Assembly: GCF_006345805.1 (NCBI RefSeq)
Contig: NC_043021.1
Span: 27,404,001 to 27,468,000, forward strand
DNA length: 64,000 bases
DNA from: Octopus sinensis
Lineage: Eukaryota
Direction of reading: 5' to 3'
Each line of letters begins with the position of its first letter. Position 1 is the first letter of the stretch. The position numbers were made by a program, and so were the translations under genes. Under the pieces are notes generated by a model, which made no database searches, was not told where the DNA came from, and was given only the letters and a program-made list of their open reading frames with translations. This document shows, piece by piece, positions 1-64,000 of this stretch.

Positions 1-244
1 ACTGATATATGAAAAATATATGGCTTGTGTTGTATATACCAGCGATTATAATTATTTTTTTTATTTTATCGCAATTTGATTTGTTTACATATTTCTCGAT
101 AAATTATGAGCGCCAGGCGATATACCAGAATTCCTAGTGTTGTCGGGACGTTCGGGTCTCTGCGCTGAGTGATATGATTAGTTAGGGAGAGTAATTCATT
201 AGACGCACATGCTTCTAGTGAGTTAGGATCCCAGAAAAACAGGG

Positions 245-3200
245 TCTCACTGAAGAATTCTCCCTGGGCAAATAAATTATCTTATTGCTGAAAAGAAAGA
301 AACTGCAGTCTGAGAATTACCGGTTTAGTAAATGTTTTTATCTTCATTTCACTTAATTTATCAAGCTTCTGTATTCCTAGCACATATTTCGCCTTAATGT
401 ACTGATATATGAAAAATATATGGCTTGTGTTAGTAATACCAGCCAGCGATTATAATTATTTTTATTTTATCATCGCATTTGATTTGTTTACATATTTCTC
501 GATAAATTATGAGCGCCAGGCGATATACCAGAATTCCCTAGTGTTGTCGGACGTTCGGAGTCTGCGCAGTGATATGATTAGTTAGGAGAGTAATTCATTA
601 GACGCACATGCTTCTAGTGAGTTAGGATCCCAGAAAAACAGGGTCTCACTGAAGAATTCTCCCTGGGCAAATAAATTATCTTTATTGCTGAAAAGAAAGA
701 AACTGCAGTCTGAGAATTACCGGTTTAGTAAATGTTTTTATCTCTTCATTTCACTTAATTTATCAAGCTTCTGTATTCCTAGCACATATTTCGCCTTAAT
801 GTACTGATATATGAAAAATATATGGCTTGTTTTAGTATACCCAGCGATTATAATTATTTTTATTTTATCGCAATTTGATTTGTTTACATATTTCTCGATA
901 AATTAATGAGCGCCAGCGATATACCAGAATTCCCTAGTGTTGTCGGACGTTCGGAGTCTGCGCAGTGATATGATTAGTTAGGGAGAGTAATTCATTAGAC
1001 GCACATGCTTCTAGTGAGTTAGGATCCCAGAAAAACAGGGTCTCACTGAAGAATTCTCCCTGGGCAAATAAATTATCTTTATTGCTGAAAAGAAAGAAAC
1101 TGCAGTCTGAGAATTACGGTTTAGTAAATGTTTTTATCTTCATTTCACTTAATTTATCAAGCTTCTGTATTCCTAGCACACATATTTCGCCTTAATGTAC
1201 TGATATATATGAAAAATATATGGCTTGTGTTAGTAATACCAGCGATTATTATTTTTTTTATTTTATCGCAATTTGATTTGTTTACATATTTCTCGATAAA
1301 TTAAGAGCGCCAGGCGATATACCAGAATTCCCTAGTGTTGTCGGGACGTTCGGAGTCTGCGCAGTGATATGATAGTTAGGGAGAGTATTCATTAGACGCA
1401 CATGCTTCTAGTGAGTTAGGATCCCAGAAAAACAGGGTCTCACTGAAGAATTCTCCCTGGGCAAATAAATTATCTTTATTGCTGAAAAGAAAGAACTGCA
1501 GTCTGAGAATTACCGGTTTAGTAAATGTTTTTATCTTCATTTCACTTAATTTATCAAGCTTCTGTATTCCTAGCACATATTTCGCCTTAATGTACTGATA
1601 TATGAAAAATATATGGCTTGTGTTAGTAATACCAGCGATTATAATTATTTTTATTTTATCGCAATTTGATTTGTTTACATATTTCTCGATAAATTATGAG
1701 CGCCAGGCGATATACCAGAATTCCCTAGTGTTGTCGGGACGTTCGGAGTCTGCGCAGTGATATGATTAGTTAGGGAGAGTAATTCATTAGACGCACATGC
1801 TTCTAGTGAGTTAGGATCCCAGAAAAACAGGGTCTCACTGAAGAATTCTCCCTGGGCAAATAAATTATCTTTATTGCTGAAAAGAAAGAAACTGCAGTCT
1901 GAGAATTACCGGTTTAGTAAATGTTTTTATCTTCATTTCACTTAATTTATCAAGCTTCTGTATTCCTAGCACATATTTCGCCTTAATGTACTGATATATG
2001 AAAAATATATGCTTGTGTTAGTAATACCAGCGATTATATTATTTTTTATTTTATCGCAATTTGATTTGTTTACATATTTCTCGATAAATTATGAGCGCCA
2101 GGCGATATACCAGAATTCCCTAGTGTTGTCGGGACGTGAGTCTGCGCAGTGAGATTATTGGAGTTTCTTAGACGCACAGCTTCATCATTAGACATTTAGT
2201 GAGTTTCCCACAGGTCTCACTGAAGAATTCTCCCTGGGCAAATTATCTTTATTGCTGAAAAGAAAGAAACTGCAGTCTGAGAATTACCGGTTTAGTAAAT
2301 GTTTTTATCTTCATTTCACTTAATTTATCAAGCTTCTGTATTCCTAGCACATATTTCGCCTTAATGTACTGATATATGAAAAATATATGGCTTGTGTTAG
2401 TAATACCAGCGATTATAATTATTTTTATTTTATCGCAATTTGATTTGTTTACATATTTCTCGATAAATTAAGAGCGCCAGGCGATATACCAGAATTCCCT
2501 AGTGTTGTCGGGACGTTCGGAGTCTGCGCAGTGATATGATTAGTTAGGGAGAGTAATTCATTAGACGCACATGCTTCTAGTTAGTTAGGATCCCAGAAAA
2601 ACAGGGTCTCACTGAAGAATTCTCCCTGGGCATATAAATTATCTTTATTGCTGAAAAGAAAGAAACTGCAGTCTGAGAATTACCGGTTTAGTAAATGTTT
2701 TTATCTTCATTTCACTTAATTTATCAAGCTTCTGTATTCCTAGCACATATTTCGCCTTAATGTACTGATATATGAAAAATATATGGCTTGTGTTAGTAAT
2801 ACCAGCGATTATAATTATTTTTATTTTATCGCGATTTGATTTGTTTACATATTTCTCGATAAATTATGAGCGCCAGGCGATATACCAGAATTCCCTAGTG
2901 TTGTCGGGACGTTCGGAGTCTGCGCAGTGATATGATTAGTTAGGGAGAGTAATTCATTAGACGCACATGCTTCTAGTGAGTTAGGATCCCAGAAAAACAG
3001 GTCTCACTGAAGAATTCTCCCTGGGCAAATAAATTATCTTTATTGCTGAAAAGAAAGAAACTGCAGTCTGAGAATTACCGGTTTAGTAAATGTTTTTATC
3101 TTCATTTCACTTAATTTATCAAGCTTCTGTATTCCTAGCACATATTTCGCCTTAATGTACTGATATATGAAAAATATATGGCTTGTGTTAGTAATACCAG

Positions 3201-4655
3201 CGATTATAATTATTTTTTTTATTTTATCGCAATTTGATTTGTTTACATATTTCTCGATAAATTATGAGCGCCAGGCGATATACCAGAATTCCCTATGTGT
3301 TGTCGGGACGTTCGGAGTCTGCGCAGTGATATGATTAGTTAGGGAGAGTAATTCATTAGACGCACATGCTTCTAGTGAGTTAGGATCCCAGAAAAACAGG
3401 GTCTCACTGAAGAATTCTCCCTGGGCAAATAAATTATCTTTATTGCTGAAAAGAAAGAAACTGCAGTCTGAGAATTACCGGTTTAGTAAATGTTTTTATC
3501 TTCATTTCACTTAATTTATCAAGCTTCTGTATTCCTAGCACATATTTCGCCTTAATGTACTGATATATGAAAAATATATGGCTTGTGTTAGTAATACCAG
3601 CGATTATAATTATTTTTATTTTATCGCAATTTGATTTGTTTACATATTTCTCGATAAATTATGAGCGCCAGGCGATATACCAGAATTCCCTAGTGTGTCG
3701 GGACGTTCGGAGTCTGCGCAGTGATATGATTAGTTAGGGAGAGTAATTCATTAGACGCACATGCTTCTAGTGAGTTAGGATCCCAGAAAAACAGGGTCTC
3801 ACTGAAGAATTCTCCCTGGGCAAATAAATTATCTTTATTGCTGAAAAGAAAGAAACTGCAGTCTGAGAATTACCGGTTTAGTAAATGTTTTTTTATTTCA
3901 TTTCACTTAATTTATCAAGCTTCTGTATTCCTAGCACATATTCGCCTTAATGTACTGATATATGAAAAATATATGGCTTGTGTTAGTAATACCAGCGATT
4001 ATAATTATTTTTATTTTATCGCAATTTGATTTGTTTACATATTTCTCGATAAATTATGAGCGCCAGGCGATATACCAGAATTCCCTAGTGTTGTCGGGAC
4101 GTTCGGAGTCTGCGCAGTGATATGATTAGTTAGGGAGAGTAATTCATTAGACGCACATGCTTCTAGTGAGTTAGGATCCCAGAAAAACGGTCTCACTGAA
4201 GATTCTCCCTGGGCAAATAATTATCTTTATTGCTGAAAAGAAAGAAACTGCAGTCTGAGAATTACCGGTTTAGTAAATGTTTTTATCTTCATTTCACTTA
4301 ATTTATCAAGCTTCTGTATTCCTAGCACATATTTCGCCTTAATGTACTGATATATGAAAAATATATGGCTTGTGTTAGTAATACCAGCGATTATAATTAT
4401 TTTATTTTATCGCAATTTGATTTGTTTACATATTTCTCGATAAATTATGAGCGCCAGGCGATATACCAGAATTCCCTAGTGTTGTCGGGACGTTCGGAGT
4501 CTGCGCAGTGATATGATTAGTTAGGGAGAGTAATTCATTAGACGCACATGCTTCTAGTGAGTTAGGATCCCAGAAAAACAGGGTCTCACTGAAGAATTCT
4601 CCCTGGGCAAATAAATTATCTTTATTGCTGAAAAGAAAGAAACTGCAGTCTGAGA
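245..4655 (+). ncRNA. 12 tandem type I hammerhead ribozyme motifs, one per satellite unit (retrozyme-like)
   Basis: Each unit reads tctca-CTGAAGA-[long stem II]-GAAA-CTGCAG-TC-tgaga. Predicted GUC cleavage falls after 310, 710, 1107, 1503, 1899, 2277, 2673, 3068, 3468, 3863, 4255 and 4650. Unit 4 reads GAAC instead of GAAAC. Confidence 0.85.
1833..1904 (+). ncRNA. Representative hammerhead motif (unit 5)
   Basis: Stem I TCTCA/TGAGA; core CTGAAGA; stem II TTCT/AGAA plus an inner GCA(A)ATAAA/TTTATTGC hairpin; GAAA; self-complementary helix III ACTGCAGT; cleavage triplet GTC. Confidence 0.85.
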
Positions 4656-4822
4656 ATTACCGGTTTAGTAAATGTTTTTATCTTCATTTCACTTAATTTA
4701 TCAAGCTTCTGTATTCCTAGCACATTTTCGCCTTAATGTACTGATATATGAAAAATATATGGCTTGTGTTAGTAATACCAGCGATTATAATTATTTTTAT
4801 TTTATCGCAATTTGATTTGTTT

Positions 4823-4831
4823 ATATATATA

Positions 4832-4884
<53 letters not shown>

Positions 4885-4900
4885 TGTATATATATATAAT
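4823..4900. repeat. (TA)n microsatellite bounding the satellite array
   Basis: Direct reading of the sequence. Confidence 0.95.
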
Positions 4901-5085
4901 ACAAAGATGGGACAAGAACGCAAAACATCAAGACAGACAATACAAAGAAAACAAAGACGGGTCATTCGGAGTTTTCTTTCCTCAGTTGAGTTCCAGATTA
5001 TCTTTGCTATTTCAGTTGGTTATACTTGAGTTTGCTCCAATCTGGCCAGCCCCAAAGAAAGACTAAGCTAAGAGCATTAGATTCC
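4900..5085 (-). mobile_element. Degenerate Penelope-type pLTR remnant (homologous to 23900-24335)
   Basis: Shares gggacaagaacg..aaaacat and ggccagcccca..gaaa.actaagct..gagcatta with the 23.9-kb copy. The minus strand has a decayed CTGAGGA...CGAA motif. Confidence 0.55.
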
Positions 5086-5604
5086 TTATATACACACATA
5101 TACATATATACATATAGGCATACATACACACACGCACACACACACACACACACACATATATACACATGTAAATATAGGTATACATATATACACACATATA
5201 GATAAATACACATATATAACAATTTATTGTAGCTTAGAAACTCAGCATGAAAACGATATGAATTATGAATAAACTTTTCTATAATTAATTAATTAATTAG
5301 CTTATGTCATAACAACCACATAGCGCAATATAATCTATTTAAAAGGTGTTCTTTAAATAACTGTTGCATATATGTTTACCATGATGGGTCTGTTATGATG
5401 GCTATAAACGTATGTCTATTATTTTTTACTTGCTCCTCTCATTAGACTGCAGTCGAGCTGGGAAACGTCCTTGAAGAATTTTTAGTCTGAGGAATCGACA
5501 TCAAGACATATTTTGTAAAGCTGGCACTTACATAATCGATTCCTTTTGCTGAACTACTAAGTTACCGAAACGTAACCTAATCAACAAACACAAGCACACA
5601 CCAC

Positions 5605-6915
5605 ATTTCTCGACATTTCTGTCAACATGCACTACTCCGCTCTCACCACATCCATCCACTACAGACACACCGACTCACACTTCTACCTTAACTTCTCCTC
5701 CTCCCACCCCAAACACACCAAGCTCTCCATCCCCTACTCCCAATTCCTCCGTCTTGCCACTTCATCCTTTTTGGATATCCCCAGACCACTATTCACACAG
5801 CCTTTGCCAGAGCTTGTTCCGTGGACCGTGTCTCTGCTGTCTTTGCCTGCACCCACCCGCCGTTGCTCGTCTCACGATTCTCCTTACCTACTACCCCCCA
5901 GCCCACCATTCTCCGGGCCTTCCGGCGACTCCAGTATGACCCCTCCACGTCGCACATCTTCCCCAACCTACTTCTCCTTCAACATGCGTGACCTCCTGGT
6001 CCACAGTTTCTTCCCTAACCTCACATCCCTATCTGGCTCGTTCCCCAGCTCCCACCCACACTACTGCACTTGCCTCTACCTCTCCAACACCACTATCCTC
6101 ACAGGCACCTATCATTGTCCCTACCATATCATCCTTTACCTGCACTTCTATCAACGTCATTTGCTGCATCTCCTGCTCTTTCTGGCCTTCTCTACTGGTC
6201 ATTCACTACAGCACCTATCTGTTTGTGCAGAGGGGCCATTCGGACTCCCGTCATCGCCGTGAACAGGAATTAATGTTCTCTCTTCGCTCCTTTGCTCCAC
6301 ATGGGTTCAACTCTCCACATCTCTTCATCTGACACCTACTTCCTTTCTTCACTTCTAACCACCTTCACTCTTCATTGACACCACCTCCATACCCACCCTA
6401 CCCTCATACCTCCATCTCCACGTCACACTCACACTACACCACACACCACATCTCACCACCACACACCAATCCACATACCACATACCACTGACCACTTCCC
6501 ACACCATACACTATCATCCACACACCCACACACCCACACATTACAGTTACACACGCACATATCCACACAAGTCAGTCACTAGTCCCTATCCACACACACA
6601 CACACATTCTGACATACACACACACGCACGCGCACCTTCGCTTTGGGATCACCTATACTTTATTATCTCCCCTTCATTCAACTTCTCCTGTCGAATCTTT
6701 TTCTCAACTAGTCGCCATGCTTGACCCCTAAATTCACATGTTTTATTTATTCACTCTCTGTTTATTTTCTCTTATTCCTTTCTATTGAGGAGCACAGGCT
6801 CGAAACGTAAAAGACTTTCTCGCTCTCTCGAGCGTCAGGCTAATACACTTACTTGTTGTTCACACACATGCCTTCGTCTTTTGTTTTTCTGTAAATTTAA
6901 ACTATATAATATATA
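5605..6915 (+). mobile_element. 5'-truncated, frameshifted Penelope-like element (RT thumb, GIY-YIG endonuclease, 3' pLTR)
   Basis: FLDISV...HTDSHFYLNFSSSHPKHTKLSIPYSQFLRL, then FTCTSINVICCISC and REQELMFSLRSFAPHGFNS. The 3' end carries the gctcgaaacgtaaaag pLTR motif. Confidence 0.9.
6778..6813 (+). ncRNA. Minimal hammerhead-like motif in the pLTR (decayed core)
   Basis: cttt-CTATTGA-G-GAGC-acag-GCTC-GAAAC-GTA-aaag; G5 is mutated to A. Confidence 0.55.
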
Positions 6916-7062
6916 TGCGACGGGTCTCGTCTGCCAAATCACTTTACAAGACTTTGGTCGGCACAATAGAAGACACCTGCCCAAGGTGCCACGCAGCGGG
7001 ACTGAACCCAGAACCATCTGATTAGGAAGTAGACTTCTTACCGCACGTCAACACCTGCGTCT
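6915..7062 (-). mobile_element. tRNA-derived SINE, family B (CORE-like centre), head fragment
   Basis: Reverse complement contains gggttcagtcccgctgcgtggcaccttgggcaggtgtcttc. There are many other copies in the window. Confidence 0.8.
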
Positions 7063-7618
7063 ATAAAAACATTTGTAATATTATTATTTATATAAACCCT
7101 TTTAAATACGATATACTCTTATATATACATGAGGCTTCCCAGTCACATGGTAAGAAGCTTACTTCCAAATCACATGGCTTCGGGTTCACTCCCATTGTGT
7201 GGCACCTTAGGCAAGTCTCCTCTACTATAGCCTGGCGTGACCAGTGCCTTGACAGTGGGTATTTGTAGATGGAAACCGCGAAAGAAGCCTGTCAACGCGG
7301 AGTAGATGAAACAGGGACAACTGATGAAGGGGAATATTCCTTGTGTTGCATCTCTCATTTCTCTGTTTTTTTCGTTGTCCGAAAAAATACTTCGTTTCTG
7401 TTTTTGTTTTTATGTTTTCGTTTCCTATTGTGTTCAACATTTTTTTGATGTCCTGTACCTATATATGCATGTATATATACATATAATAGAAGGTTTGGAG
7501 ATGATGTAGGTATGTACATATATGTATGTATATATGTATATATATATGCATATATATATTTATATATTATTTATATTATTATATGATCGAACGCCACGCA
7601 TCCTTTTCCAAGTAAGTT

Positions 7619-7710
<92 letters not shown>

Positions 7711-7736
7711 ATCTATCTATCTATCTATCTATCTAT
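7619..7736. repeat. (ATCT)n microsatellite
   Basis: Direct reading. Similar tracts occur at ~12974-13065 and ~45428-45515. Confidence 0.95.
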
Positions 7737-8027
7737 ATATGTATATATCTGCCTGTGTGTCTTTATACTTGTGTTTGTCTCCCATCACCGTTTGACAACC
7801 GGTGTTGGTGTGCTTATGTCCCCGTAAGCTAGCGGTTTGGCAAAAAGAGAACGATTGAATAAGTACTAGGCTTCAGAAATAAGTCCTTAGGTCGATTTGT
7901 TCGATTCCCCCCTCCAAGGCAGTGTTCAAGCATGGCCGCAGTCAAATGACTGTAAGAAGTAAAAGTATAAACGAATATATTCACTTATGTGTGTGTGCGT
8001 GTGTGTGGGCGTGTTTGTTTTTGTGCT

Positions 8028-8060
<33 letters not shown>

Positions 8061-8277
8061 CTATGTGTATGTATGCATATAAACATGTACGTGTGTGCGC
8101 GTATGAATGCGTGTGTATGTATGAGTGTGTGTGTGTGAATAAAACAAAAAATACAATAAAAACAGAAATTAGAATTAAAACATTCAAAAATAATAAAACA
8201 AACAGAATAAAGATTATATAAATAACAGAAATTGAATGAAATAAAATGTTTTGTTTTGTAAATTCTCACTATGTATG

Positions 8278-8356
<79 letters not shown>

Positions 8357-8361
<5 letters not shown>

Positions 8362-8788
8362 TTCTGGGTATTGACCCGTCATCAGCGCACGACAATCACC
8401 GGTTTTCGATGAAAGGGGTCCCAATGCAAATACATATATCCTTTTTCCAGTGACTTTTCGTCACTGATCTTGAAAAAGTATATACAGGCTTTAATAAATC
8501 TCTGAACGAAGTATAGACAGTAACTGCGCGACAATGTGAAGTATGGCGGGTCAATATCCAGAAACTCGAGTCCGTGCGTATCACGTAGGTTGACGATTGG
8601 AAGGATGGCTTCCCTTTGCAAATATCGATAGAGCATAGAAAGTGTGTCAGTAGCCAGCTGGAGAAGATGTTCTCCTGGGGTTACAAGCTACAGTAACATC
8701 CACCCTTCGTGGTTAGCCATATTTAGATGGCAAATATACTTCACATTGTCGTGCAGTTAATGTCTTTACCTCATTCAGAGATTTATTA
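8357..8788. mobile_element. Nested inverted-repeat element with split hammerhead motifs (Penelope-type end)
   Basis: One inverted repeat at 8359-8380/8544-8567 and a second at 8493-8545/8736-8788. The minus strand has CTGATGA-CGGG-tcaata-CCCA-GAAAC; the plus strand has CGGG-tcaata-TCCA-GAAA-CTCGAG-TC-cgtgcg. Confidence 0.65.
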
Positions 8789-8791
8789 TTG

Positions 8792-8918
<127 letters not shown>

Positions 8919-9867
8919 TATATATATCTATAACTATATCTATATATATATAATATATATGTATATATATTTATATCTGTATATGTACATATAATTGTAT
9001 GTATGTGTCTATATATACATATATATGTATTTGTGTGTGTATATGTATGTATATTTGTGTTTGGGTGTATTTGTATATGTATATATGCTTGCATACACAC
9101 ACGAACACACACACCTGTACATATATACATATACGTATGTATACACACATGAATATATATCACGTTTGATTCAACTATGCCGTATTAGAATTCAGTTGAG
9201 CTAATTAACCCCTTCGTGACTATAGTTCTAAATATATTATCTTTACATTTTAATTAGTTTTCAAAATAATCCAAAATATGCAAGTTTTAAATGAAAGAGT
9301 TTCCTTTTTAAAAAAATATTTTGAATATAACTTAGCAAAATTGGCTTTCATAAAGTTGTAACGAGGTGTATATTGATATAAAATATGTGAGGTATATTAA
9401 ATTTAAAATGAGAGTTTTTGATATTTTCAGATAACAAGCCTGGTCTTGTGCTACGGTTTGAAACTGATAATGTGGAACTAAAGGTTTATATTTCAACTCC
9501 TTCCATATGTTTCTTGGCCAGAGGAAACTTTAGGCGGTATTTATTTTTTTTTTAAATTTTGTTATGGCACTACAGCGGTGACGACGATGAGGGTTTCGGT
9601 TGACAAGATCAACGGAACAGGCTGTTTGTGAAATTAGCCTGCAAGTTGGTGGGTACTTCATAGACACATGTACCGTTAATGCAGTTCTCGGGGAGTTTCA
9701 GGATGTGATAAGACTGGCCCTTTGAAATACAGGTACTACTCGTTTTTGCAAGATGAGCAGCCTTAAAGAAGGTGAAATAAACTGATTTACTCAAACACAT
9801 AATACACCGCTGAGAATCGAACTCATGCTCTTACGATTGCCCTAATTTTAAGCCACACGCTTTCACT

Positions 9868-10170
9868 TTGTTATGTTGTTTGTTCCTTCTCAAGCCATGC
9901 TCGGCTCATAGGCCCAGTTTCCCGGTTTCCTTGGCGTATAGGTTCCCCACCTGGATGGCACGCCGGTCCGTCGCAGGTGAGCTGCAAGATGCAGGAGGAA
10001 AGAGTGAGAGAAAGTTGTGGCGAAAGAGTCAGCAGAAGTTCGCCATTACCTTCTGCCGGAGCCGCGTGGAGCTAAGGTGTTTTCGCTCATAAACACACAC
10101 ATCACCCTGTCTGAGATTCGAACTCGCGATCCCATGACCGCGAGTCCGCTGCTCTAACCACTAAGCCATG
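9868..10170 (-). mobile_element. tRNA-derived SINE, family C
   Basis: Minus-strand head tggcttagtggttagagcagcggactcgcggtc...gttcgaatc, with a tail shared with the 15.4, 20.6, 21.3 and 48.8 kb copies. Confidence 0.8.
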
Positions 10171-10239
10171 TATCTCCTACTTTGTTATGTAATATTGTTA
10201 TATTAGTATCGCATTTTGGTACAAGGATTGAAATTATCG

Positions 10240-10412
10240 TGGGAGGGTTAAGTCGATTACATCAACTCCAGTACTCAACCGGTACTTATTTTTCTAACCT
10301 CGAATGAATGAAGATGGAAGTCGACGGAGTACGAACTCAGAACGTGTAAACGGACAAAATGCCGTTCAGCTTTTTGCCTTGTGTGCTAACCATTCTGCCA
10401 GCTCGCTGCCTT
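10240..10412 (-). mobile_element. tRNA-derived SINE, family A (Meta-domain-like core), decayed
   Basis: Homologous to 33809-34042. Confidence 0.7.
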
Positions 10413-11889
10413 TAAGTTGTTATATTATATTTTGTGGTGCATTGTTGTGTTATATTATGTTTTTATATTACGAGTCCAGAGGTAATGGTGGGTGGTATTG
10501 TATTGAAAGATTTCAGGTTCATTCCATATGCTTCTTAAACACATTTAGTTTCATATGACATTTTAATATGTTTGCTTTGCAACTAAATGACTTCGGGGAT
10601 TCTGTTTTTGCGTTGTAGGCTCAACACGTCACTTGTTCAACATTGACATACCAAATCCTTGTGTGTCTTTAATGAACACGATCTGCTACAACCAATCGGG
10701 CCTGGCTTTTGATCTGGTCACTGAAGACAACTTCTACTTCCACTAGTTTAAGGGGTATTGGAATACATTTATGGTGCTACGGTGGCCAAACTTTCTCTTC
10801 TGAATAAGTCATTAAGAGAAGAAAAAAATACATTTGTGTTCTGATTTAGGCACAAGGCCAACAATTTTGAGATAAGGGGTTATTCCATACTATCGACCTC
10901 AGTGATGGACTTGAAACTCATTTTATTGGCCCTGTTGCGATGAAAAGAGAAGTTGTTCTCAAGGTATTTAGTACAACACTTAGCACCTGTCGACAATTAT
11001 CCGCCTCTAATATTGATTTCAAATTCTGACACAAGGTCAGCAAGATTTTTGGTTGGGAGAGTGTGAGCCAATTACATCGACTCCAGTCCTCAACTGGTAA
11101 TTACTTATCGACCGACCCCGAAAGGATGAAAGGCAAAATCGACCTCAGAGGAATTTTAACTCAAAACATAAAGAGGGGCGAAATGCCGCTAAGCATCTCG
11201 GATAATCAAGAAATCGCGGTTTCTTTTTCCGTTTTCCTTCTCCAATCTGACAAATCTATTCGGCGATGCGAAGAATAATGCTCTTCCTGTTCTGAGTAAG
11301 TTTAATCCCAAATGCTACTCGCTAGTATGCTTTGGTAGACTGTGTCAGGTTTACATAGACAAAAGTATAATCACTCCGTAGGCCCTCGCATTCTTGATCC
11401 AGTGGAACAGGCAGGATATAACAGCTGGAGGAGCAACGGAGTTGTGTCAGCAATCGTTTGATGCATATTTTCAACCGAATTGACCGGATCAAAGCGGAAT
11501 GTGAAATGATGCGTCACGTTGAAGGACACAGCATCCAGCAGCTCCGTTTGGAAATCGAACACACGTCCTTACGGTCGATAATGAGGCCAAAACCGACAAC
11601 CACTTGATCACATGGTTTTCATTACCTCAGCCATTGACAAAAATTTCTGGGACTGGATGTGTCTGTGTATTCCGTCTTGGACGGAATGGAATGATTGGGT
11701 GCGGCTGTTTTGGCTCGGCTGACCGGACATTGAATTTGTTTTGGGGAGGGTACTTTTTGGTACTGGATGAGAATACACACACACACACACACACACGCAC
11801 TCGCGCGCACGCACACACACATGTACACGCTGAAATATATACTCGCAGATAATGAAATTAAAAGGTGGACATCACAGTTTATCAACTGA

Positions 11890-12265
11890 ACGTGGTAGCA
11901 GAACTGTTCGCTGGATTATGGGTGACCCATTGATAAGGTTTCGTATCCAGCAAACAACTTTACTCAGAAACTGGAATGCATCCTGTTTCTTGTCTGATTC
12001 AGAAGCACCAGCTCAGGCTGTTTGGCCACGTTGCTCGATTTTTGCGAGTTAGACCCTGCTTATCGTGTTTTCTTCACCGAGGACCCGGATGGGTTGAGGC
12101 CCATGCTGGTCGACGGCATGGTCATGGCAGATGAGGTGTTTTCTCACAGAGATGGGGACTGACAGAGACTCTAGTCGACGGGTCGCCCAGGGAACCCGGG
12201 AATATTTCAACAATTGGTGAATGCGGTAACGAGTTGCAACGGTGCATGCCCCCCCCCCACATCTT
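11890..12265 (+). mobile_element. RTE-clade LINE 3' fragment (degenerate)
   Basis: Translates across frames as VSSKQLYSETGMHPVSCLIQKHQLRLFGHVARFCELDPAYRVF, matching the QLRLxGHVAR C-terminal motif of RTE ORFs. Confidence 0.75.
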
Positions 12266-12359
12266 ACTTGATTGACATAAACGCTTTCCCTCTGCTCATA
12301 GACATGGAGAGAAATATGCTTGCTCGCATAAGCACACAAAGAAAGCTAGAGAGAGAGAG

Positions 12360-12415
<56 letters not shown>

Positions 12416-12973
12416 GAAGAGAGAGAGAGCGATTGAAACATTAAAAAGTCTAATGTCAAATAAGTCAGCGTTAAATCATTGACGCCATATAGGCGGCGCA
12501 AAAACAGCTGTGCCATGACGTCTTATATCCCTCTTTTTTTTATATAGAGACGAAATAATATCGGTATCAAGCACCAAACAACGACAGAATTCGTTTGATT
12601 AACTCAGTTGGTGTTACTAGAAATAGTCAAGACAACAACACTAGTCTAGCTTCATTAGCAAATAAACAATCCGATAAACATTTAAAGACAACAAACAACA
12701 AACAAGGGCAACAGCAATAAACAAGTGTCTTATCCATACGAATAAGTCCATTACCATTATATATTATATATTACGGCTATTAATCTTATAATTGATATTT
12801 GCTTGTAAATAATCGTCGTTTAAAGAAATGCCAGAACAATTTTATTACGTACTTATATTCCTAGTTATCTTTTACGAGTTTCTCTTTGAGTTTTGTTTTT
12901 TTTTGTGATTTTTAACACTTTTATTAAGCGAAAACACGTAACATAAAACACAAATTACAACAGGGTCCTTAAA

Positions 12974-13063
<90 letters not shown>

Positions 13064-13184
13064 GCTAGCTATATATCTACCTATCCATCTATCTATCTAC
13101 CTGTCTGTCTGTCTATCTATTTATCGATCTATATATATATATATGCATGTATATATATATATGTATATATATATATATACACAC

Positions 13185-13225
<41 letters not shown>

Positions 13226-13694
13226 TCATTCTCTCTCTCTCTCTCTCTCTATCTGTATATATGTATGTATGCAGGAATGTATGTATGTAAATGCGTGAGG
13301 AAGACAAAATAAAGATAACGATACGGGAGGAGCAAGATAATCGCAAAAATTAATCAACGGACATAGTAATTAATGGCAATTTAGTGAATGCAATCTAAAA
13401 TTTTATGTTTCTCTATGACCATTATTATATTCCTGTCTTTAAATAAAAATAAAATTCCTTCAACATACCTACAGATGCACACACACACGTATACATACAT
13501 ACATACATTTATGTTTACACGATTCGCACATATATATTTGTATACACAGTTCTCATACGTTGTCTCACCTGAAAATCCACGTACATTCACTTTCACCCAA
13601 ACATACTTAAACACAAATATATAATATACGCATATTCATATATAGAAATAAGCGTACATCTGTATAACACAATGGCTGTTATACTTTCGCTGTA

Positions 13695-14345
13695 GGGCTG
13701 GCAGAAACGTTAGCACGCCGGGCGAAATGCGTAGCTGTATTTCATCTGCCGTTACTTTCTGAGTTCAAATTCCGTCGAGGTCGACTTTGCCTTTCATCCT
13801 TTCGGGGTCGAGAAATTAAGTACCAGTTACGCACTAGGGTAGATATAATCGACTTAATCCGTCTGTCTGTCCTTGTTTGTCCTCTCTGTGTTTAGCCCCT
13901 TGTGGGTAGTAAAGAAATAAGAATAGTTAGCACGTCGGAAGAATGCTTAGCGGTATTTCGTCCGTCCTTAGGTTCTGAGCTCACAACCCACCGAGGTCGA
14001 CTTTGCATTTCATTATTTTGGGGTCGATAAAATAAGAACCAGTAATGCACTGGGGTCGATGTGATTGATTTATCCCTTCCCTCGAAATTGCAGGCCTTGT
14101 ATCAACATTTGAAACCAATATTTCGTTTGTACCGGGAAGCGAGCTGGCATAATCGGTAGCATGCCGGTAAAAATGCTAAGCGGCATTTCGTCCGTCTTCA
14201 CGTTCTGAGCTTAAATTCCTCCGAGGTCGACTTTGCCTTTCATACTTCGGAATCGATAAAAATAAGTACCACTTACGCACTGGGGTTGATCTAATCGACT
14301 TAGCCGTCTCCTGAAATTGCTGGCTTTGTGTCCAAAAAATTTGAA
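13695..14345 (+). mobile_element. Three head-to-tail family A SINE copies
   Basis: The core gaggtcgactttgc..ttcat..tt.ggggtcga.aaa..aag.acca occurs three times (~13775, ~13993, ~14223). Confidence 0.85.
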
Positions 14346-14852
14346 TCAATTATACTTTCCCGAAATATTTGAAATTGAAGTTCAATTTATTCTGTGGTTA
14401 TGCCAAATCGTCTTTCCTGAAATTTACCTTCTATGTTTACTTTAGTGCTATAAGTATTATATCGATTCCTATGACTGACAGGGTCGATTACTCGGTTTCC
14501 ATGGTGTATAAGAGACTGGGATCACAACATACTCCCTAAACGGAATGCTAGTCGGTCGCAAGGTTAAACCTTTACAGGTCTCTTTGCCGAACTGCTAACT
14601 TACGGGGACGTAAACAAACCATCACCGGTTCTCAAGTGGTGGTGGGGACAAACAGAGGCACAAAGGCAAATATATAAGACGGGCTTCTTACAGTTTCCCT
14701 CTACCAAATCCGCTCAGAAGGTTTTGGTCGACACGAAACTATAGTAGAAGGTAGAACCCACTTGTCCAAGTTGTCACACAGTGAGACTGAACCCAGACCC
14801 ATGTTGTCGGGAAGCTATCTTCTTGATACACAGCAACACACACACACACACA

Positions 14853-14894
<42 letters not shown>

Positions 14895-14901
14895 ACACAT
14901 A

Positions 14902-14932
<31 letters not shown>

Positions 14933-15424
14933 ATGTATATATATAAATAAATAAATATATATATATATTTATGTACGTTTATGAAATATCTACCTATATA
15001 AATGTGTGTGTGTATGTATATATATATATTTATATTCAAGTGCACGAAAATAATTAGATATACGGATGCACACACACGAACACATTAATACAAAATGCAT
15101 AGATACAAACAAGGGCATACTCCACGTGCAGTCTTTAAAATCTATTTGGAAAGCGGTGGAATAAATGCCAGGTTTTAAAAGCAATGCACTGGGGTTCGAT
15201 TTCTTCGACTGAACACTTCAAGGCGGTGCTCCAGCAAGGCCACAGCCGAATGACTGAAACAAGTGGAAGGAAAAAGATATACGGCGGACTTTCCTGACAT
15301 AATAAACAGATGAAGGTTGCGCTATTCCTTACTGAACAGTCGATTTGTCGACAGGGATCAAATGTTTTCATTCCTGCCATCACATCCCATAATGGCTGTA
15401 CAGGTGCACGGTGTGCCACACATC

Positions 15425-15700
15425 AGGTGTCATTTTTATTTATTTATGCGCCCTTCTCAAGCCTAGCCAGGCTCATGGGCCCGGTTTCCCGGTTTCTGTG
15501 GCGTACGTGTTCCCCCTAACTGGACGGGACGCCAGTCCATCGCAACGTTACTCAAGAAACAAGAAGAAAGAGTGAGAGAAAGTCTCGTGGAGCTTTAGGT
15601 GTTTTCGTTAAATAAACACACACAACGCCCAGTCTGGGAATTGAAACCGCGATTCACTGACTGCGAGTCCGCTGCCCTAAACACTGGGTCATTGCTCCTC
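15425..15700 (-). mobile_element. Family C SINE with (TTAT)n tail
   Basis: Homologous to 9868-10170; tail tttatttatttatgcgccctt on the + strand. Confidence 0.8.
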
Positions 15701-16115
15701 CACATCAGGTGTCATAGTCATCGAAAATTGAAGTGTTTTTCCCAAGAAGTCAACGCAAAGCTCGGTCAAGTAATCGAAACCGCCACCTTAATATCAGGGG
15801 CGCAACACACTAACGAATAGGCTATAGATATATACACACTCATACACACTTATAAACTAATAACCAACCATCACACAACATTGCGTTAGATATTGGTTGC
15901 TTGAAATAGCAAATGAATTTCGTTCGAGATTAGAAACGCTTTGAAGCAAATATACAAGGTATAAAAAACAAAATGACTGCATATCTATAAACAGAATATT
16001 CTCCTCTCCCGTTGCGAGAGCTCTAGAAGAAATTTTAAAAAATCTACGATAAATATGGTGGTAATTTTTTTAGAAAGCGAGCGAAGAGTATTTTCGTGAG
16101 TGAATTAACAGAGAG

Positions 16116-16147
<32 letters not shown>

Positions 16148-16275
16148 CCTTGGATTTTTATCTCATTACGCAAAAAATTCTTATATATATATATATGTAT
16201 ATATGTATATATATATGTATATATGTATATATATATGTATATATATATATATATATATAATATTATATATATATA

Positions 16276-16342
<67 letters not shown>

Positions 16343-16457
16343 CGTTCGTATGTGTTTATGCGTGTGTGTGTGCGCCCGCGCGCGTTGTGTGCATGTATCG
16401 CCTGTATATATGTACACACACACACACAAACACAGACACACACACACACACACGAAC

Positions 16458-16508
<51 letters not shown>

Positions 16509-17204
16509 CATATATATGTGTGTGTATGCATAGAGAGAGAGAGAGAGAGAGGGAGGAAGAGAACGAGAGGGAGATAAGCCGAGAGAGAGAGAAAGAGAGA
16601 GACTGAACGAGGGAGAGCCAATGAGAAGGAAGGAGAGACAAATTCATATTTATCTCTCTCTATATCTATTTATGGGTATATTCAAGCGCACCCGGTTATC
16701 TACATATCGCTATGTGTATGTGCGCATGTGCATACGTGTCTCTGTGCGCGTGCGTTTGTTTATATTTATTTTTTACAAGCAATTACATATAGGTAAGCAT
16801 ATCTGTATATAAATGAACACACAGACCAACACACACGCATACACACCTGAGTATGTATATATTATAAATAATAGTATTGTGCATATGTATTTATATCTAT
16901 AAGCATTTATGTGTCTATATGTGCACTATATGTATATGCATATATGTATATATATATACATATATATATGCATATAAATATATACATATAAACATATATA
17001 TATATACATATATGCATATACATATATATACATATATTAATATATATGTATATAATACTACTATAAATTATAAGATAAGTGTTTTGTTCACCTTCAAAAT
17101 TTGTACGAGTATTTACTGGTGTAGAACTAAAATCACTTTTAGTTAGGATGACGTTTCGAGAAGAAAGAATCATTCCTGGAGCCATGTACTTTTATACATT
17201 TATA

Positions 17205-17242
<38 letters not shown>

Positions 17243-17245
17243 CAT

Positions 17246-17293
<48 letters not shown>

Positions 17294-17495
17294 TTGTAAG
17301 TATATGTATAGATATATATATGTATGTTAGTGTGTGTGTGTGTACGTATATATATATATACACTTACATAAGCAGGTAGGTAAATACATATTATGCATAT
17401 GTGTGAGCATATGTATATAATTATGTATGTATCTTCTGTTCTCTATTTTTCTATCACATACACATACATATACACACAGACACAAGATATATATA

Positions 17496-17549
<54 letters not shown>

Positions 17550-17713
17550 TATATTATATATATATATATATAGCACACACATAAATGCACATCTATACAT
17601 ACCTACCAATTAATGCATATATATATATATGTACAGATGAAGTGGCATAGGGATTGAAAGAGGAACAAAGACAATGAGAGAGAGATGAGAGAGGATGAGA
17701 GAGAGAGAGGAGA

Positions 17714-17745
<32 letters not shown>

Positions 17746-18004
17746 TGAGAGGGTGAGATGTTCCCTGATATGTAATAAACCACAAAGTGCATGATTCAAT
17801 AAGGAATGAGAGTTTTGGTTTTGGTTTTATTGTTTCCGGAAAAAAAATCGTACCCGGAGCCATAATTATTGGAATTGCTGGAATTGACAGAACAGAAAAA
17901 CAATCAGGTAAGAATAAATAACTGAACTAATATATATATATATATATACACACACACCACACACACACACACACACAATATATATAATATATAATATATG
18001 TATG

Positions 18005-18035
<31 letters not shown>

Positions 18036-18398
18036 TATACAGGCGATACACGCACACAACGCGCGCGGGCACACACACGCATAAACACATACGAACGCGC
18101 ACACACACATACATGTATGTATATATATATATATATGTATGTATATATATATGTATATGTAAGAATTCTGAAAAATGTAGATGGAGAAAGGAACCCACAG
18201 AGTGTAGGAAAGGAAACAAAATTAAATAGTACAAGAGAGGCAGAAGAGAGCAGGAGTGAGAGTGAGAGTGAGAGTTAGATAGACAGGGTTCGATTGATTG
18301 ATAGCTCTATAGATAGAGAGATAGAAAGTCAGAGAGAAAAAGGGATTTACAGCATCAATCTCGTATTTGGATTTCGTTTCTTTTGAACAAACCAATCG

Positions 18399-18431
<33 letters not shown>

Positions 18432-18444
18432 TATATTATATATA

Positions 18445-18496
<52 letters not shown>

Positions 18497-18673
18497 TATT
18501 ATATATATATATATATTTATAAATATATATATATATATTTATATATATATATATTTATATATATATACATATATATATACACATATTTATATATGCGTGT
18601 GTGTGTATATATATATGTATATATATACATGTATCTATATTATATATATATATATAAATTAGAGAAAAACCAC

Positions 18674-19127
18674 TATGAGTAATTCAAATAATGATAGACA
18701 TAGACCAAATCATAAAGAAAAAATAATATATATTATAAACATATAACTAGATCACAAAAAGTACAAAAACATGAATAAACAATATATAATAAGTAAAAAG
18801 ACTACAGAGTTTCTTCTATCAGAAGAATCATGATTTTATTTCTTTAAGAAATATTGTTTAATTCTATTTGAATATTTATTTAATTATTATTGTTATCATT
18901 GTTGACTTGAGAAGTGACTATGCTTTTAAATTGAATTGTTTTTCGATTAAATTTTAATTGAATTGTAATTCGAATTGAAGTTATAACCACGAAACGTACG
19001 TTGTCTTTTTAATTATCTATTGCTTACTCCTTCTTTTGTACTTTTTGTGATCTAGTTATATGGCTTATAATATATTTCATTTTTTCTTTATGATTTGGTT
19101 TATGTCTATAATTGTTTGAATTGCATA
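18674..19127. mobile_element. Fold-back element (arms ~18674-18802 and ~19002-19127) with a U3-A8 hammerhead-like motif
   Basis: The arms are reverse complements (tttgtactttttgtgatctagttata). The + strand at 18904-19005 reads gac-TTGAGAA-GTG..70 nt..CAC-GAAA-CGTACG-TT-gtc. Confidence 0.65.
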
Positions 19128-19228
19128 ACAGTCGTTTTCTTTAATTTATATATATTATATATTTATATTGTGAAATTTGATTTAATACTAAATTGAATTT
19201 TTCCATGTAAGTTTGGAGCTATACTCCC

Positions 19229-19289
<61 letters not shown>

Positions 19290-19321
19290 TATATATAATA
19301 TAATATATATATATATATTTA

Positions 19322-19383
<62 letters not shown>

Positions 19384-19394
19384 ATATATATATA

Positions 19395-19462
<68 letters not shown>

Positions 19463-19527
19463 ATATATGTGACAATTATTCGGTTGCCATAACATAAGTC
19501 CGAATTTCGGATGTCGGGGCGGAAATC

Positions 19528-19614
19528 TGCTCCAGCATCTCTTCAGTATATATATAATATATATATTATATATATATATATATATATATTATATACTGAA
19601 GAGATGCTGGAGCA
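19528..19614. repeat. Perfect 23-bp inverted repeat around an (AT)n loop
   Basis: tgctccagcatctcttcagtata at 19528-19550 and its reverse complement at 19592-19614. Confidence 0.9.
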
Positions 19615-19749
19615 TATATATAATATATATATATGTATGCATGAGTGGTGTGTGTGTGTAAGATATAATATATATATATATATTATATATATATATAAAA
19701 ATATTATACATATATATACATATGTATATGTATATCTATATATATAATG

Positions 19750-19787
<38 letters not shown>

Positions 19788-20256
19788 TGATGACGATGAC
19801 CGACCTGTGTTGAAGATGACGTATGAGCGTTCAGCTTTCGCCGAACAACCCGCAGAAATGATTCGCTTATAGTGATCAAATGTATGCACTGTACATTAGA
19901 TCAGGTCCTCCATCAAATCCACGTTGTCCTAACAGGTGCACAGTGTATCGTGCATCAGATGAGAGGAAGCATTTTGTACAAGAACACACCGTGTCACTTG
20001 GTCTTAGAATTGAAACGATCCTGCGACATTTATATATTCATTTATTTATTTTTACCGTTGAGAAGCAAAAAAAAATCATCGAAACCGGTTTGGTATTCGA
20101 ATAAAACTTTTGCAAAAATAAAAAGAAAACAACTTCACCTCTTGAGATTCAGGTGGATTTTCAAACCTCAAAACAACTTCACACATATTTTTCCCGCGTG
20201 AGAATTTTCATCATTGTCCATAATATGTATGCATATATATATATCAAGCAAATACA

Positions 20257-20325
<69 letters not shown>

Positions 20326-20329
20326 GTCG

Positions 20330-20514
20330 CCATGATAGATCGGTAGCCACTACACACATTTTTCTCTCTCTTGTTTCTTTCGTGTTCATTTCTGTGGAAG
20401 AGCGTACGCTCGAAACGTAAAAGACTTTTTCTATTCCTGAGCGCTATACTAATAAATCTGTTTGTTTTCTACACCACCTATCTTCGTCTTTTGCTTTTTT
20501 TCGTGAATTCTCCC

Positions 20515-20520
<6 letters not shown>
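20330..20520 (+). mobile_element. Solo Penelope pLTR-type element with a minimal hammerhead variant at 20389-20422
   Basis: ttt-CTGTGGA-A-GAGC-gtac-GCTC-GAAAC-GTA-aaa; the downstream sequence is homologous to the 3' end of the element at 5605-6915. Confidence 0.75.
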
Positions 20521-20593
<73 letters not shown>

Positions 20594-20599
20594 TGTGTG

Positions 20600-20905
20600 G
20601 AGGCACAATGGCCCAGCGGTTAGGGCAGCGAACTCGCGGGTCGTAGGATCGTGGTTTCGATTCACTTCGTTGTGAGTGTTTATTGAGGGAATACACCTAA
20701 AGCTCCACGGGGCCCCGGCAGCGGGTGGTGGTGGAGATCTCTGCTGTATTCTTTCGCCGCAACTTTTCCTCACTCTTTTTTCTGTTGGCCTGCTCGCTTA
20801 GCCAGCGGGATGGCATCATTTGAAGGATAAAACAATGCGAAGTGCATTGTGATCAGCGATTTGTAGCAACATCGGATAACCTAGTCGGTCACGGTGGTCA
20901 CGGTG
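20600..20905 (+). mobile_element. Family C SINE
   Basis: Head caatggcccagcggttagggcagcgaactcgcgg...ggtttcgattc. Confidence 0.8.
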
Positions 20906-20914
20906 ATATATATA

Positions 20915-20993
20915 TAGCAAAAACTGTCCGACGAACGGGAACGTGAAACTCAGAGTAACAGGTTTTGTTGAATTTTCTGCTGCTTTAAGTAAA

Positions 20994-21000
<7 letters not shown>
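20915..21000 (+). ncRNA. Short element between (TA)n tracts with a type I hammerhead motif (same family as 57928-58571)
   Basis: aaaaactgt-CCGACGA-ACG-ggaa-CGT-GAAA-CTCAGAG-TA-acaggtttt at 20919-20966; U4 is mutated to C. Confidence 0.75.
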
Positions 21001-21029
<29 letters not shown>

Positions 21030-21118
21030 TTCTAATATAAGGATAACATTTTATTAAAAAATGTTATCAGTGGCCAGCATTTGAAAAATACCTTTTAAGA
21101 TGAAATTTATAAATACGA

Positions 21119-21305
21119 TTATAAATAAGAGCAAAGATAAAACATTTTCTTTGCCAACATGCTGATAAATTAGACGCCAGATCGTCTAAGCGTCGGCACG
21201 TCGTATAATAAATACAAGTGAAAATATTTTAGGTGGTTAGACGATTTAGCGTCTATTTTTCAGAATATTGGCAAAGAAAATTTTTCTTTTTGCTTTTATT
21301 TATAA
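21119..21305. mobile_element. Small fold-back, MITE-like element with ~70-bp imperfect arms
   Basis: 21119-21189 is the reverse complement of 21237-21305 (attttctttgccaa..tg..aaa.tagacgc.a.atcgtctaa). Confidence 0.6.
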
Positions 21306-21321
21306 CTATATATATGTATGT

Positions 21322-21835
21322 GGCGGCGCAATGGCCCAGTAGTTATGGCAGCGGACTCGCGGTCGGAGGATCGCGGTTTCGATTCCCAGACCGGGCATTG
21401 TGAGTGTTTATTGAGCGAAAACATCTAAAGCTCCACGAGACTCCGGCAGGGGGTGGTCGTGATCCCTGCTGTACTCTTTCACCACAACTTTCTCTCACTC
21501 TTTCTTCCTGTTTCTGTTGTACCTGTATTTCAAAGGAGCCAGCCTTGTGTCACACTCTGTGTCACGCTGAATCTCCCCCGAGGACTACGTTAAGGGTACA
21601 CGTGTCTGTGGAGTGCTCAGCCACTTGCACGTTAATAAATGAGCTGCGACGTCAATGATGCCAAGCTGTATTGGCCTTTGCCTTTCCCTTGGATAACATC
21701 GGTGGTGTGGAGAGGGGAGGCTGGTATGCGTGGGCGACTGCTGGTCTTCCATAAACAACCTTGCCCAGACTTGTACCTCGGAGGGTAACTTTCTAGGTGC
21801 AATCCCATGGTCATTCATGATCAAAGGGGGTCACA
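21322..21835 (+). mobile_element. Family C SINE head joined to a family D (RTE-related) tail
   Basis: Head ggcgcaatggcccagtagtt; the tail ggagaggggaggctggtatgcgtgggcgactgctgg is shared with 47970-48300. Confidence 0.75.
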
Positions 21836-23334
21836 CATATATGTATATATATATATATATATGTTTTATCCAAATTACCGAGCATCACGTGCCTATGTCA
21901 TAATACTTACAAACACTCTACCTTCTCTACGTCTTTTTTACACTCACTATATGTGTGTGTGTGTGCGAGCACGCCTCTGTGTGTGTGTGTGTGTATGAAT
22001 TTGTATGCAAGTGTGTGTATAGTGTGCTGATGTGTGCGTTGTTAAGAATATGTATATTTATATATGTGCGTGTGTGTATTTGTGTGTATAAGAGATTATA
22101 TGCATGTGTATCTTTGTTGGTATACATGTATTATGTAATACAAGTTGTAAATATATTTGCATATATTTATATCATTCTAAATGCATATATTATCCACGAA
22201 TTATTACCTGAGGGAAAATTATAATGACATTTTATGCAGTTTGCTACATAAAACCGTGACCTTTCCTACATTCTAGACAACATTTTTTTTATTGCTGCGC
22301 GTGATGGGATGACTTCTCGATCTGTTTTTCCTTTTTTATCTTTTTACCAGTAATAGTATTACGTTGGGAGCCATGGTAAAGTAATAGAAAATGCAGAAAA
22401 AAGACTAACCAATAAGATACGTTCAAAGCATTCTTAGACCCAGAGGTGATAAAAAATATAATAAAAAAGAAAGAGAAAAACATCGGTCTTTGAACTGAAA
22501 TAGCAATATATTTTTTTCAAGCAAGAATCTTATAACTTGTAGGATTATTAGCTTGTGAAAGACTTTACAGGATCTAGTAATTCAAGGTCGGATCCAACGC
22601 TTCAATTATGATTAAGTAACTGATTATGGAACACACTGGAATAAAAAAAAAACATAATTCTTCGCTTATTATTATCATATATCATCTTCCTGATGAATGA
22701 TTCTTTCGATCGATCCTCTTTTGCCAATTCTACGGAAATAGTATTCTTTTGTTCAACATTGGTACCCAGACCACTGAAAGTGGAAGTAAAAGAATATATG
22801 CTTACATTTGAATTTTTTGATATTTAATTAACTGCTGCCATATGACTTCAGCCATGGTGGGGCACCTCTTTTTAAGGGTTTAGTCGAACAAATCAATCCC
22901 AGTACTTATTTTAATCCGGTACTAATAATATCGGTCATTTTTAACGAATCCCTAATTTGCAGGGATGTTGCAGGCGAGTGGGGATCCGGAAACAAACACA
23001 AACACAAAGACACATACACATTATATATAAGTATATATAATAAAAAATAAATAAATGCGCCCTTTTTTAAAGCCTGGCTAGGCTCATGGGCCCGGTTTCC
23101 CGGTTTTTATGGCGTATGTGTTCCCCAGCTGGACGGGACGCCAGTCCATCGCAGCGTGACCCATTTTTGTCAGCTGAGTGGACTGGAGCAATGTGATATG
23201 AAGTGTTTGCTCAAGAACACAACGCATCGCCGGGTCCAGGAATCGAAACCACAATCTTACAATCATGGTGATGACACCCTAACCACTAAGCCACGCGCCT
23301 CCACATAAGTATATATATATATATATATATAGTT

Positions 23335-23657
<323 letters not shown>

Positions 23658-23899
23658 CATACATATATATATATATTTATATGCGCACGTATATATATAT
23701 GTGTGCACATATATTCATATATATTTTTATATACATATACATTGATGTATATGTATATACATATATGAATGTATATGTGTCTGTTAGTACATATGTATGC
23801 ATGTATATATGCATATAAGTATATATATATATTATATATATATATATATAATATATATATATAATATATATTATATATTATATATATATAATATATATT

Positions 23900-24335
23900 A
23901 TATGTAGAAAAATACAAACTGGGACAAGAACGTAAAACATTTTGAAGACGATACAAAAAACAAAACACGGACGGGACATTTGAAGCCTTCAATCTTAAGT
24001 CAAGAACCGGATCATCCTAGCAATTTCGGCTGATTAATATTGAGATCGCTCCGATCCGGCCAGCCCCAAGGAAAAACTAAGCTACGAGCATTAAATTTCT
24101 TGGAAGAAGGATCGAATGTATACGAAAAAGGGACAGAAAAACGGACGATGCCACACGAATATAAAATACAAAAAAACAATAATGGTAAAAACAGGACAAA
24201 AACAGCGAGTGTCTTACAACTAATAAACTGTACAAGTTTAGCTGGCGTATTTGGAAAAAATGCCTTTTTCGGCAGACGAAGACAACGATATATATATACA
24301 AAATACAATAGATATATATATATATATATACAATA
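23900..24335 (-). mobile_element. Degenerate pLTR-type element between microsatellites
   Basis: Homologous to 4900-5085 and bounded by (TA)n on both sides. Confidence 0.55.
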
Positions 24336-25851
24336 GATACATACATACATACTAACATATGTGTGTGTGTATGTATGTATGTTTGTATTATTTGTTGTGA
24401 TAAAGCTATAATTTTGACAAGAAGCATATATCCTCGTTAAACTGAAAAAGACAAACGCATAAATTTTTATTTTTTGCTCCGCATATTAATGATTCGGGCG
24501 TTATAATGTTAAAAACGTGATCTTCTCCAACAATTGGAAGCACATCCATCTTCGTAGGAATTTCTGACCTTGAAACGAACAGCTATCACTCCGTAGAATG
24601 ATGAACATGATTAATTCAATGTCTAAATGATGTCGTTTTGTGCCACCGGAAAAACTAATGTCAAACTTCATCAGGAATTTATACAAGAACAGAACGATAC
24701 CATAAATTGCCATTGGTATATTTATTTCAAGACCAACGGAACACAACGGGTGAAATTTTGAAATATATGTTAAAGGGATCTTAAGGTGACAGGGCATGTA
24801 TTTAATACGTCAGTTTCTATACAACAGGAATTATTGCATTCCATTATGTATTGCCAAGAACATTGCATCTCTTTTAGGCATAATCCTGTTTGGTCAATAG
24901 AATTTTATATGGAACGCAAGCGTAGATCTCCCTTAATGTGGACGTGCGTTCAGTTCGACCATTTCGTTGGCAATTTTTCATCCTCTAATTCCAGAATTTC
25001 ATACGTTGGCATTACTAACAAATCATTTATGTAGATTATCGCTAATACCTTTTCTACTAATTGGAACGTATTATTGTTCTTTCTGCATTATTTTGGGCGA
25101 ATTCAGGAATTCAAATTGTCTGAAATAAGATAGTTTAAGGTCTACTTTAAGATCTGGTATTTACGTAAACAATTAAAGAAAGAGAGAGAGAAAAAAAGGA
25201 TATATTTCTAAGTATCAATGGCGCTTTTACAGTGCAGCTCCAACTGCTAAAAATAGCAACGAAATATATCTCTAACGACATTTTGCTATCATAAATAAAA
25301 GACAATAAATAATTATGCGCTCTAGAATAATTGATGTCTATAAATGACACAAATCCGCTTTCTGTTAATGTGGCTTTCGGTGCAGAAATATTTAATAGGT
25401 TCAATAACTGTGTAAACCTTTGTCTTAACTGGATACATTTAATCCTGAATCTGAATGTTTGGAGTAGAGTGTTTCAGGAAATATTTGATGTTCACATCCT
25501 TTCTAAACACCATCATAGTCTCATCGTGATTGTTACTGTTGTAGACCGTTGCCAGTTCTGTTAGAATTTCGTTCGCCATGCTCTGTGACTTACTTTGACT
25601 TTGCGCTATGACAACATGCTAAGTTCCGAAACGTCATGCTGCGTAAGCTTCACAACACTATTACTTATCGAATTCCTCCTTGACCCCTTCTTTCAACTAT
25701 ACATAGTTAACACCTGTGCAGTATAAACATGGGTGGTCAATGGGTTTTGCATTATCTCTCTCCGACATAAATATTTCATTTTCACTCTGTGCAACATAGA
25801 GAAAATATATTTTAGTTTATAATCGTGCTATATAAACAATATATCTTAGTG

Positions 25852-25888
<37 letters not shown>

Positions 25889-26434
25889 GCACACACACAC
25901 ATGTATATATATATGTATGTACATGTATATATATATATATATATGTATGTATATATATAATATATATATATATATATGTATGTACATGTATATATATATA
26001 TATATATATAATATATATGTATGTATATGTATATATATAGTTCAACAAGTATTTTAGTTTATAAACAATATATATGTCTAGGTTTATTCATGTGCTACAT
26101 AATATATATATATGTTAGTTTATGCTTCTGCCGTACATAAACAATTTACATGTGTCAGCTTAGCCCTGTGCTAAATAAGCTGTACACATGTTTGTTTATT
26201 CCTGTGCAACATATACTTTAGGTTATCCCTTTGCTATATGAATAATATATATTTTTCTCTAATCCTGGGCTACATAATATCTGTATTAGTTTATATTTGT
26301 ACTATATAAACATAATTAATATATTTCAGTTTATCGCTCCACCAGATAAGCAATAAAATAAACAATATATATTTAATCCAAGAAGAGAGAGTCATATATT
26401 GTCTTTAACTATATATATATATATATATATATAT

Positions 26435-26725
26435 ACAATTGCAGCGTGGAAGATGTTTGTAAGCCATTTAAGAAACACACAAAAGCCGTTCGATTCACTT
26501 CAACATTTAAGTTTAATTTGTCGAAATATTTTCGTCGCTTTAAGACCGCGACCTGTTCACTGACAAAGTCCGTGCTGAGATGCAGCACGGATTTTTGTCA
26601 GTGAACAGGTCGCGGATTTTAGCGACGAAAATATTTTGACAAATTAAACTTAAATGTTGAAGTGAATCGAACGGCTTTTGTGTGTTTCTTAAATGGCTTA
26701 CAAACACCTTCCACGCTGCAATTGT
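26435..26725. mobile_element. 291-bp near-perfect palindrome carrying two divergent hammerhead-like motifs
   Basis: The ends acaattgcagcgtggaag and cttccacgctgcaattgt are near-perfect reverse complements; centre gtccgtgctg-agatg-cagcacggat; (TA)n on the left. Confidence 0.92.
26594..26643 (+). ncRNA. Hammerhead-like motif with a G3-C8 swapped core
   Basis: tttgtca-GTGAACA-G-GTCGC-ggatttta-GCGAC-GAA-AATATT-T-tgacaaa. A mirror copy lies on the minus strand at 26517-26567. Confidence 0.65.
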
Positions 26726-27079
26726 TTTCGTTTCAGCACACGATCTCAGATCAAATTACTTGCTATGCGAGTACATCTCCGTAATATATATATATGGAAA
26801 TAAACAATATGAATATCACTTTATCACTGAGCTACGTCATCAGTACAAATTTTGTTTTATCCCTCTACAGCTTAACATACCTTTTAGTTTAACCGTGTGC
26901 TCCAAAATATGCTTAGGTTGTCAGATAAATTCGTTTGCTTCTTCCCAATGTTTTATTAACGCGGCAAATATTTTTATCGTAGGGTTTTATGGATTTTTTT
27001 GTAACTCTATTCTTTCTCTATAACTTTTGCTTATCGTTGTTGAAATTTAAACAAATTTTATCTCTTTTCAGCTCTATGA

Positions 27080-27264
27080 CAGGCCACGTTTTCAGCTCCG
27101 AATCATTGTTGAACTTTTGGAGATCGACCACAAAAGTTATTATTCTGAAAGTGTTATATCCAGAGAGTATGGGAGGTATATGGTAAAACTTCCAAACTGA
27201 GCTCTCGAACATTTTGGTCAAATTAGTGAGGTGGAAGCGAACAATGTCGTATTGGAGAATGCAC
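27080..27264 (-). mobile_element. Inverted duplicate of the mariner C-terminal segment 27605-27804
   Basis: Near-identical reverse complement lacking gtcagtgaggcgtttc; both ORFs share KMFESSVWKFYHIPPILSGYN.FRIITFVVDLQK. Confidence 0.9.
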
Positions 27265-27269
27265 TACTA

Positions 27270-27900
27270 TTTTTGACATCTGTTTCTGTTAGCTTTCAAT
27301 CAAGTTTACAAATCTACCGAAGCTGCTCGAGACATTTGTATTGTGTACGGAGAAGATTCTATTACTGAAAGATCATAGAAATATTCTTCACGCTTCAGGG
27401 AGGAGACATTCGATTCCACAGACTCCTTGCATTTCGCTGACCGGCGCAGTTCAATGGAAACTGATTGAACAATCTCACCCTCGAGGATCCGCGCAAATCC
27501 ATAATGGAATTGGCTCAACAAATGGAATATACCGTCATGATACCGTCGTCAGTCGCCTTCGCTCAATAGGTAAGATTCAAACGATCCGTGTCCGGCGACA
27601 CGGCGTGCTTCTCCAATACGACATTGTTCGCTTCCACCTCACTAATTTGAGCAAAATGTTCGAGAGCTCAGTTTGGAAGTTTTACCATATACCTCCCATA
27701 CTCTCTGGATATAACGCTTTCAGAATAATAACTTTTGTGGTCGATCTCCAAAAGTCAGTGAGGCGTTTCGTTCAACAATGATTCTGAGCTGAAAACGTGG
27801 CCTGATGAATCTTTCAGTCAAGACCCAGTGATTTCTACCATGGAAACATCAACAAACTTGTGCAACGTTAGCAAGAAATCATGAACAGTGAAGGACAATA
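27270..27900 (+). mobile_element. Internally deleted, decayed mariner transposase
   Basis: N-terminal HTH-like TEAARDICIVYGEDSITER, then RRHGVLLQYDIVRFH (HDNARPH-like) and NDSELKTWPDE..FYH..INKLV-like C-terminus. Confidence 0.75.
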
Positions 27901-28243
27901 TTCTGGTTTCAAATTTTGGCTCAAGGCCAGCAATTTCTGAGTAGTTGGGTAAAATCGATTAAATCGATATCAACTGGTACTTATTTTATTGATTCTGAAA
28001 GAATTAACGACAAAGACGATCCCGGCATTATTTGAGCCCAGAACATAAAGACGGACGAAATGCCGTTATGCATTTTACCAGCGTGAAAACGATTCTAACA
28101 GTTCGCTGCCTTAATGACTGAGAATACATTGTTTACTAGCTTAAAAGCCGGATTCCGTGCGGACTTTTAAGCTAGCTCCTTGGGAAGGCTAATTAGGCCT
28201 GAGGCCCAAAACCAAAGAGAGCTAAATAGCATCACTATAATAC

Positions 28244-28667
28244 ATCTATAATGACTATATGCCCCATTGGTGTTTGATCAGAGGTTAAGGACGGGTGAAA
28301 ACTAATTCTGTAACGCAATCATTCTATTGTTCCAGTCACAACTTGATTTCCTACAGTTGACCAATTTGTCCCAAAGTTCTTAACGAAGCGAATGTCCTTT
28401 ATTTCCCACTTGATCTCAGCCGTCATCTGACAAACGCCAACCAAGATGGCGGGAATCCGCCAAGCTTTATCTGCTAGAAATAGCAACACAAATGCTTTTA
28501 AATCAGATCCCAATGTTGGATGGTCAAGATCCAAATGAGGAGCAGATTTTCAATCCTGGGATCATTCTGATTCCGAAAATGTATAATAGGTATATGTAGA
28601 GCAAATGTAGATTGAAATACGGGGGTCCCAAACAGACAGACAGAATTTTGCATTTATTATTATAGAT
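28244..28667. mobile_element. Possible non-autonomous Helentron/DINE-1/pearl-like element
   Basis: 9-bp terminal inverted repeat ATCTATAAT/ATTATAGAT and an (ACAG)3 tract near the right end. No other support. Confidence 0.35.
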
Positions 28668-29199
28668 TAATTTGTTAAAATTTTTGATGAAAAATAAGGA
28701 TTAACAGAAATGCAAAACGTAAAAACAAAACAAACACATTTATCTGACACTTCACTATTTTAATTTCTTCCTGTGCTATATAAACACAAGTTTGTGATTA
28801 CCCACTTGTTGAATAATATATATCTTAGTTTCCCCCTCTGTAGCATAAACAATATATATTTTAGTTTACCCCCGTAGTGCATAAACAGAATATAATATTC
28901 TGAATTGCGATAATAACAAATAGAATGTGTTTAAGTCTACCGAGATCATGACTCTCTCTTCTTGGATGAAATTTCATTCTTCACTCAAATACTGTTCTGC
29001 TTTTCCTAAGGCCATGCACAGTCTAAGTCTTCAAATATAAAGCTTGATTGCCGTATCGTTTTATTAAATTGCATAATAATAATGAAATCTTTCGGCTCGT
29101 CTTATGTTAGTTTCAAAAATGAAGCAGCACGTCACAGCTAGAATATCGTTGATTATACTGGGTTTCGACTTATTTTAGAACATAGTTAAGTCCTTAAAA

Positions 29200-29689
29200 T
29201 AGGATTTGACTACATCTCCATTTAGAGCACAGTTTAAGCTATCTTTTCGTGGAAGAAGGTTTATGTTCCTATAACCTGTGTTACTTCTGTAACCCTTTAA
29301 AATGGAAGATAAGAAAGTTCATTTTAGGCACTTGATGCTTTGGGAACCAGACAAAATTTGCTGCAGCTCGGCTGGGATGTGTTACCTCACCCTCCATATT
29401 CACCAGATGTTGCTCTTTCGGATTTCCGCTTATTCAGGTCTCTGCAGAATAGTGTTAATGGTAAAAATTTCAATTCCTTGGATAACATAAAAAGATACCG
29501 TGATGAATTTTTTGCCATGAAACCACCTCAATTCTGGGAATAGGGTATTTTCAAGTCAAAGGAAAGATGGAGACGCATTGTGCAACAAAATGTTTCATAT
29601 ATTTAGTTCATTAAAAATGTAATGGCAAATATTTATTGACCTTTTTCTTTCCTTTAAAAATCGGCACGAACTTTCCGGACAACCCAATA
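29200..29689 (+). mobile_element. Mariner deletion derivative with 3' TIR
   Basis: MEDKKVHFRHLMLWE is joined directly to LLQLGWDVLPHPPYSPDVALSDFRLFRSLQN; ends cggcacgaactttccggacaacccaa-TA. The 5' TIR was not found. Confidence 0.88.
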
Positions 29690-30482
29690 CTTTTGCCCGA
29701 TTTGAGCTGACCTGGGACTGAACAACAACAACAACGACGATACTAATTGTCTTTAATTTATGCACAAGGTTAGCAATTTTAGGGGGAGTGTGTAAGTCGA
29801 TTACTCCGAATCTGGTGGGCAGGACATAGAAGACCGGAACACATACTCAAAAGTATTTTGAGAAACAAACACACATGTAATGGCGTTGGATTAACCGACA
29901 TGGTTAGAGTCGTGGCAGAAATGCATTGCCGTGTTTACGACACCCCATGTTACGAGGAAAAGTTTCTCCGAAGTCGATAAAATACCAGTAAAATAACAAG
30001 GTTAATAAAATGAGCCACATACAGTCTTATCAAATTTCAGATTTCTGAGCTTATGTCATGACACAATATTATGAAATTAATCTGAATGAAAATTTCGCAA
30101 GTCTTTGAAAGTGTGTGTGTGGGGGGGACTCTTAATATAACTTTTACAGTTACATAATTAATAGTTTTCTCCAAAGAACGATTTGGTATATAATAACAGA
30201 AGTTATCAAAGTATTTTTCTATAGATATACGTATTCTAAATGTAAAAGTCTAGACGTATACAAGATAGAAGTAAAATATCTCAAAACTATAGAAGAAAAA
30301 AAAACTGTCTTTTAGAACAATTCTGTCGCTACAAATTATATTATGACACAAGAGAGTTTAGTTACAAAAGAACGATATTTCCAAGATCATTTCATACATA
30401 CATACATACATACATACATACATACATACATACATACACATCTATATGTATACATGTATGTATGTATATGTGTGTATATATA

Positions 30483-30529
<47 letters not shown>

Positions 30530-30533
30530 ATAT

Positions 30534-30567
<34 letters not shown>

Positions 30568-30619
30568 TGTATATATATAGATATATATATATATATATAT
30601 ATAATATATATACACATAT

Positions 30620-30742
<123 letters not shown>

Positions 30743-31395
30743 GTAGATACTTATATCGATAAACACACATATATACTTAACATTATACCGAGCAATATAG
30801 CTTGGTTAAGTTAAAGAATGCAATGGAATAGATCGTTATGAAACGAAAAGTTCTATGAGTATTTGGTCGTTACAATCAAATTATAAGAACTTTCTCTTCA
30901 CAGCAATTCCATTGTGTAAAGTATAGCAGCATTTTTTTCTCCTTTCATTTTGCCTCGAGTTTAAAAGCGTAAAGACACGCACATTAACACGCAATCACTC
31001 ACTCGCATCCCATACATACAAACATACATACATGCATACACACACACACACACACACGCGAAAATTGTGTGTGATCGATACGATTTTTTCGTATGAAGTC
31101 ACGATGATATTTGCTTGTATTGTTATATACAAATTACACTTATGAACAAAATAAAGTGAACTGAGCACCTTAGGTTGAACAAATTTAATGTATATATTAG
31201 TTCGAGTCACTTTACATAACGTTGCTTATGGTTTCATGCTTGAAGGCGATCTTCAGACAAAGTTTGCTGAGATTGGAGTTTTGTACTAAATACATACGAG
31301 TGCGACTAAAGATTGCGCTTGAGCATGAAATACTAAGCAACTTTAAGTCAAGAGGTTGGAACTAATACAATATATATAAATACATACATACATAT

Positions 31396-31498
<103 letters not shown>

Positions 31499-31536
31499 CA
31501 TATATATATACATGCATATTCATACATACACACACA

Positions 31537-31590
<54 letters not shown>

Positions 31591-31593
31591 ATA

Positions 31594-32190
31594 CAGGCGC
31601 AGCAGTGGCTGTGTGGCAAGAAGCTTGCTTCCCAACTACAGGGTTCCGGGTTCAGTCTCATTGCGTGGAACCTTGGGCAGGTCTCTTCTACGATAGCCTC
31701 GGACCGACCAAAGCCTTGTTAGTGGATATGGTAGATGGAAAAAGAGTAAAGAGTAAAGAGTATATATATAGGCGCAGAAGTGGCTGTGTGGTAAATAGCT
31801 TGCTAACCAACCACATGGTTCCGGGTTCAGTCCCACTGCGTGGCATCTTGGGCAGGTGTCTTCTGCTATAGCCCCGGGCCGACCAATGCCTTGTGAGTGG
31901 ATTATGTAGACGGAAACTGAAAGAAGCCTGTCGTATATATGTATATGTATATATGTGTGTATATGTATGTGTTTGTGTGTCTGTGTTTGTACCCCTAGCA
32001 TTGCTTGACAACCGATGCTGGTGTGTTTACGTCCCTGTCACTTAGTGGTTCGGTAAAAGTGACCGATAGAATAAGTAGTAGGCTTACAAAGAATAAGTCC
32101 TGAGTTCGATTTACTCGACTAAAGGTGGTGCTCCAGCATGGCCGCAGTCAAATGACTGAAACGTGTAAAAGAGTAAAGAGTAAAGAGTAT
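31594..32190 (+). mobile_element. Two adjacent family B SINE copies (one head-only, one near full length)
   Basis: ggcgcag..gtggctgtgtgg heads at ~31594 and ~31770; tail ccagcatggccgcagtcaaatgactgaaac. Confidence 0.85.
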
Positions 32191-33776
32191 ATATATAGAG
32201 AAAAAGGACAAGAATGGAGAAAGACACATCTTTAATAGATGATTACATTATACATCAACGAGGATCGGTTCTATATTCTATATAGAAAAAAGGTGCAAAG
32301 GACCAATCAGTATATCCGAAAATATGAGCTAACACAGTATTATTAAAGCAATCCAAAATGGACGAAATTCAACGTGAATTAAGAAAATATCTCTCTGTAT
32401 AGAAATTATTAATACAAATCTAGAAAAACAACGCAGGATTATTTCATGTCAATATTTAACATTTAGGCCTTCACGTAGTATTTAGCATTTTGCTTAAATT
32501 TAACCATTAATCGAATGTTTATCACCTAACTTCGTTTCGCCAGCGAACATATGTTGAAAGCGGAAGTGTCTCCATGTTTAAGGTTCTTAATGGTTTACAT
32601 GTTTATCTTCCCTTGTGTTTGGCGCCACCAGCTGTTTAATGTTTATGATATTAATCTGCCCCATGGTCACCTCCCGTTCTCTTGTATAAAATTCCTGTTT
32701 TAAAGCGATCTAAATTATAAACATCCTATCTAAACGTCATGTTAATGTATGTTCCAAACACTAATTTCATTATCTTTTATCCTTTATTTTTAATTGCTTC
32801 AGACTGCGGCCATGCTGGAGCACCACCTCGAAAAATTTTAGTCGAACGAATCGACCCCCGCCAGGAGTTATTTAGTATTTTAATCTTGGTACTTACAGTA
32901 TCGGTTTCTTTTACCGAGCTGCTAATTTACTGGGACGTAAACACACCAACACCGGTTATCAAGCGGTGGTGGGGGACAAGCGCACATACATACACACACG
33001 TATACACACACACACACGCGCGCACACAAACACACATATATACGACGGGCTTCTTTTAATTTCCGGCTACCAAATCCACTCACAAGGTTTTGCTCAGCCC
33101 GAGGCTATAGTAGAAAACACCAAAGTGCAACGCAGTGGGAGTGAACCCGGAACCATGTGGCCCAGAAGCAAACTTATTACCATACAACGACACCTGTAAA
33201 TATATTTTACTAAATCCTTTATCTTTTTTTTATTTTTAGTCATTTTGACTGTGGCCATACTGGAGCGCAGCCCTTTAGTCGAAGAAATCGACCCCTGGAC
33301 TTAATCTTTGTAAGCCTGGTACCTATTCTATCAGTCTCCTTTGCCAAACTGTTTAGGTGCGAGGATGCAAACACACCAAGATTTGTTGTCAAGCGTTGAT
33401 GTTGTGACAAACACACAAACATATATATAGTTGAAATTTACAGAAAGACAAAAGATAAAGACAGGTGTGTGAACAACAAGCAGGTGTATTAGTTTGACGC
33501 TCGGGAAAATGAGAAATTATTTTATGTTTCGAGACACGACAGGCTTCTTTCAGTTTCCGTCTACCAAATCCACTCACAAGTATTTGGTCAGACCGAAGCT
33601 ATAGTAGAAGACACCTGCCCAAGGTGCCACGCAGTGGGACTGAACCCAGAACTATGTGTTTGGGAAGCAAGCTTCTTAACACACCTGGCTGTTGCATGCA
33701 GCTCCTATTATTTAATTCGTTTTATTTAATTCTCTTTAATTGCCACAAATAGATTGGCTTCATTAAAGAAACCAAG

Positions 33777-34171
33777 GCGCAGGCGCGGCCGTGTGGTAAG
33801 AAGCTTGCAGAAAGGCGGCGAGCTGGCAGAAACGTTAGCACGCCGGGCGAAATGCTTAGCGGTATTTCGTCTGCCGTTGCGTTGTGAGTTCAAATTCCGC
33901 CGAGGTCGACTTTGCCTTTCATCCTTTCGGGGTCGATAAATTAAGCACCAGTTACGCACTGGGGTCGATGTAATCGACTTAATCCCTTTGTCTGTCCTTG
34001 TTTGTCCTCTCTGTGTTTAGCCCCTTGTGGGCAAAAAAGAAATAAGAAGCTTGCTTCCCAACAACATGGTTCCGGGTTCAGTTCCACAGTGTGGCATCTT
34101 GGGCAAGTGTCTTCTAAAACCTCGGGAGAACCACAGCCTTGTGGGTGGATTTGGTAGACGAAAACTATATT

Positions 34172-34202
<31 letters not shown>

Positions 34203-34420
34203 ATGTTGGAGTCTGTGTTTGCCCCCATCACCGCTTAACAACCGGTGCTGGTTTGTTTACGTTCTCGTTACTTAGTGTTTCGGAAAAGAAACCAAGAGAA
34301 TAAGTACCTGGCTTAATGAAAACAATATAAATCCAGTGATCGATTCGTTCGACTAAAAATTCTTGAAGGCAGAGCCCCAGCATGACCGTAATCAAATGAC
34401 TGAAACAAGTAAAAAATAAA
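33777..34420 (+). mobile_element. Family B SINE interrupted by a family A SINE (33809-34042)
   Basis: A 12-bp direct repeat taagaagcttgc at 33797-33808 and 34043-34054 flanks the inner SINE. Confidence 0.9.
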
Positions 34421-34491
34421 GCAAGTCTTCTGGACCTTGTTTTCGCGAGTCTTATGACTCGTAATTTTACTTCCACATATTCACACGCACG

Positions 34492-34542
<51 letters not shown>

Positions 34543-34550
34543 CACACACA

Positions 34551-34602
<52 letters not shown>

Positions 34603-34921
34603 CAAAGTAAAGTTGTAAGGTACCGCATAAGACAGAAAAATGTCAGAAAGACAGGTCAGTTCCGCTCCAATTTTTTGTAAATTCTTAAACAATTCTGTGT
34701 ATATATATATACTACCAAACAAACATGATTTTTATTGAACTCCTAATACTTTTTGTTGAATACTTTCTTAAATACTTTCTTGTAAACTGCTTTTAACATT
34801 TTCTTATTATTATCAAAGAATGTATTTATGTATTTTAATACTTTTGTGACAACGAGTACTTAACACAACAAAGCTTTGCATTTTACAATATATATTTTTA
34901 AAATTGTATTTTCAAACTTTC

Positions 34922-34977
<56 letters not shown>

Positions 34978-35504
34978 ATATATATTATATAATATATATA
35001 TCTATATGCATATGTTTTACTTGTTTCACTAACTGGACTGCGGCCATGCTGGGGCACTATTGTGGAGTGTAGCTAAACGAATTGGAACTCAAAACTTGCT
35101 TGTTATTCTTCTATATAGCCTATCGGGGACGTAAAGAAGATGTGTGGTGTTAAGGACATACACGGGCATAAAACAAGCAAAAGCGCAGAGATATATCTCT
35201 GACGGGCTTTCGCACAGTTTCCGTGTAAAAAATTCACATATATATATACAACGGACGAGTTTTAGTTTCCGTCTACCAAATTACAAGCCTTTAGTTGGCC
35301 CGAGGCTATAGTAGAAGACACTTGCCCAAGGTACAATGCAATGCGATTGAACCCGTAACCATGTGGTTAGGAAGCAAGTTTCTTACCACACAGCTACACC
35401 TGCGCCTATATATAACATATAGATTATATATAGTATATATTATATATATTTGCATACACACACACACACATATACATACACACACACACACACACACACA
35501 CACC

Positions 35505-35585
<81 letters not shown>

Positions 35586-36050
35586 TGCACACATACACAC
35601 ACAAATACATGTACATGCAATCGCATGTAGAGAAACATCTCACACTTTCTGTGGATTTTCTCCTCCCGCTCTCTTGTTCTCTCTGTCTATCTGTACACAC
35701 ACACACACACGCACACACACACATTGTGTAGTTGTTTGCGTGTTTGCATATGAGCGTGTGTGTGTGTGCACGCGCGCATGTGCGTGTACTTTCTGTTACC
35801 TCCTGCTACCCTCGTAGTATTCCAAGTTAAGATTGTACGTTTTTTATTTATTGACTTCTTTGCTTAATAAAAAAAACCCAAAAACCGATCGATTCAAACA
35901 AAGATTTCTCTAGACACATTGCAATTTTTGTTATCAGTTTTAGTCCTACAGCGTGCATAGACCAACTCTCTAACTCATTCTCTCTCACTTCTTTTCTCCC
36001 TCTCTCTCTCTGTACGCGTGTTTGCGTGTGCGTGAGTGTGTGTGCCTATG

Positions 36051-36088
<38 letters not shown>

Positions 36089-36122
36089 TTATATATATAT
36101 ATATATATATATTATATATCTA

Positions 36123-36163
<41 letters not shown>

Positions 36164-36757
36164 ATATATATATATATGTACATATATATGTATATGTATA
36201 TATGTATATATATATATGTATATATGTATATACGTACGCATGTATATATATATATATGTATATTTATACATAAGCATAAACACATACACACACGCACATA
36301 TATATATATAATTGCTTCCATATACACGCACACGTGTGTATGTAGAGACACGCACAGGTACCACCCCAACACACACACTCATATAGATACGCACTCACTA
36401 TTGCAATATCCAATGAAGATATTCTTCTCAAACCGACTGATATCATATCTGATCGATGTCAACTAATGAAATGATTGTACAGCTATAACTTCACGTAGAA
36501 AAAATATTTAGCAGAGTGAATTATCTTTGAAGTGGTCGTGGCTGGGAATTCTGAGCATAATTACAACTTCAATATTTGTGACAACAACATCAGTTTTCAT
36601 TTCTTTTTTGCCTGTATTTCTGTCTTCTGTAAAGTTCTGCAAGAAACCGTTTATTTCTGTATCGTTATGTTCTTGTTACAATTATTATGTTATTCGTCAA
36701 TTGTTTAGTTTGAGATCAATCCCAATCCTGGGGACCAAATGATTAAACTTATACCCG

Positions 36758-37180
36758 GGATATTTTCGGTTTGAACGACAGTTTTTTCTAGCGGTGTCAT
36801 ATGAAATTGTCACCCATAATTATGACCCTAGTATCGATCTATTGCATTTCAATCTGTTTTAGGGTTAGGGTTAGTTAGGGTTAGGGGTGGGGGAAAGGGA
36901 ATCTTTTTTTCTTCAGAACTGTAAATAAACCCAATCTGTTTCTTAAACGAGGGACATATTCATACGGCACAGAATGTTTTCACCTCAATAGACGTCATTG
37001 ATTGGTTGAAATTGCAGAAATTGAAGAAAAAAACAACAAATATCTTACAAACTATAGAATTTTCTCAATAAAGCCAAGAGAAAAAGTTTTATAAACACAT
37101 TCTACCAGTATACGAAGTTTAAAAGTGTTTAGTTACGTGGAAATTATTTTAAAAAACTGCCGTTCAAACCGAAAAGATCC
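36758..37180. mobile_element. MITE copy 1 (~29-bp TIR GGATCTTTTCGGTTTGAACGGCAGTTTTT, 8-bp TSD)
   Basis: TSD tatacccg/tattcccg; internal ttagggttagggttagttagggttaggggtggggg. Confidence 0.92.
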
Positions 37181-37705
37181 TATTCCCGTATTTGTTAAGG
37201 GCATCTATTTTGAGGGGTACGATTATATCACATAGCTTCTGTCTTCATTGCTGAATGTTCCTATCTAAAGCGCAGACTTGAGCAAGTGTGTTTCTGTCTT
37301 TATTTAATGATAGACTACCAGCTGCGCGCGCATGCAAATCTGTCTTTTGTTTGATTCCAACGTTATCCAGTGTTCGCGGGAAATGCAATAATTAAAATGA
37401 TGTTAGTGTTGAAAAAACTGAATAGTGTGAGCGTTGGAAAAAAAATGTCGCACGTTACTTAACTACGGTATTTTACGTTCTGAGTTCAAATCCCATTGCG
37501 TTCACCTTTTCCATCTCACCCTTCTCACGCTGATAAATTTAAGTGCTGGTTGATGAAGCTCATCACTAGAGTTTTCGCTCACGTTGGCATTAAAGAATCT
37601 AAAACAGAATCCACAAGGCAAACAACGCAAAGTTTACAAAATGCCGGCAATCCATTGGCCCTTATTAGCATCCTGCTTATTTAGAACTCTGTTATTTGGT
37701 ATTTC

Positions 37706-37920
37706 TGTAGATGTGTGCACCTCCGATTTTGTTGCCTCATAACTTACCGAAAAATGAATATTTTTTAATGAAATTTTCTACAAATACGTTGCAGATGGTA
37801 CAGATATATAAACGGAATCTATACCACCTGAGGCGTATCTGTAGAAAATTTCACCAAAAATGTCCATGTTTCGAGAAGTTTTGAGGAAACAAAGTCGGTG
37901 GTGGGGGACACACATGTATA
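37706..37920. mobile_element. Palindromic Tc1/mariner-type MITE (decayed)
   Basis: Outer arms gtgtgcacctccgattttgttgcctcataactt versus aagttttgaggaaacaaagtcggtgg..gacacac; inner arms gaaattttctaca.atacg/cgtatctgtagaaaatttc. Confidence 0.6.
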
Positions 37921-38218
37921 GGAATGTCCATTATTTAATGTATCCTTCTCATTTCTCAGCTGGTAGGACATAGTATGTGGGAGATTAGTCTGCTATTTCT
38001 AATAGATTGAACGTCCAGGTACCCTCATGATATTTTCTATTTGTCATTACGTTTTTCATATCTTGAAATATGATTATCCCCCTTTACCATAGTTTAAGAT
38101 GTTACGTCACTTCCACATGGCTGTTTCGTTCGAACGGACTTTACTGTGATGTTTTAACCCAAGAGGACATCTCCTCAAGCTGGTTAACGATATACAGCAG
38201 CATCCGATATGTTGCAAG

Positions 38219-38277
<59 letters not shown>

Positions 38278-38569
38278 ACCTACCACCTTCTAGCAACGGG
38301 AATAGTAGACCAGCCTCGTTTCGGGCTATTTCTGCCTTTCTCCAGTAATGGACACCTCGTCTGCTATAGAGATATATTCTTTATTATGATCCTATTTACC
38401 GGACATAGAGAGGACAATACAAGACATCACAGACAAAGTGTTCATGGGTTCATAAACGAGTTTTAAAAATATGATGATGTATTTAAATATAATTAAAAAT
38501 ATTAAAACTTTGGCCGTAAAGTCCACCGGATACACCGTACTACTTTACTATGGTTGAGATTAAGCAGGG

Positions 38570-39618
38570 TCATTCACCCCCAACTTTCTTTCTACATCCT
38601 TCCATCTTTCCCCGTATGCACTTCGCGACAGGCGTCTTTTCTCCAGCCCTTTATTGCTTTTCAGATAATATCTGAAGTAGTATAGCAAGCCAAGGGCAGA
38701 GATGAAGGTTCCCTTCGCGACTCCTTTCATTCTAAATGTTCACATGCACTCTTTTAGTACTGCGACTGCGCATAAGAAACATGCCTTACCTTCCTTTGAC
38801 AGTCCAGGTGGCAGCACAATCTCAATCATGGACTCAGCCGACAGCTGTACTCTTCCCAGATGCGTAAATTATGAAACCCGGAAAGCCCAGACACTGAACA
38901 AGGGCGTGAAGAACTATTTCATCGTCCTGCCCGCACCTTGGGCATGCCGGTGGCATAGACATTCCATGCCTAGCAGTTTATCACGAACAGGTAAAGCACT
39001 TCTATAGCACTGCCAGGCCAGGCCAGGGATTTCTACTAGTTATCCAGGTACCCCGGCCCGAAAGTTCTGATCAGGTTGGCTAAGTGGCCCTCATCGAGCC
39101 CCAGAACTTCTCCTAGGACGTCATCCCACTTGAATTTTACCAGCCCGCTATAGAGTATCACGGTGGTACTCCCGCTGCCGGCCTTGCCCGCCTTCTGGAT
39201 TAGCACGAGTGCCTCTCGGCACTCTTTTTGCCATTCAGTCAGGTTACGTCTTTTCATGAAACTGGGTTTAAACTCCTCCAAGGAAGCCCGTCGCTGAGAG
39301 AACGTCTCTGCCAGCGGAACCCACATCTGTTCACCCTCCAGGTAGATCCAGAGATACCTCAACTTTAGCGCATGTCTTCACATCAGCCACGGCATCCCTA
39401 ACCCACCCTTTAGGTTTTTGGCAGCAGAAGGAGCGACTAACAAGCGGTTTTCTTCCTTATCGCAAAAAGCGGAAGAGAAGGCGTTCCAACTTGTTTAGCC
39501 ATGAATCATAGCAAGGAACAACGGTCAGACGGTAGTTGATAACACATGCAATATACACCTGCACCACCTCCGCCCTCTCTTTCAGGGATAACACCCTTCC
39601 AGATCAGGTCCGGGTCAA
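38570..39618 (-). mobile_element. Decayed Tx1/L1-clade ORF2 C-terminal fragment
   Basis: SLKERAEVVQVYIACVINYRLTVVPC, GGLGMPWL, LRYLWIYLEGEQMW, EWQKECREAL, SLAWQCYRSALPVRDKL and CPRCGQDDEIVLHALVQC are all collinear with the ORF2 at 51.3-54.7 kb. Confidence 0.9.
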
Positions 39619-39619
39619 C

Positions 39620-41845
39620 CAGCGATAGAATAAGTACCTCACCTCCTATTGCCCTCTGCTCTCCAACTCCACGTTTAAATACGAACAGATTGTGTCCTCC
39701 ACTATTCGTGAACTCATTTTCTCCTCCCGTCTCTCTCCCACCGCCTCCACTTTCATTGTCCGTATTCCATGCACCTGCACTACTTACATCCTTCCCAAAA
39801 TCCACAAGCCCGACAACCCTGGCCACCCCATCGTCTCCGCCTGCAACCGCTCCACGGAAATAACCTCTAAATACCCCGACCGTGTCCTTGCCCCTAGTGA
39901 CTTCCCTTCCCTCACATCCACGACTCCAGCCATGCCCTCCATCTGTTTAACACTTTCTCCTTCCCTTCTGGCTCCTCTCAACTTCTCTTCGCTCTTGATA
40001 TCAAAAGTTTATATACGGTGAGCCCACACAACGAAGAACTTTTTGTGCTCAAACTCTTTCTAGACCTCCGGCTTGATCCTCAACCTGACACCTCTACACT
40101 TCTTCGTCAGGCTGAACTCGTCCTTTCCTTCACCTAATCTCGGGAGTGGCCATGGGAACGTGAATGGGCACCAACGATGCGAACTGTTCGTTGGCAACTT
40201 TGAGGTCCAAATATTCTCATAGTTCACTGGTCCCACTCCTTAGCTATATGGACATTACATCGATGACTGTATCAGCGCAACCTCACTCCTCCACGAACAA
40301 CTGTTCTCCTTCCTCTCCTTTGTCCAGTCCTTCTATCCTTGCCCTCGAATACTCGTGCACCTTCTTTAACTCTTCCGTCGAAATTTCTCGACATTTATGG
40401 CAACATACACCACTCCACTCTCATCCACAACAAACACACTCACACTCTTATCTTAACTTCTTCTCCTCCTCCCACCCTCCTCCCACCCTACTCACACCAA
40501 GCTCTCCAGCTCCAAATCCCAATTCATTCGTCTGTGCAGGCTCTGCAGTAACGACTCAGTTTCAATTCATGGCTCACCACTTCATCCGACATGGATATCT
40601 CCTCGCCATTATTCCCACTGCCCTTACTCGGGCACGATCTGTGGACCGTGCCTCTGCTCTTTCTCCTCGTACTCGCCTCACCTTTACTCGTTCCCCGTTT
40701 CCTATCACCTACCACCCCTCCATCCTACCCCTCCAACGCATCACTCTCCGAGTTTTACGGCGACTCCAGTCAAACCCCTCCACCTCGTACATCTTCTCTA
40801 ACCTACCCCTTCCATCCTTCAGAAGAGCCAATAACCCACTGTTTCTTCCCTAACTCCGCCACTCAGCCTGGCTCCTTCCCCTGCTCCCACACCTCTCCCT
40901 ACCTCTCCAAAACTACTCTCCTCACAATCACTCATTTCCCTCCCCATCACGTCACCGACACCTTTGCCTGCATCGCTAGTAATGTTATTTACTGCATCTC
41001 CTTCTCTCTTTGTCCTTCCCTGTACATTGGTCGCTGCTTGGTTGACCGGTTCGTGGAGCACCTCCAGGACATCAGACTGGGCAATGGCACCCCGGAATCG
41101 CGCCATTTCCGCTCTACTGGTCATTCGCTACAACATCGGTCTGTGTTCGAACCGTTTCTGCGTAGGCCTCCACCTTCACCGTGAACAGGAATTAAACTTC
41201 TCTATTCGTTCCTTTGCTCCACATGGGCTTAACTCATCTTCACTCTTCATCTGACACCAAACTCACCTATCTTCATTTGGCACCAATTCCACACGGATTC
41301 TCACTCACCTTCCACAATCTCCAACTACACACCCGCATGCCACCCACCTCCATACCCTCACCCACACACACCACTATACACACACCACTATACACACACC
41401 ACTATACACACACCACTATACACACACCACTATACACACACCACTATACACACACCTATACACATCAATTGCCACGCACAACACACACACACCGCACACA
41501 CGTTACACGCGCATAGACTCACACAAACCATTCTCACATACACACGCTTGCGGACTTTCTGTTGTTGGAGTCACCATGAATTATTTCCCTTTCATTCAAC
41601 CTCTCCTTATTATTTTCTCCCTTTCATTCAACTTCCCTTTTGCCAATGGGACCTTTTGCCAATGCTGGACCATTGAACTCAATACATTTTTTTCATTCTC
41701 ACTCAATTTATTTTCTCTTATTCCTTTCTGTCGAAGAGGGTAGGCTCAAAACGTAAAAGACTTTTCCATTTTACCCGAGTGTCAAACTAATACACTTATT
41801 GTTGTTCTTATACCTGTCTTAGTCTTTGTTTTTTTTTATAAATTT

Positions 41846-41850
<5 letters not shown>
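39620..41850 (+). mobile_element. Degenerate Penelope-like element (RT, GIY-YIG, 3' pLTR), same family as 5605-6915
   Basis: YILPKIHKPDNPGHPIVSAC, GVAMGT, YIDDCI, FLDI, FACIASNVIYCISFSLCPSLYIG, REQELNFSIRSFAPHGLNS; a 14-bp minisatellite ccactatacacaca at ~41371-41460; decayed HHR motif at 41724-41759. Confidence 0.92.
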
Positions 41851-41882
<32 letters not shown>

Positions 41883-43660
41883 CAAACAGGCTTCTTTCAG
41901 TTTCCGTCTACCAAATCCACTCACAAGGCTTTGGTCAGCCCGAGGTTATAGCAGAAGAGACTTGTCTAAGGTGCAACGCAGTGGGACTGAACCCGGAACC
42001 ATGTAATTGGGAAGCAGGCTTCTTACTACACAGCCACGCTTGCACCTCATGTGGAAGAAAAATTGTTATTGCACCATTACATATCGAAACACCGAATTTA
42101 GTATTAAAATATATCGTAATGAATTTGTATACGCTGATTCTCATTGCTTGATTTGAGTTGTGATGCCTGTGAATAAGTGGTGAAAGTTGTTAAGGATAAG
42201 TAAACTTGTGAAACATAAGACAGTATTTTATGGAAAATGAGAAGAAGGAATAAAGAAGGAAACAAACAAGTGATGTAGCAGAACTCGATCGATCTACACA
42301 GGCATAGACGCATCGTATTTTATCGTAAGCTATTTGTTCTTTTGACATTATTGTGGCCTGAGATCAAATGACTAAACTAAAATTTCAAAGAGAGAGAAGA
42401 TATTTTTAAACACTGAATACAATAAATTTTCTTACGTCTGAACCTTGAAAGCAGGAATGAATTAAAACTATACGACTAAAGTATTTATCGCGAACGTAAC
42501 AAAAAAAAATTGAAATATGAACGTTTGTGTGATGAATAGGTTAGAGATGGCAAAGTGCACTTGTGTCAATTCTTTTGTTCACTCATATTTTTCTGCTTCT
42601 GCCACCACATTGAAAAAATATAACTGTGTGTTTTGTGTTTGCGGTTAAAAATAATAGAAATTATAAGCTTTTAATGCATGATAACCATTTGGTTTGACTG
42701 AGGTTAGGCAATGCAATTTTTTTTACGAATAGAAAGGTAGTATGTCAACTCGGGAAATTATTTTTGATATATCTTGGTGTAGCTCAGCATGTCGGATATT
42801 ATAGTGGGTGAACGGTTAGCACATCAAACATGGGTATTTGTTCTGTGTGTTAAGTTCAAATTCCACCTGAATCAATTTTGGCTTTTCCGGGTGTATTTTT
42901 TTTAAAGAAAAAATACCAATCGAAGACGGTGCATTTCGGAAAGTATAAAAGCTTCAAATGTTAACACATGACCAGGAAGTTCGTGGGTGGAGGCAAGTCG
43001 ATTATATCGACCCCAGTGCTCAACCGGTATTTACATTATCGATCCCAAAAGAATAGAAGGCAAAGTCGATATCGGTGAACTTTCAAATAAGAACGTAAAG
43101 ACGGACTAAATGCCGCTAAGCATTTGGCTCGGCATGCAAACGATCCTGCCAACTCGCCGCGAAAGATTAAAAATAATGAATTGGATGGTTTGTAATATTA
43201 GATCGGGTTCTTTTATTTACTGAATCCTAAATCTTTTTAAGGTACAAAAAAAAAATTGTACTCCCAACAGCCTCCTGGTCTGGTGAGGAGACTGAGCCAA
43301 ACCCTAGCAATAACAAAAGTGAGTGGGGAGAGCTGGAGGGAGATAGGAAGGGGCTTCTTCAGCTGAAGTGGCAAGTAGTTTGGAAAAGGACTGAAGGAAT
43401 GGGTGAATACAAGCATGTACACACACCACACAGACACACAGACACATACACACACACAAACACAAATTCACACACATATAACTATATAATTATTTTAGCC
43501 AATTGTGTTTGATGTTAATTTGACCTTTTCAGCGTGTGTGGTATGGTGTTATTGTAAAAGCAGCTTTTTAAGTGAACGACTTACACCTTCTCCTCGCGCT
43601 ATATATAACGAAGTAAGGGCGCAAAGCAGTGTTTACGTATAATCACAATTTAAGCTAGAT

Positions 43661-44098
43661 GAAATATATTTATTGTCACATATTTCAACAGCTAAAGGCA
43701 AATACACTGCAGTTACTGTGGAGAAAAAATGGTAAAAAGGTGCGAAAACACCTAGTTCGTTCCGTGTTGCCATCTCTCGCGAATCTCAGACATTGATGTT
43801 TCGAGTTTATTGACTCTTGTCAATGAGATCTACCTAAGAGAGGCAACTTTGAACGAACTAAATAAAGCTTGTAGCCTTATATATAATTCAGTTAACAGGT
43901 TGACTGATTTATGCTAGTAGATCGCTCGCATCGACAAGAGTCAATAAACTCGAAACAACGATGTCCGAGATTCCCGAGAGATGGCGACACTGAACGAACT
44001 AGGTGTTTTCACACCTTTTTAACATAAGAAGGATTTTTAGCCACGGTAACTACAGTGTATTTATCTTTAGCAGTTGAAATATGTGACAAACATATTTC
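43661..44098. mobile_element. ~440-bp imperfect fold-back element with a hammerhead in each arm
   Basis: 43661-43830 is the approximate reverse complement of 43920-44098 (ttgtcacatatttcaac, gaaaacacctagttcgtt, gtttcgagtttattgactcttgtc). Confidence 0.88.
43783..43829 (-). ncRNA. Complete type I hammerhead motif with a U3-A8 core
   Basis: atctca-TTGACAA-GAGT-caataa-ACTC-GAA-ACA-tcaa-TGT-C-tgagat: 6-bp stem I, 4-bp stem II, 3-4-bp stem III, GUC triplet. Confidence 0.8.
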
Positions 44099-44112
44099 AA
44101 CAAACACTAATT

Positions 44113-44150
<38 letters not shown>

Positions 44151-44172
44151 TATATGTATATATTCTATATAT

Positions 44173-44229
<57 letters not shown>

Positions 44230-44789
44230 GCATATATACATGCATACATAAATGCATATATAAATACACGTACACGTATATAGGTACATACACACATATA
44301 CATATGTCCGTGTGTGAATGATTGTGTATGCGTGAGTGCGTGCATGTGTGCGTGTGCATACATATATACGGTGGGCTTCTTTCAGTTTCCATCAACCAAA
44401 TCCATTCACAAGGCTTTGGTTGGCTCGCGGCTATTATAGAAAACATTTGCCCGAGGTGCCGTTTTCTTTACTCATTTTAAAATCTTAAATATATTTTAAT
44501 CACTGGTCGCCATGTATAGTACCATTTCATCCTTATTCGAAATCTGCAACATGTTATAACTTCACTGATTTAAGCAGCTTGCGAAGTGAGATCCTATTGA
44601 CTTCAGGATTTCATGAAATGTGTGGCATATTCAAACTGTTTCAACATGATGTATATTTGGACCTCCCCAACCTCCCCAAATAGAACTGACTGAAGGTCTT
44701 GTGGACTAACCCACCTCTAGTTATCCCAAGTTCTTTCTTTGTTATCATCAAATTTATATGAAATTACTAATATAATTTTTCATTTGTAG

Positions 44790-44912
44790 ATCTTATGGAT
44801 TTTGCGGGAAGAAATAATACCGCTCGATATCATGACTGTAGTTGGTACTGGGAGAATAATTTCGGTGAACAAGACTCGATCACAGGAAGAATACTTCTAC
44901 TGATGAAACTAG
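44790..44912 (+). CDS. Candidate isolated internal exon (123 nt, phase 1-1), product unknown
   Basis: Acceptor ttttcatttgtag| and donor ctag|gtaaga; open frame (D)LMDFAGRNNTARYHDCSWYWENNFGEQDSITGRILLLMKL(G). No partner exons or recognised domain. Confidence 0.25.
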
Positions 44913-45428
44913 GTAAGAGTCAGGCCTCCCCCGAGGAAAAGGCAAATACGTCATTTTCTTTTATAAGTTCTCAGATAACTGAACTTTGATTCCATGTGAA
45001 CTGGTTCAATCTCGTTAAACGTGGACTCATTAATATTGGTGAGTGAGTAGGTGGGAAAAAGACAACGCATCTATTTCACAATCTCTTCAAAGATAGGTTA
45101 TTAACAACAGTTTATATAGATTAGATATGAAATTCGTCACCCAACCGATAAAAAGGAAGCAATTCATTAGTTTATAATTGTATTAGTCTCCTCAACACTA
45201 TGCTGCGCATGAAAAACCAAAATGGCTACTTAAACAACTAAATGTATATAAACTGTTTGTAAGACGATCCGTTTGTTTGGTTTGAATATATTTTCCGAAA
45301 TATTATATGACTATGTATCAGACGAAGTCACTATTTAAATATTAAATTCTGTGGAGTCCATTCTCTTCTATCAAGTAATTCATATTATAGCGTCTGTCTG
45401 TCTGTCTGCCTGCCTGCCTGTCTGTCAG

Positions 45429-45516
<88 letters not shown>

Positions 45517-45526
45517 AATATACTAT

Positions 45527-45569
<43 letters not shown>

Positions 45570-45950
45570 TATATATATGCTTTCGATGCAAATGGTGCCA
45601 TAAGATTTAAGTTTATATAAAAGTGCTATTAATATATATATATACTAGAGACAAGTCAAAAATAATGGTCATTACATATTTATTAGACCAAAGTTCGCTC
45701 ACAGATGTTTCCGGTAGTCATTATAGCTACATTACTGGTAGGTTTACTCAACTGGTCTGTTGATCAATTGAGGTAATTTGAACGGCCTAAGAAAATTAAT
45801 GATACTTTCTTCAGACAGAGTCATAGCTAAAAATCCTTTATTTCGAACGTGTCTCTTTTATATCCCTCTGAAGTCAATGCACGGATTTACAAAATAGAAT
45901 TGGGATGAATCATAACTTGGGACTCTATCAAAAGATTACTTGAAGTTTTT

Positions 45951-46355
45951 GGATCTTTTCGGTTTGAACGGCAGTTTTTTCTAGCGGTGTCATATGAAAT
46001 TGTCATCCATAATTATGACCTTAGTATTCGATCTATTGCATTTCAATCCGTGTTAGGGTGGGGGGGAAGGGCATCTTTTTTTCTTCAGAAATGTAAATAA
46101 ACCCAATCTGTTTCTTAAACGAGGGACATATTCATACGGCACAGAATGTTTTCACTTCAATAGACGTCATTGATTGGTTGAAACTGCAGAAATTGAAGAA
46201 AAAAACAACAAATATCTTACAAACTATAGAATTTTCTCAATAAAGCCAAGAGAAAAAGATGTTTTATAAACACATTCTACCAGTATACGAAATTTAAAAG
46301 TGTTTAGTTACGTGGAAATTATTTTAAAAAACTGCCGTTCAAACCGAAAAGATCC
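45951..46355. mobile_element. MITE copy 2 (telomeric tract largely missing)
   Basis: Same TIRs as copy 1; TSD aagttttt/aagttctt. Confidence 0.92.
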
Positions 46356-47424
46356 AAGTTCTTCTCTAATCTGAGTAATATTGTCAGCCTGGTGTACCAA
46401 CAGAGAGCTTATGAAGTATTCTACCCGGATTGATAACCCCTCACTATTTGTTCTCTCTCTCTCTCTATATATATATATCAGTTTCAAATTTTAGCAGTAG
46501 TTTCGAGGCCAGCAATTTAGAGGGAAGGAGTAAGTCGATTACATTAACCTCAGGGATCAACAGGTGCTCGTATTTGTTTCTATTTTTCGAATCTAAAAGA
46601 AGTCGACGTCGGTGAAATTTGAACTCTGAACGTAAAGATAGACGAAATGCTACTTAGCATTTTGTCCGGCACGATAAGAGTTCTGAACAAAACACATTTA
46701 GAAGCGGCTTTTTTCTCTTCTTTCATTTGTCATTTTGTCCTTTCTACAAATCCATCGTCTGCTTCGATAAACTTCGAACAAACAAATAAATAAAAGATTA
46801 TCATTAACTTTTGCATGAATAATTTTAAATCGTGTAATATTTTTTAACTGCAGATTATTCCAGCAGCAACGACAAAAGCGGGCGACAACATCAACAACGA
46901 CAAAAGCGGGCGACAACATCAACAATAACAGCGTCAACTACATTTCCAACAACAACAACAACAACAATAACATGAACAGCTATGCAAACAAGCTACATCA
47001 CCAACTGAAACAATACTAAAATGGTGTACATACTAACTTACTGCACATTAATCAAATTCGAACGCTTAGTTTTGACGTAGAAGGAATTATTTCGGACATG
47101 TTGAAACAAATCGACTGAGAAAGAAAAGGAGAGCTTATCTCTAATGTGGTGAGTCGGAATCGTCTTGGAAAAGAAAGAGAACGAAAAGAAACAAGGTAAT
47201 CTCGTTTGTCTTAAAATAACTAATGTTATGTGCACACACACAAACACACACACACACACACATATATGTATATGAGGCGCAGGCGTGACTGGGTGGTAAG
47301 AAACATGCTTCCACACCACATGGTTCTGGGTTCAGTCCCACTGCATGGCATTTTGGGTAAGTGTCTCGGGCTGACAAATGCCTTGTGAGCGGATTTGGTA
47401 GAAGCCTGTTGTATGTGTATGTAT

Positions 47425-47610
47425 ATATATATAGTTGAAATTTACACAAAAACAAAAGACGAAGACAGGTGTATAAACAACAAGCAGGTGTATTAGTTTG
47501 ACGCTCGGGAAGGTGAGAAAGTCTTTTACGTTTCGAGCCTACGCTCTTCAACAGAAAGGAACACAGGGAAATAAACAGAAAGAGAATAAGAAAAACTTGT
47601 GGAGTTAGTG
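47425..47610 (-). mobile_element. Solo Penelope pLTR with a minimal hammerhead variant at 47523-47558
   Basis: Minus strand cttt-CTGTTGA-A-GAGC-gtag-GCTC-GAAAC-GTA-aaag. Confidence 0.8.
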
Positions 47611-47847
47611 GTCAGGTCAATATATATATGTATATGTATGTGTGTGAGTCCTTGTATCTGCATTTGTCCTCCATCACTGACTGCTTGACAACCAGTGTTG
47701 CTGTGTTTACGCCCCGGTAACTTAGCGGTTCTGCAAAAGTGCTAGCCTTACAAAGAATAAGTTCTGGAGTCGATTTGTTCGACTAAAACCCTCAAGGCGG
47801 TGCTGTAGCATGGCCACAGTCAAATGACTGAAACAAGTAATAGAGAA

Positions 47848-47905
<58 letters not shown>

Positions 47906-47969
47906 GCATACATACATACATACATATATATATATACATATATATCTATACACATTTTTTTTTTTTTTT

Positions 47970-48300
47970 TTTTGGACCCCCTTCGGTCATGAATGACCAT
48001 GGGATTGCACCTAGAAAGTTACCCTCCTAGACACAAGTCTGGGCAAGGTTGTTTTTATGGAAGGCCAGCAGTCGCCCATGCATACCAGCCTCCCCTCTCC
48101 ACGCCACCAGTGTTATCCAAGGGAAAGACAAAGGTCGATACAGCTTGGCACCAGTGACGTCGCAACTCATTTCTACAGCTGAGTGAACTGGAGCAACGTG
48201 AAATAAAGTGCCTTGCTCAAGAACACAACACGCAGCCCGGTCCGGGATTCGAGCTCACAACCTCACGATCGTAAGCTCGACGCTCTAACCACTGAGCCAT
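47970..48300 (-). mobile_element. Full-length family D SINE (tRNA head, RTE-related tail, poly-A)
   Basis: Minus-strand head atggctcagtggttagagcg...gagctcgaatcc; a poly-T run on the + strand at 47955-47973. Confidence 0.85.
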
Positions 48301-48369
48301 ATATATGTATATATACACATACATATATACATTATATTTATATTATATATATATATATATATACATACC

Positions 48370-48458
<89 letters not shown>

Positions 48459-48794
48459 CACGCACAAATATATACATAAATGTGTGTGCATAATACATAT
48501 GTGTATAGAGTGTTTGCTAAAACAGCTATATACATTGATTCATATATATATATATATGTGTATGTATTATGTATGTATATGTATGTATGTTTGTATGTGT
48601 ATGCCTTTACATACATTCATATGTGTGTGTATATATAGACACACACGCAAGGGTGATGGGTAAAAAGAGTAAACGCATACATATACATGTATGTATGTTT
48701 GAGTGTACATACGTATTCATGTATTTGTACATATATATGCATATATACGAATATATGTGTATGCGCGGACATGTGTGTATGTGTGGATGTATAT

Positions 48795-49100
48795 CACGTG
48801 ATCACGTGACTGACCAGGCTATCAGCTGTTGCTACACATCGCTGGTCACAATGCGTTCGCATTGTTTTAGCCTTCAAATGACGCCACGCCGCTGGCTAAG
48901 CGAGCAGGCCAACAGAAGACAGAGTGAAAGAAAGTTGTGGCGAAAGAGTACAGCAGGGATCGCGACAACCACCTGCCGGAGCCCCGTGGAGCTTCAGGCG
49001 TTTTCGCTCAATAAGCACTCACAACGCCCTGTCTGAGAATCGAAACCGCGATCTTATGACCGCGAGTCCGCTGCCATAAGCACTGGACCATTGCACCTCC
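48795..49100 (-). mobile_element. Family C SINE
   Basis: Homologous to 20600-20905. Confidence 0.8.
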
Positions 49101-49631
49101 ACGTGGATGTGTATATGTGTGCGTATATGCTTGTTTCTCTGTGTATATATATATCGACGTATGGAAAGATACGTATGTGTGTATATGTATACGTGCGTAC
49201 AAATTTTCATAACTTTATTAATAACTTATAAACGAAGTTTCCATTCTTTTATAAACTTACCTTGTTTAATTTTAAAATTTCCTCTATCATCTCTATTTAA
49301 TTTATTCATTTGTTGTTCTAATTCTATTTACCAACTCTGTCTTATTTCCAACAGACCTGTTAACCCCTCGCCCGCACATTTAACAGTACAAATAATACCC
49401 CGTATCATTCAGTCTGCTACAATGAATCCATAAACACATATAAAACATCTAAGTATGTATTTTTCTCTCTCTGAAGTTGTGCTCAGGTCATATAAATATG
49501 AATTTTAATATTTACTTAATATTTTGTATTGATTGAAACAGCTGTAAGGAAGATGATTAATTTGCTGTTAATAATAAACAGTTATTAACTTCCCAATTAC
49601 CATTTTCTTTTTCTTCTTTTATATATATTGG

Positions 49632-49874
49632 ATGTTCCGGGAACTCTTTCAAGCAACGTCTCCATGCTCCCAGTTTGCTGGACATTGTTGTAGAGCTATT
49701 TCTACTGTTCTCCTCTGGAAGCCATCTGCTCGCGATACCAGAGGTCGCACACTCTCCTACCCTGATGTAATCTCCGTAATGCTATGATGGACCGTGAAGT
49801 CTGGCGTAACATAGTAAGTTCCATTGTCTCGACCACGGTCGAACCCTAACCCACGGTCGAATGATGATGATGAT
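49632..49874 (+). mobile_element. RTE-clade LINE 3' end with (TGA)n tail
   Basis: QFAGHCCRA..VLLWKPSARDTRGRTLSYPDVI and LRNAMMDREVWRNIV, followed by tgatgatgatgat. Confidence 0.8.
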
Positions 49875-50794
49875 TTGATATGATCAGTTCCTTCTATAGT
49901 TTGTGTCTTTCGGACCAAGTACCCATACTCTATCTTCTCAGTGAAGTGGTTCATTTCTTTTTATTTTGTTCCCTTGATATATGAAATTTAACACTACCTC
50001 CTCATCAACTCTTGTTTTATATCTCTCCTCAAGTTCATTAGCTACACTAATCAGTTTGTTGATTTCATGGCCACAAATGTGGGCACGATAGTTACGGGTA
50101 TCTACCCCTGCTGCAGATGTTGCGTCAGTGTCACAATACGTGCTTCATACGACATGAATAAAGATTCGAGGCCAAGGCCACCAGCCTTCGGTGAGCCTAC
50201 ATCTTTATTGACGTTTACGTTTACTGAAACACTGAGCAGCTGTCCAGTTCGCAGTTTACATGCCGGTCTTCTATCAGTATTTGTCTGCCAAATCCACTCA
50301 CAAGGCCCAAGACTACAGTAGAAGAAACTTGCCCAAAGTACCACGTAGTGGGACTGAACCCGGGTTCATGTGGTTGGGAAGCAAGCATTTTACCACACAG
50401 CCGCGCTGGATAGTGTTGTTGTTTATGACAAGCCAGAGTTGAGAGTTACACGACATCAATGCGAGAAAGTTATGGTCGCATTATACTAATACACCGTTGT
50501 AGACTGTAGCAGCCAAAAACAATTTGTCAATACACAAAAATCATATATATATATATATACACGCACGCCCAGAAATACACACACACACACATACACGCAC
50601 ACATACGCGCACACATTTGTGTGTGTATGTATGCGTTATTGTTTATGTATTTCACGAGTCACAGATTACCGTTATTAACAAAAAAACTACAAGAGAATAT
50701 CTATAATTTAAATTTACAATCCATATGAAATAACTGTATAATATACAGCGTAATATAATATATGATATAAAATATATATACTATGTCTCTCCAC

Positions 50795-50884
<90 letters not shown>

Positions 50885-50901
50885 GTCTATCTATCTATCT
50901 G

Positions 50902-50956
<55 letters not shown>

Positions 50957-51029
50957 GTCTATCTATCTATCTGTCTATCTGTCTATCTATCTATCTGTCT
51001 ATCTATCTATCTGTCTATCTATCTATCTG

Positions 51030-51096
<67 letters not shown>

Positions 51097-51129
51097 GTCT
51101 ATCTATCTATCTGTCTATCTATCTATCTG

Positions 51130-51188
<59 letters not shown>

Positions 51189-51209
51189 GTCTGTCTATCT
51201 ATCTATCTG

Positions 51210-51276
<67 letters not shown>

Positions 51277-51284
51277 GTCTGTCT
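50795..51284. repeat. ~490-bp (ATCT)n tract with GTCT variants
   Basis: Direct reading; it abuts the Tx1 5' junction. Confidence 0.97.
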
Positions 51285-54200
51285 ATGCGCGTGGCTTGGG
51301 GTCCCCTTGGAAACAAGGGTACCTCTTAAATGACATAAAGTCACATAAGTTACAAATCATAGCCATAAGCGAGACCAGACTCCACAATCCGCGGGCCCTA
51401 AAGACCATGTTTGGCGGACAGTTCAACATTTATTTTTCCCCCTGTCTGCCGAGAATGGGCGGTAGTGGCACCGCGGTACTTTTTCACAAGAGTCTGGATC
51501 TCAATGTAAGGACAATATTCGTAGACCCGGAGGGTAGACTGGTCGTCCTGGATGTCGACGGCAGCAATGGGTGCGCTTTTCGACTCGTATCAGTTTACGC
51601 ACCGCCCTTAACAGGTCGGGCGGATTTCTTTCAACGTCTAGAAGTTTTCTTGGGAACGTCTCGTCCTTTACTCTTAGTGGGGGATTGGAATGCTACCTTG
51701 GACACGCATGTAGACTACGTGGGTAGAGATAGGAATAGACGAGGATGCAAATGCCTCAGAGACCTGCTCAGACGCTTTCAACTGTCTGACAGGTTCCGAC
51801 TAGACCACCCGAATGCGCCAACGTGGACATGGAGCAACCGCATCGGGTCGTCGAGATCGTATCTAGATAGGATACTGTGTAGGACAGTAGATAGAGATAG
51901 CATAGGATGTCCACAATTCCACATAGTCAGCTACACGGATCACAAACTTGTGACATGTACGCTAGACTTAGATAAGACACTTAGGCAGGGTCCCGGATAC
52001 TGGAAACTAAACGCGTCTTTCCCATCGAGACAAGTTTTCAGAGACCGGATTAGCACACTAGTAAAGAGGGCTTTGACGGGAGCCATCATCAACAACAAAT
52101 GGTGGTTTGCCCTCAAGAGAGCAGTAAAAGCAGAAGCGATTAGGTACAGCAAAGCACTAGCCATAGATAGAAATAGAGTAGAGGGTGAGCTAGTTAAGAA
52201 GCTAGAAGAGGCAATTAGAAGCGGCATCGCATCCGACGTTTTGGCGGCGAGGTTGGCCCTCGACCAACACTTCAACGCCAAACACGAAGGATGTGCTGTC
52301 AGAGCTAGGATGCGTGCTCTAAGGAACGAAGGTGTTGGAGCCGCGAGAGAGGCCCGGGTGGCAGAGGCGCAACAGGGCAACAAAGCCACCATTCGGTCAC
52401 TGGTAGATGAACAGGGGCGCGAATTGCTCGAGCCAAGTAAAATGTGTGAGGCCTTTCAGCAGCATTTTGCCCGACTGTTCGGAACGAGTGGAGGGCAAGA
52501 ACGTAGGGTGGACTTCAGTGCCTACCTACATAGCCTACCACGACTCTCGACAAGAAAGGCAGGGTGCTGCGAAGGTGCCATCACGGCGGCGGAAGTGCGG
52601 GAAGCGATGGCAGAATGCTCGAGGGACAAATCACCGGGTTTGGATGGTCTACCCTACGAGCTTTACAATTGTATGCCAGACTTGTTTGGAGATCTCTTGG
52701 CGGCGGTGTACTGCAACTGGCAGCAAAACGGGAGCATTCCTGGTTTTGTGAGCCGAGGAGCCGTAACACTGCTGAAGAAAGATCTAAACAAGGGAAATGT
52801 AATAGATAACTTTAGGCCCATCACTCTGCTTAATGCAGACTTGAAAATTTTGGCCAAGGTGCTAGCCAAGAGGTTGGCGCTTGTCATCGAGAAACTGGTC
52901 GACAAGGCGCAAACATGCGCCGTGCCAGGCCGGACCATCCATGACAACCTCCATCTGATGCGCTACATCATAGACAGGGTAGTTAACGAACCTGGCATGG
53001 GTGGGGCCCTGATCAACTTGGATCAATCGAAAGCCTTTGATAGGGTAGACCATCGATACTTGGAGGCAGTCCTGAGAGCGGCTGGTTTCGGTCCCGTCTT
53101 CCGCGGCTGGATAGCTGCCTTGTACAGAGGCATCCGTTCGGTAATTCGCGTAAATGGACATCTATCAAGACCTTTCGACATTGCACGTTCGGTCCGTCAG
53201 GGATGCCCCCTCTCGGCGCTTCTATACGTATTGACTCTTGAGCCACTACTGCGGAAGCTGGCGACTCTAAGGGGCATCCCGCGAGAATTGGGATGCGGGA
53301 CGAGCGTGTCTGCATACGCGGACGACGTCACCGTCATAGTGTCTAGCCACGAGCACATCGAGCTGGTCGGCGAGACACTGAAAAACTACGAAGCGGTGAC
53401 AGGAGCGAAAATCAACCGGGAAAAGTCAGTGGGCTTGCGACTAGGCACCTGGAGAAGCAAGCCCATGCCGTCCACCAGCGCCTCCGTCGTGGGACGCTGG
53501 ACCGACGGCCCGGTTGAGTTGCTCGGGGTCTGGTTTGGTTCGGACCTCCAAGTGGAGAAGAACTGGAACGAGATAACGAGTAGGGTGGTCACTCTCGCCC
53601 GGCAGTGGGCCGAGAGGAAACTGTCGCTAAAAGGTCGAGCGGAGGTGGCGAACACGTACATCGCGTCCGTCATCTACTACCGCCTGACCGTCGTACCTTG
53701 TCCCGACCCTACCATCACCAAACTACAACGCATCCTCTTTCGCTTCTTGTGGAAAGGATGCGTCCCGATGGTCAGGCGATCCATTTGCTGTCAACACCCG
53801 TTAAAAGGAGGGCTGGGCATGCCGTGGTTGATGATGCGCAGACACGCGCTGAGACTGCGACATCTCTGGCTCTATGTAGACGACGGTGAACAGGTGTGGT
53901 CGCCGTTTGTGAGGCACGCTTTCCCGCAGCTCGTCTCCATGACCGAATTGCAGTCGTGGATCAAAAAGAGGCCGAGGAAGGGCGATGGCACCGCGAGTGT
54001 CGCGTTGCTCTCAAGCAACTCTGCCGTCCTGGGTCGACCTTAAGTGACTTCAACACAACCAAAGCATTCTATAGGGGTTTAGTGGAGGGGAGGTACGACG
54101 ACGAGCTCGGGGCGAACCTGGACGTCGACGAGGAGTACCTGACCCGCCTGTTCGGGACGACTTTCGAGCCAGGGCCCATGGACAACTTCCAGAGATCCCT

Positions 54201-54699
54201 GGCCTGGCAGTGCTACCGAGAAGCGCTACCCGTTCGGGATAAGCTCTACAGACACGGCTCGAGAAACACGGGGCCGACCTGCCCGAGATGCGGTCAGAGC
54301 GACGAAACCGTTCTGCACGCACTCGTTCAGTGTCCAACAATTTCCGACCTGTGGGCTTATGTCGAACAACTGCTGTCACGTGTGGGACGAGTCGGTTTAT
54401 CAGCTGAGTCTATCGTCAATATTGTCACGCCTCCTTCCTTCAAACGGGAAGGAAGAGCTATTTTCATCATCCTTGTGGCTATGGCGAAAGAATGTATCTG
54501 GTGGACGCGTCTGAAAGGATTGGAGACAAACACTTTCCTCTCTGGTCAATCTCTCATCAACTTCTTCAAGTACCACTTGAAAAGGAAAGTGAGAGTAGAG
54601 AGGCAAGTTTTGTCTAGCGAATGTTTTAAAAAAAGATGGGTGAATGTAGCAAGAATGGCACGTATGAATGACGAAGCCACCTTGAGCATAGTCCTATGA
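51284..54699 (+). pseudogene. ORF2: APE endonuclease, reverse transcriptase and CCHC zinc knuckle, with one frameshift at ~53985
   Basis: ARGL..IIAISETRL, LLLVGDWNATL, YLDRIL, TDHKLV; KSPGLDGLPYELY, FRPITLLNADLKILAK, LDQSKAFDRV, RQGCPLS, AYADD; CPRCGQSDETVLHALVQC. Two overlapping ORFs (to 54043 and 53896-54699) join with a 1-nt insertion. Confidence 0.95.
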
Positions 54700-55094
54700 A
54701 CCCAGAAATCGAAAACAGAGAGTTGCTTATTTGCAAAAAAAAAAAAAAAAAAAAGAAATATAAAATGTGACTTCATTGACCGAGGTTACCGTGGTCTTTT
54801 CCGTAGGCTTTTCTTTCCACGGGTAAACCTCACCTGTCCTCCCCTTTACACTTCATATTGACATTTCTGTGATAACGATCCCTATTGATCAATTTTTTTT
54901 TCCTCTCCCCCCCTTTTTTTTTTTTTTTTTAACCCCCCTTTTTTTGTCCTCTTTCTCTCCTTTTACGATCCCTTTTGATCGAAACTCCCCCTTCTTTTTT
55001 TTTTTTTTTTTTTTTTTTTAAACCTTCAAAAGAAAAGCTCTACCTTGTAATTTGTTCTATCTGTGTGCAGCCCTGTGTGGCTAATAAAGAAACA

Positions 55095-55095
<1 letters not shown>
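51285..55095 (+). mobile_element. Tx1/L1-clade non-LTR retrotransposon, 5'-truncated at the start of ORF2 and flanked by (ATCT)n on both sides
   Basis: ORF2 followed by a 3' UTR with A, T and C tracts; AATAAA at 55083-55088; (ATCT)n resumes at 55096. Confidence 0.95.
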
Positions 55096-55165
<70 letters not shown>

Positions 55166-55167
55166 AT

Positions 55168-55198
<31 letters not shown>

Positions 55199-55637
55199 CA
55201 TATATATGTATATATGTATATATGTATGTGTGTATAGATATATATATATATGTTTGTGTGTATAGATATATTATATATGTTTGTGTGTATAGATATATTA
55301 TATACGTACTTCTGCCTTTCGGTTGTATATATATGTGTGTGTGTGTAGATGCCTGTGAGTGTGCGTGTATGTTTATGTTTATATGTACATCTATATATGT
55401 TTGTATACAGTAGATAAATCTCAATGAACAACTATGGAACACGTCCCTTCTCTTCCATTCTACACAAATCATTATTATCTGTTTTCAACATTCCAGCATC
55501 TTTTGTATGTCTTACATCACGCTGAATATTAACAAATTCCTTCTTATTTTCTTCCCGTATTGTTCGCAGTAGCGGAAATTAGAAGAAAATTTTTGCTCCA
55601 TTATTTACACACACGCACACGTTCACGCACACGCACG

Positions 55638-55692
<55 letters not shown>

Positions 55693-55752
55693 CACCACAC
55701 ACACATACACATATATATACGCACACATGCAAGCACACAGATACCGATATTT

Positions 55753-56179
55753 GGATCTTTTCGTTTTGAACAGCAGTTTTTTCTAGCAGTGTCATATGAA
55801 ATTGTCACCCATAATTATGACCCTAGTATCGATCTATTGCATTTCAATCTGTTTTAGGGTTAAAGTTAGAGTTAGGGTTAGGGGTGGGGGGAAGGGTATC
55901 TTTTTTCTTCAGAAATGTAAATAAACCCAATCTGTTTCTTAAACGAGGGACATATTCATACGCCACCGAATGTTTTCACCTCAATAGACGTCATTGATTA
56001 GTTGAAATTGCAGAAAATGAAGAAAAAGACCCCAAATATTTTACAGACTATAGAATTTTCTCAATAACGCCAAGAGAAAAAGATATTTTATAAGCACATT
56101 CTACCAGTATACGAAGTTTAAAAGTGTTTAGTTACGTGGAAATTATTTTTAAAAACTGCCGGTCAAACCGAAAAGATAC
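55753..56179. mobile_element. MITE copy 3
   Basis: Same TIRs; exact TSD cgatattt/cgatattt; internal ttagggttaaagttagagttagggttaggggtgggggg. Confidence 0.92.
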
Positions 56180-56479
56180 CGATATTTCTCTCTCTCATCT
56201 CTCAATCCCTTAACTCTCCCTTTATATGTTGTAGTTCGTGAGTGTGTGCATGTGTGTATGTATGTGTGCGTATGTGTGTATGCACACATATATATCTTTG
56301 TCTTTCACTAGTCTCAGCTAGAGAACGGCAGCCATGTGGAGGCACCGCCTTGAAAAATGTTAGTCGATCGAATCGATCTCAGTACTTCTGTTTTGAAAGC
56401 CAGGTAATTATTTTATCTTATTTTTTGCCGAACCGCTAAGTTACGGGGGACATAAACAAAACAATACCCAGTTCTATAT

Positions 56480-57640
56480 TTAAGAGATGAGGAATTATGT
56501 ACGTTATTTACATTATCTACATTTGACGGATATTTGTCCTCACCTTGTTTGTTGTCAAGACAACGTTTTGGCTGATATACACTCCAGCCTTCATCAGGTG
56601 CCTAAGGTATTTTTCGATGATATTATTATTGTTGTTGTTATTGTTGTTCAGGTCACTGCTTGGAATTGAACTCGGAATCGTGAGGTTAGTAGCCCGCGCT
56701 CTTAACCACTACGCCATATACCCGTGGGCAATTATGGAGTGAATTTTAAGGCTTATAAATCTAATATTTTTCTATCCTTACCTAATACCGGTTCCCATAT
56801 GCCACTAATATCTGCACTCTGCTTAGGTTGTTGTGTCCTAGCATGTGTGCTGCTTATTTTAGTTTTTGTATTTTCCAGTGGTCTTCTCTGTCTATTATTT
56901 TAACTTTATCCCACAGGGAGAGGTGCTCTCCATTTTTCCATACATGATCAGCTGTATCCGATTTATCATTATCTCCTCGTGTCACAGCTTTGCGATGTTT
57001 GTCTACCCTTATTTTGAGGGGGTGGCAATTTTCGCCTTTGTATAACCTACCGCAGCTGCATGGGATGGAGTACATGCAGTTCTTGGTCATATTCTCTTCT
57101 ATTGGTGGTTTTACTTGAAGGAGATATTTGCGAAGTGTTGTATTACTCTTGAATACTGTTCTGATGTCATATGGGCCACACATCTTTTCGGAGAGGCCTT
57201 TCACATAGGGTAGACACACTGTGGACAGTTTATTGGCCTCATCCTCCCTTTTCTTCCTAATTGGAGTGGATAGTCTACTTTTGGGGTAGTTGTTACTTAA
57301 CAGATCGTTATTGAGCTTGATCATTTCTTCGTGGTGTGTGTCACGATCGCTACTTATATTCTTTGCACGATGTTTTAGGCACTGAGAAATCCCTCTCTTT
57401 ACACTGAATCGATGGTGGCAATTGAGGTTGAGGTATCAACCAGTAATAATAACAACAACAATAATTACAATAACAACACTAATAATAATAACATCGAAAA
57501 ATACATTAGGAATGAGAACTCAGGTTCGAAATTTCCCCAAGACACATGAAGAAGGCTGGAGAGTATATCAGCCGAAACGTTGTGTTAACAACAAACAAGA
57601 TGGGGACAAATATCCGTCGAATGTAAATAATGTAAATAAT
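56480..57640 (-). mobile_element. 5'-truncated Penelope-like element (GIY-YIG endonuclease) with an inverted pLTR copy
   Basis: HRFSVKRGISQCLKHRAKNIS..NNYPKS..LPYVKGLSEK..CMYSIPCSCGRLYKGE..RVDKH..DHVW (56854-57420). The pLTR is on the minus strand at 56480-56640 and on the plus strand at 57430-57640. HHR motifs at 56557-56602 (G12A) and 57541-57586 (C3A). Confidence 0.92.
56648..56723 (-). other. tRNA-like segment (Pol III A and B boxes) inside the Penelope 3' region
   Basis: gggtatatggcgtagtggttaagagcgcgggctactaacctcacgattccgagttcaattcc: A box TGGCGTAGTGG, B box GAGTTCAATTCC, 7-nt loop CTACTAA with an imperfect anticodon stem. Confidence 0.7.
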
Positions 57641-57955
57641 GAAAACAATGCCCGTTGTTAAGCTTGTGGTTGCGAACAAACAGATACAAAGACACGCCCA
57701 AGCGCGCAAACACATACACATTCTCTCTCACACACACATATATGACGGCTTTCTTTCAGTTTCCGTCTACCAAACTCACCTCCAAGGCTTTGGTTGGCTC
57801 GAGGCTATAGTAGAAGACGGTTGCCCAAGGTGCCTCGCAAAAGGAACATTCATATCACATAGCCACGTCTGTGCATATATTTATATGCAACCATACATTC
57901 ATATATATATATATATATATATATATACTTTATTTAAAGCAGCAGAAAATTCAAC

Positions 57956-58003
57956 AAAACCTGTTACTCTGAGTTTCACGTTGCCGTTCATCAGACAGTT
58001 TTT
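57956..58003 (-). ncRNA. Canonical type I hammerhead ribozyme motif (mirror copy)
   Basis: Exact reverse complement of 58496-58543. Confidence 0.88.
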
Positions 58004-58130
58004 GCTAGAATAGAACCGATATGTCAATTCTATCCAGACTAGTATAAACGCTACACCTTTAAAAATGGACTTGTTTGATTGGTCCTTTACAAATAACGGT
58101 CAATTTTCGAGCGATAAACAAAAATGAGCT

Positions 58131-58178
<48 letters not shown>

Positions 58179-58495
58179 AAATTATAAAATTCGAGGAAAA
58201 AACCTTACATCGAATCTTTGGTTAAAATGCATATTGTCATTAATAAAGGTAATTATATTTCCTTTATTAATGACAATATGTATTTTAACCAAAGATTCAA
58301 TGTAAGGTTTTTTCCTCGAATTTTATAATTTTTTTCATATATATATATATATTTTTGAGCTCATTTTTGTTTATCGCTCGTGTGTGTGTGTGTGTGTGTG
58401 TGTTATTTGTAAAGGACCAATCAAACAAGTCCATTTTTAAAGGTGTAGCGTTTATACTAGTCTGGATAGAATTGACATATCGGTTCTATTCTAGC

Positions 58496-58543
58496 AAAAA
58501 CTGTCTGATGAACGGCAACGTGAAACTCAGAGTAACAGGTTTT
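58496..58543 (+). ncRNA. Canonical type I hammerhead ribozyme motif
   Basis: aaaaactgt-CTGATGA-ACG-gcaa-CGT-GAAA-CTC-a-GAG-TA-acag-g-tttt; GUA cleavage after 58534. Confidence 0.88.
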
Positions 58544-58654
58544 GTTGAATTTTCTGCTGCTTTAAATAAAGCATATTACTCTTCCACTGGTATTTGAGTA
58601 CTCTTTTTTCCACCTTGTTTCACATTTATGTGTTTACTCCGGTATATATATATG

Positions 58655-58980
58655 TGTCACCTTGGGCAAGTGTCTTCTGCTATAGCCTCGGGCCGACCAA
58701 AACCTTGTGAGTGGATTTGGTAGACGGAAACTGAAAGAAGCCCGTCGTATATATGTATATGTATATATATGTGTGTGTGTTTGTGTGTCTGTGTATGTTC
58801 CCCACCCCCAACATCGCTTGACAACAGATGCTGGTGTGTTTACGTCCCCGTAACTTAGCGGCTCGGCAAAAAGAGACCGATAGAATAAATACTAGGCTTA
58901 CAAAGAATAAGTCATGGGGTCGATTTCCTCGACCAAAGGCGGTGCTTCAGCATGGCCACAGTCAAACAAGTAAAGAGTAT
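58655..58980 (+). mobile_element. Family B SINE (head truncated)
   Basis: caccttgggcaagtgtcttctgctatagcctcgggccgacc...cagcatggccacagtcaaac. Confidence 0.85.
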
Positions 58981-59970
58981 ATATGTATGTGTGCGTGCGT
59001 GTGTGTGTGCGTGTATGTGTGCGTGTGTTTGGTTTTATGTTTCGTTATAATAAAAGAACCAAGACATAGACTCACACACACTTATATGGCTCTGTTGTCA
59101 AGTGATGTTTATGATTCTCAGGCAGCGTTTCCCTTCGATTTGCTTGTTGTCTGTGAATCGTTTACATCTTCGGCTTTCGCTGTTTTTCGTTGGCATTCAT
59201 TCTCGAAAGGCTGATTTGGCTCAGGTAGGGTGAAGCTAATCACCGATTGTCAGAACTCAAATGGTTTTAAAAATATTTATGAGCGTCAGAAGCAGTATTA
59301 ATCTCGAGACCTAATATCCATCCCCGCGTGGATGTTCTATTAAAGCATAGTGTACTCACCGTCCTCACCGTCAGGCAGTGGTAGTTTCTCTCATCGTATC
59401 TACCGCAACGGAACATCAACGTTTAAGTTGGTATAAATATATGGTTTGGAATAAAACGTTGGGTGAGAACTGAAAATACTGTTTATCATTGAACTCGGTG
59501 GCCCCGTGCCGTCAAAAATGACGGCTAATTGTCGTACTTTATATATAAATAAGGTACAAAACCAAGATTTTAGTTTAATAATCTTTTTATTACCATTTTT
59601 TTTTCTTTTGTGTGAAAAATCTCTCTGCAACTAACGTCCCTTGACTGCTTGTTTCCTTCAAAAGGATTTTAAAGTTTTCCTTCCTTGTACAACATAAAGT
59701 TGGCCGTGACTGAATACGGGATAGGATATGGATGGTAAATCAAATTAATACACTTGTCAATGTTATCGAGTGGTTGTCTTTTGAGATGTTACATCGATCA
59801 TCGTTTGTTACTGAAAGAACGCTGGTTCACGCATACGAACATTCACATATTCCCCTTGAACACGCACACGCATACACACATATACTCACACAGAGTTGAA
59901 ACGCTGTTTGATCTTTCTTTTCAGCGTTGAATGTTCACCATTCTACTTCCATTGCACACACACACACACA

Positions 59971-60032
<62 letters not shown>

Positions 60033-61825
60033 ATCATTCACATACCTTCCTTTTAATTACACACACACATACACAGAGTTGAAACGCTGTTTGATTTTTT
60101 CACCATAGAATTTCCATCATCCCACTACCAGTTTGCCATCACCCCTTCCATCCTTCCTTCCTTCTTCCCTTCCTTATTTATCTATCACCCCTTCCTTTCT
60201 CATTCATATGTTGTGACGAAGAAAAAATCCCCAGAAGATTATCATTATAGTAGATATGAAGTGACCAAAAATTACGTAATCATATTTATGACATTATTGT
60301 TGTTTCTGCCATAATAAGCTGAGTGCGTGTACAACACCTTATAGCAGAAACAGCTGTAAGACAATGAAGCCAATTTCGTAATTCCTGTCCTCTTGTCATT
60401 CAGTAATTAATATAATCTTTTCTAAAAGTGTGAGAGTCACTGATTCAGATTTTATTCACTGAAGCAAAAGTGGTTTGAACCTATCAGTGGCGCTGCTCAC
60501 GGTGTATAATAATAAATCTGTATTTATTCTTTGTTTTGTGCATAAAGCTGTAAATAGATACTAAAGAAAGAGTGTGGTGGTTGTGAAGTTTGAGTGATTT
60601 CTGAGACAACTGATGGCATGCATTAGAGCAACACGGGAAGTGCAGAATCGATCGGATCGGATGCATTAAAAGAACGACGCCTATTTTAAAGGAGCGATAA
60701 GGAAAGTTGGCACCAGAGAAATTGAGAAGAGAAAGAGCTGGAGGGGAGAGAGCGAAGAGGGGTGAGAAACAGTGTGTGTATAAGGGAGGGAGAGGGCACA
60801 GTGTATGAGAGAGAGAGGGGAAAACAAGAGTGCGAGAGAAAGACAGATGATGAGGGAGACAGAGTAAGATGTTGAAAGAGATGAACATCTTCGAATATTG
60901 GTTTCAAATTTCGGCACAGGGCCAGCAATTTCGAGGTAAAGTGATAAGTCGATTACATCGACCCCAGTGCTCAGCTGGTGCTTATTATTTTATCGAACAC
61001 CGAAACGATGAAATGCAAAGTCGACGGCGGTGAAATTTGAACTCAGAACGTAAAGACGAACGATATGTCGCTAAGCATTGTTACCGATTCTGCCATCTCG
61101 CACCCTTAACATCTTTAATTATTGTAATCTTTTTAAGCTCCTCTGATTACGTATCTCTAATGCTTGTAAATGGTTTATTATTAACTTGTAATAATTAACT
61201 AGCTGTCGTGTTAGATTCAAATGTTCTTTTTGTCGACGTGAATGTATCCTTTATTTACTGTATGAAAATGAACTACCTGTGAGGTTAACAAGTATGATAT
61301 GCAACCATGTGGTTCTGGGTTCGGTCTCATTACACGGTACTGTTCACAAATATCTTCTTCTTCGAATTGACTAATGCCTAATGAGTGAGATTTTGCAGAT
61401 GAAAATTCATAGTATATATCCTTTGTTTTATTCTTTTAACTGGTTTTATTTGAACTGCGGTCATGCTGCAGCATCACCTATTTATTTCGTGTTTACCTAA
61501 ACGTGTGTGTGTGTGTGTGTGTGTGTGTATTTTCATGCGCAGGCGCAAATAGCTGTGTGCACCCTGCCGTATTTATGCCTGTAGGAAAAGATCTGCTATC
61601 TTTTACTTGTTTCAGTCATTTGACTTCGACCATGCTGGGGCACTGCCTTGAAGGGTTATTGTAGAAACAATTCGACATCAGGACTTACTTTTTTGTAAGC
61701 AGAGTACTAATTCTATCGGTTATCTTTTTGTCGAAACGCTAAGTTACGGGAATGTAAACACACCAATACCTGTTGTCAAGCGATGGTGGAGGACAAACTC
61801 AGACACAAAGACTCACAACGCACGC

Positions 61826-61871
<46 letters not shown>

Positions 61872-62041
61872 CGGGCTTTTGCCAGTTTCAGTCTACCGAA
61901 TCGACACACAAGACTTTGGTTGACCCAAAGCTGTAGTAGAAAACACTTGCCCAAGTTGCCTCGCAGTGGGAATGAACCCGAACTATGTAGGTGGGGAACG
62001 AAGCGCACGGCTGTTAACACTTACCACTCGATAGACTATAT

Positions 62042-62270
62042 ATTTTTTTATTGCCCTTAAGGGGCTAAACACAGAGGGGACAAACAAGGACAGACAAAGG
62101 GATTAATTCGATTACATCGACCCCAGTGCGTAACTGGTACTTATTTAATCGATCCCGAAAAGATGAAAGGCAAAGTCAACCTCGGCGGAATTTGAACTCA
62201 GAACGTAACGGCAGACGAAATACCGCTGAGCGTTTCGCCCGGCGTGCTAACCATTCTGCCAGCGCGCCAC
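62042..62270 (-). mobile_element. Full-length family A SINE
   Basis: Reverse complement of the 33809-34042 type. Confidence 0.85.
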
Positions 62271-63214
62271 TTTAGAATATACTTCGATATAAATATCATA
62301 TCCATAAAAGGGAGGATGAGTGTGCGTGTGTGTAATTTATGCACGTCCACAGATTAGCACGCATCTCGCTCAAATTTTAGGAGGACATTCGTCAATATCC
62401 TACCTGGGTTTTGTCAACTTATTTTTTCCCCCGAGGCACCCGCGGATAGGGTAAAAATCTATTTTCAACCATTTTCAACCATAGCTTTTAACCATAACAA
62501 ATATCAGCCATTGCTTTTTGATGGCGTCTAACAAAAAAAAAGATAAAGAAAAGTGGAAGAAGAAGGCAGAGAGTTTCACGGGAAAGACAAAGTGCGAGAG
62601 GGAGAGAGAGAGAGAGAGAGTAAGTTATGATGTTCATAAAAAATAAAATGTAAAATGTTTTGTCTTTTGTTTTTGAAAGACACTATATTTTATTATCATA
62701 GTATGTATACTTTCTCACACAACAATTACAATATATTTGTTTTAAATCGTTCATCTTTCTCCCCCCTCTCTCTCACACACGTTACTTTGGGTGCGAAAGT
62801 GTTTTGTTTTTATTTTACGCCGAGTAAAATGGTGTTTTGTTGACAATCCATTTATTTAACAACAAAGAAACAAAGAGTTGAGTAACAATTGGTCAGTGAA
62901 TCACACACTATAAATGGGTACAATTTGCGAGGCTTCCACCACACCCCACTCCGTTTCACGGACCACAAAAAGGGTTTTGAGGCCAGAGTAGTTGATTCCA
63001 CGCAAAAAAAAACGATTTCTTTTCTTAGTGAAAATCGTGCGAGTGTTAGTGCACAAAACATGCAATAGGTGTACGTACGTGTGTGTATGTGTGTTCGTGT
63101 CTGTTGCCCATATATATTTATATTATATTATATATATATAATATATACTCTTTTACTTGTTTCAGTCATTTGACTGTGGCCATGCTGGAGCACCGCCTTT
63201 AGAAGTTAGTTTAC

Positions 63215-63355
63215 ATATATATATATAATATAACTAATTTCAACGGATTTCGCCCAAATTTTACGTCTATATTACATAGCTTGGTTTGAAATAAAGAACT
63301 TGATTAGCTTAATAATCGCAACTTAATCCCGGGCAAGACCGGGTTATACTGCTAG
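63215..63355 (+). mobile_element. Non-autonomous Helitron 3' terminus
   Basis: GC hairpin cccgg-gcaaga-ccggg (63328-63343), then CTAG (63352-63355) followed by T. The 5' TC end is uncertain. Confidence 0.6.
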
Positions 63356-64000
63356 TACTTCAATAGAATGAGTACCCTGTAGACGGACCTCCATCGTGGC
63401 CGCAGCCCAGTAAGTGAAATAATCGAAATAGTATGGAGAGTTGAAGCGTTTCTCTACTAAACATTGTCTTATTGATCCAATTTCTCGATCCACAAGGATG
63501 TTTCTTCAAATACGAACTAATAACCTAGTTTTGATTCCTAGTTCAAACCAATCTTTACTGGTACGTCTCTATCTCTTCCTTTATCTCACCCTTCCACTCA
63601 ATCTCCTCCTCTCTCTCTTTCTCTTGAATTTTGATGATACCAATCAACAGATTGTAACATGCGTACCATATTTAAAATTCTACATCTGTATCCTAATTAG
63701 CAAAGAGAAGCGCTTCTAATTCTATTTCGGCTAGTTGAGCATTTGTGCATATTAAATTACAATCTCTAAAGCTGATTTATCAGCTAAGTGTGATAAAAGA
63801 TTGCTAAATTCAATTACGGTTATATGAAGAGCAACAGCCTATAAGTGGCTTAGTTAATTATCGAAAATATGCCATTAATAATAAGTTTAACAGCAACATC
63901 TGGACCTTGGGTTACGTTTAGAAGAGTGCATTCCCCTACGAGCATAACTCCTTCTTACATGCCTGGAGGATCTTCGAAAGGGGTCATGGCTTAGGTATTT

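What the first reader, a model, noticed from the sequence alone, without database searches (positions are those of the whole stretch)
1..4823. Ribozyme satellite: every 396-bp unit encodes a hammerhead ribozyme (retrozyme-like array)
Seen in the sequence: each unit has the hammerhead core CTGAAGA and GAAA, a 5-bp stem I (TCTCA/TGAGA) placed correctly around a GTC triplet, and a self-complementary helix III (ACTGCAGT). There are 12 such motifs about 395-396 nt apart, and 11 have an intact core. Established: hammerhead-bearing tandem repeats are known (newt satellite 2, Schistosoma Sm-alpha, cave-cricket pDo500, metazoan non-LTR retrozymes), and their palindromic helix III supports cleavage as dimers. 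Inference: a + strand read-through transcript would be cut into ~396-nt monomers (5'-UGAGAAUU...CUGCAGUC>p) that could circularise and be re-inserted by Penelope-type RT. I do not know of this family being described in a cephalopod.
Basis: partly seen in the sequence, partly recalled or inferred. Interest (0 to 1): 0.95.

Follow-up and report, generated by a model that had tools for sequence, protein, structure and literature searches.

The report
Octopus tandem repeat with hammerhead motif
A 396-bp DNA repeat, present at least 12 times in a row in what looks like an octopus genome, carries in every copy a motif that matches a self-cutting hammerhead RNA in everything except one of its three stems, so it is probably a new cephalopod example of the known "retrozyme" repeats, but cutting is unproven.

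Summary
Window 1-4823 is a tandem array with a 396-bp consensus unit, 12.2 copies and 35% GC. It runs off the left edge of the window and ends in a (TA)39 tract.

Every unit has UCUCA-CUGAAGA-(43 nt)-GAAA-CUGCAGU-C|UGAGA. Eleven of 12 cores are intact. Rfam's type I hammerhead model aligns helix I, both core strands, palindromic helix III and the GUC site. It scores 21.2 bits against a gathering score of 34 (E 0.0034 in a 116-nt scan). My relaxed descriptor expects only 0.0004-0.0013 chance hits per unit.

The weak point is helix II. It is 43 nt long, has an A·A mismatch where G10.1-C11.1 is expected, has only 4 basal pairs, and is no more stable than shuffles (p about 0.1). The copies are nearly identical and I could not retrieve copies from elsewhere, so covariation cannot be tested.

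The same window holds Penelope-like element remnants. Their minimal hammerheads are supported by covariation, yet they do not score on Rfam at all, so missing the Rfam threshold does not disqualify the motif. The satellite motif does not belong to that sequence family.

Verdict: probably a retrozyme-type satellite acting through dimeric hammerheads (about 0.5). Rivals are a dead relic (0.28) and a chance motif (0.15). It is a new member of a known kind, of moderate interest.

The parts
1..4823 (+). Tandem array of a 396-bp unit (12.2 copies, 35% GC). Cut by the left window edge. The last unit is truncated 173 nt after a predicted cleavage site.
   Evidence: TRF; unit extraction and consensus; GC content
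3402..3473 (+). Representative complete hammerhead-like motif (72 nt), identical to the consensus
   Evidence: Rfam RF00163 alignment over 3401-3474, 21.2 bits, E 0.0034; pattern scan
3402..3406 (+). Helix I, 5' strand (UCUCA). Pairs with 3469-3473.
   Evidence: Read from the sequence; paired in the Rfam alignment
3407..3413 (+). Core strand C3-A9 (CUGAAGA)
3414..3456 (+). Putative helix II, 43 nt. It has an A·A mismatch at 10.1/11.1, then UUCU/AGAA (4 bp), an internal loop, and a GGCAA(A)UAAA/UUUAUUGCU hairpin. This is the weak element.
   Evidence: Constrained folding gives -5.9 kcal/mol against shuffles at -3.4 +/- 2.0. The basal 4 bp are matched by 7.7% of shuffles. The Rfam alignment skips this region.
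3457..3460 (+). Core strand G12 A13 A14 plus A15.1 (GAAA)
3460..3467 (+). Helix III (ACUGCAGU), an 8-nt perfect palindrome. As a monomer it gives 2 bp plus a tetraloop. Between two copies it gives an 8-bp duplex (-11.1 kcal/mol).
3468..3468 (+). C17. Predicted cleavage is between 3468 and 3469 (GUC|U).
   Evidence: cleavage itself is inferred
3469..3473 (+). Helix I, 3' strand (UGAGA)
245..315 (+). Motif copy 1 (one T missing in the distal part of helix II)
644..715 (+). Motif copy 2, intact
1041..1112 (+). Motif copy 3, intact
1438..1508 (+). Motif copy 4. GAAAC reads GAAC, so the core is broken, or this is a homopolymer read error.
1833..1904 (+). Motif copy 5, intact
2215..2282 (+). Motif copy 6. 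Core intact; 4-nt deletion in the distal part of helix II.
2607..2678 (+). Motif copy 7. Core intact; one A>T change in the distal part of helix II.
3002..3073 (+). Motif copy 8, intact
3797..3868 (+). Motif copy 10, intact
4191..4260 (+). Motif copy 11. One A missing after CUGAAGA and one missing in helix II.
4584..4655 (+). Motif copy 12, intact
4822..4898 (.). (TA)39 microsatellite at the right junction. The unit sequence at the break (GTTTA|CATAT) shares microhomology with TATAT.
   Evidence: (TA)n tracts of at least 8 units cover 3.3% of the window.
56554..56605 (-). Context: Penelope-like minimal hammerhead copy lying 3' of the ORF remnant 56854-57324(-). G12 is mutated to A.
57538..57589 (+). 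Context: inverted second copy of the Penelope-like minimal hammerhead. C3 is mutated to A.

Best explanation
The array is a retrozyme-type (non-LTR retrozyme-like) satellite of an octopod genome. Each 396-bp unit encodes, on the + strand, a type I hammerhead ribozyme with these parts:
- a complete catalytic core (CUGAAGA ... GAA);
- a 5-bp helix I;
- a GUC cleavage site;
- a very short, palindromic helix III;
- an unusually long and weak helix II.

Proposed mechanism (inferred, not shown):
1. A multimeric + strand transcript forms double hammerheads. The ACUGCAGU segments of two copies pair into an 8-bp helix III.
2. Each ribozyme cuts after GUC. This releases 396-nt monomers (5'-OH-UGAGAAUU ... 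CUGCAGUC with a 2',3'-cyclic phosphate).
3. In the monomer a more stable alternative fold sequesters the core and the 5' strand of helix II, which protects the RNA from re-cleavage.
4. By analogy with coral, mussel and axolotl retrozymes, an RtcB-type tRNA ligase would circularise the monomers.
5. A Penelope-like reverse transcriptase would copy the circles into new tandem insertions, here possibly primed in a (TA)n tract.
For: Motif anatomy is shown directly in all 12 units. Rfam Hammerhead_1 aligns model positions 1-45 end to end at 21.2 bits, E 0.0034 for the 116-nt scan.

A chance motif is unlikely. My descriptor, with no helix II requirement, expects 0.0004-0.0013 hits per unit on both strands. 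None of the 13 simulated hits had a palindromic helix III.

A short palindromic helix III that forces dimeric action is the published hallmark of metazoan type I hammerheads (PMC4209133, PMC7229834). The duplex is computed at -11.1 kcal/mol.

The element matches the published retrozyme description of 170-400 nt units, GC below 45% and tandem multimers (PMC7229834): unit 396 bp, GC 35%, at least 12 tandem copies, and ORFs of 58 aa or less inside the array with no homologues.

A mismatch at the base of helix II has a precedent in an active natural retrozyme ribozyme. Axolotl HHR_Amex2 has a U·U there and cleaves well as a dimer (PMC7229834).

Missing Rfam's gathering score is not disqualifying. 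A covariation-supported Penelope-like hammerhead from the related loci gets no Rfam hit at all in an equal-sized scan.

Penelope-like remnants co-occur in the window.

An intact 13-nt core plus intact helices I and III in the amplified master copy argues for recent function. Both Penelope-like hammerhead relics in this same window carry core-breaking mutations.

The full-unit MFE pairs AUUCUCCCUG with the distant UAGGGAGAGU, giving an inactive conformer, as the model expects for a stable monomer.
Against: Helix II fails the canonical rules. It has A·A instead of the highly conserved G10.1-C11.1 and only 4 AU-rich basal pairs. It is 43 nt long with an internal loop. Its folding energy is reached by 11% of shuffles and its basal pairing by 7.7%.

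The score is 13 bits below Rfam's gathering score. The hit is lost by the filters in 441-nt, 5-kb and 64-kb scans.

The hammerhead-constrained fold (-7.3 kcal/mol) is 6 kcal/mol worse than the MFE of the 91-nt segment.

The circular unit is not unusually structured (z -1.5).

No covariation test is possible, because the units differ by 0-3 substitutions. The motif varies about as much as the rest of the unit.

There are no dispersed or solo copies in the other 59 kb. I found no copies in any collection I could reach.

The unit shows no similarity to the sampled Penelope-like flanks.

There is no RNA evidence of any kind.
Confidence: 0.5

Rival explanations
1. Dead relic. The unit descends from a hammerhead-bearing element (a retrozyme or a Penelope-like terminal repeat), but helix II has been disrupted or replaced by an insertion. 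The RNA no longer cleaves. The array grew at the DNA level by unequal crossing-over or replication slippage, like any satellite.
For: Helix II is the only element that fails, and it fails clearly. Copies are nearly identical, which is what recent DNA-level amplification or homogenisation gives. There are no dispersed copies in the window. The motif is not better conserved than the rest of the unit. Penelope-like hammerhead relics with broken cores exist in the same window.
Against: If the ribozyme had been free to decay, the 13 core positions, the 5-bp helix I and the 8-nt palindrome would not all be expected to remain perfect while helix II alone degenerated. A basal mismatch in helix II is tolerated in an active axolotl retrozyme (PMC7229834).
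Confidence: 0.28
2. Chance resemblance. This is an ordinary AT-rich satellite whose unit happens to contain CTGAAGA, GAAA, a PstI-type palindrome and a 5-nt inverted repeat in the right order.
For: The motif counts as one independent observation, not 12. The score is below Rfam's gathering score. Taking the E-value for this one family alone and scaling it to a genome of a few Gb, I expect roughly 20 chance hits of 21 bits or more. Helix II gives no independent support. There is no covariation, no RNA data and no relatives.
Against: The expected number of relaxed-descriptor hits in one 396-bp unit is 0.0004-0.0013, and lower still with a palindromic helix III. The motif sits in exactly the context where such ribozymes are known to occur: a low-GC tandem repeat of about 400 bp in a Penelope-rich invertebrate genome (PMC7229834).
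Confidence: 0.15
3. A terminal (pseudo-LTR) tandem of a Penelope-like element rather than an independent non-autonomous repeat.
For: Penelope-like elements insert as partial tandems and carry hammerheads in their terminal repeats (PMC4209133, PMC8557442). A decayed Penelope-like ORF remnant begins about 800 bp downstream, at 5605.
Against: Twelve or more head-to-tail copies of a 396-bp non-coding unit is not a pseudo-LTR arrangement. The downstream remnant is separated from the array by (TA)n and (AC)n tracts and shares no sequence with the unit. The covariance model of the Penelope-like hammerhead found here does not hit the satellite motif.
Confidence: 0.05

Closest known systems
Metazoan non-LTR retrozymes (coral Acropora millepora, mussel Mytilus galloprovincialis, axolotl; Cervera & de la Pena 2020, PMC7229834)
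   Same: Non-coding, low-GC tandem repeats with 170-400 nt units. There is one type I hammerhead per unit, with cleavage after GUC, so a multimeric transcript would be cut to unit length. They co-occur with Penelope-like elements. A mollusc example is already known.
   Different: Published invertebrate examples have a compact, stable helix II (about 4 bp) and mostly cleave well as monomers. Here helix II is 43 nt, mismatch-closed and weak. Expression, circles and genome-wide copies are documented for those elements and unknown here. The host would be a cephalopod, for which I found no report.
Newt satellite 2 / axolotl HHR_Amex1 and HHR_Amex2 (330-350 bp repeats)
   Same: Helix III is too short to be stable (1-2 bp capped by a palindromic tetraloop), so the ribozyme works as a dimer. 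Amex2 also has a mismatch (U·U) at the base of helix II. Unit size is similar.
   Different: The amphibian ribozymes keep a short canonical helix II and the loop 1-loop 2 tertiary contacts. Neither is recognisable here.
Minimal hammerheads of Penelope-like elements (Cervera & de la Pena 2014, PMC4209133), including the copies found in this window at 56554-56605 and 57538-57589
   Same: CUGAAGA followed by an extra A. Helix I is short (4-5 bp). Positions 15.2-16.2 are palindromic, and dimeric action is inferred. Both kinds are present in the same genome.
   Different: The Penelope-like motif has G10.1-C11.1, a 5-bp GC-rich helix II with covariation and no helix III loop (GAAACGUU). The satellite motif has none of these. 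It is not detected by a covariance model built from the Penelope-like copies.
Schistosoma Sm-alpha and cave-cricket pDo500 hammerhead satellites
   Same: Hammerhead embedded in a repeated, transcribed, non-coding unit of a few hundred bp.
   Different: Those ribozymes have canonical helices and experimentally shown cleavage. I did not compare sequences here, because I did not fetch them.

Membership tests
Hammerhead ribozyme, type I (Rfam RF00163) | Conserved core: C3 U4 G5 A6 N7 G8 A9 ... G12 A13 A14, A15.1-U16.1, H17 | tested here: met
   CUGAAGA, GAAA and GUC are present in 11 of 12 units. One unit reads GAAC.
Hammerhead ribozyme, type I (Rfam RF00163) | Helix I formed by the sequences directly 5' of C3 and directly 3' of H17 (open-ended, type I topology) | tested here: met
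   UCUCA/UGAGA, 5 Watson-Crick pairs. A possible 2-bp extension (GG/CC) follows a 4-nt bulge.
Hammerhead ribozyme, type I (Rfam RF00163) | Helix III closed by A15.1-U16.1. In metazoan type I it is short and palindromic. | tested here: met
   ACUGCAGU is a perfect 8-nt palindrome. The Rfam consensus for this segment is GAAACGcgCGUC. The duplex is -11.1 kcal/mol.
Hammerhead ribozyme, type I (Rfam RF00163) | Helix II directly between A9 and G12, closed by G10.1-C11.1, typically 4-8 bp plus a small loop | tested here: not met
   A·A at 10.1/11.1. Four pairs (UUCU/AGAA), then an internal loop and an AU-rich hairpin, 43 nt in all. Not more stable than shuffles. The Rfam alignment skips it.
Hammerhead ribozyme, type I (Rfam RF00163) | Score at or above Rfam's gathering score (34 bits) | tested here: not met
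   21.2 bits. No hit in the larger scans. Caveat: a covariation-supported Penelope-like hammerhead scores nothing at all.
Hammerhead ribozyme, type I (Rfam RF00163) | Helices kept by compensatory changes among relatives | tested here: inconclusive
   Units differ by 0-3 substitutions. I could retrieve no diverged copies.
Hammerhead ribozyme, type I (Rfam RF00163) | Mg2+-dependent self-cleavage 3' of H17 | not testable with these tools
   Needs in vitro transcription of one-unit and two-unit constructs.
Metazoan non-LTR retrozyme | Short tandem repeats, unit about 170-400 bp, from dimers to large multimers | tested here: met
   396-bp unit, at least 12.2 copies.
Metazoan non-LTR retrozyme | Low GC content (below 45%) and no protein-coding capacity | tested here: met
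   GC 35%. The longest ORFs inside the array units are 58-66 aa, and the consensus-unit ORFs I searched have no homologues.
Metazoan non-LTR retrozyme | A complete type I hammerhead in at least two consecutive units (operational rule of Li et al. 2026, 10.64898/2026.07.22.740005, with motif MFE below -5 kcal/mol) | tested here: inconclusive
   Consecutive units carry the motif and the 72-nt motif has an MFE of -11.9 kcal/mol. Whether their rnabob descriptors would accept this helix II is unknown. My strict helix II test fails.
Metazoan non-LTR retrozyme | Expressed as unit-length linear and circular RNA | not testable with these tools
   No RNA data are accessible here.
Metazoan non-LTR retrozyme | Circular RNA predicted to be stable and highly self-paired | tested here: inconclusive
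   Circular MFE -87.8 kcal/mol, 64% paired, z -1.5; 21 of 300 shuffles are as stable.
Metazoan non-LTR retrozyme | Co-occurrence with Penelope-like elements in the genome | tested here: met
   Penelope-like ORF remnants and two minimal-hammerhead copies lie in the window. The literature reports many Penelope families in Octopus vulgaris (PMC13282606).
Metazoan non-LTR retrozyme | Sequence relationship to the terminal repeats of a Penelope-like element (shown for Xenopus by Li et al. 2026) | tested here: not met
   No similarity to the Penelope-like sequences in the window or in five related loci. Model R1 does not hit the motif. I sampled only one or two Penelope-like families.
Metazoan non-LTR retrozyme | Many dispersed loci (monomers, dimers, multimers) across the genome | not testable with these tools
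   No other copy in the remaining 59 kb. No cephalopod genome could be searched by DNA.
Penelope-like element minimal hammerhead | Extra nucleotide between 9 and 10.1, G10.1-C11.1, helix II larger than usual (7-8 bp in the Schistosoma mansoni families described in PMC4209133), no helix III loop, location in terminal repeats next to an RT/GIY-YIG ORF | tested here: not met
   The satellite motif has the extra A only if helix II is shortened to 2 bp. It has no G-C closure, it has a 4-nt helix III loop, and it is not next to an ORF.

The most novel reading that the evidence does not exclude
This is an active hammerhead of an undescribed architectural variant. It would have a 43-nt, mismatch-closed helix II, with activity depending on dimerisation through the 8-nt palindrome. 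A 5-bp cross-helix pairing may also contribute: CAGGG, just 5' of helix I, is complementary to CCCUG inside helix II (read from the sequence, untested). The variant would drive abundant 396-nt circular RNAs in octopus tissues. That would make it the first cephalopod retrozyme, and one with no sequence link to the Penelope-like elements sampled here.
Probability: 0.25. Interest if true: 0.55.

Novelty: new member of a known kind. Interest (0 to 1): 0.4.

Why it matters
If it cleaves, it extends retrozymes (ribozyme-processed circular RNAs encoded by tandem repeats) to cephalopods. It would also give a natural test of how much irregularity helix II of a hammerhead tolerates when the ribozyme works as a dimer. 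It would add a class of non-back-spliced circular RNA that standard circRNA pipelines miss in octopus transcriptomes. If it does not cleave, it shows that core-plus-palindrome matches in satellites need a helix II check before being called ribozymes. Either way the class is already well described in other animals, including a mollusc, so the conceptual gain is modest.

Tried and rejected
1. Rfam at gathering threshold on the whole window, and at E<=10 on 5 kb and on 441 nt, gave no hammerhead hit. Only a 116-nt scan shows the 21.2-bit match. No other ribozyme family (twister, HDV-like, hairpin and others) appears on either strand.

2. I looked for a hammerhead on the minus strand, or in another register of the unit. 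There is none. The second CUGA (CUGAAAA) has A at position 8, and the two upstream GAAA sites give no helix III. I read both points from the sequence.

3. I tried to retrieve other copies for a covariation test. Exact look-ups of four window ORFs, two satellite-encoded and two from other repeats, and of the junction ORF found nothing. Two homology searches with satellite translations and two metagenome pattern scans also found nothing. My first translation query (minus strand, 76 aa) was a poor choice, because that frame has no start codon in the consensus.

4. I looked for similarity of the unit to the rest of the window and to five octopod loci. Only chance-level 12-34-nt matches turned up.

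5. I tried to name the Penelope-like ORFs with Pfam, including relaxed thresholds, and with a profile against PDB sequences. There were no hits. Their identification therefore rests on three things: my reading of the RT-end and GIY-YIG-type motifs in the consensus, the hammerhead immediately 3' of the ORF, and homologues in Octopus sinensis and O. vulgaris.

6. A descriptor hit at window 7321 (CTGATGA...) has no GAAA after its helix II. I take it as chance.

7. An apparent inverted repeat near 6900-7292 and 41886-42026 turned out to be copies of a dispersed SINE-like repeat. It is not Penelope-like structure.

8. A ViennaRNA cofold with a pseudoknotted constraint crashed. I replaced it with energies computed part by part.

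9. ARAGORN finds no tRNA-like gene in 1-8000.

Full report
**1. What is there**

Tandem Repeats Finder gives a single array at 1-4828 with period 395, 12.2 copies, 95% matches and 3% indels. The array begins at the first base of the window, so its left end and its true length are unknown.

I cut the array at the predicted cleavage sites. This gives 11 full units of 378-400 nt and a 396-nt consensus with 35% GC. Units differ from the consensus by 0-3 substitutions plus scattered single-base indels, and one unit has a larger deletion. The 12 motif copies are therefore one independent observation. The indel-dominated variation looks like long-read error rather than divergence.

The last unit breaks off 173 nt after a predicted cleavage site, at GTTTA, and passes into a (TA)39 tract. 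The consensus continues with CATAT at that point, so the junction lies in microhomology with the microsatellite. (TA)n tracts of at least 8 units cover 3.3% of this window. That makes the adjacency only weakly informative. It is still in line with the microsatellite insertion bias reported for Penelope-like elements (PMC8557442).

**2. The motif**

All 12 units read UCUCA-CUGAAGA-(about 43 nt)-GAAA-CUGCAGU-C-UGAGA.

In hammerhead numbering the elements are:
- helix I strand 2.5-2.1;
- C3-A9;
- the helix II region;
- G12 A13 A14 A15.1;
- helix III, where ACUGCAGU is a perfect palindrome closed by A15.1-U16.1;
- C17;
- helix I strand 1.1-1.5.

Rfam finds nothing at its gathering scores, nothing in a 5-kb scan at E<=10 and nothing relevant in a 441-nt scan. 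A 116-nt scan uses laxer filters. It reports Hammerhead_1 (RF00163) over model positions 1-45, at 21.2 bits against a gathering score of 34, with E 0.0034. Helix I, both core strands, helix III and GUC are all aligned. Helix II is replaced by an unaligned 43-nt stretch where the model has 14. No other ribozyme family appears on either strand.

**3. Is it chance?**

I wrote a descriptor no stricter than what the candidate satisfies. It requires helix I of at least 5 bp with G-U allowed, CUGANGA, a 4-60 nt spacer, GAAA, helix III closed by A-U plus one further pair, and H17. It places no requirement on helix II.

It finds the satellite motif, nothing on the minus strand of the unit, and one hit in the remaining 118 kb of both strands. 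That one hit lacks a GAAA next to its helix II. In 6-Mb first-order Markov sequences it gives 10 hits with satellite composition and 3 hits with window composition. That is 0.0004-0.0013 expected per unit on both strands, and none of these hits has a palindromic helix III.

If I take the Rfam E-value for this single family and rescale it, I expect a few chance hits per million for one unit but about 20 for a whole genome of a few Gb. This is my arithmetic. The motif alone would not stand in a genome-wide scan. It does stand inside a tandem repeat of about 400 bp, which is exactly the context where such ribozymes are known. I put chance at about 0.15.

**4. The weak point: helix II**

Directly after A9 comes A, and directly before G12 comes A. 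The position where G10.1-C11.1 is "highly conserved" (PMC4209133) is therefore an A·A mismatch.

The best pairing is UUCU/AGAA (4 bp), then an internal loop, then the hairpin GGCAA(A)UAAA-UUAUC-UUUAUUGCU. The 43-nt segment folds at -5.9 kcal/mol, against -3.4 +/- 2.0 for shuffles (11% are as stable). A basal helix of 4 bp or more is found in 7.7% of shuffles.

The hammerhead-constrained fold of a 91-nt segment is -7.3 kcal/mol, against an MFE of -13.4. In the MFE, the CUG of the core pairs with the CAG of helix III. In the full circular unit, the 5' strand of helix II (AUUCUCCCUG) pairs with a distant UAGGGAGAGU.

With helix III supplied in trans, the scaffold is -7.9 kcal/mol per copy and the 8-bp ACUGCAGU duplex is -11.1. 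A double hammerhead is therefore roughly level with two inactive monomers. It is accessible but not favoured.

One published precedent matters here. The axolotl HHR_Amex2 has a U·U mismatch at the base of helix II. It cleaves 22% in one hour as a monomer and much better as a dimer (PMC7229834).

**5. A positive control found in the same window**

A 156-aa ORF at 56854-57324 (minus strand) has 126 homologues. The best named ones are from Octopus sinensis (71% identity) and O. vulgaris. The consensus of 17 of them shows what I read as the C-terminal RT motif and the GIY-YIG-type nuclease motif of Penelope-like elements. Pfam and a PDB profile search do not name it.

I fetched the O. sinensis locus (L001) and four contigs of ENA assembly ERZ21867824. 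My descriptor then found a minimal hammerhead 250 nt downstream of the ORF in L001. Its homologues flank the window ORF in inverted orientation, at 57519-57626 (+) and 56518-56603 (-), with 87-90% identity.

The alignment of eight copies reads ACAC-CUGA(A/U)GA-A-GGCUG-loop-CAGCC-GAAACGUU|GUGU. Its features match the published description of these motifs (PMC4209133): a bulged A after A9, G10.1-C11.1, and a palindromic ACGU.

Helix II is 97% paired, and 3 of its 5 pairs show changes on both sides (GGCUG/CAGCC, GGCCG/CGGCC, GGCCA/UGGCC). No shuffle out of 500 reaches the observed covariation score, and slid registers collapse. Both window copies carry a core mutation (C3 to A; G12 to A), so they are relics.

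Two lessons follow:
- This genuine hammerhead gets no Hammerhead_1 hit at all in a 116-nt Rfam scan, whereas the satellite motif gets 21.2 bits. Missing the gathering score does not count against the satellite.
- A covariance model built from six of these copies (R1) finds only its own two copies in the window and not the satellite's + strand motif. The satellite ribozyme is not a copy of this Penelope-like ribozyme. The unit also shows no similarity to any sampled Penelope-like sequence.

**6. Comparison with what is known**

Non-LTR retrozymes are described as type I hammerheads inside tandem repeats of about 170-400 nt with GC below 45%. They are expressed as linear and circular RNAs in a coral, a mussel and the axolotl. 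They are circularised most likely by a tRNA ligase and are thought to be mobilised by Penelope-like elements (PMC7229834, PMC7761336). A 2026 preprint links Xenopus retrozymes to Penelope-like terminal repeats (10.64898/2026.07.22.740005).

How the array fares on each criterion:
- Met: unit size, GC content, tandem arrangement, lack of coding capacity and co-occurrence with Penelope-like elements.
- Not met: a canonical helix II, the Rfam threshold, and similarity to a Penelope-like terminal repeat.
- Inconclusive: self-pairing of the circular RNA (z -1.5) and covariation.
- Not testable here: RNA evidence and genome-wide distribution.

Full-text searches for hammerhead or retrozyme together with octopus or cephalopod return only a paper on Naiad elements, which lack canonical hammerheads, and an unrelated twister study. 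Neither a 2026 O. vulgaris repeat annotation nor the supplement of the 2020 retrozyme paper mentions such an element.

**7. Verdict**

The anatomy outside helix II is that of a dimer-dependent metazoan type I hammerhead in a retrozyme-like repeat, and chance is unlikely. However, catalytic competence is doubtful because of helix II, and every step after transcription is inference.

My estimates:
- active retrozyme-type element: about 0.5;
- hammerhead-derived but dead satellite: about 0.28;
- chance motif: about 0.15;
- part of a Penelope-like terminal tandem: about 0.05.

It would be a new member of a known kind, namely its first cephalopod representative, with an atypical helix II. Interest is moderate (0.4).

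Noticed in passing
window 56518-56605 (-) and 57519-57626 (+); also L001:10912-11022, L001:6938-7045, L003:9100-9215, L003:11145-11250, L004:3435-3540, L005:10870-10975: Penelope-like minimal hammerhead: ACAC-CUGA(A/U)GA-A-GGCUG-loop-CAGCC-GAAACGUU|GUGU. Compensatory changes in helix II are seen across copies from this window, Octopus sinensis and ENA assembly ERZ21867824. Both window copies have a core-breaking mutation. Rfam does not detect the motif.
   Followed up: yes
window 56854-57324 (-): A 156-aa ORF remnant that reads like the C-terminal RT end plus GIY-YIG-type nuclease of a Penelope-like element. It is flanked by the two inverted hammerhead-bearing segments, which is the '5'-truncated copy plus inverted partial copy' layout described for these elements. 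It has 126 homologues, the best named ones in Octopus sinensis and O. vulgaris. Pfam and PDB profile searches give no name.
   Followed up: partly
window 5605-7041 (+) and 40383-42026 (+): Two older, frameshifted copies of another Penelope-like-looking element, 64-68% identical to each other. Their ORF fragments are 5627-6332 and 40164-41184. The first lies only about 800 bp downstream of the satellite but shares no sequence with it.
   Followed up: partly
window 50783-54699 (+): A nearly intact non-LTR retrotransposon (LINE). The 1086-aa ORF has Exo_endo_phos and RVT_1 domains. It overlaps at its 3' end a 267-aa ORF with zf-RVT. Its 5' end runs into a (CTAT)123 microsatellite that is read through as part of the ORF.
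   Followed up: partly
window 31588-31916, 6900-7041, 7150-7292 (inverted), 41886-42026: Copies of a dispersed SINE-like repeat of about 140-175 nt, with a tRNA-like GGTTC..GGGTTCAGTCCCACTG segment. At 31588-31916 it forms a 175-bp x 1.9 tandem. ARAGORN calls no tRNA in 1-8000.
   Followed up: partly
whole window: Very high microsatellite density: 117 TRF rows and 75 (TA)n tracts of at least 8 units, covering 3.3% of the window. There are long (TA)n runs of 200-370 bp, plus (TATC)n and (CTAT)n runs up to 492 bp.
   Followed up: no
window 1900-2277: One satellite unit is 18 nt shorter than the rest (378 nt) and differs from the consensus at 38 indel positions. Differences among the other units are almost all single-base indels, which suggests uncorrected long-read errors in the assembly.
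   Followed up: partly
window 3328-3337 with 3402-3411 in the representative unit (unit positions 268-277 and 342-351): A 10-bp long-range complementarity (UAGGGAGAGU / AUUCUCCCUG) inside each unit. In the predicted full-length fold it sequesters the 5' strand of the putative helix II.
   Followed up: partly
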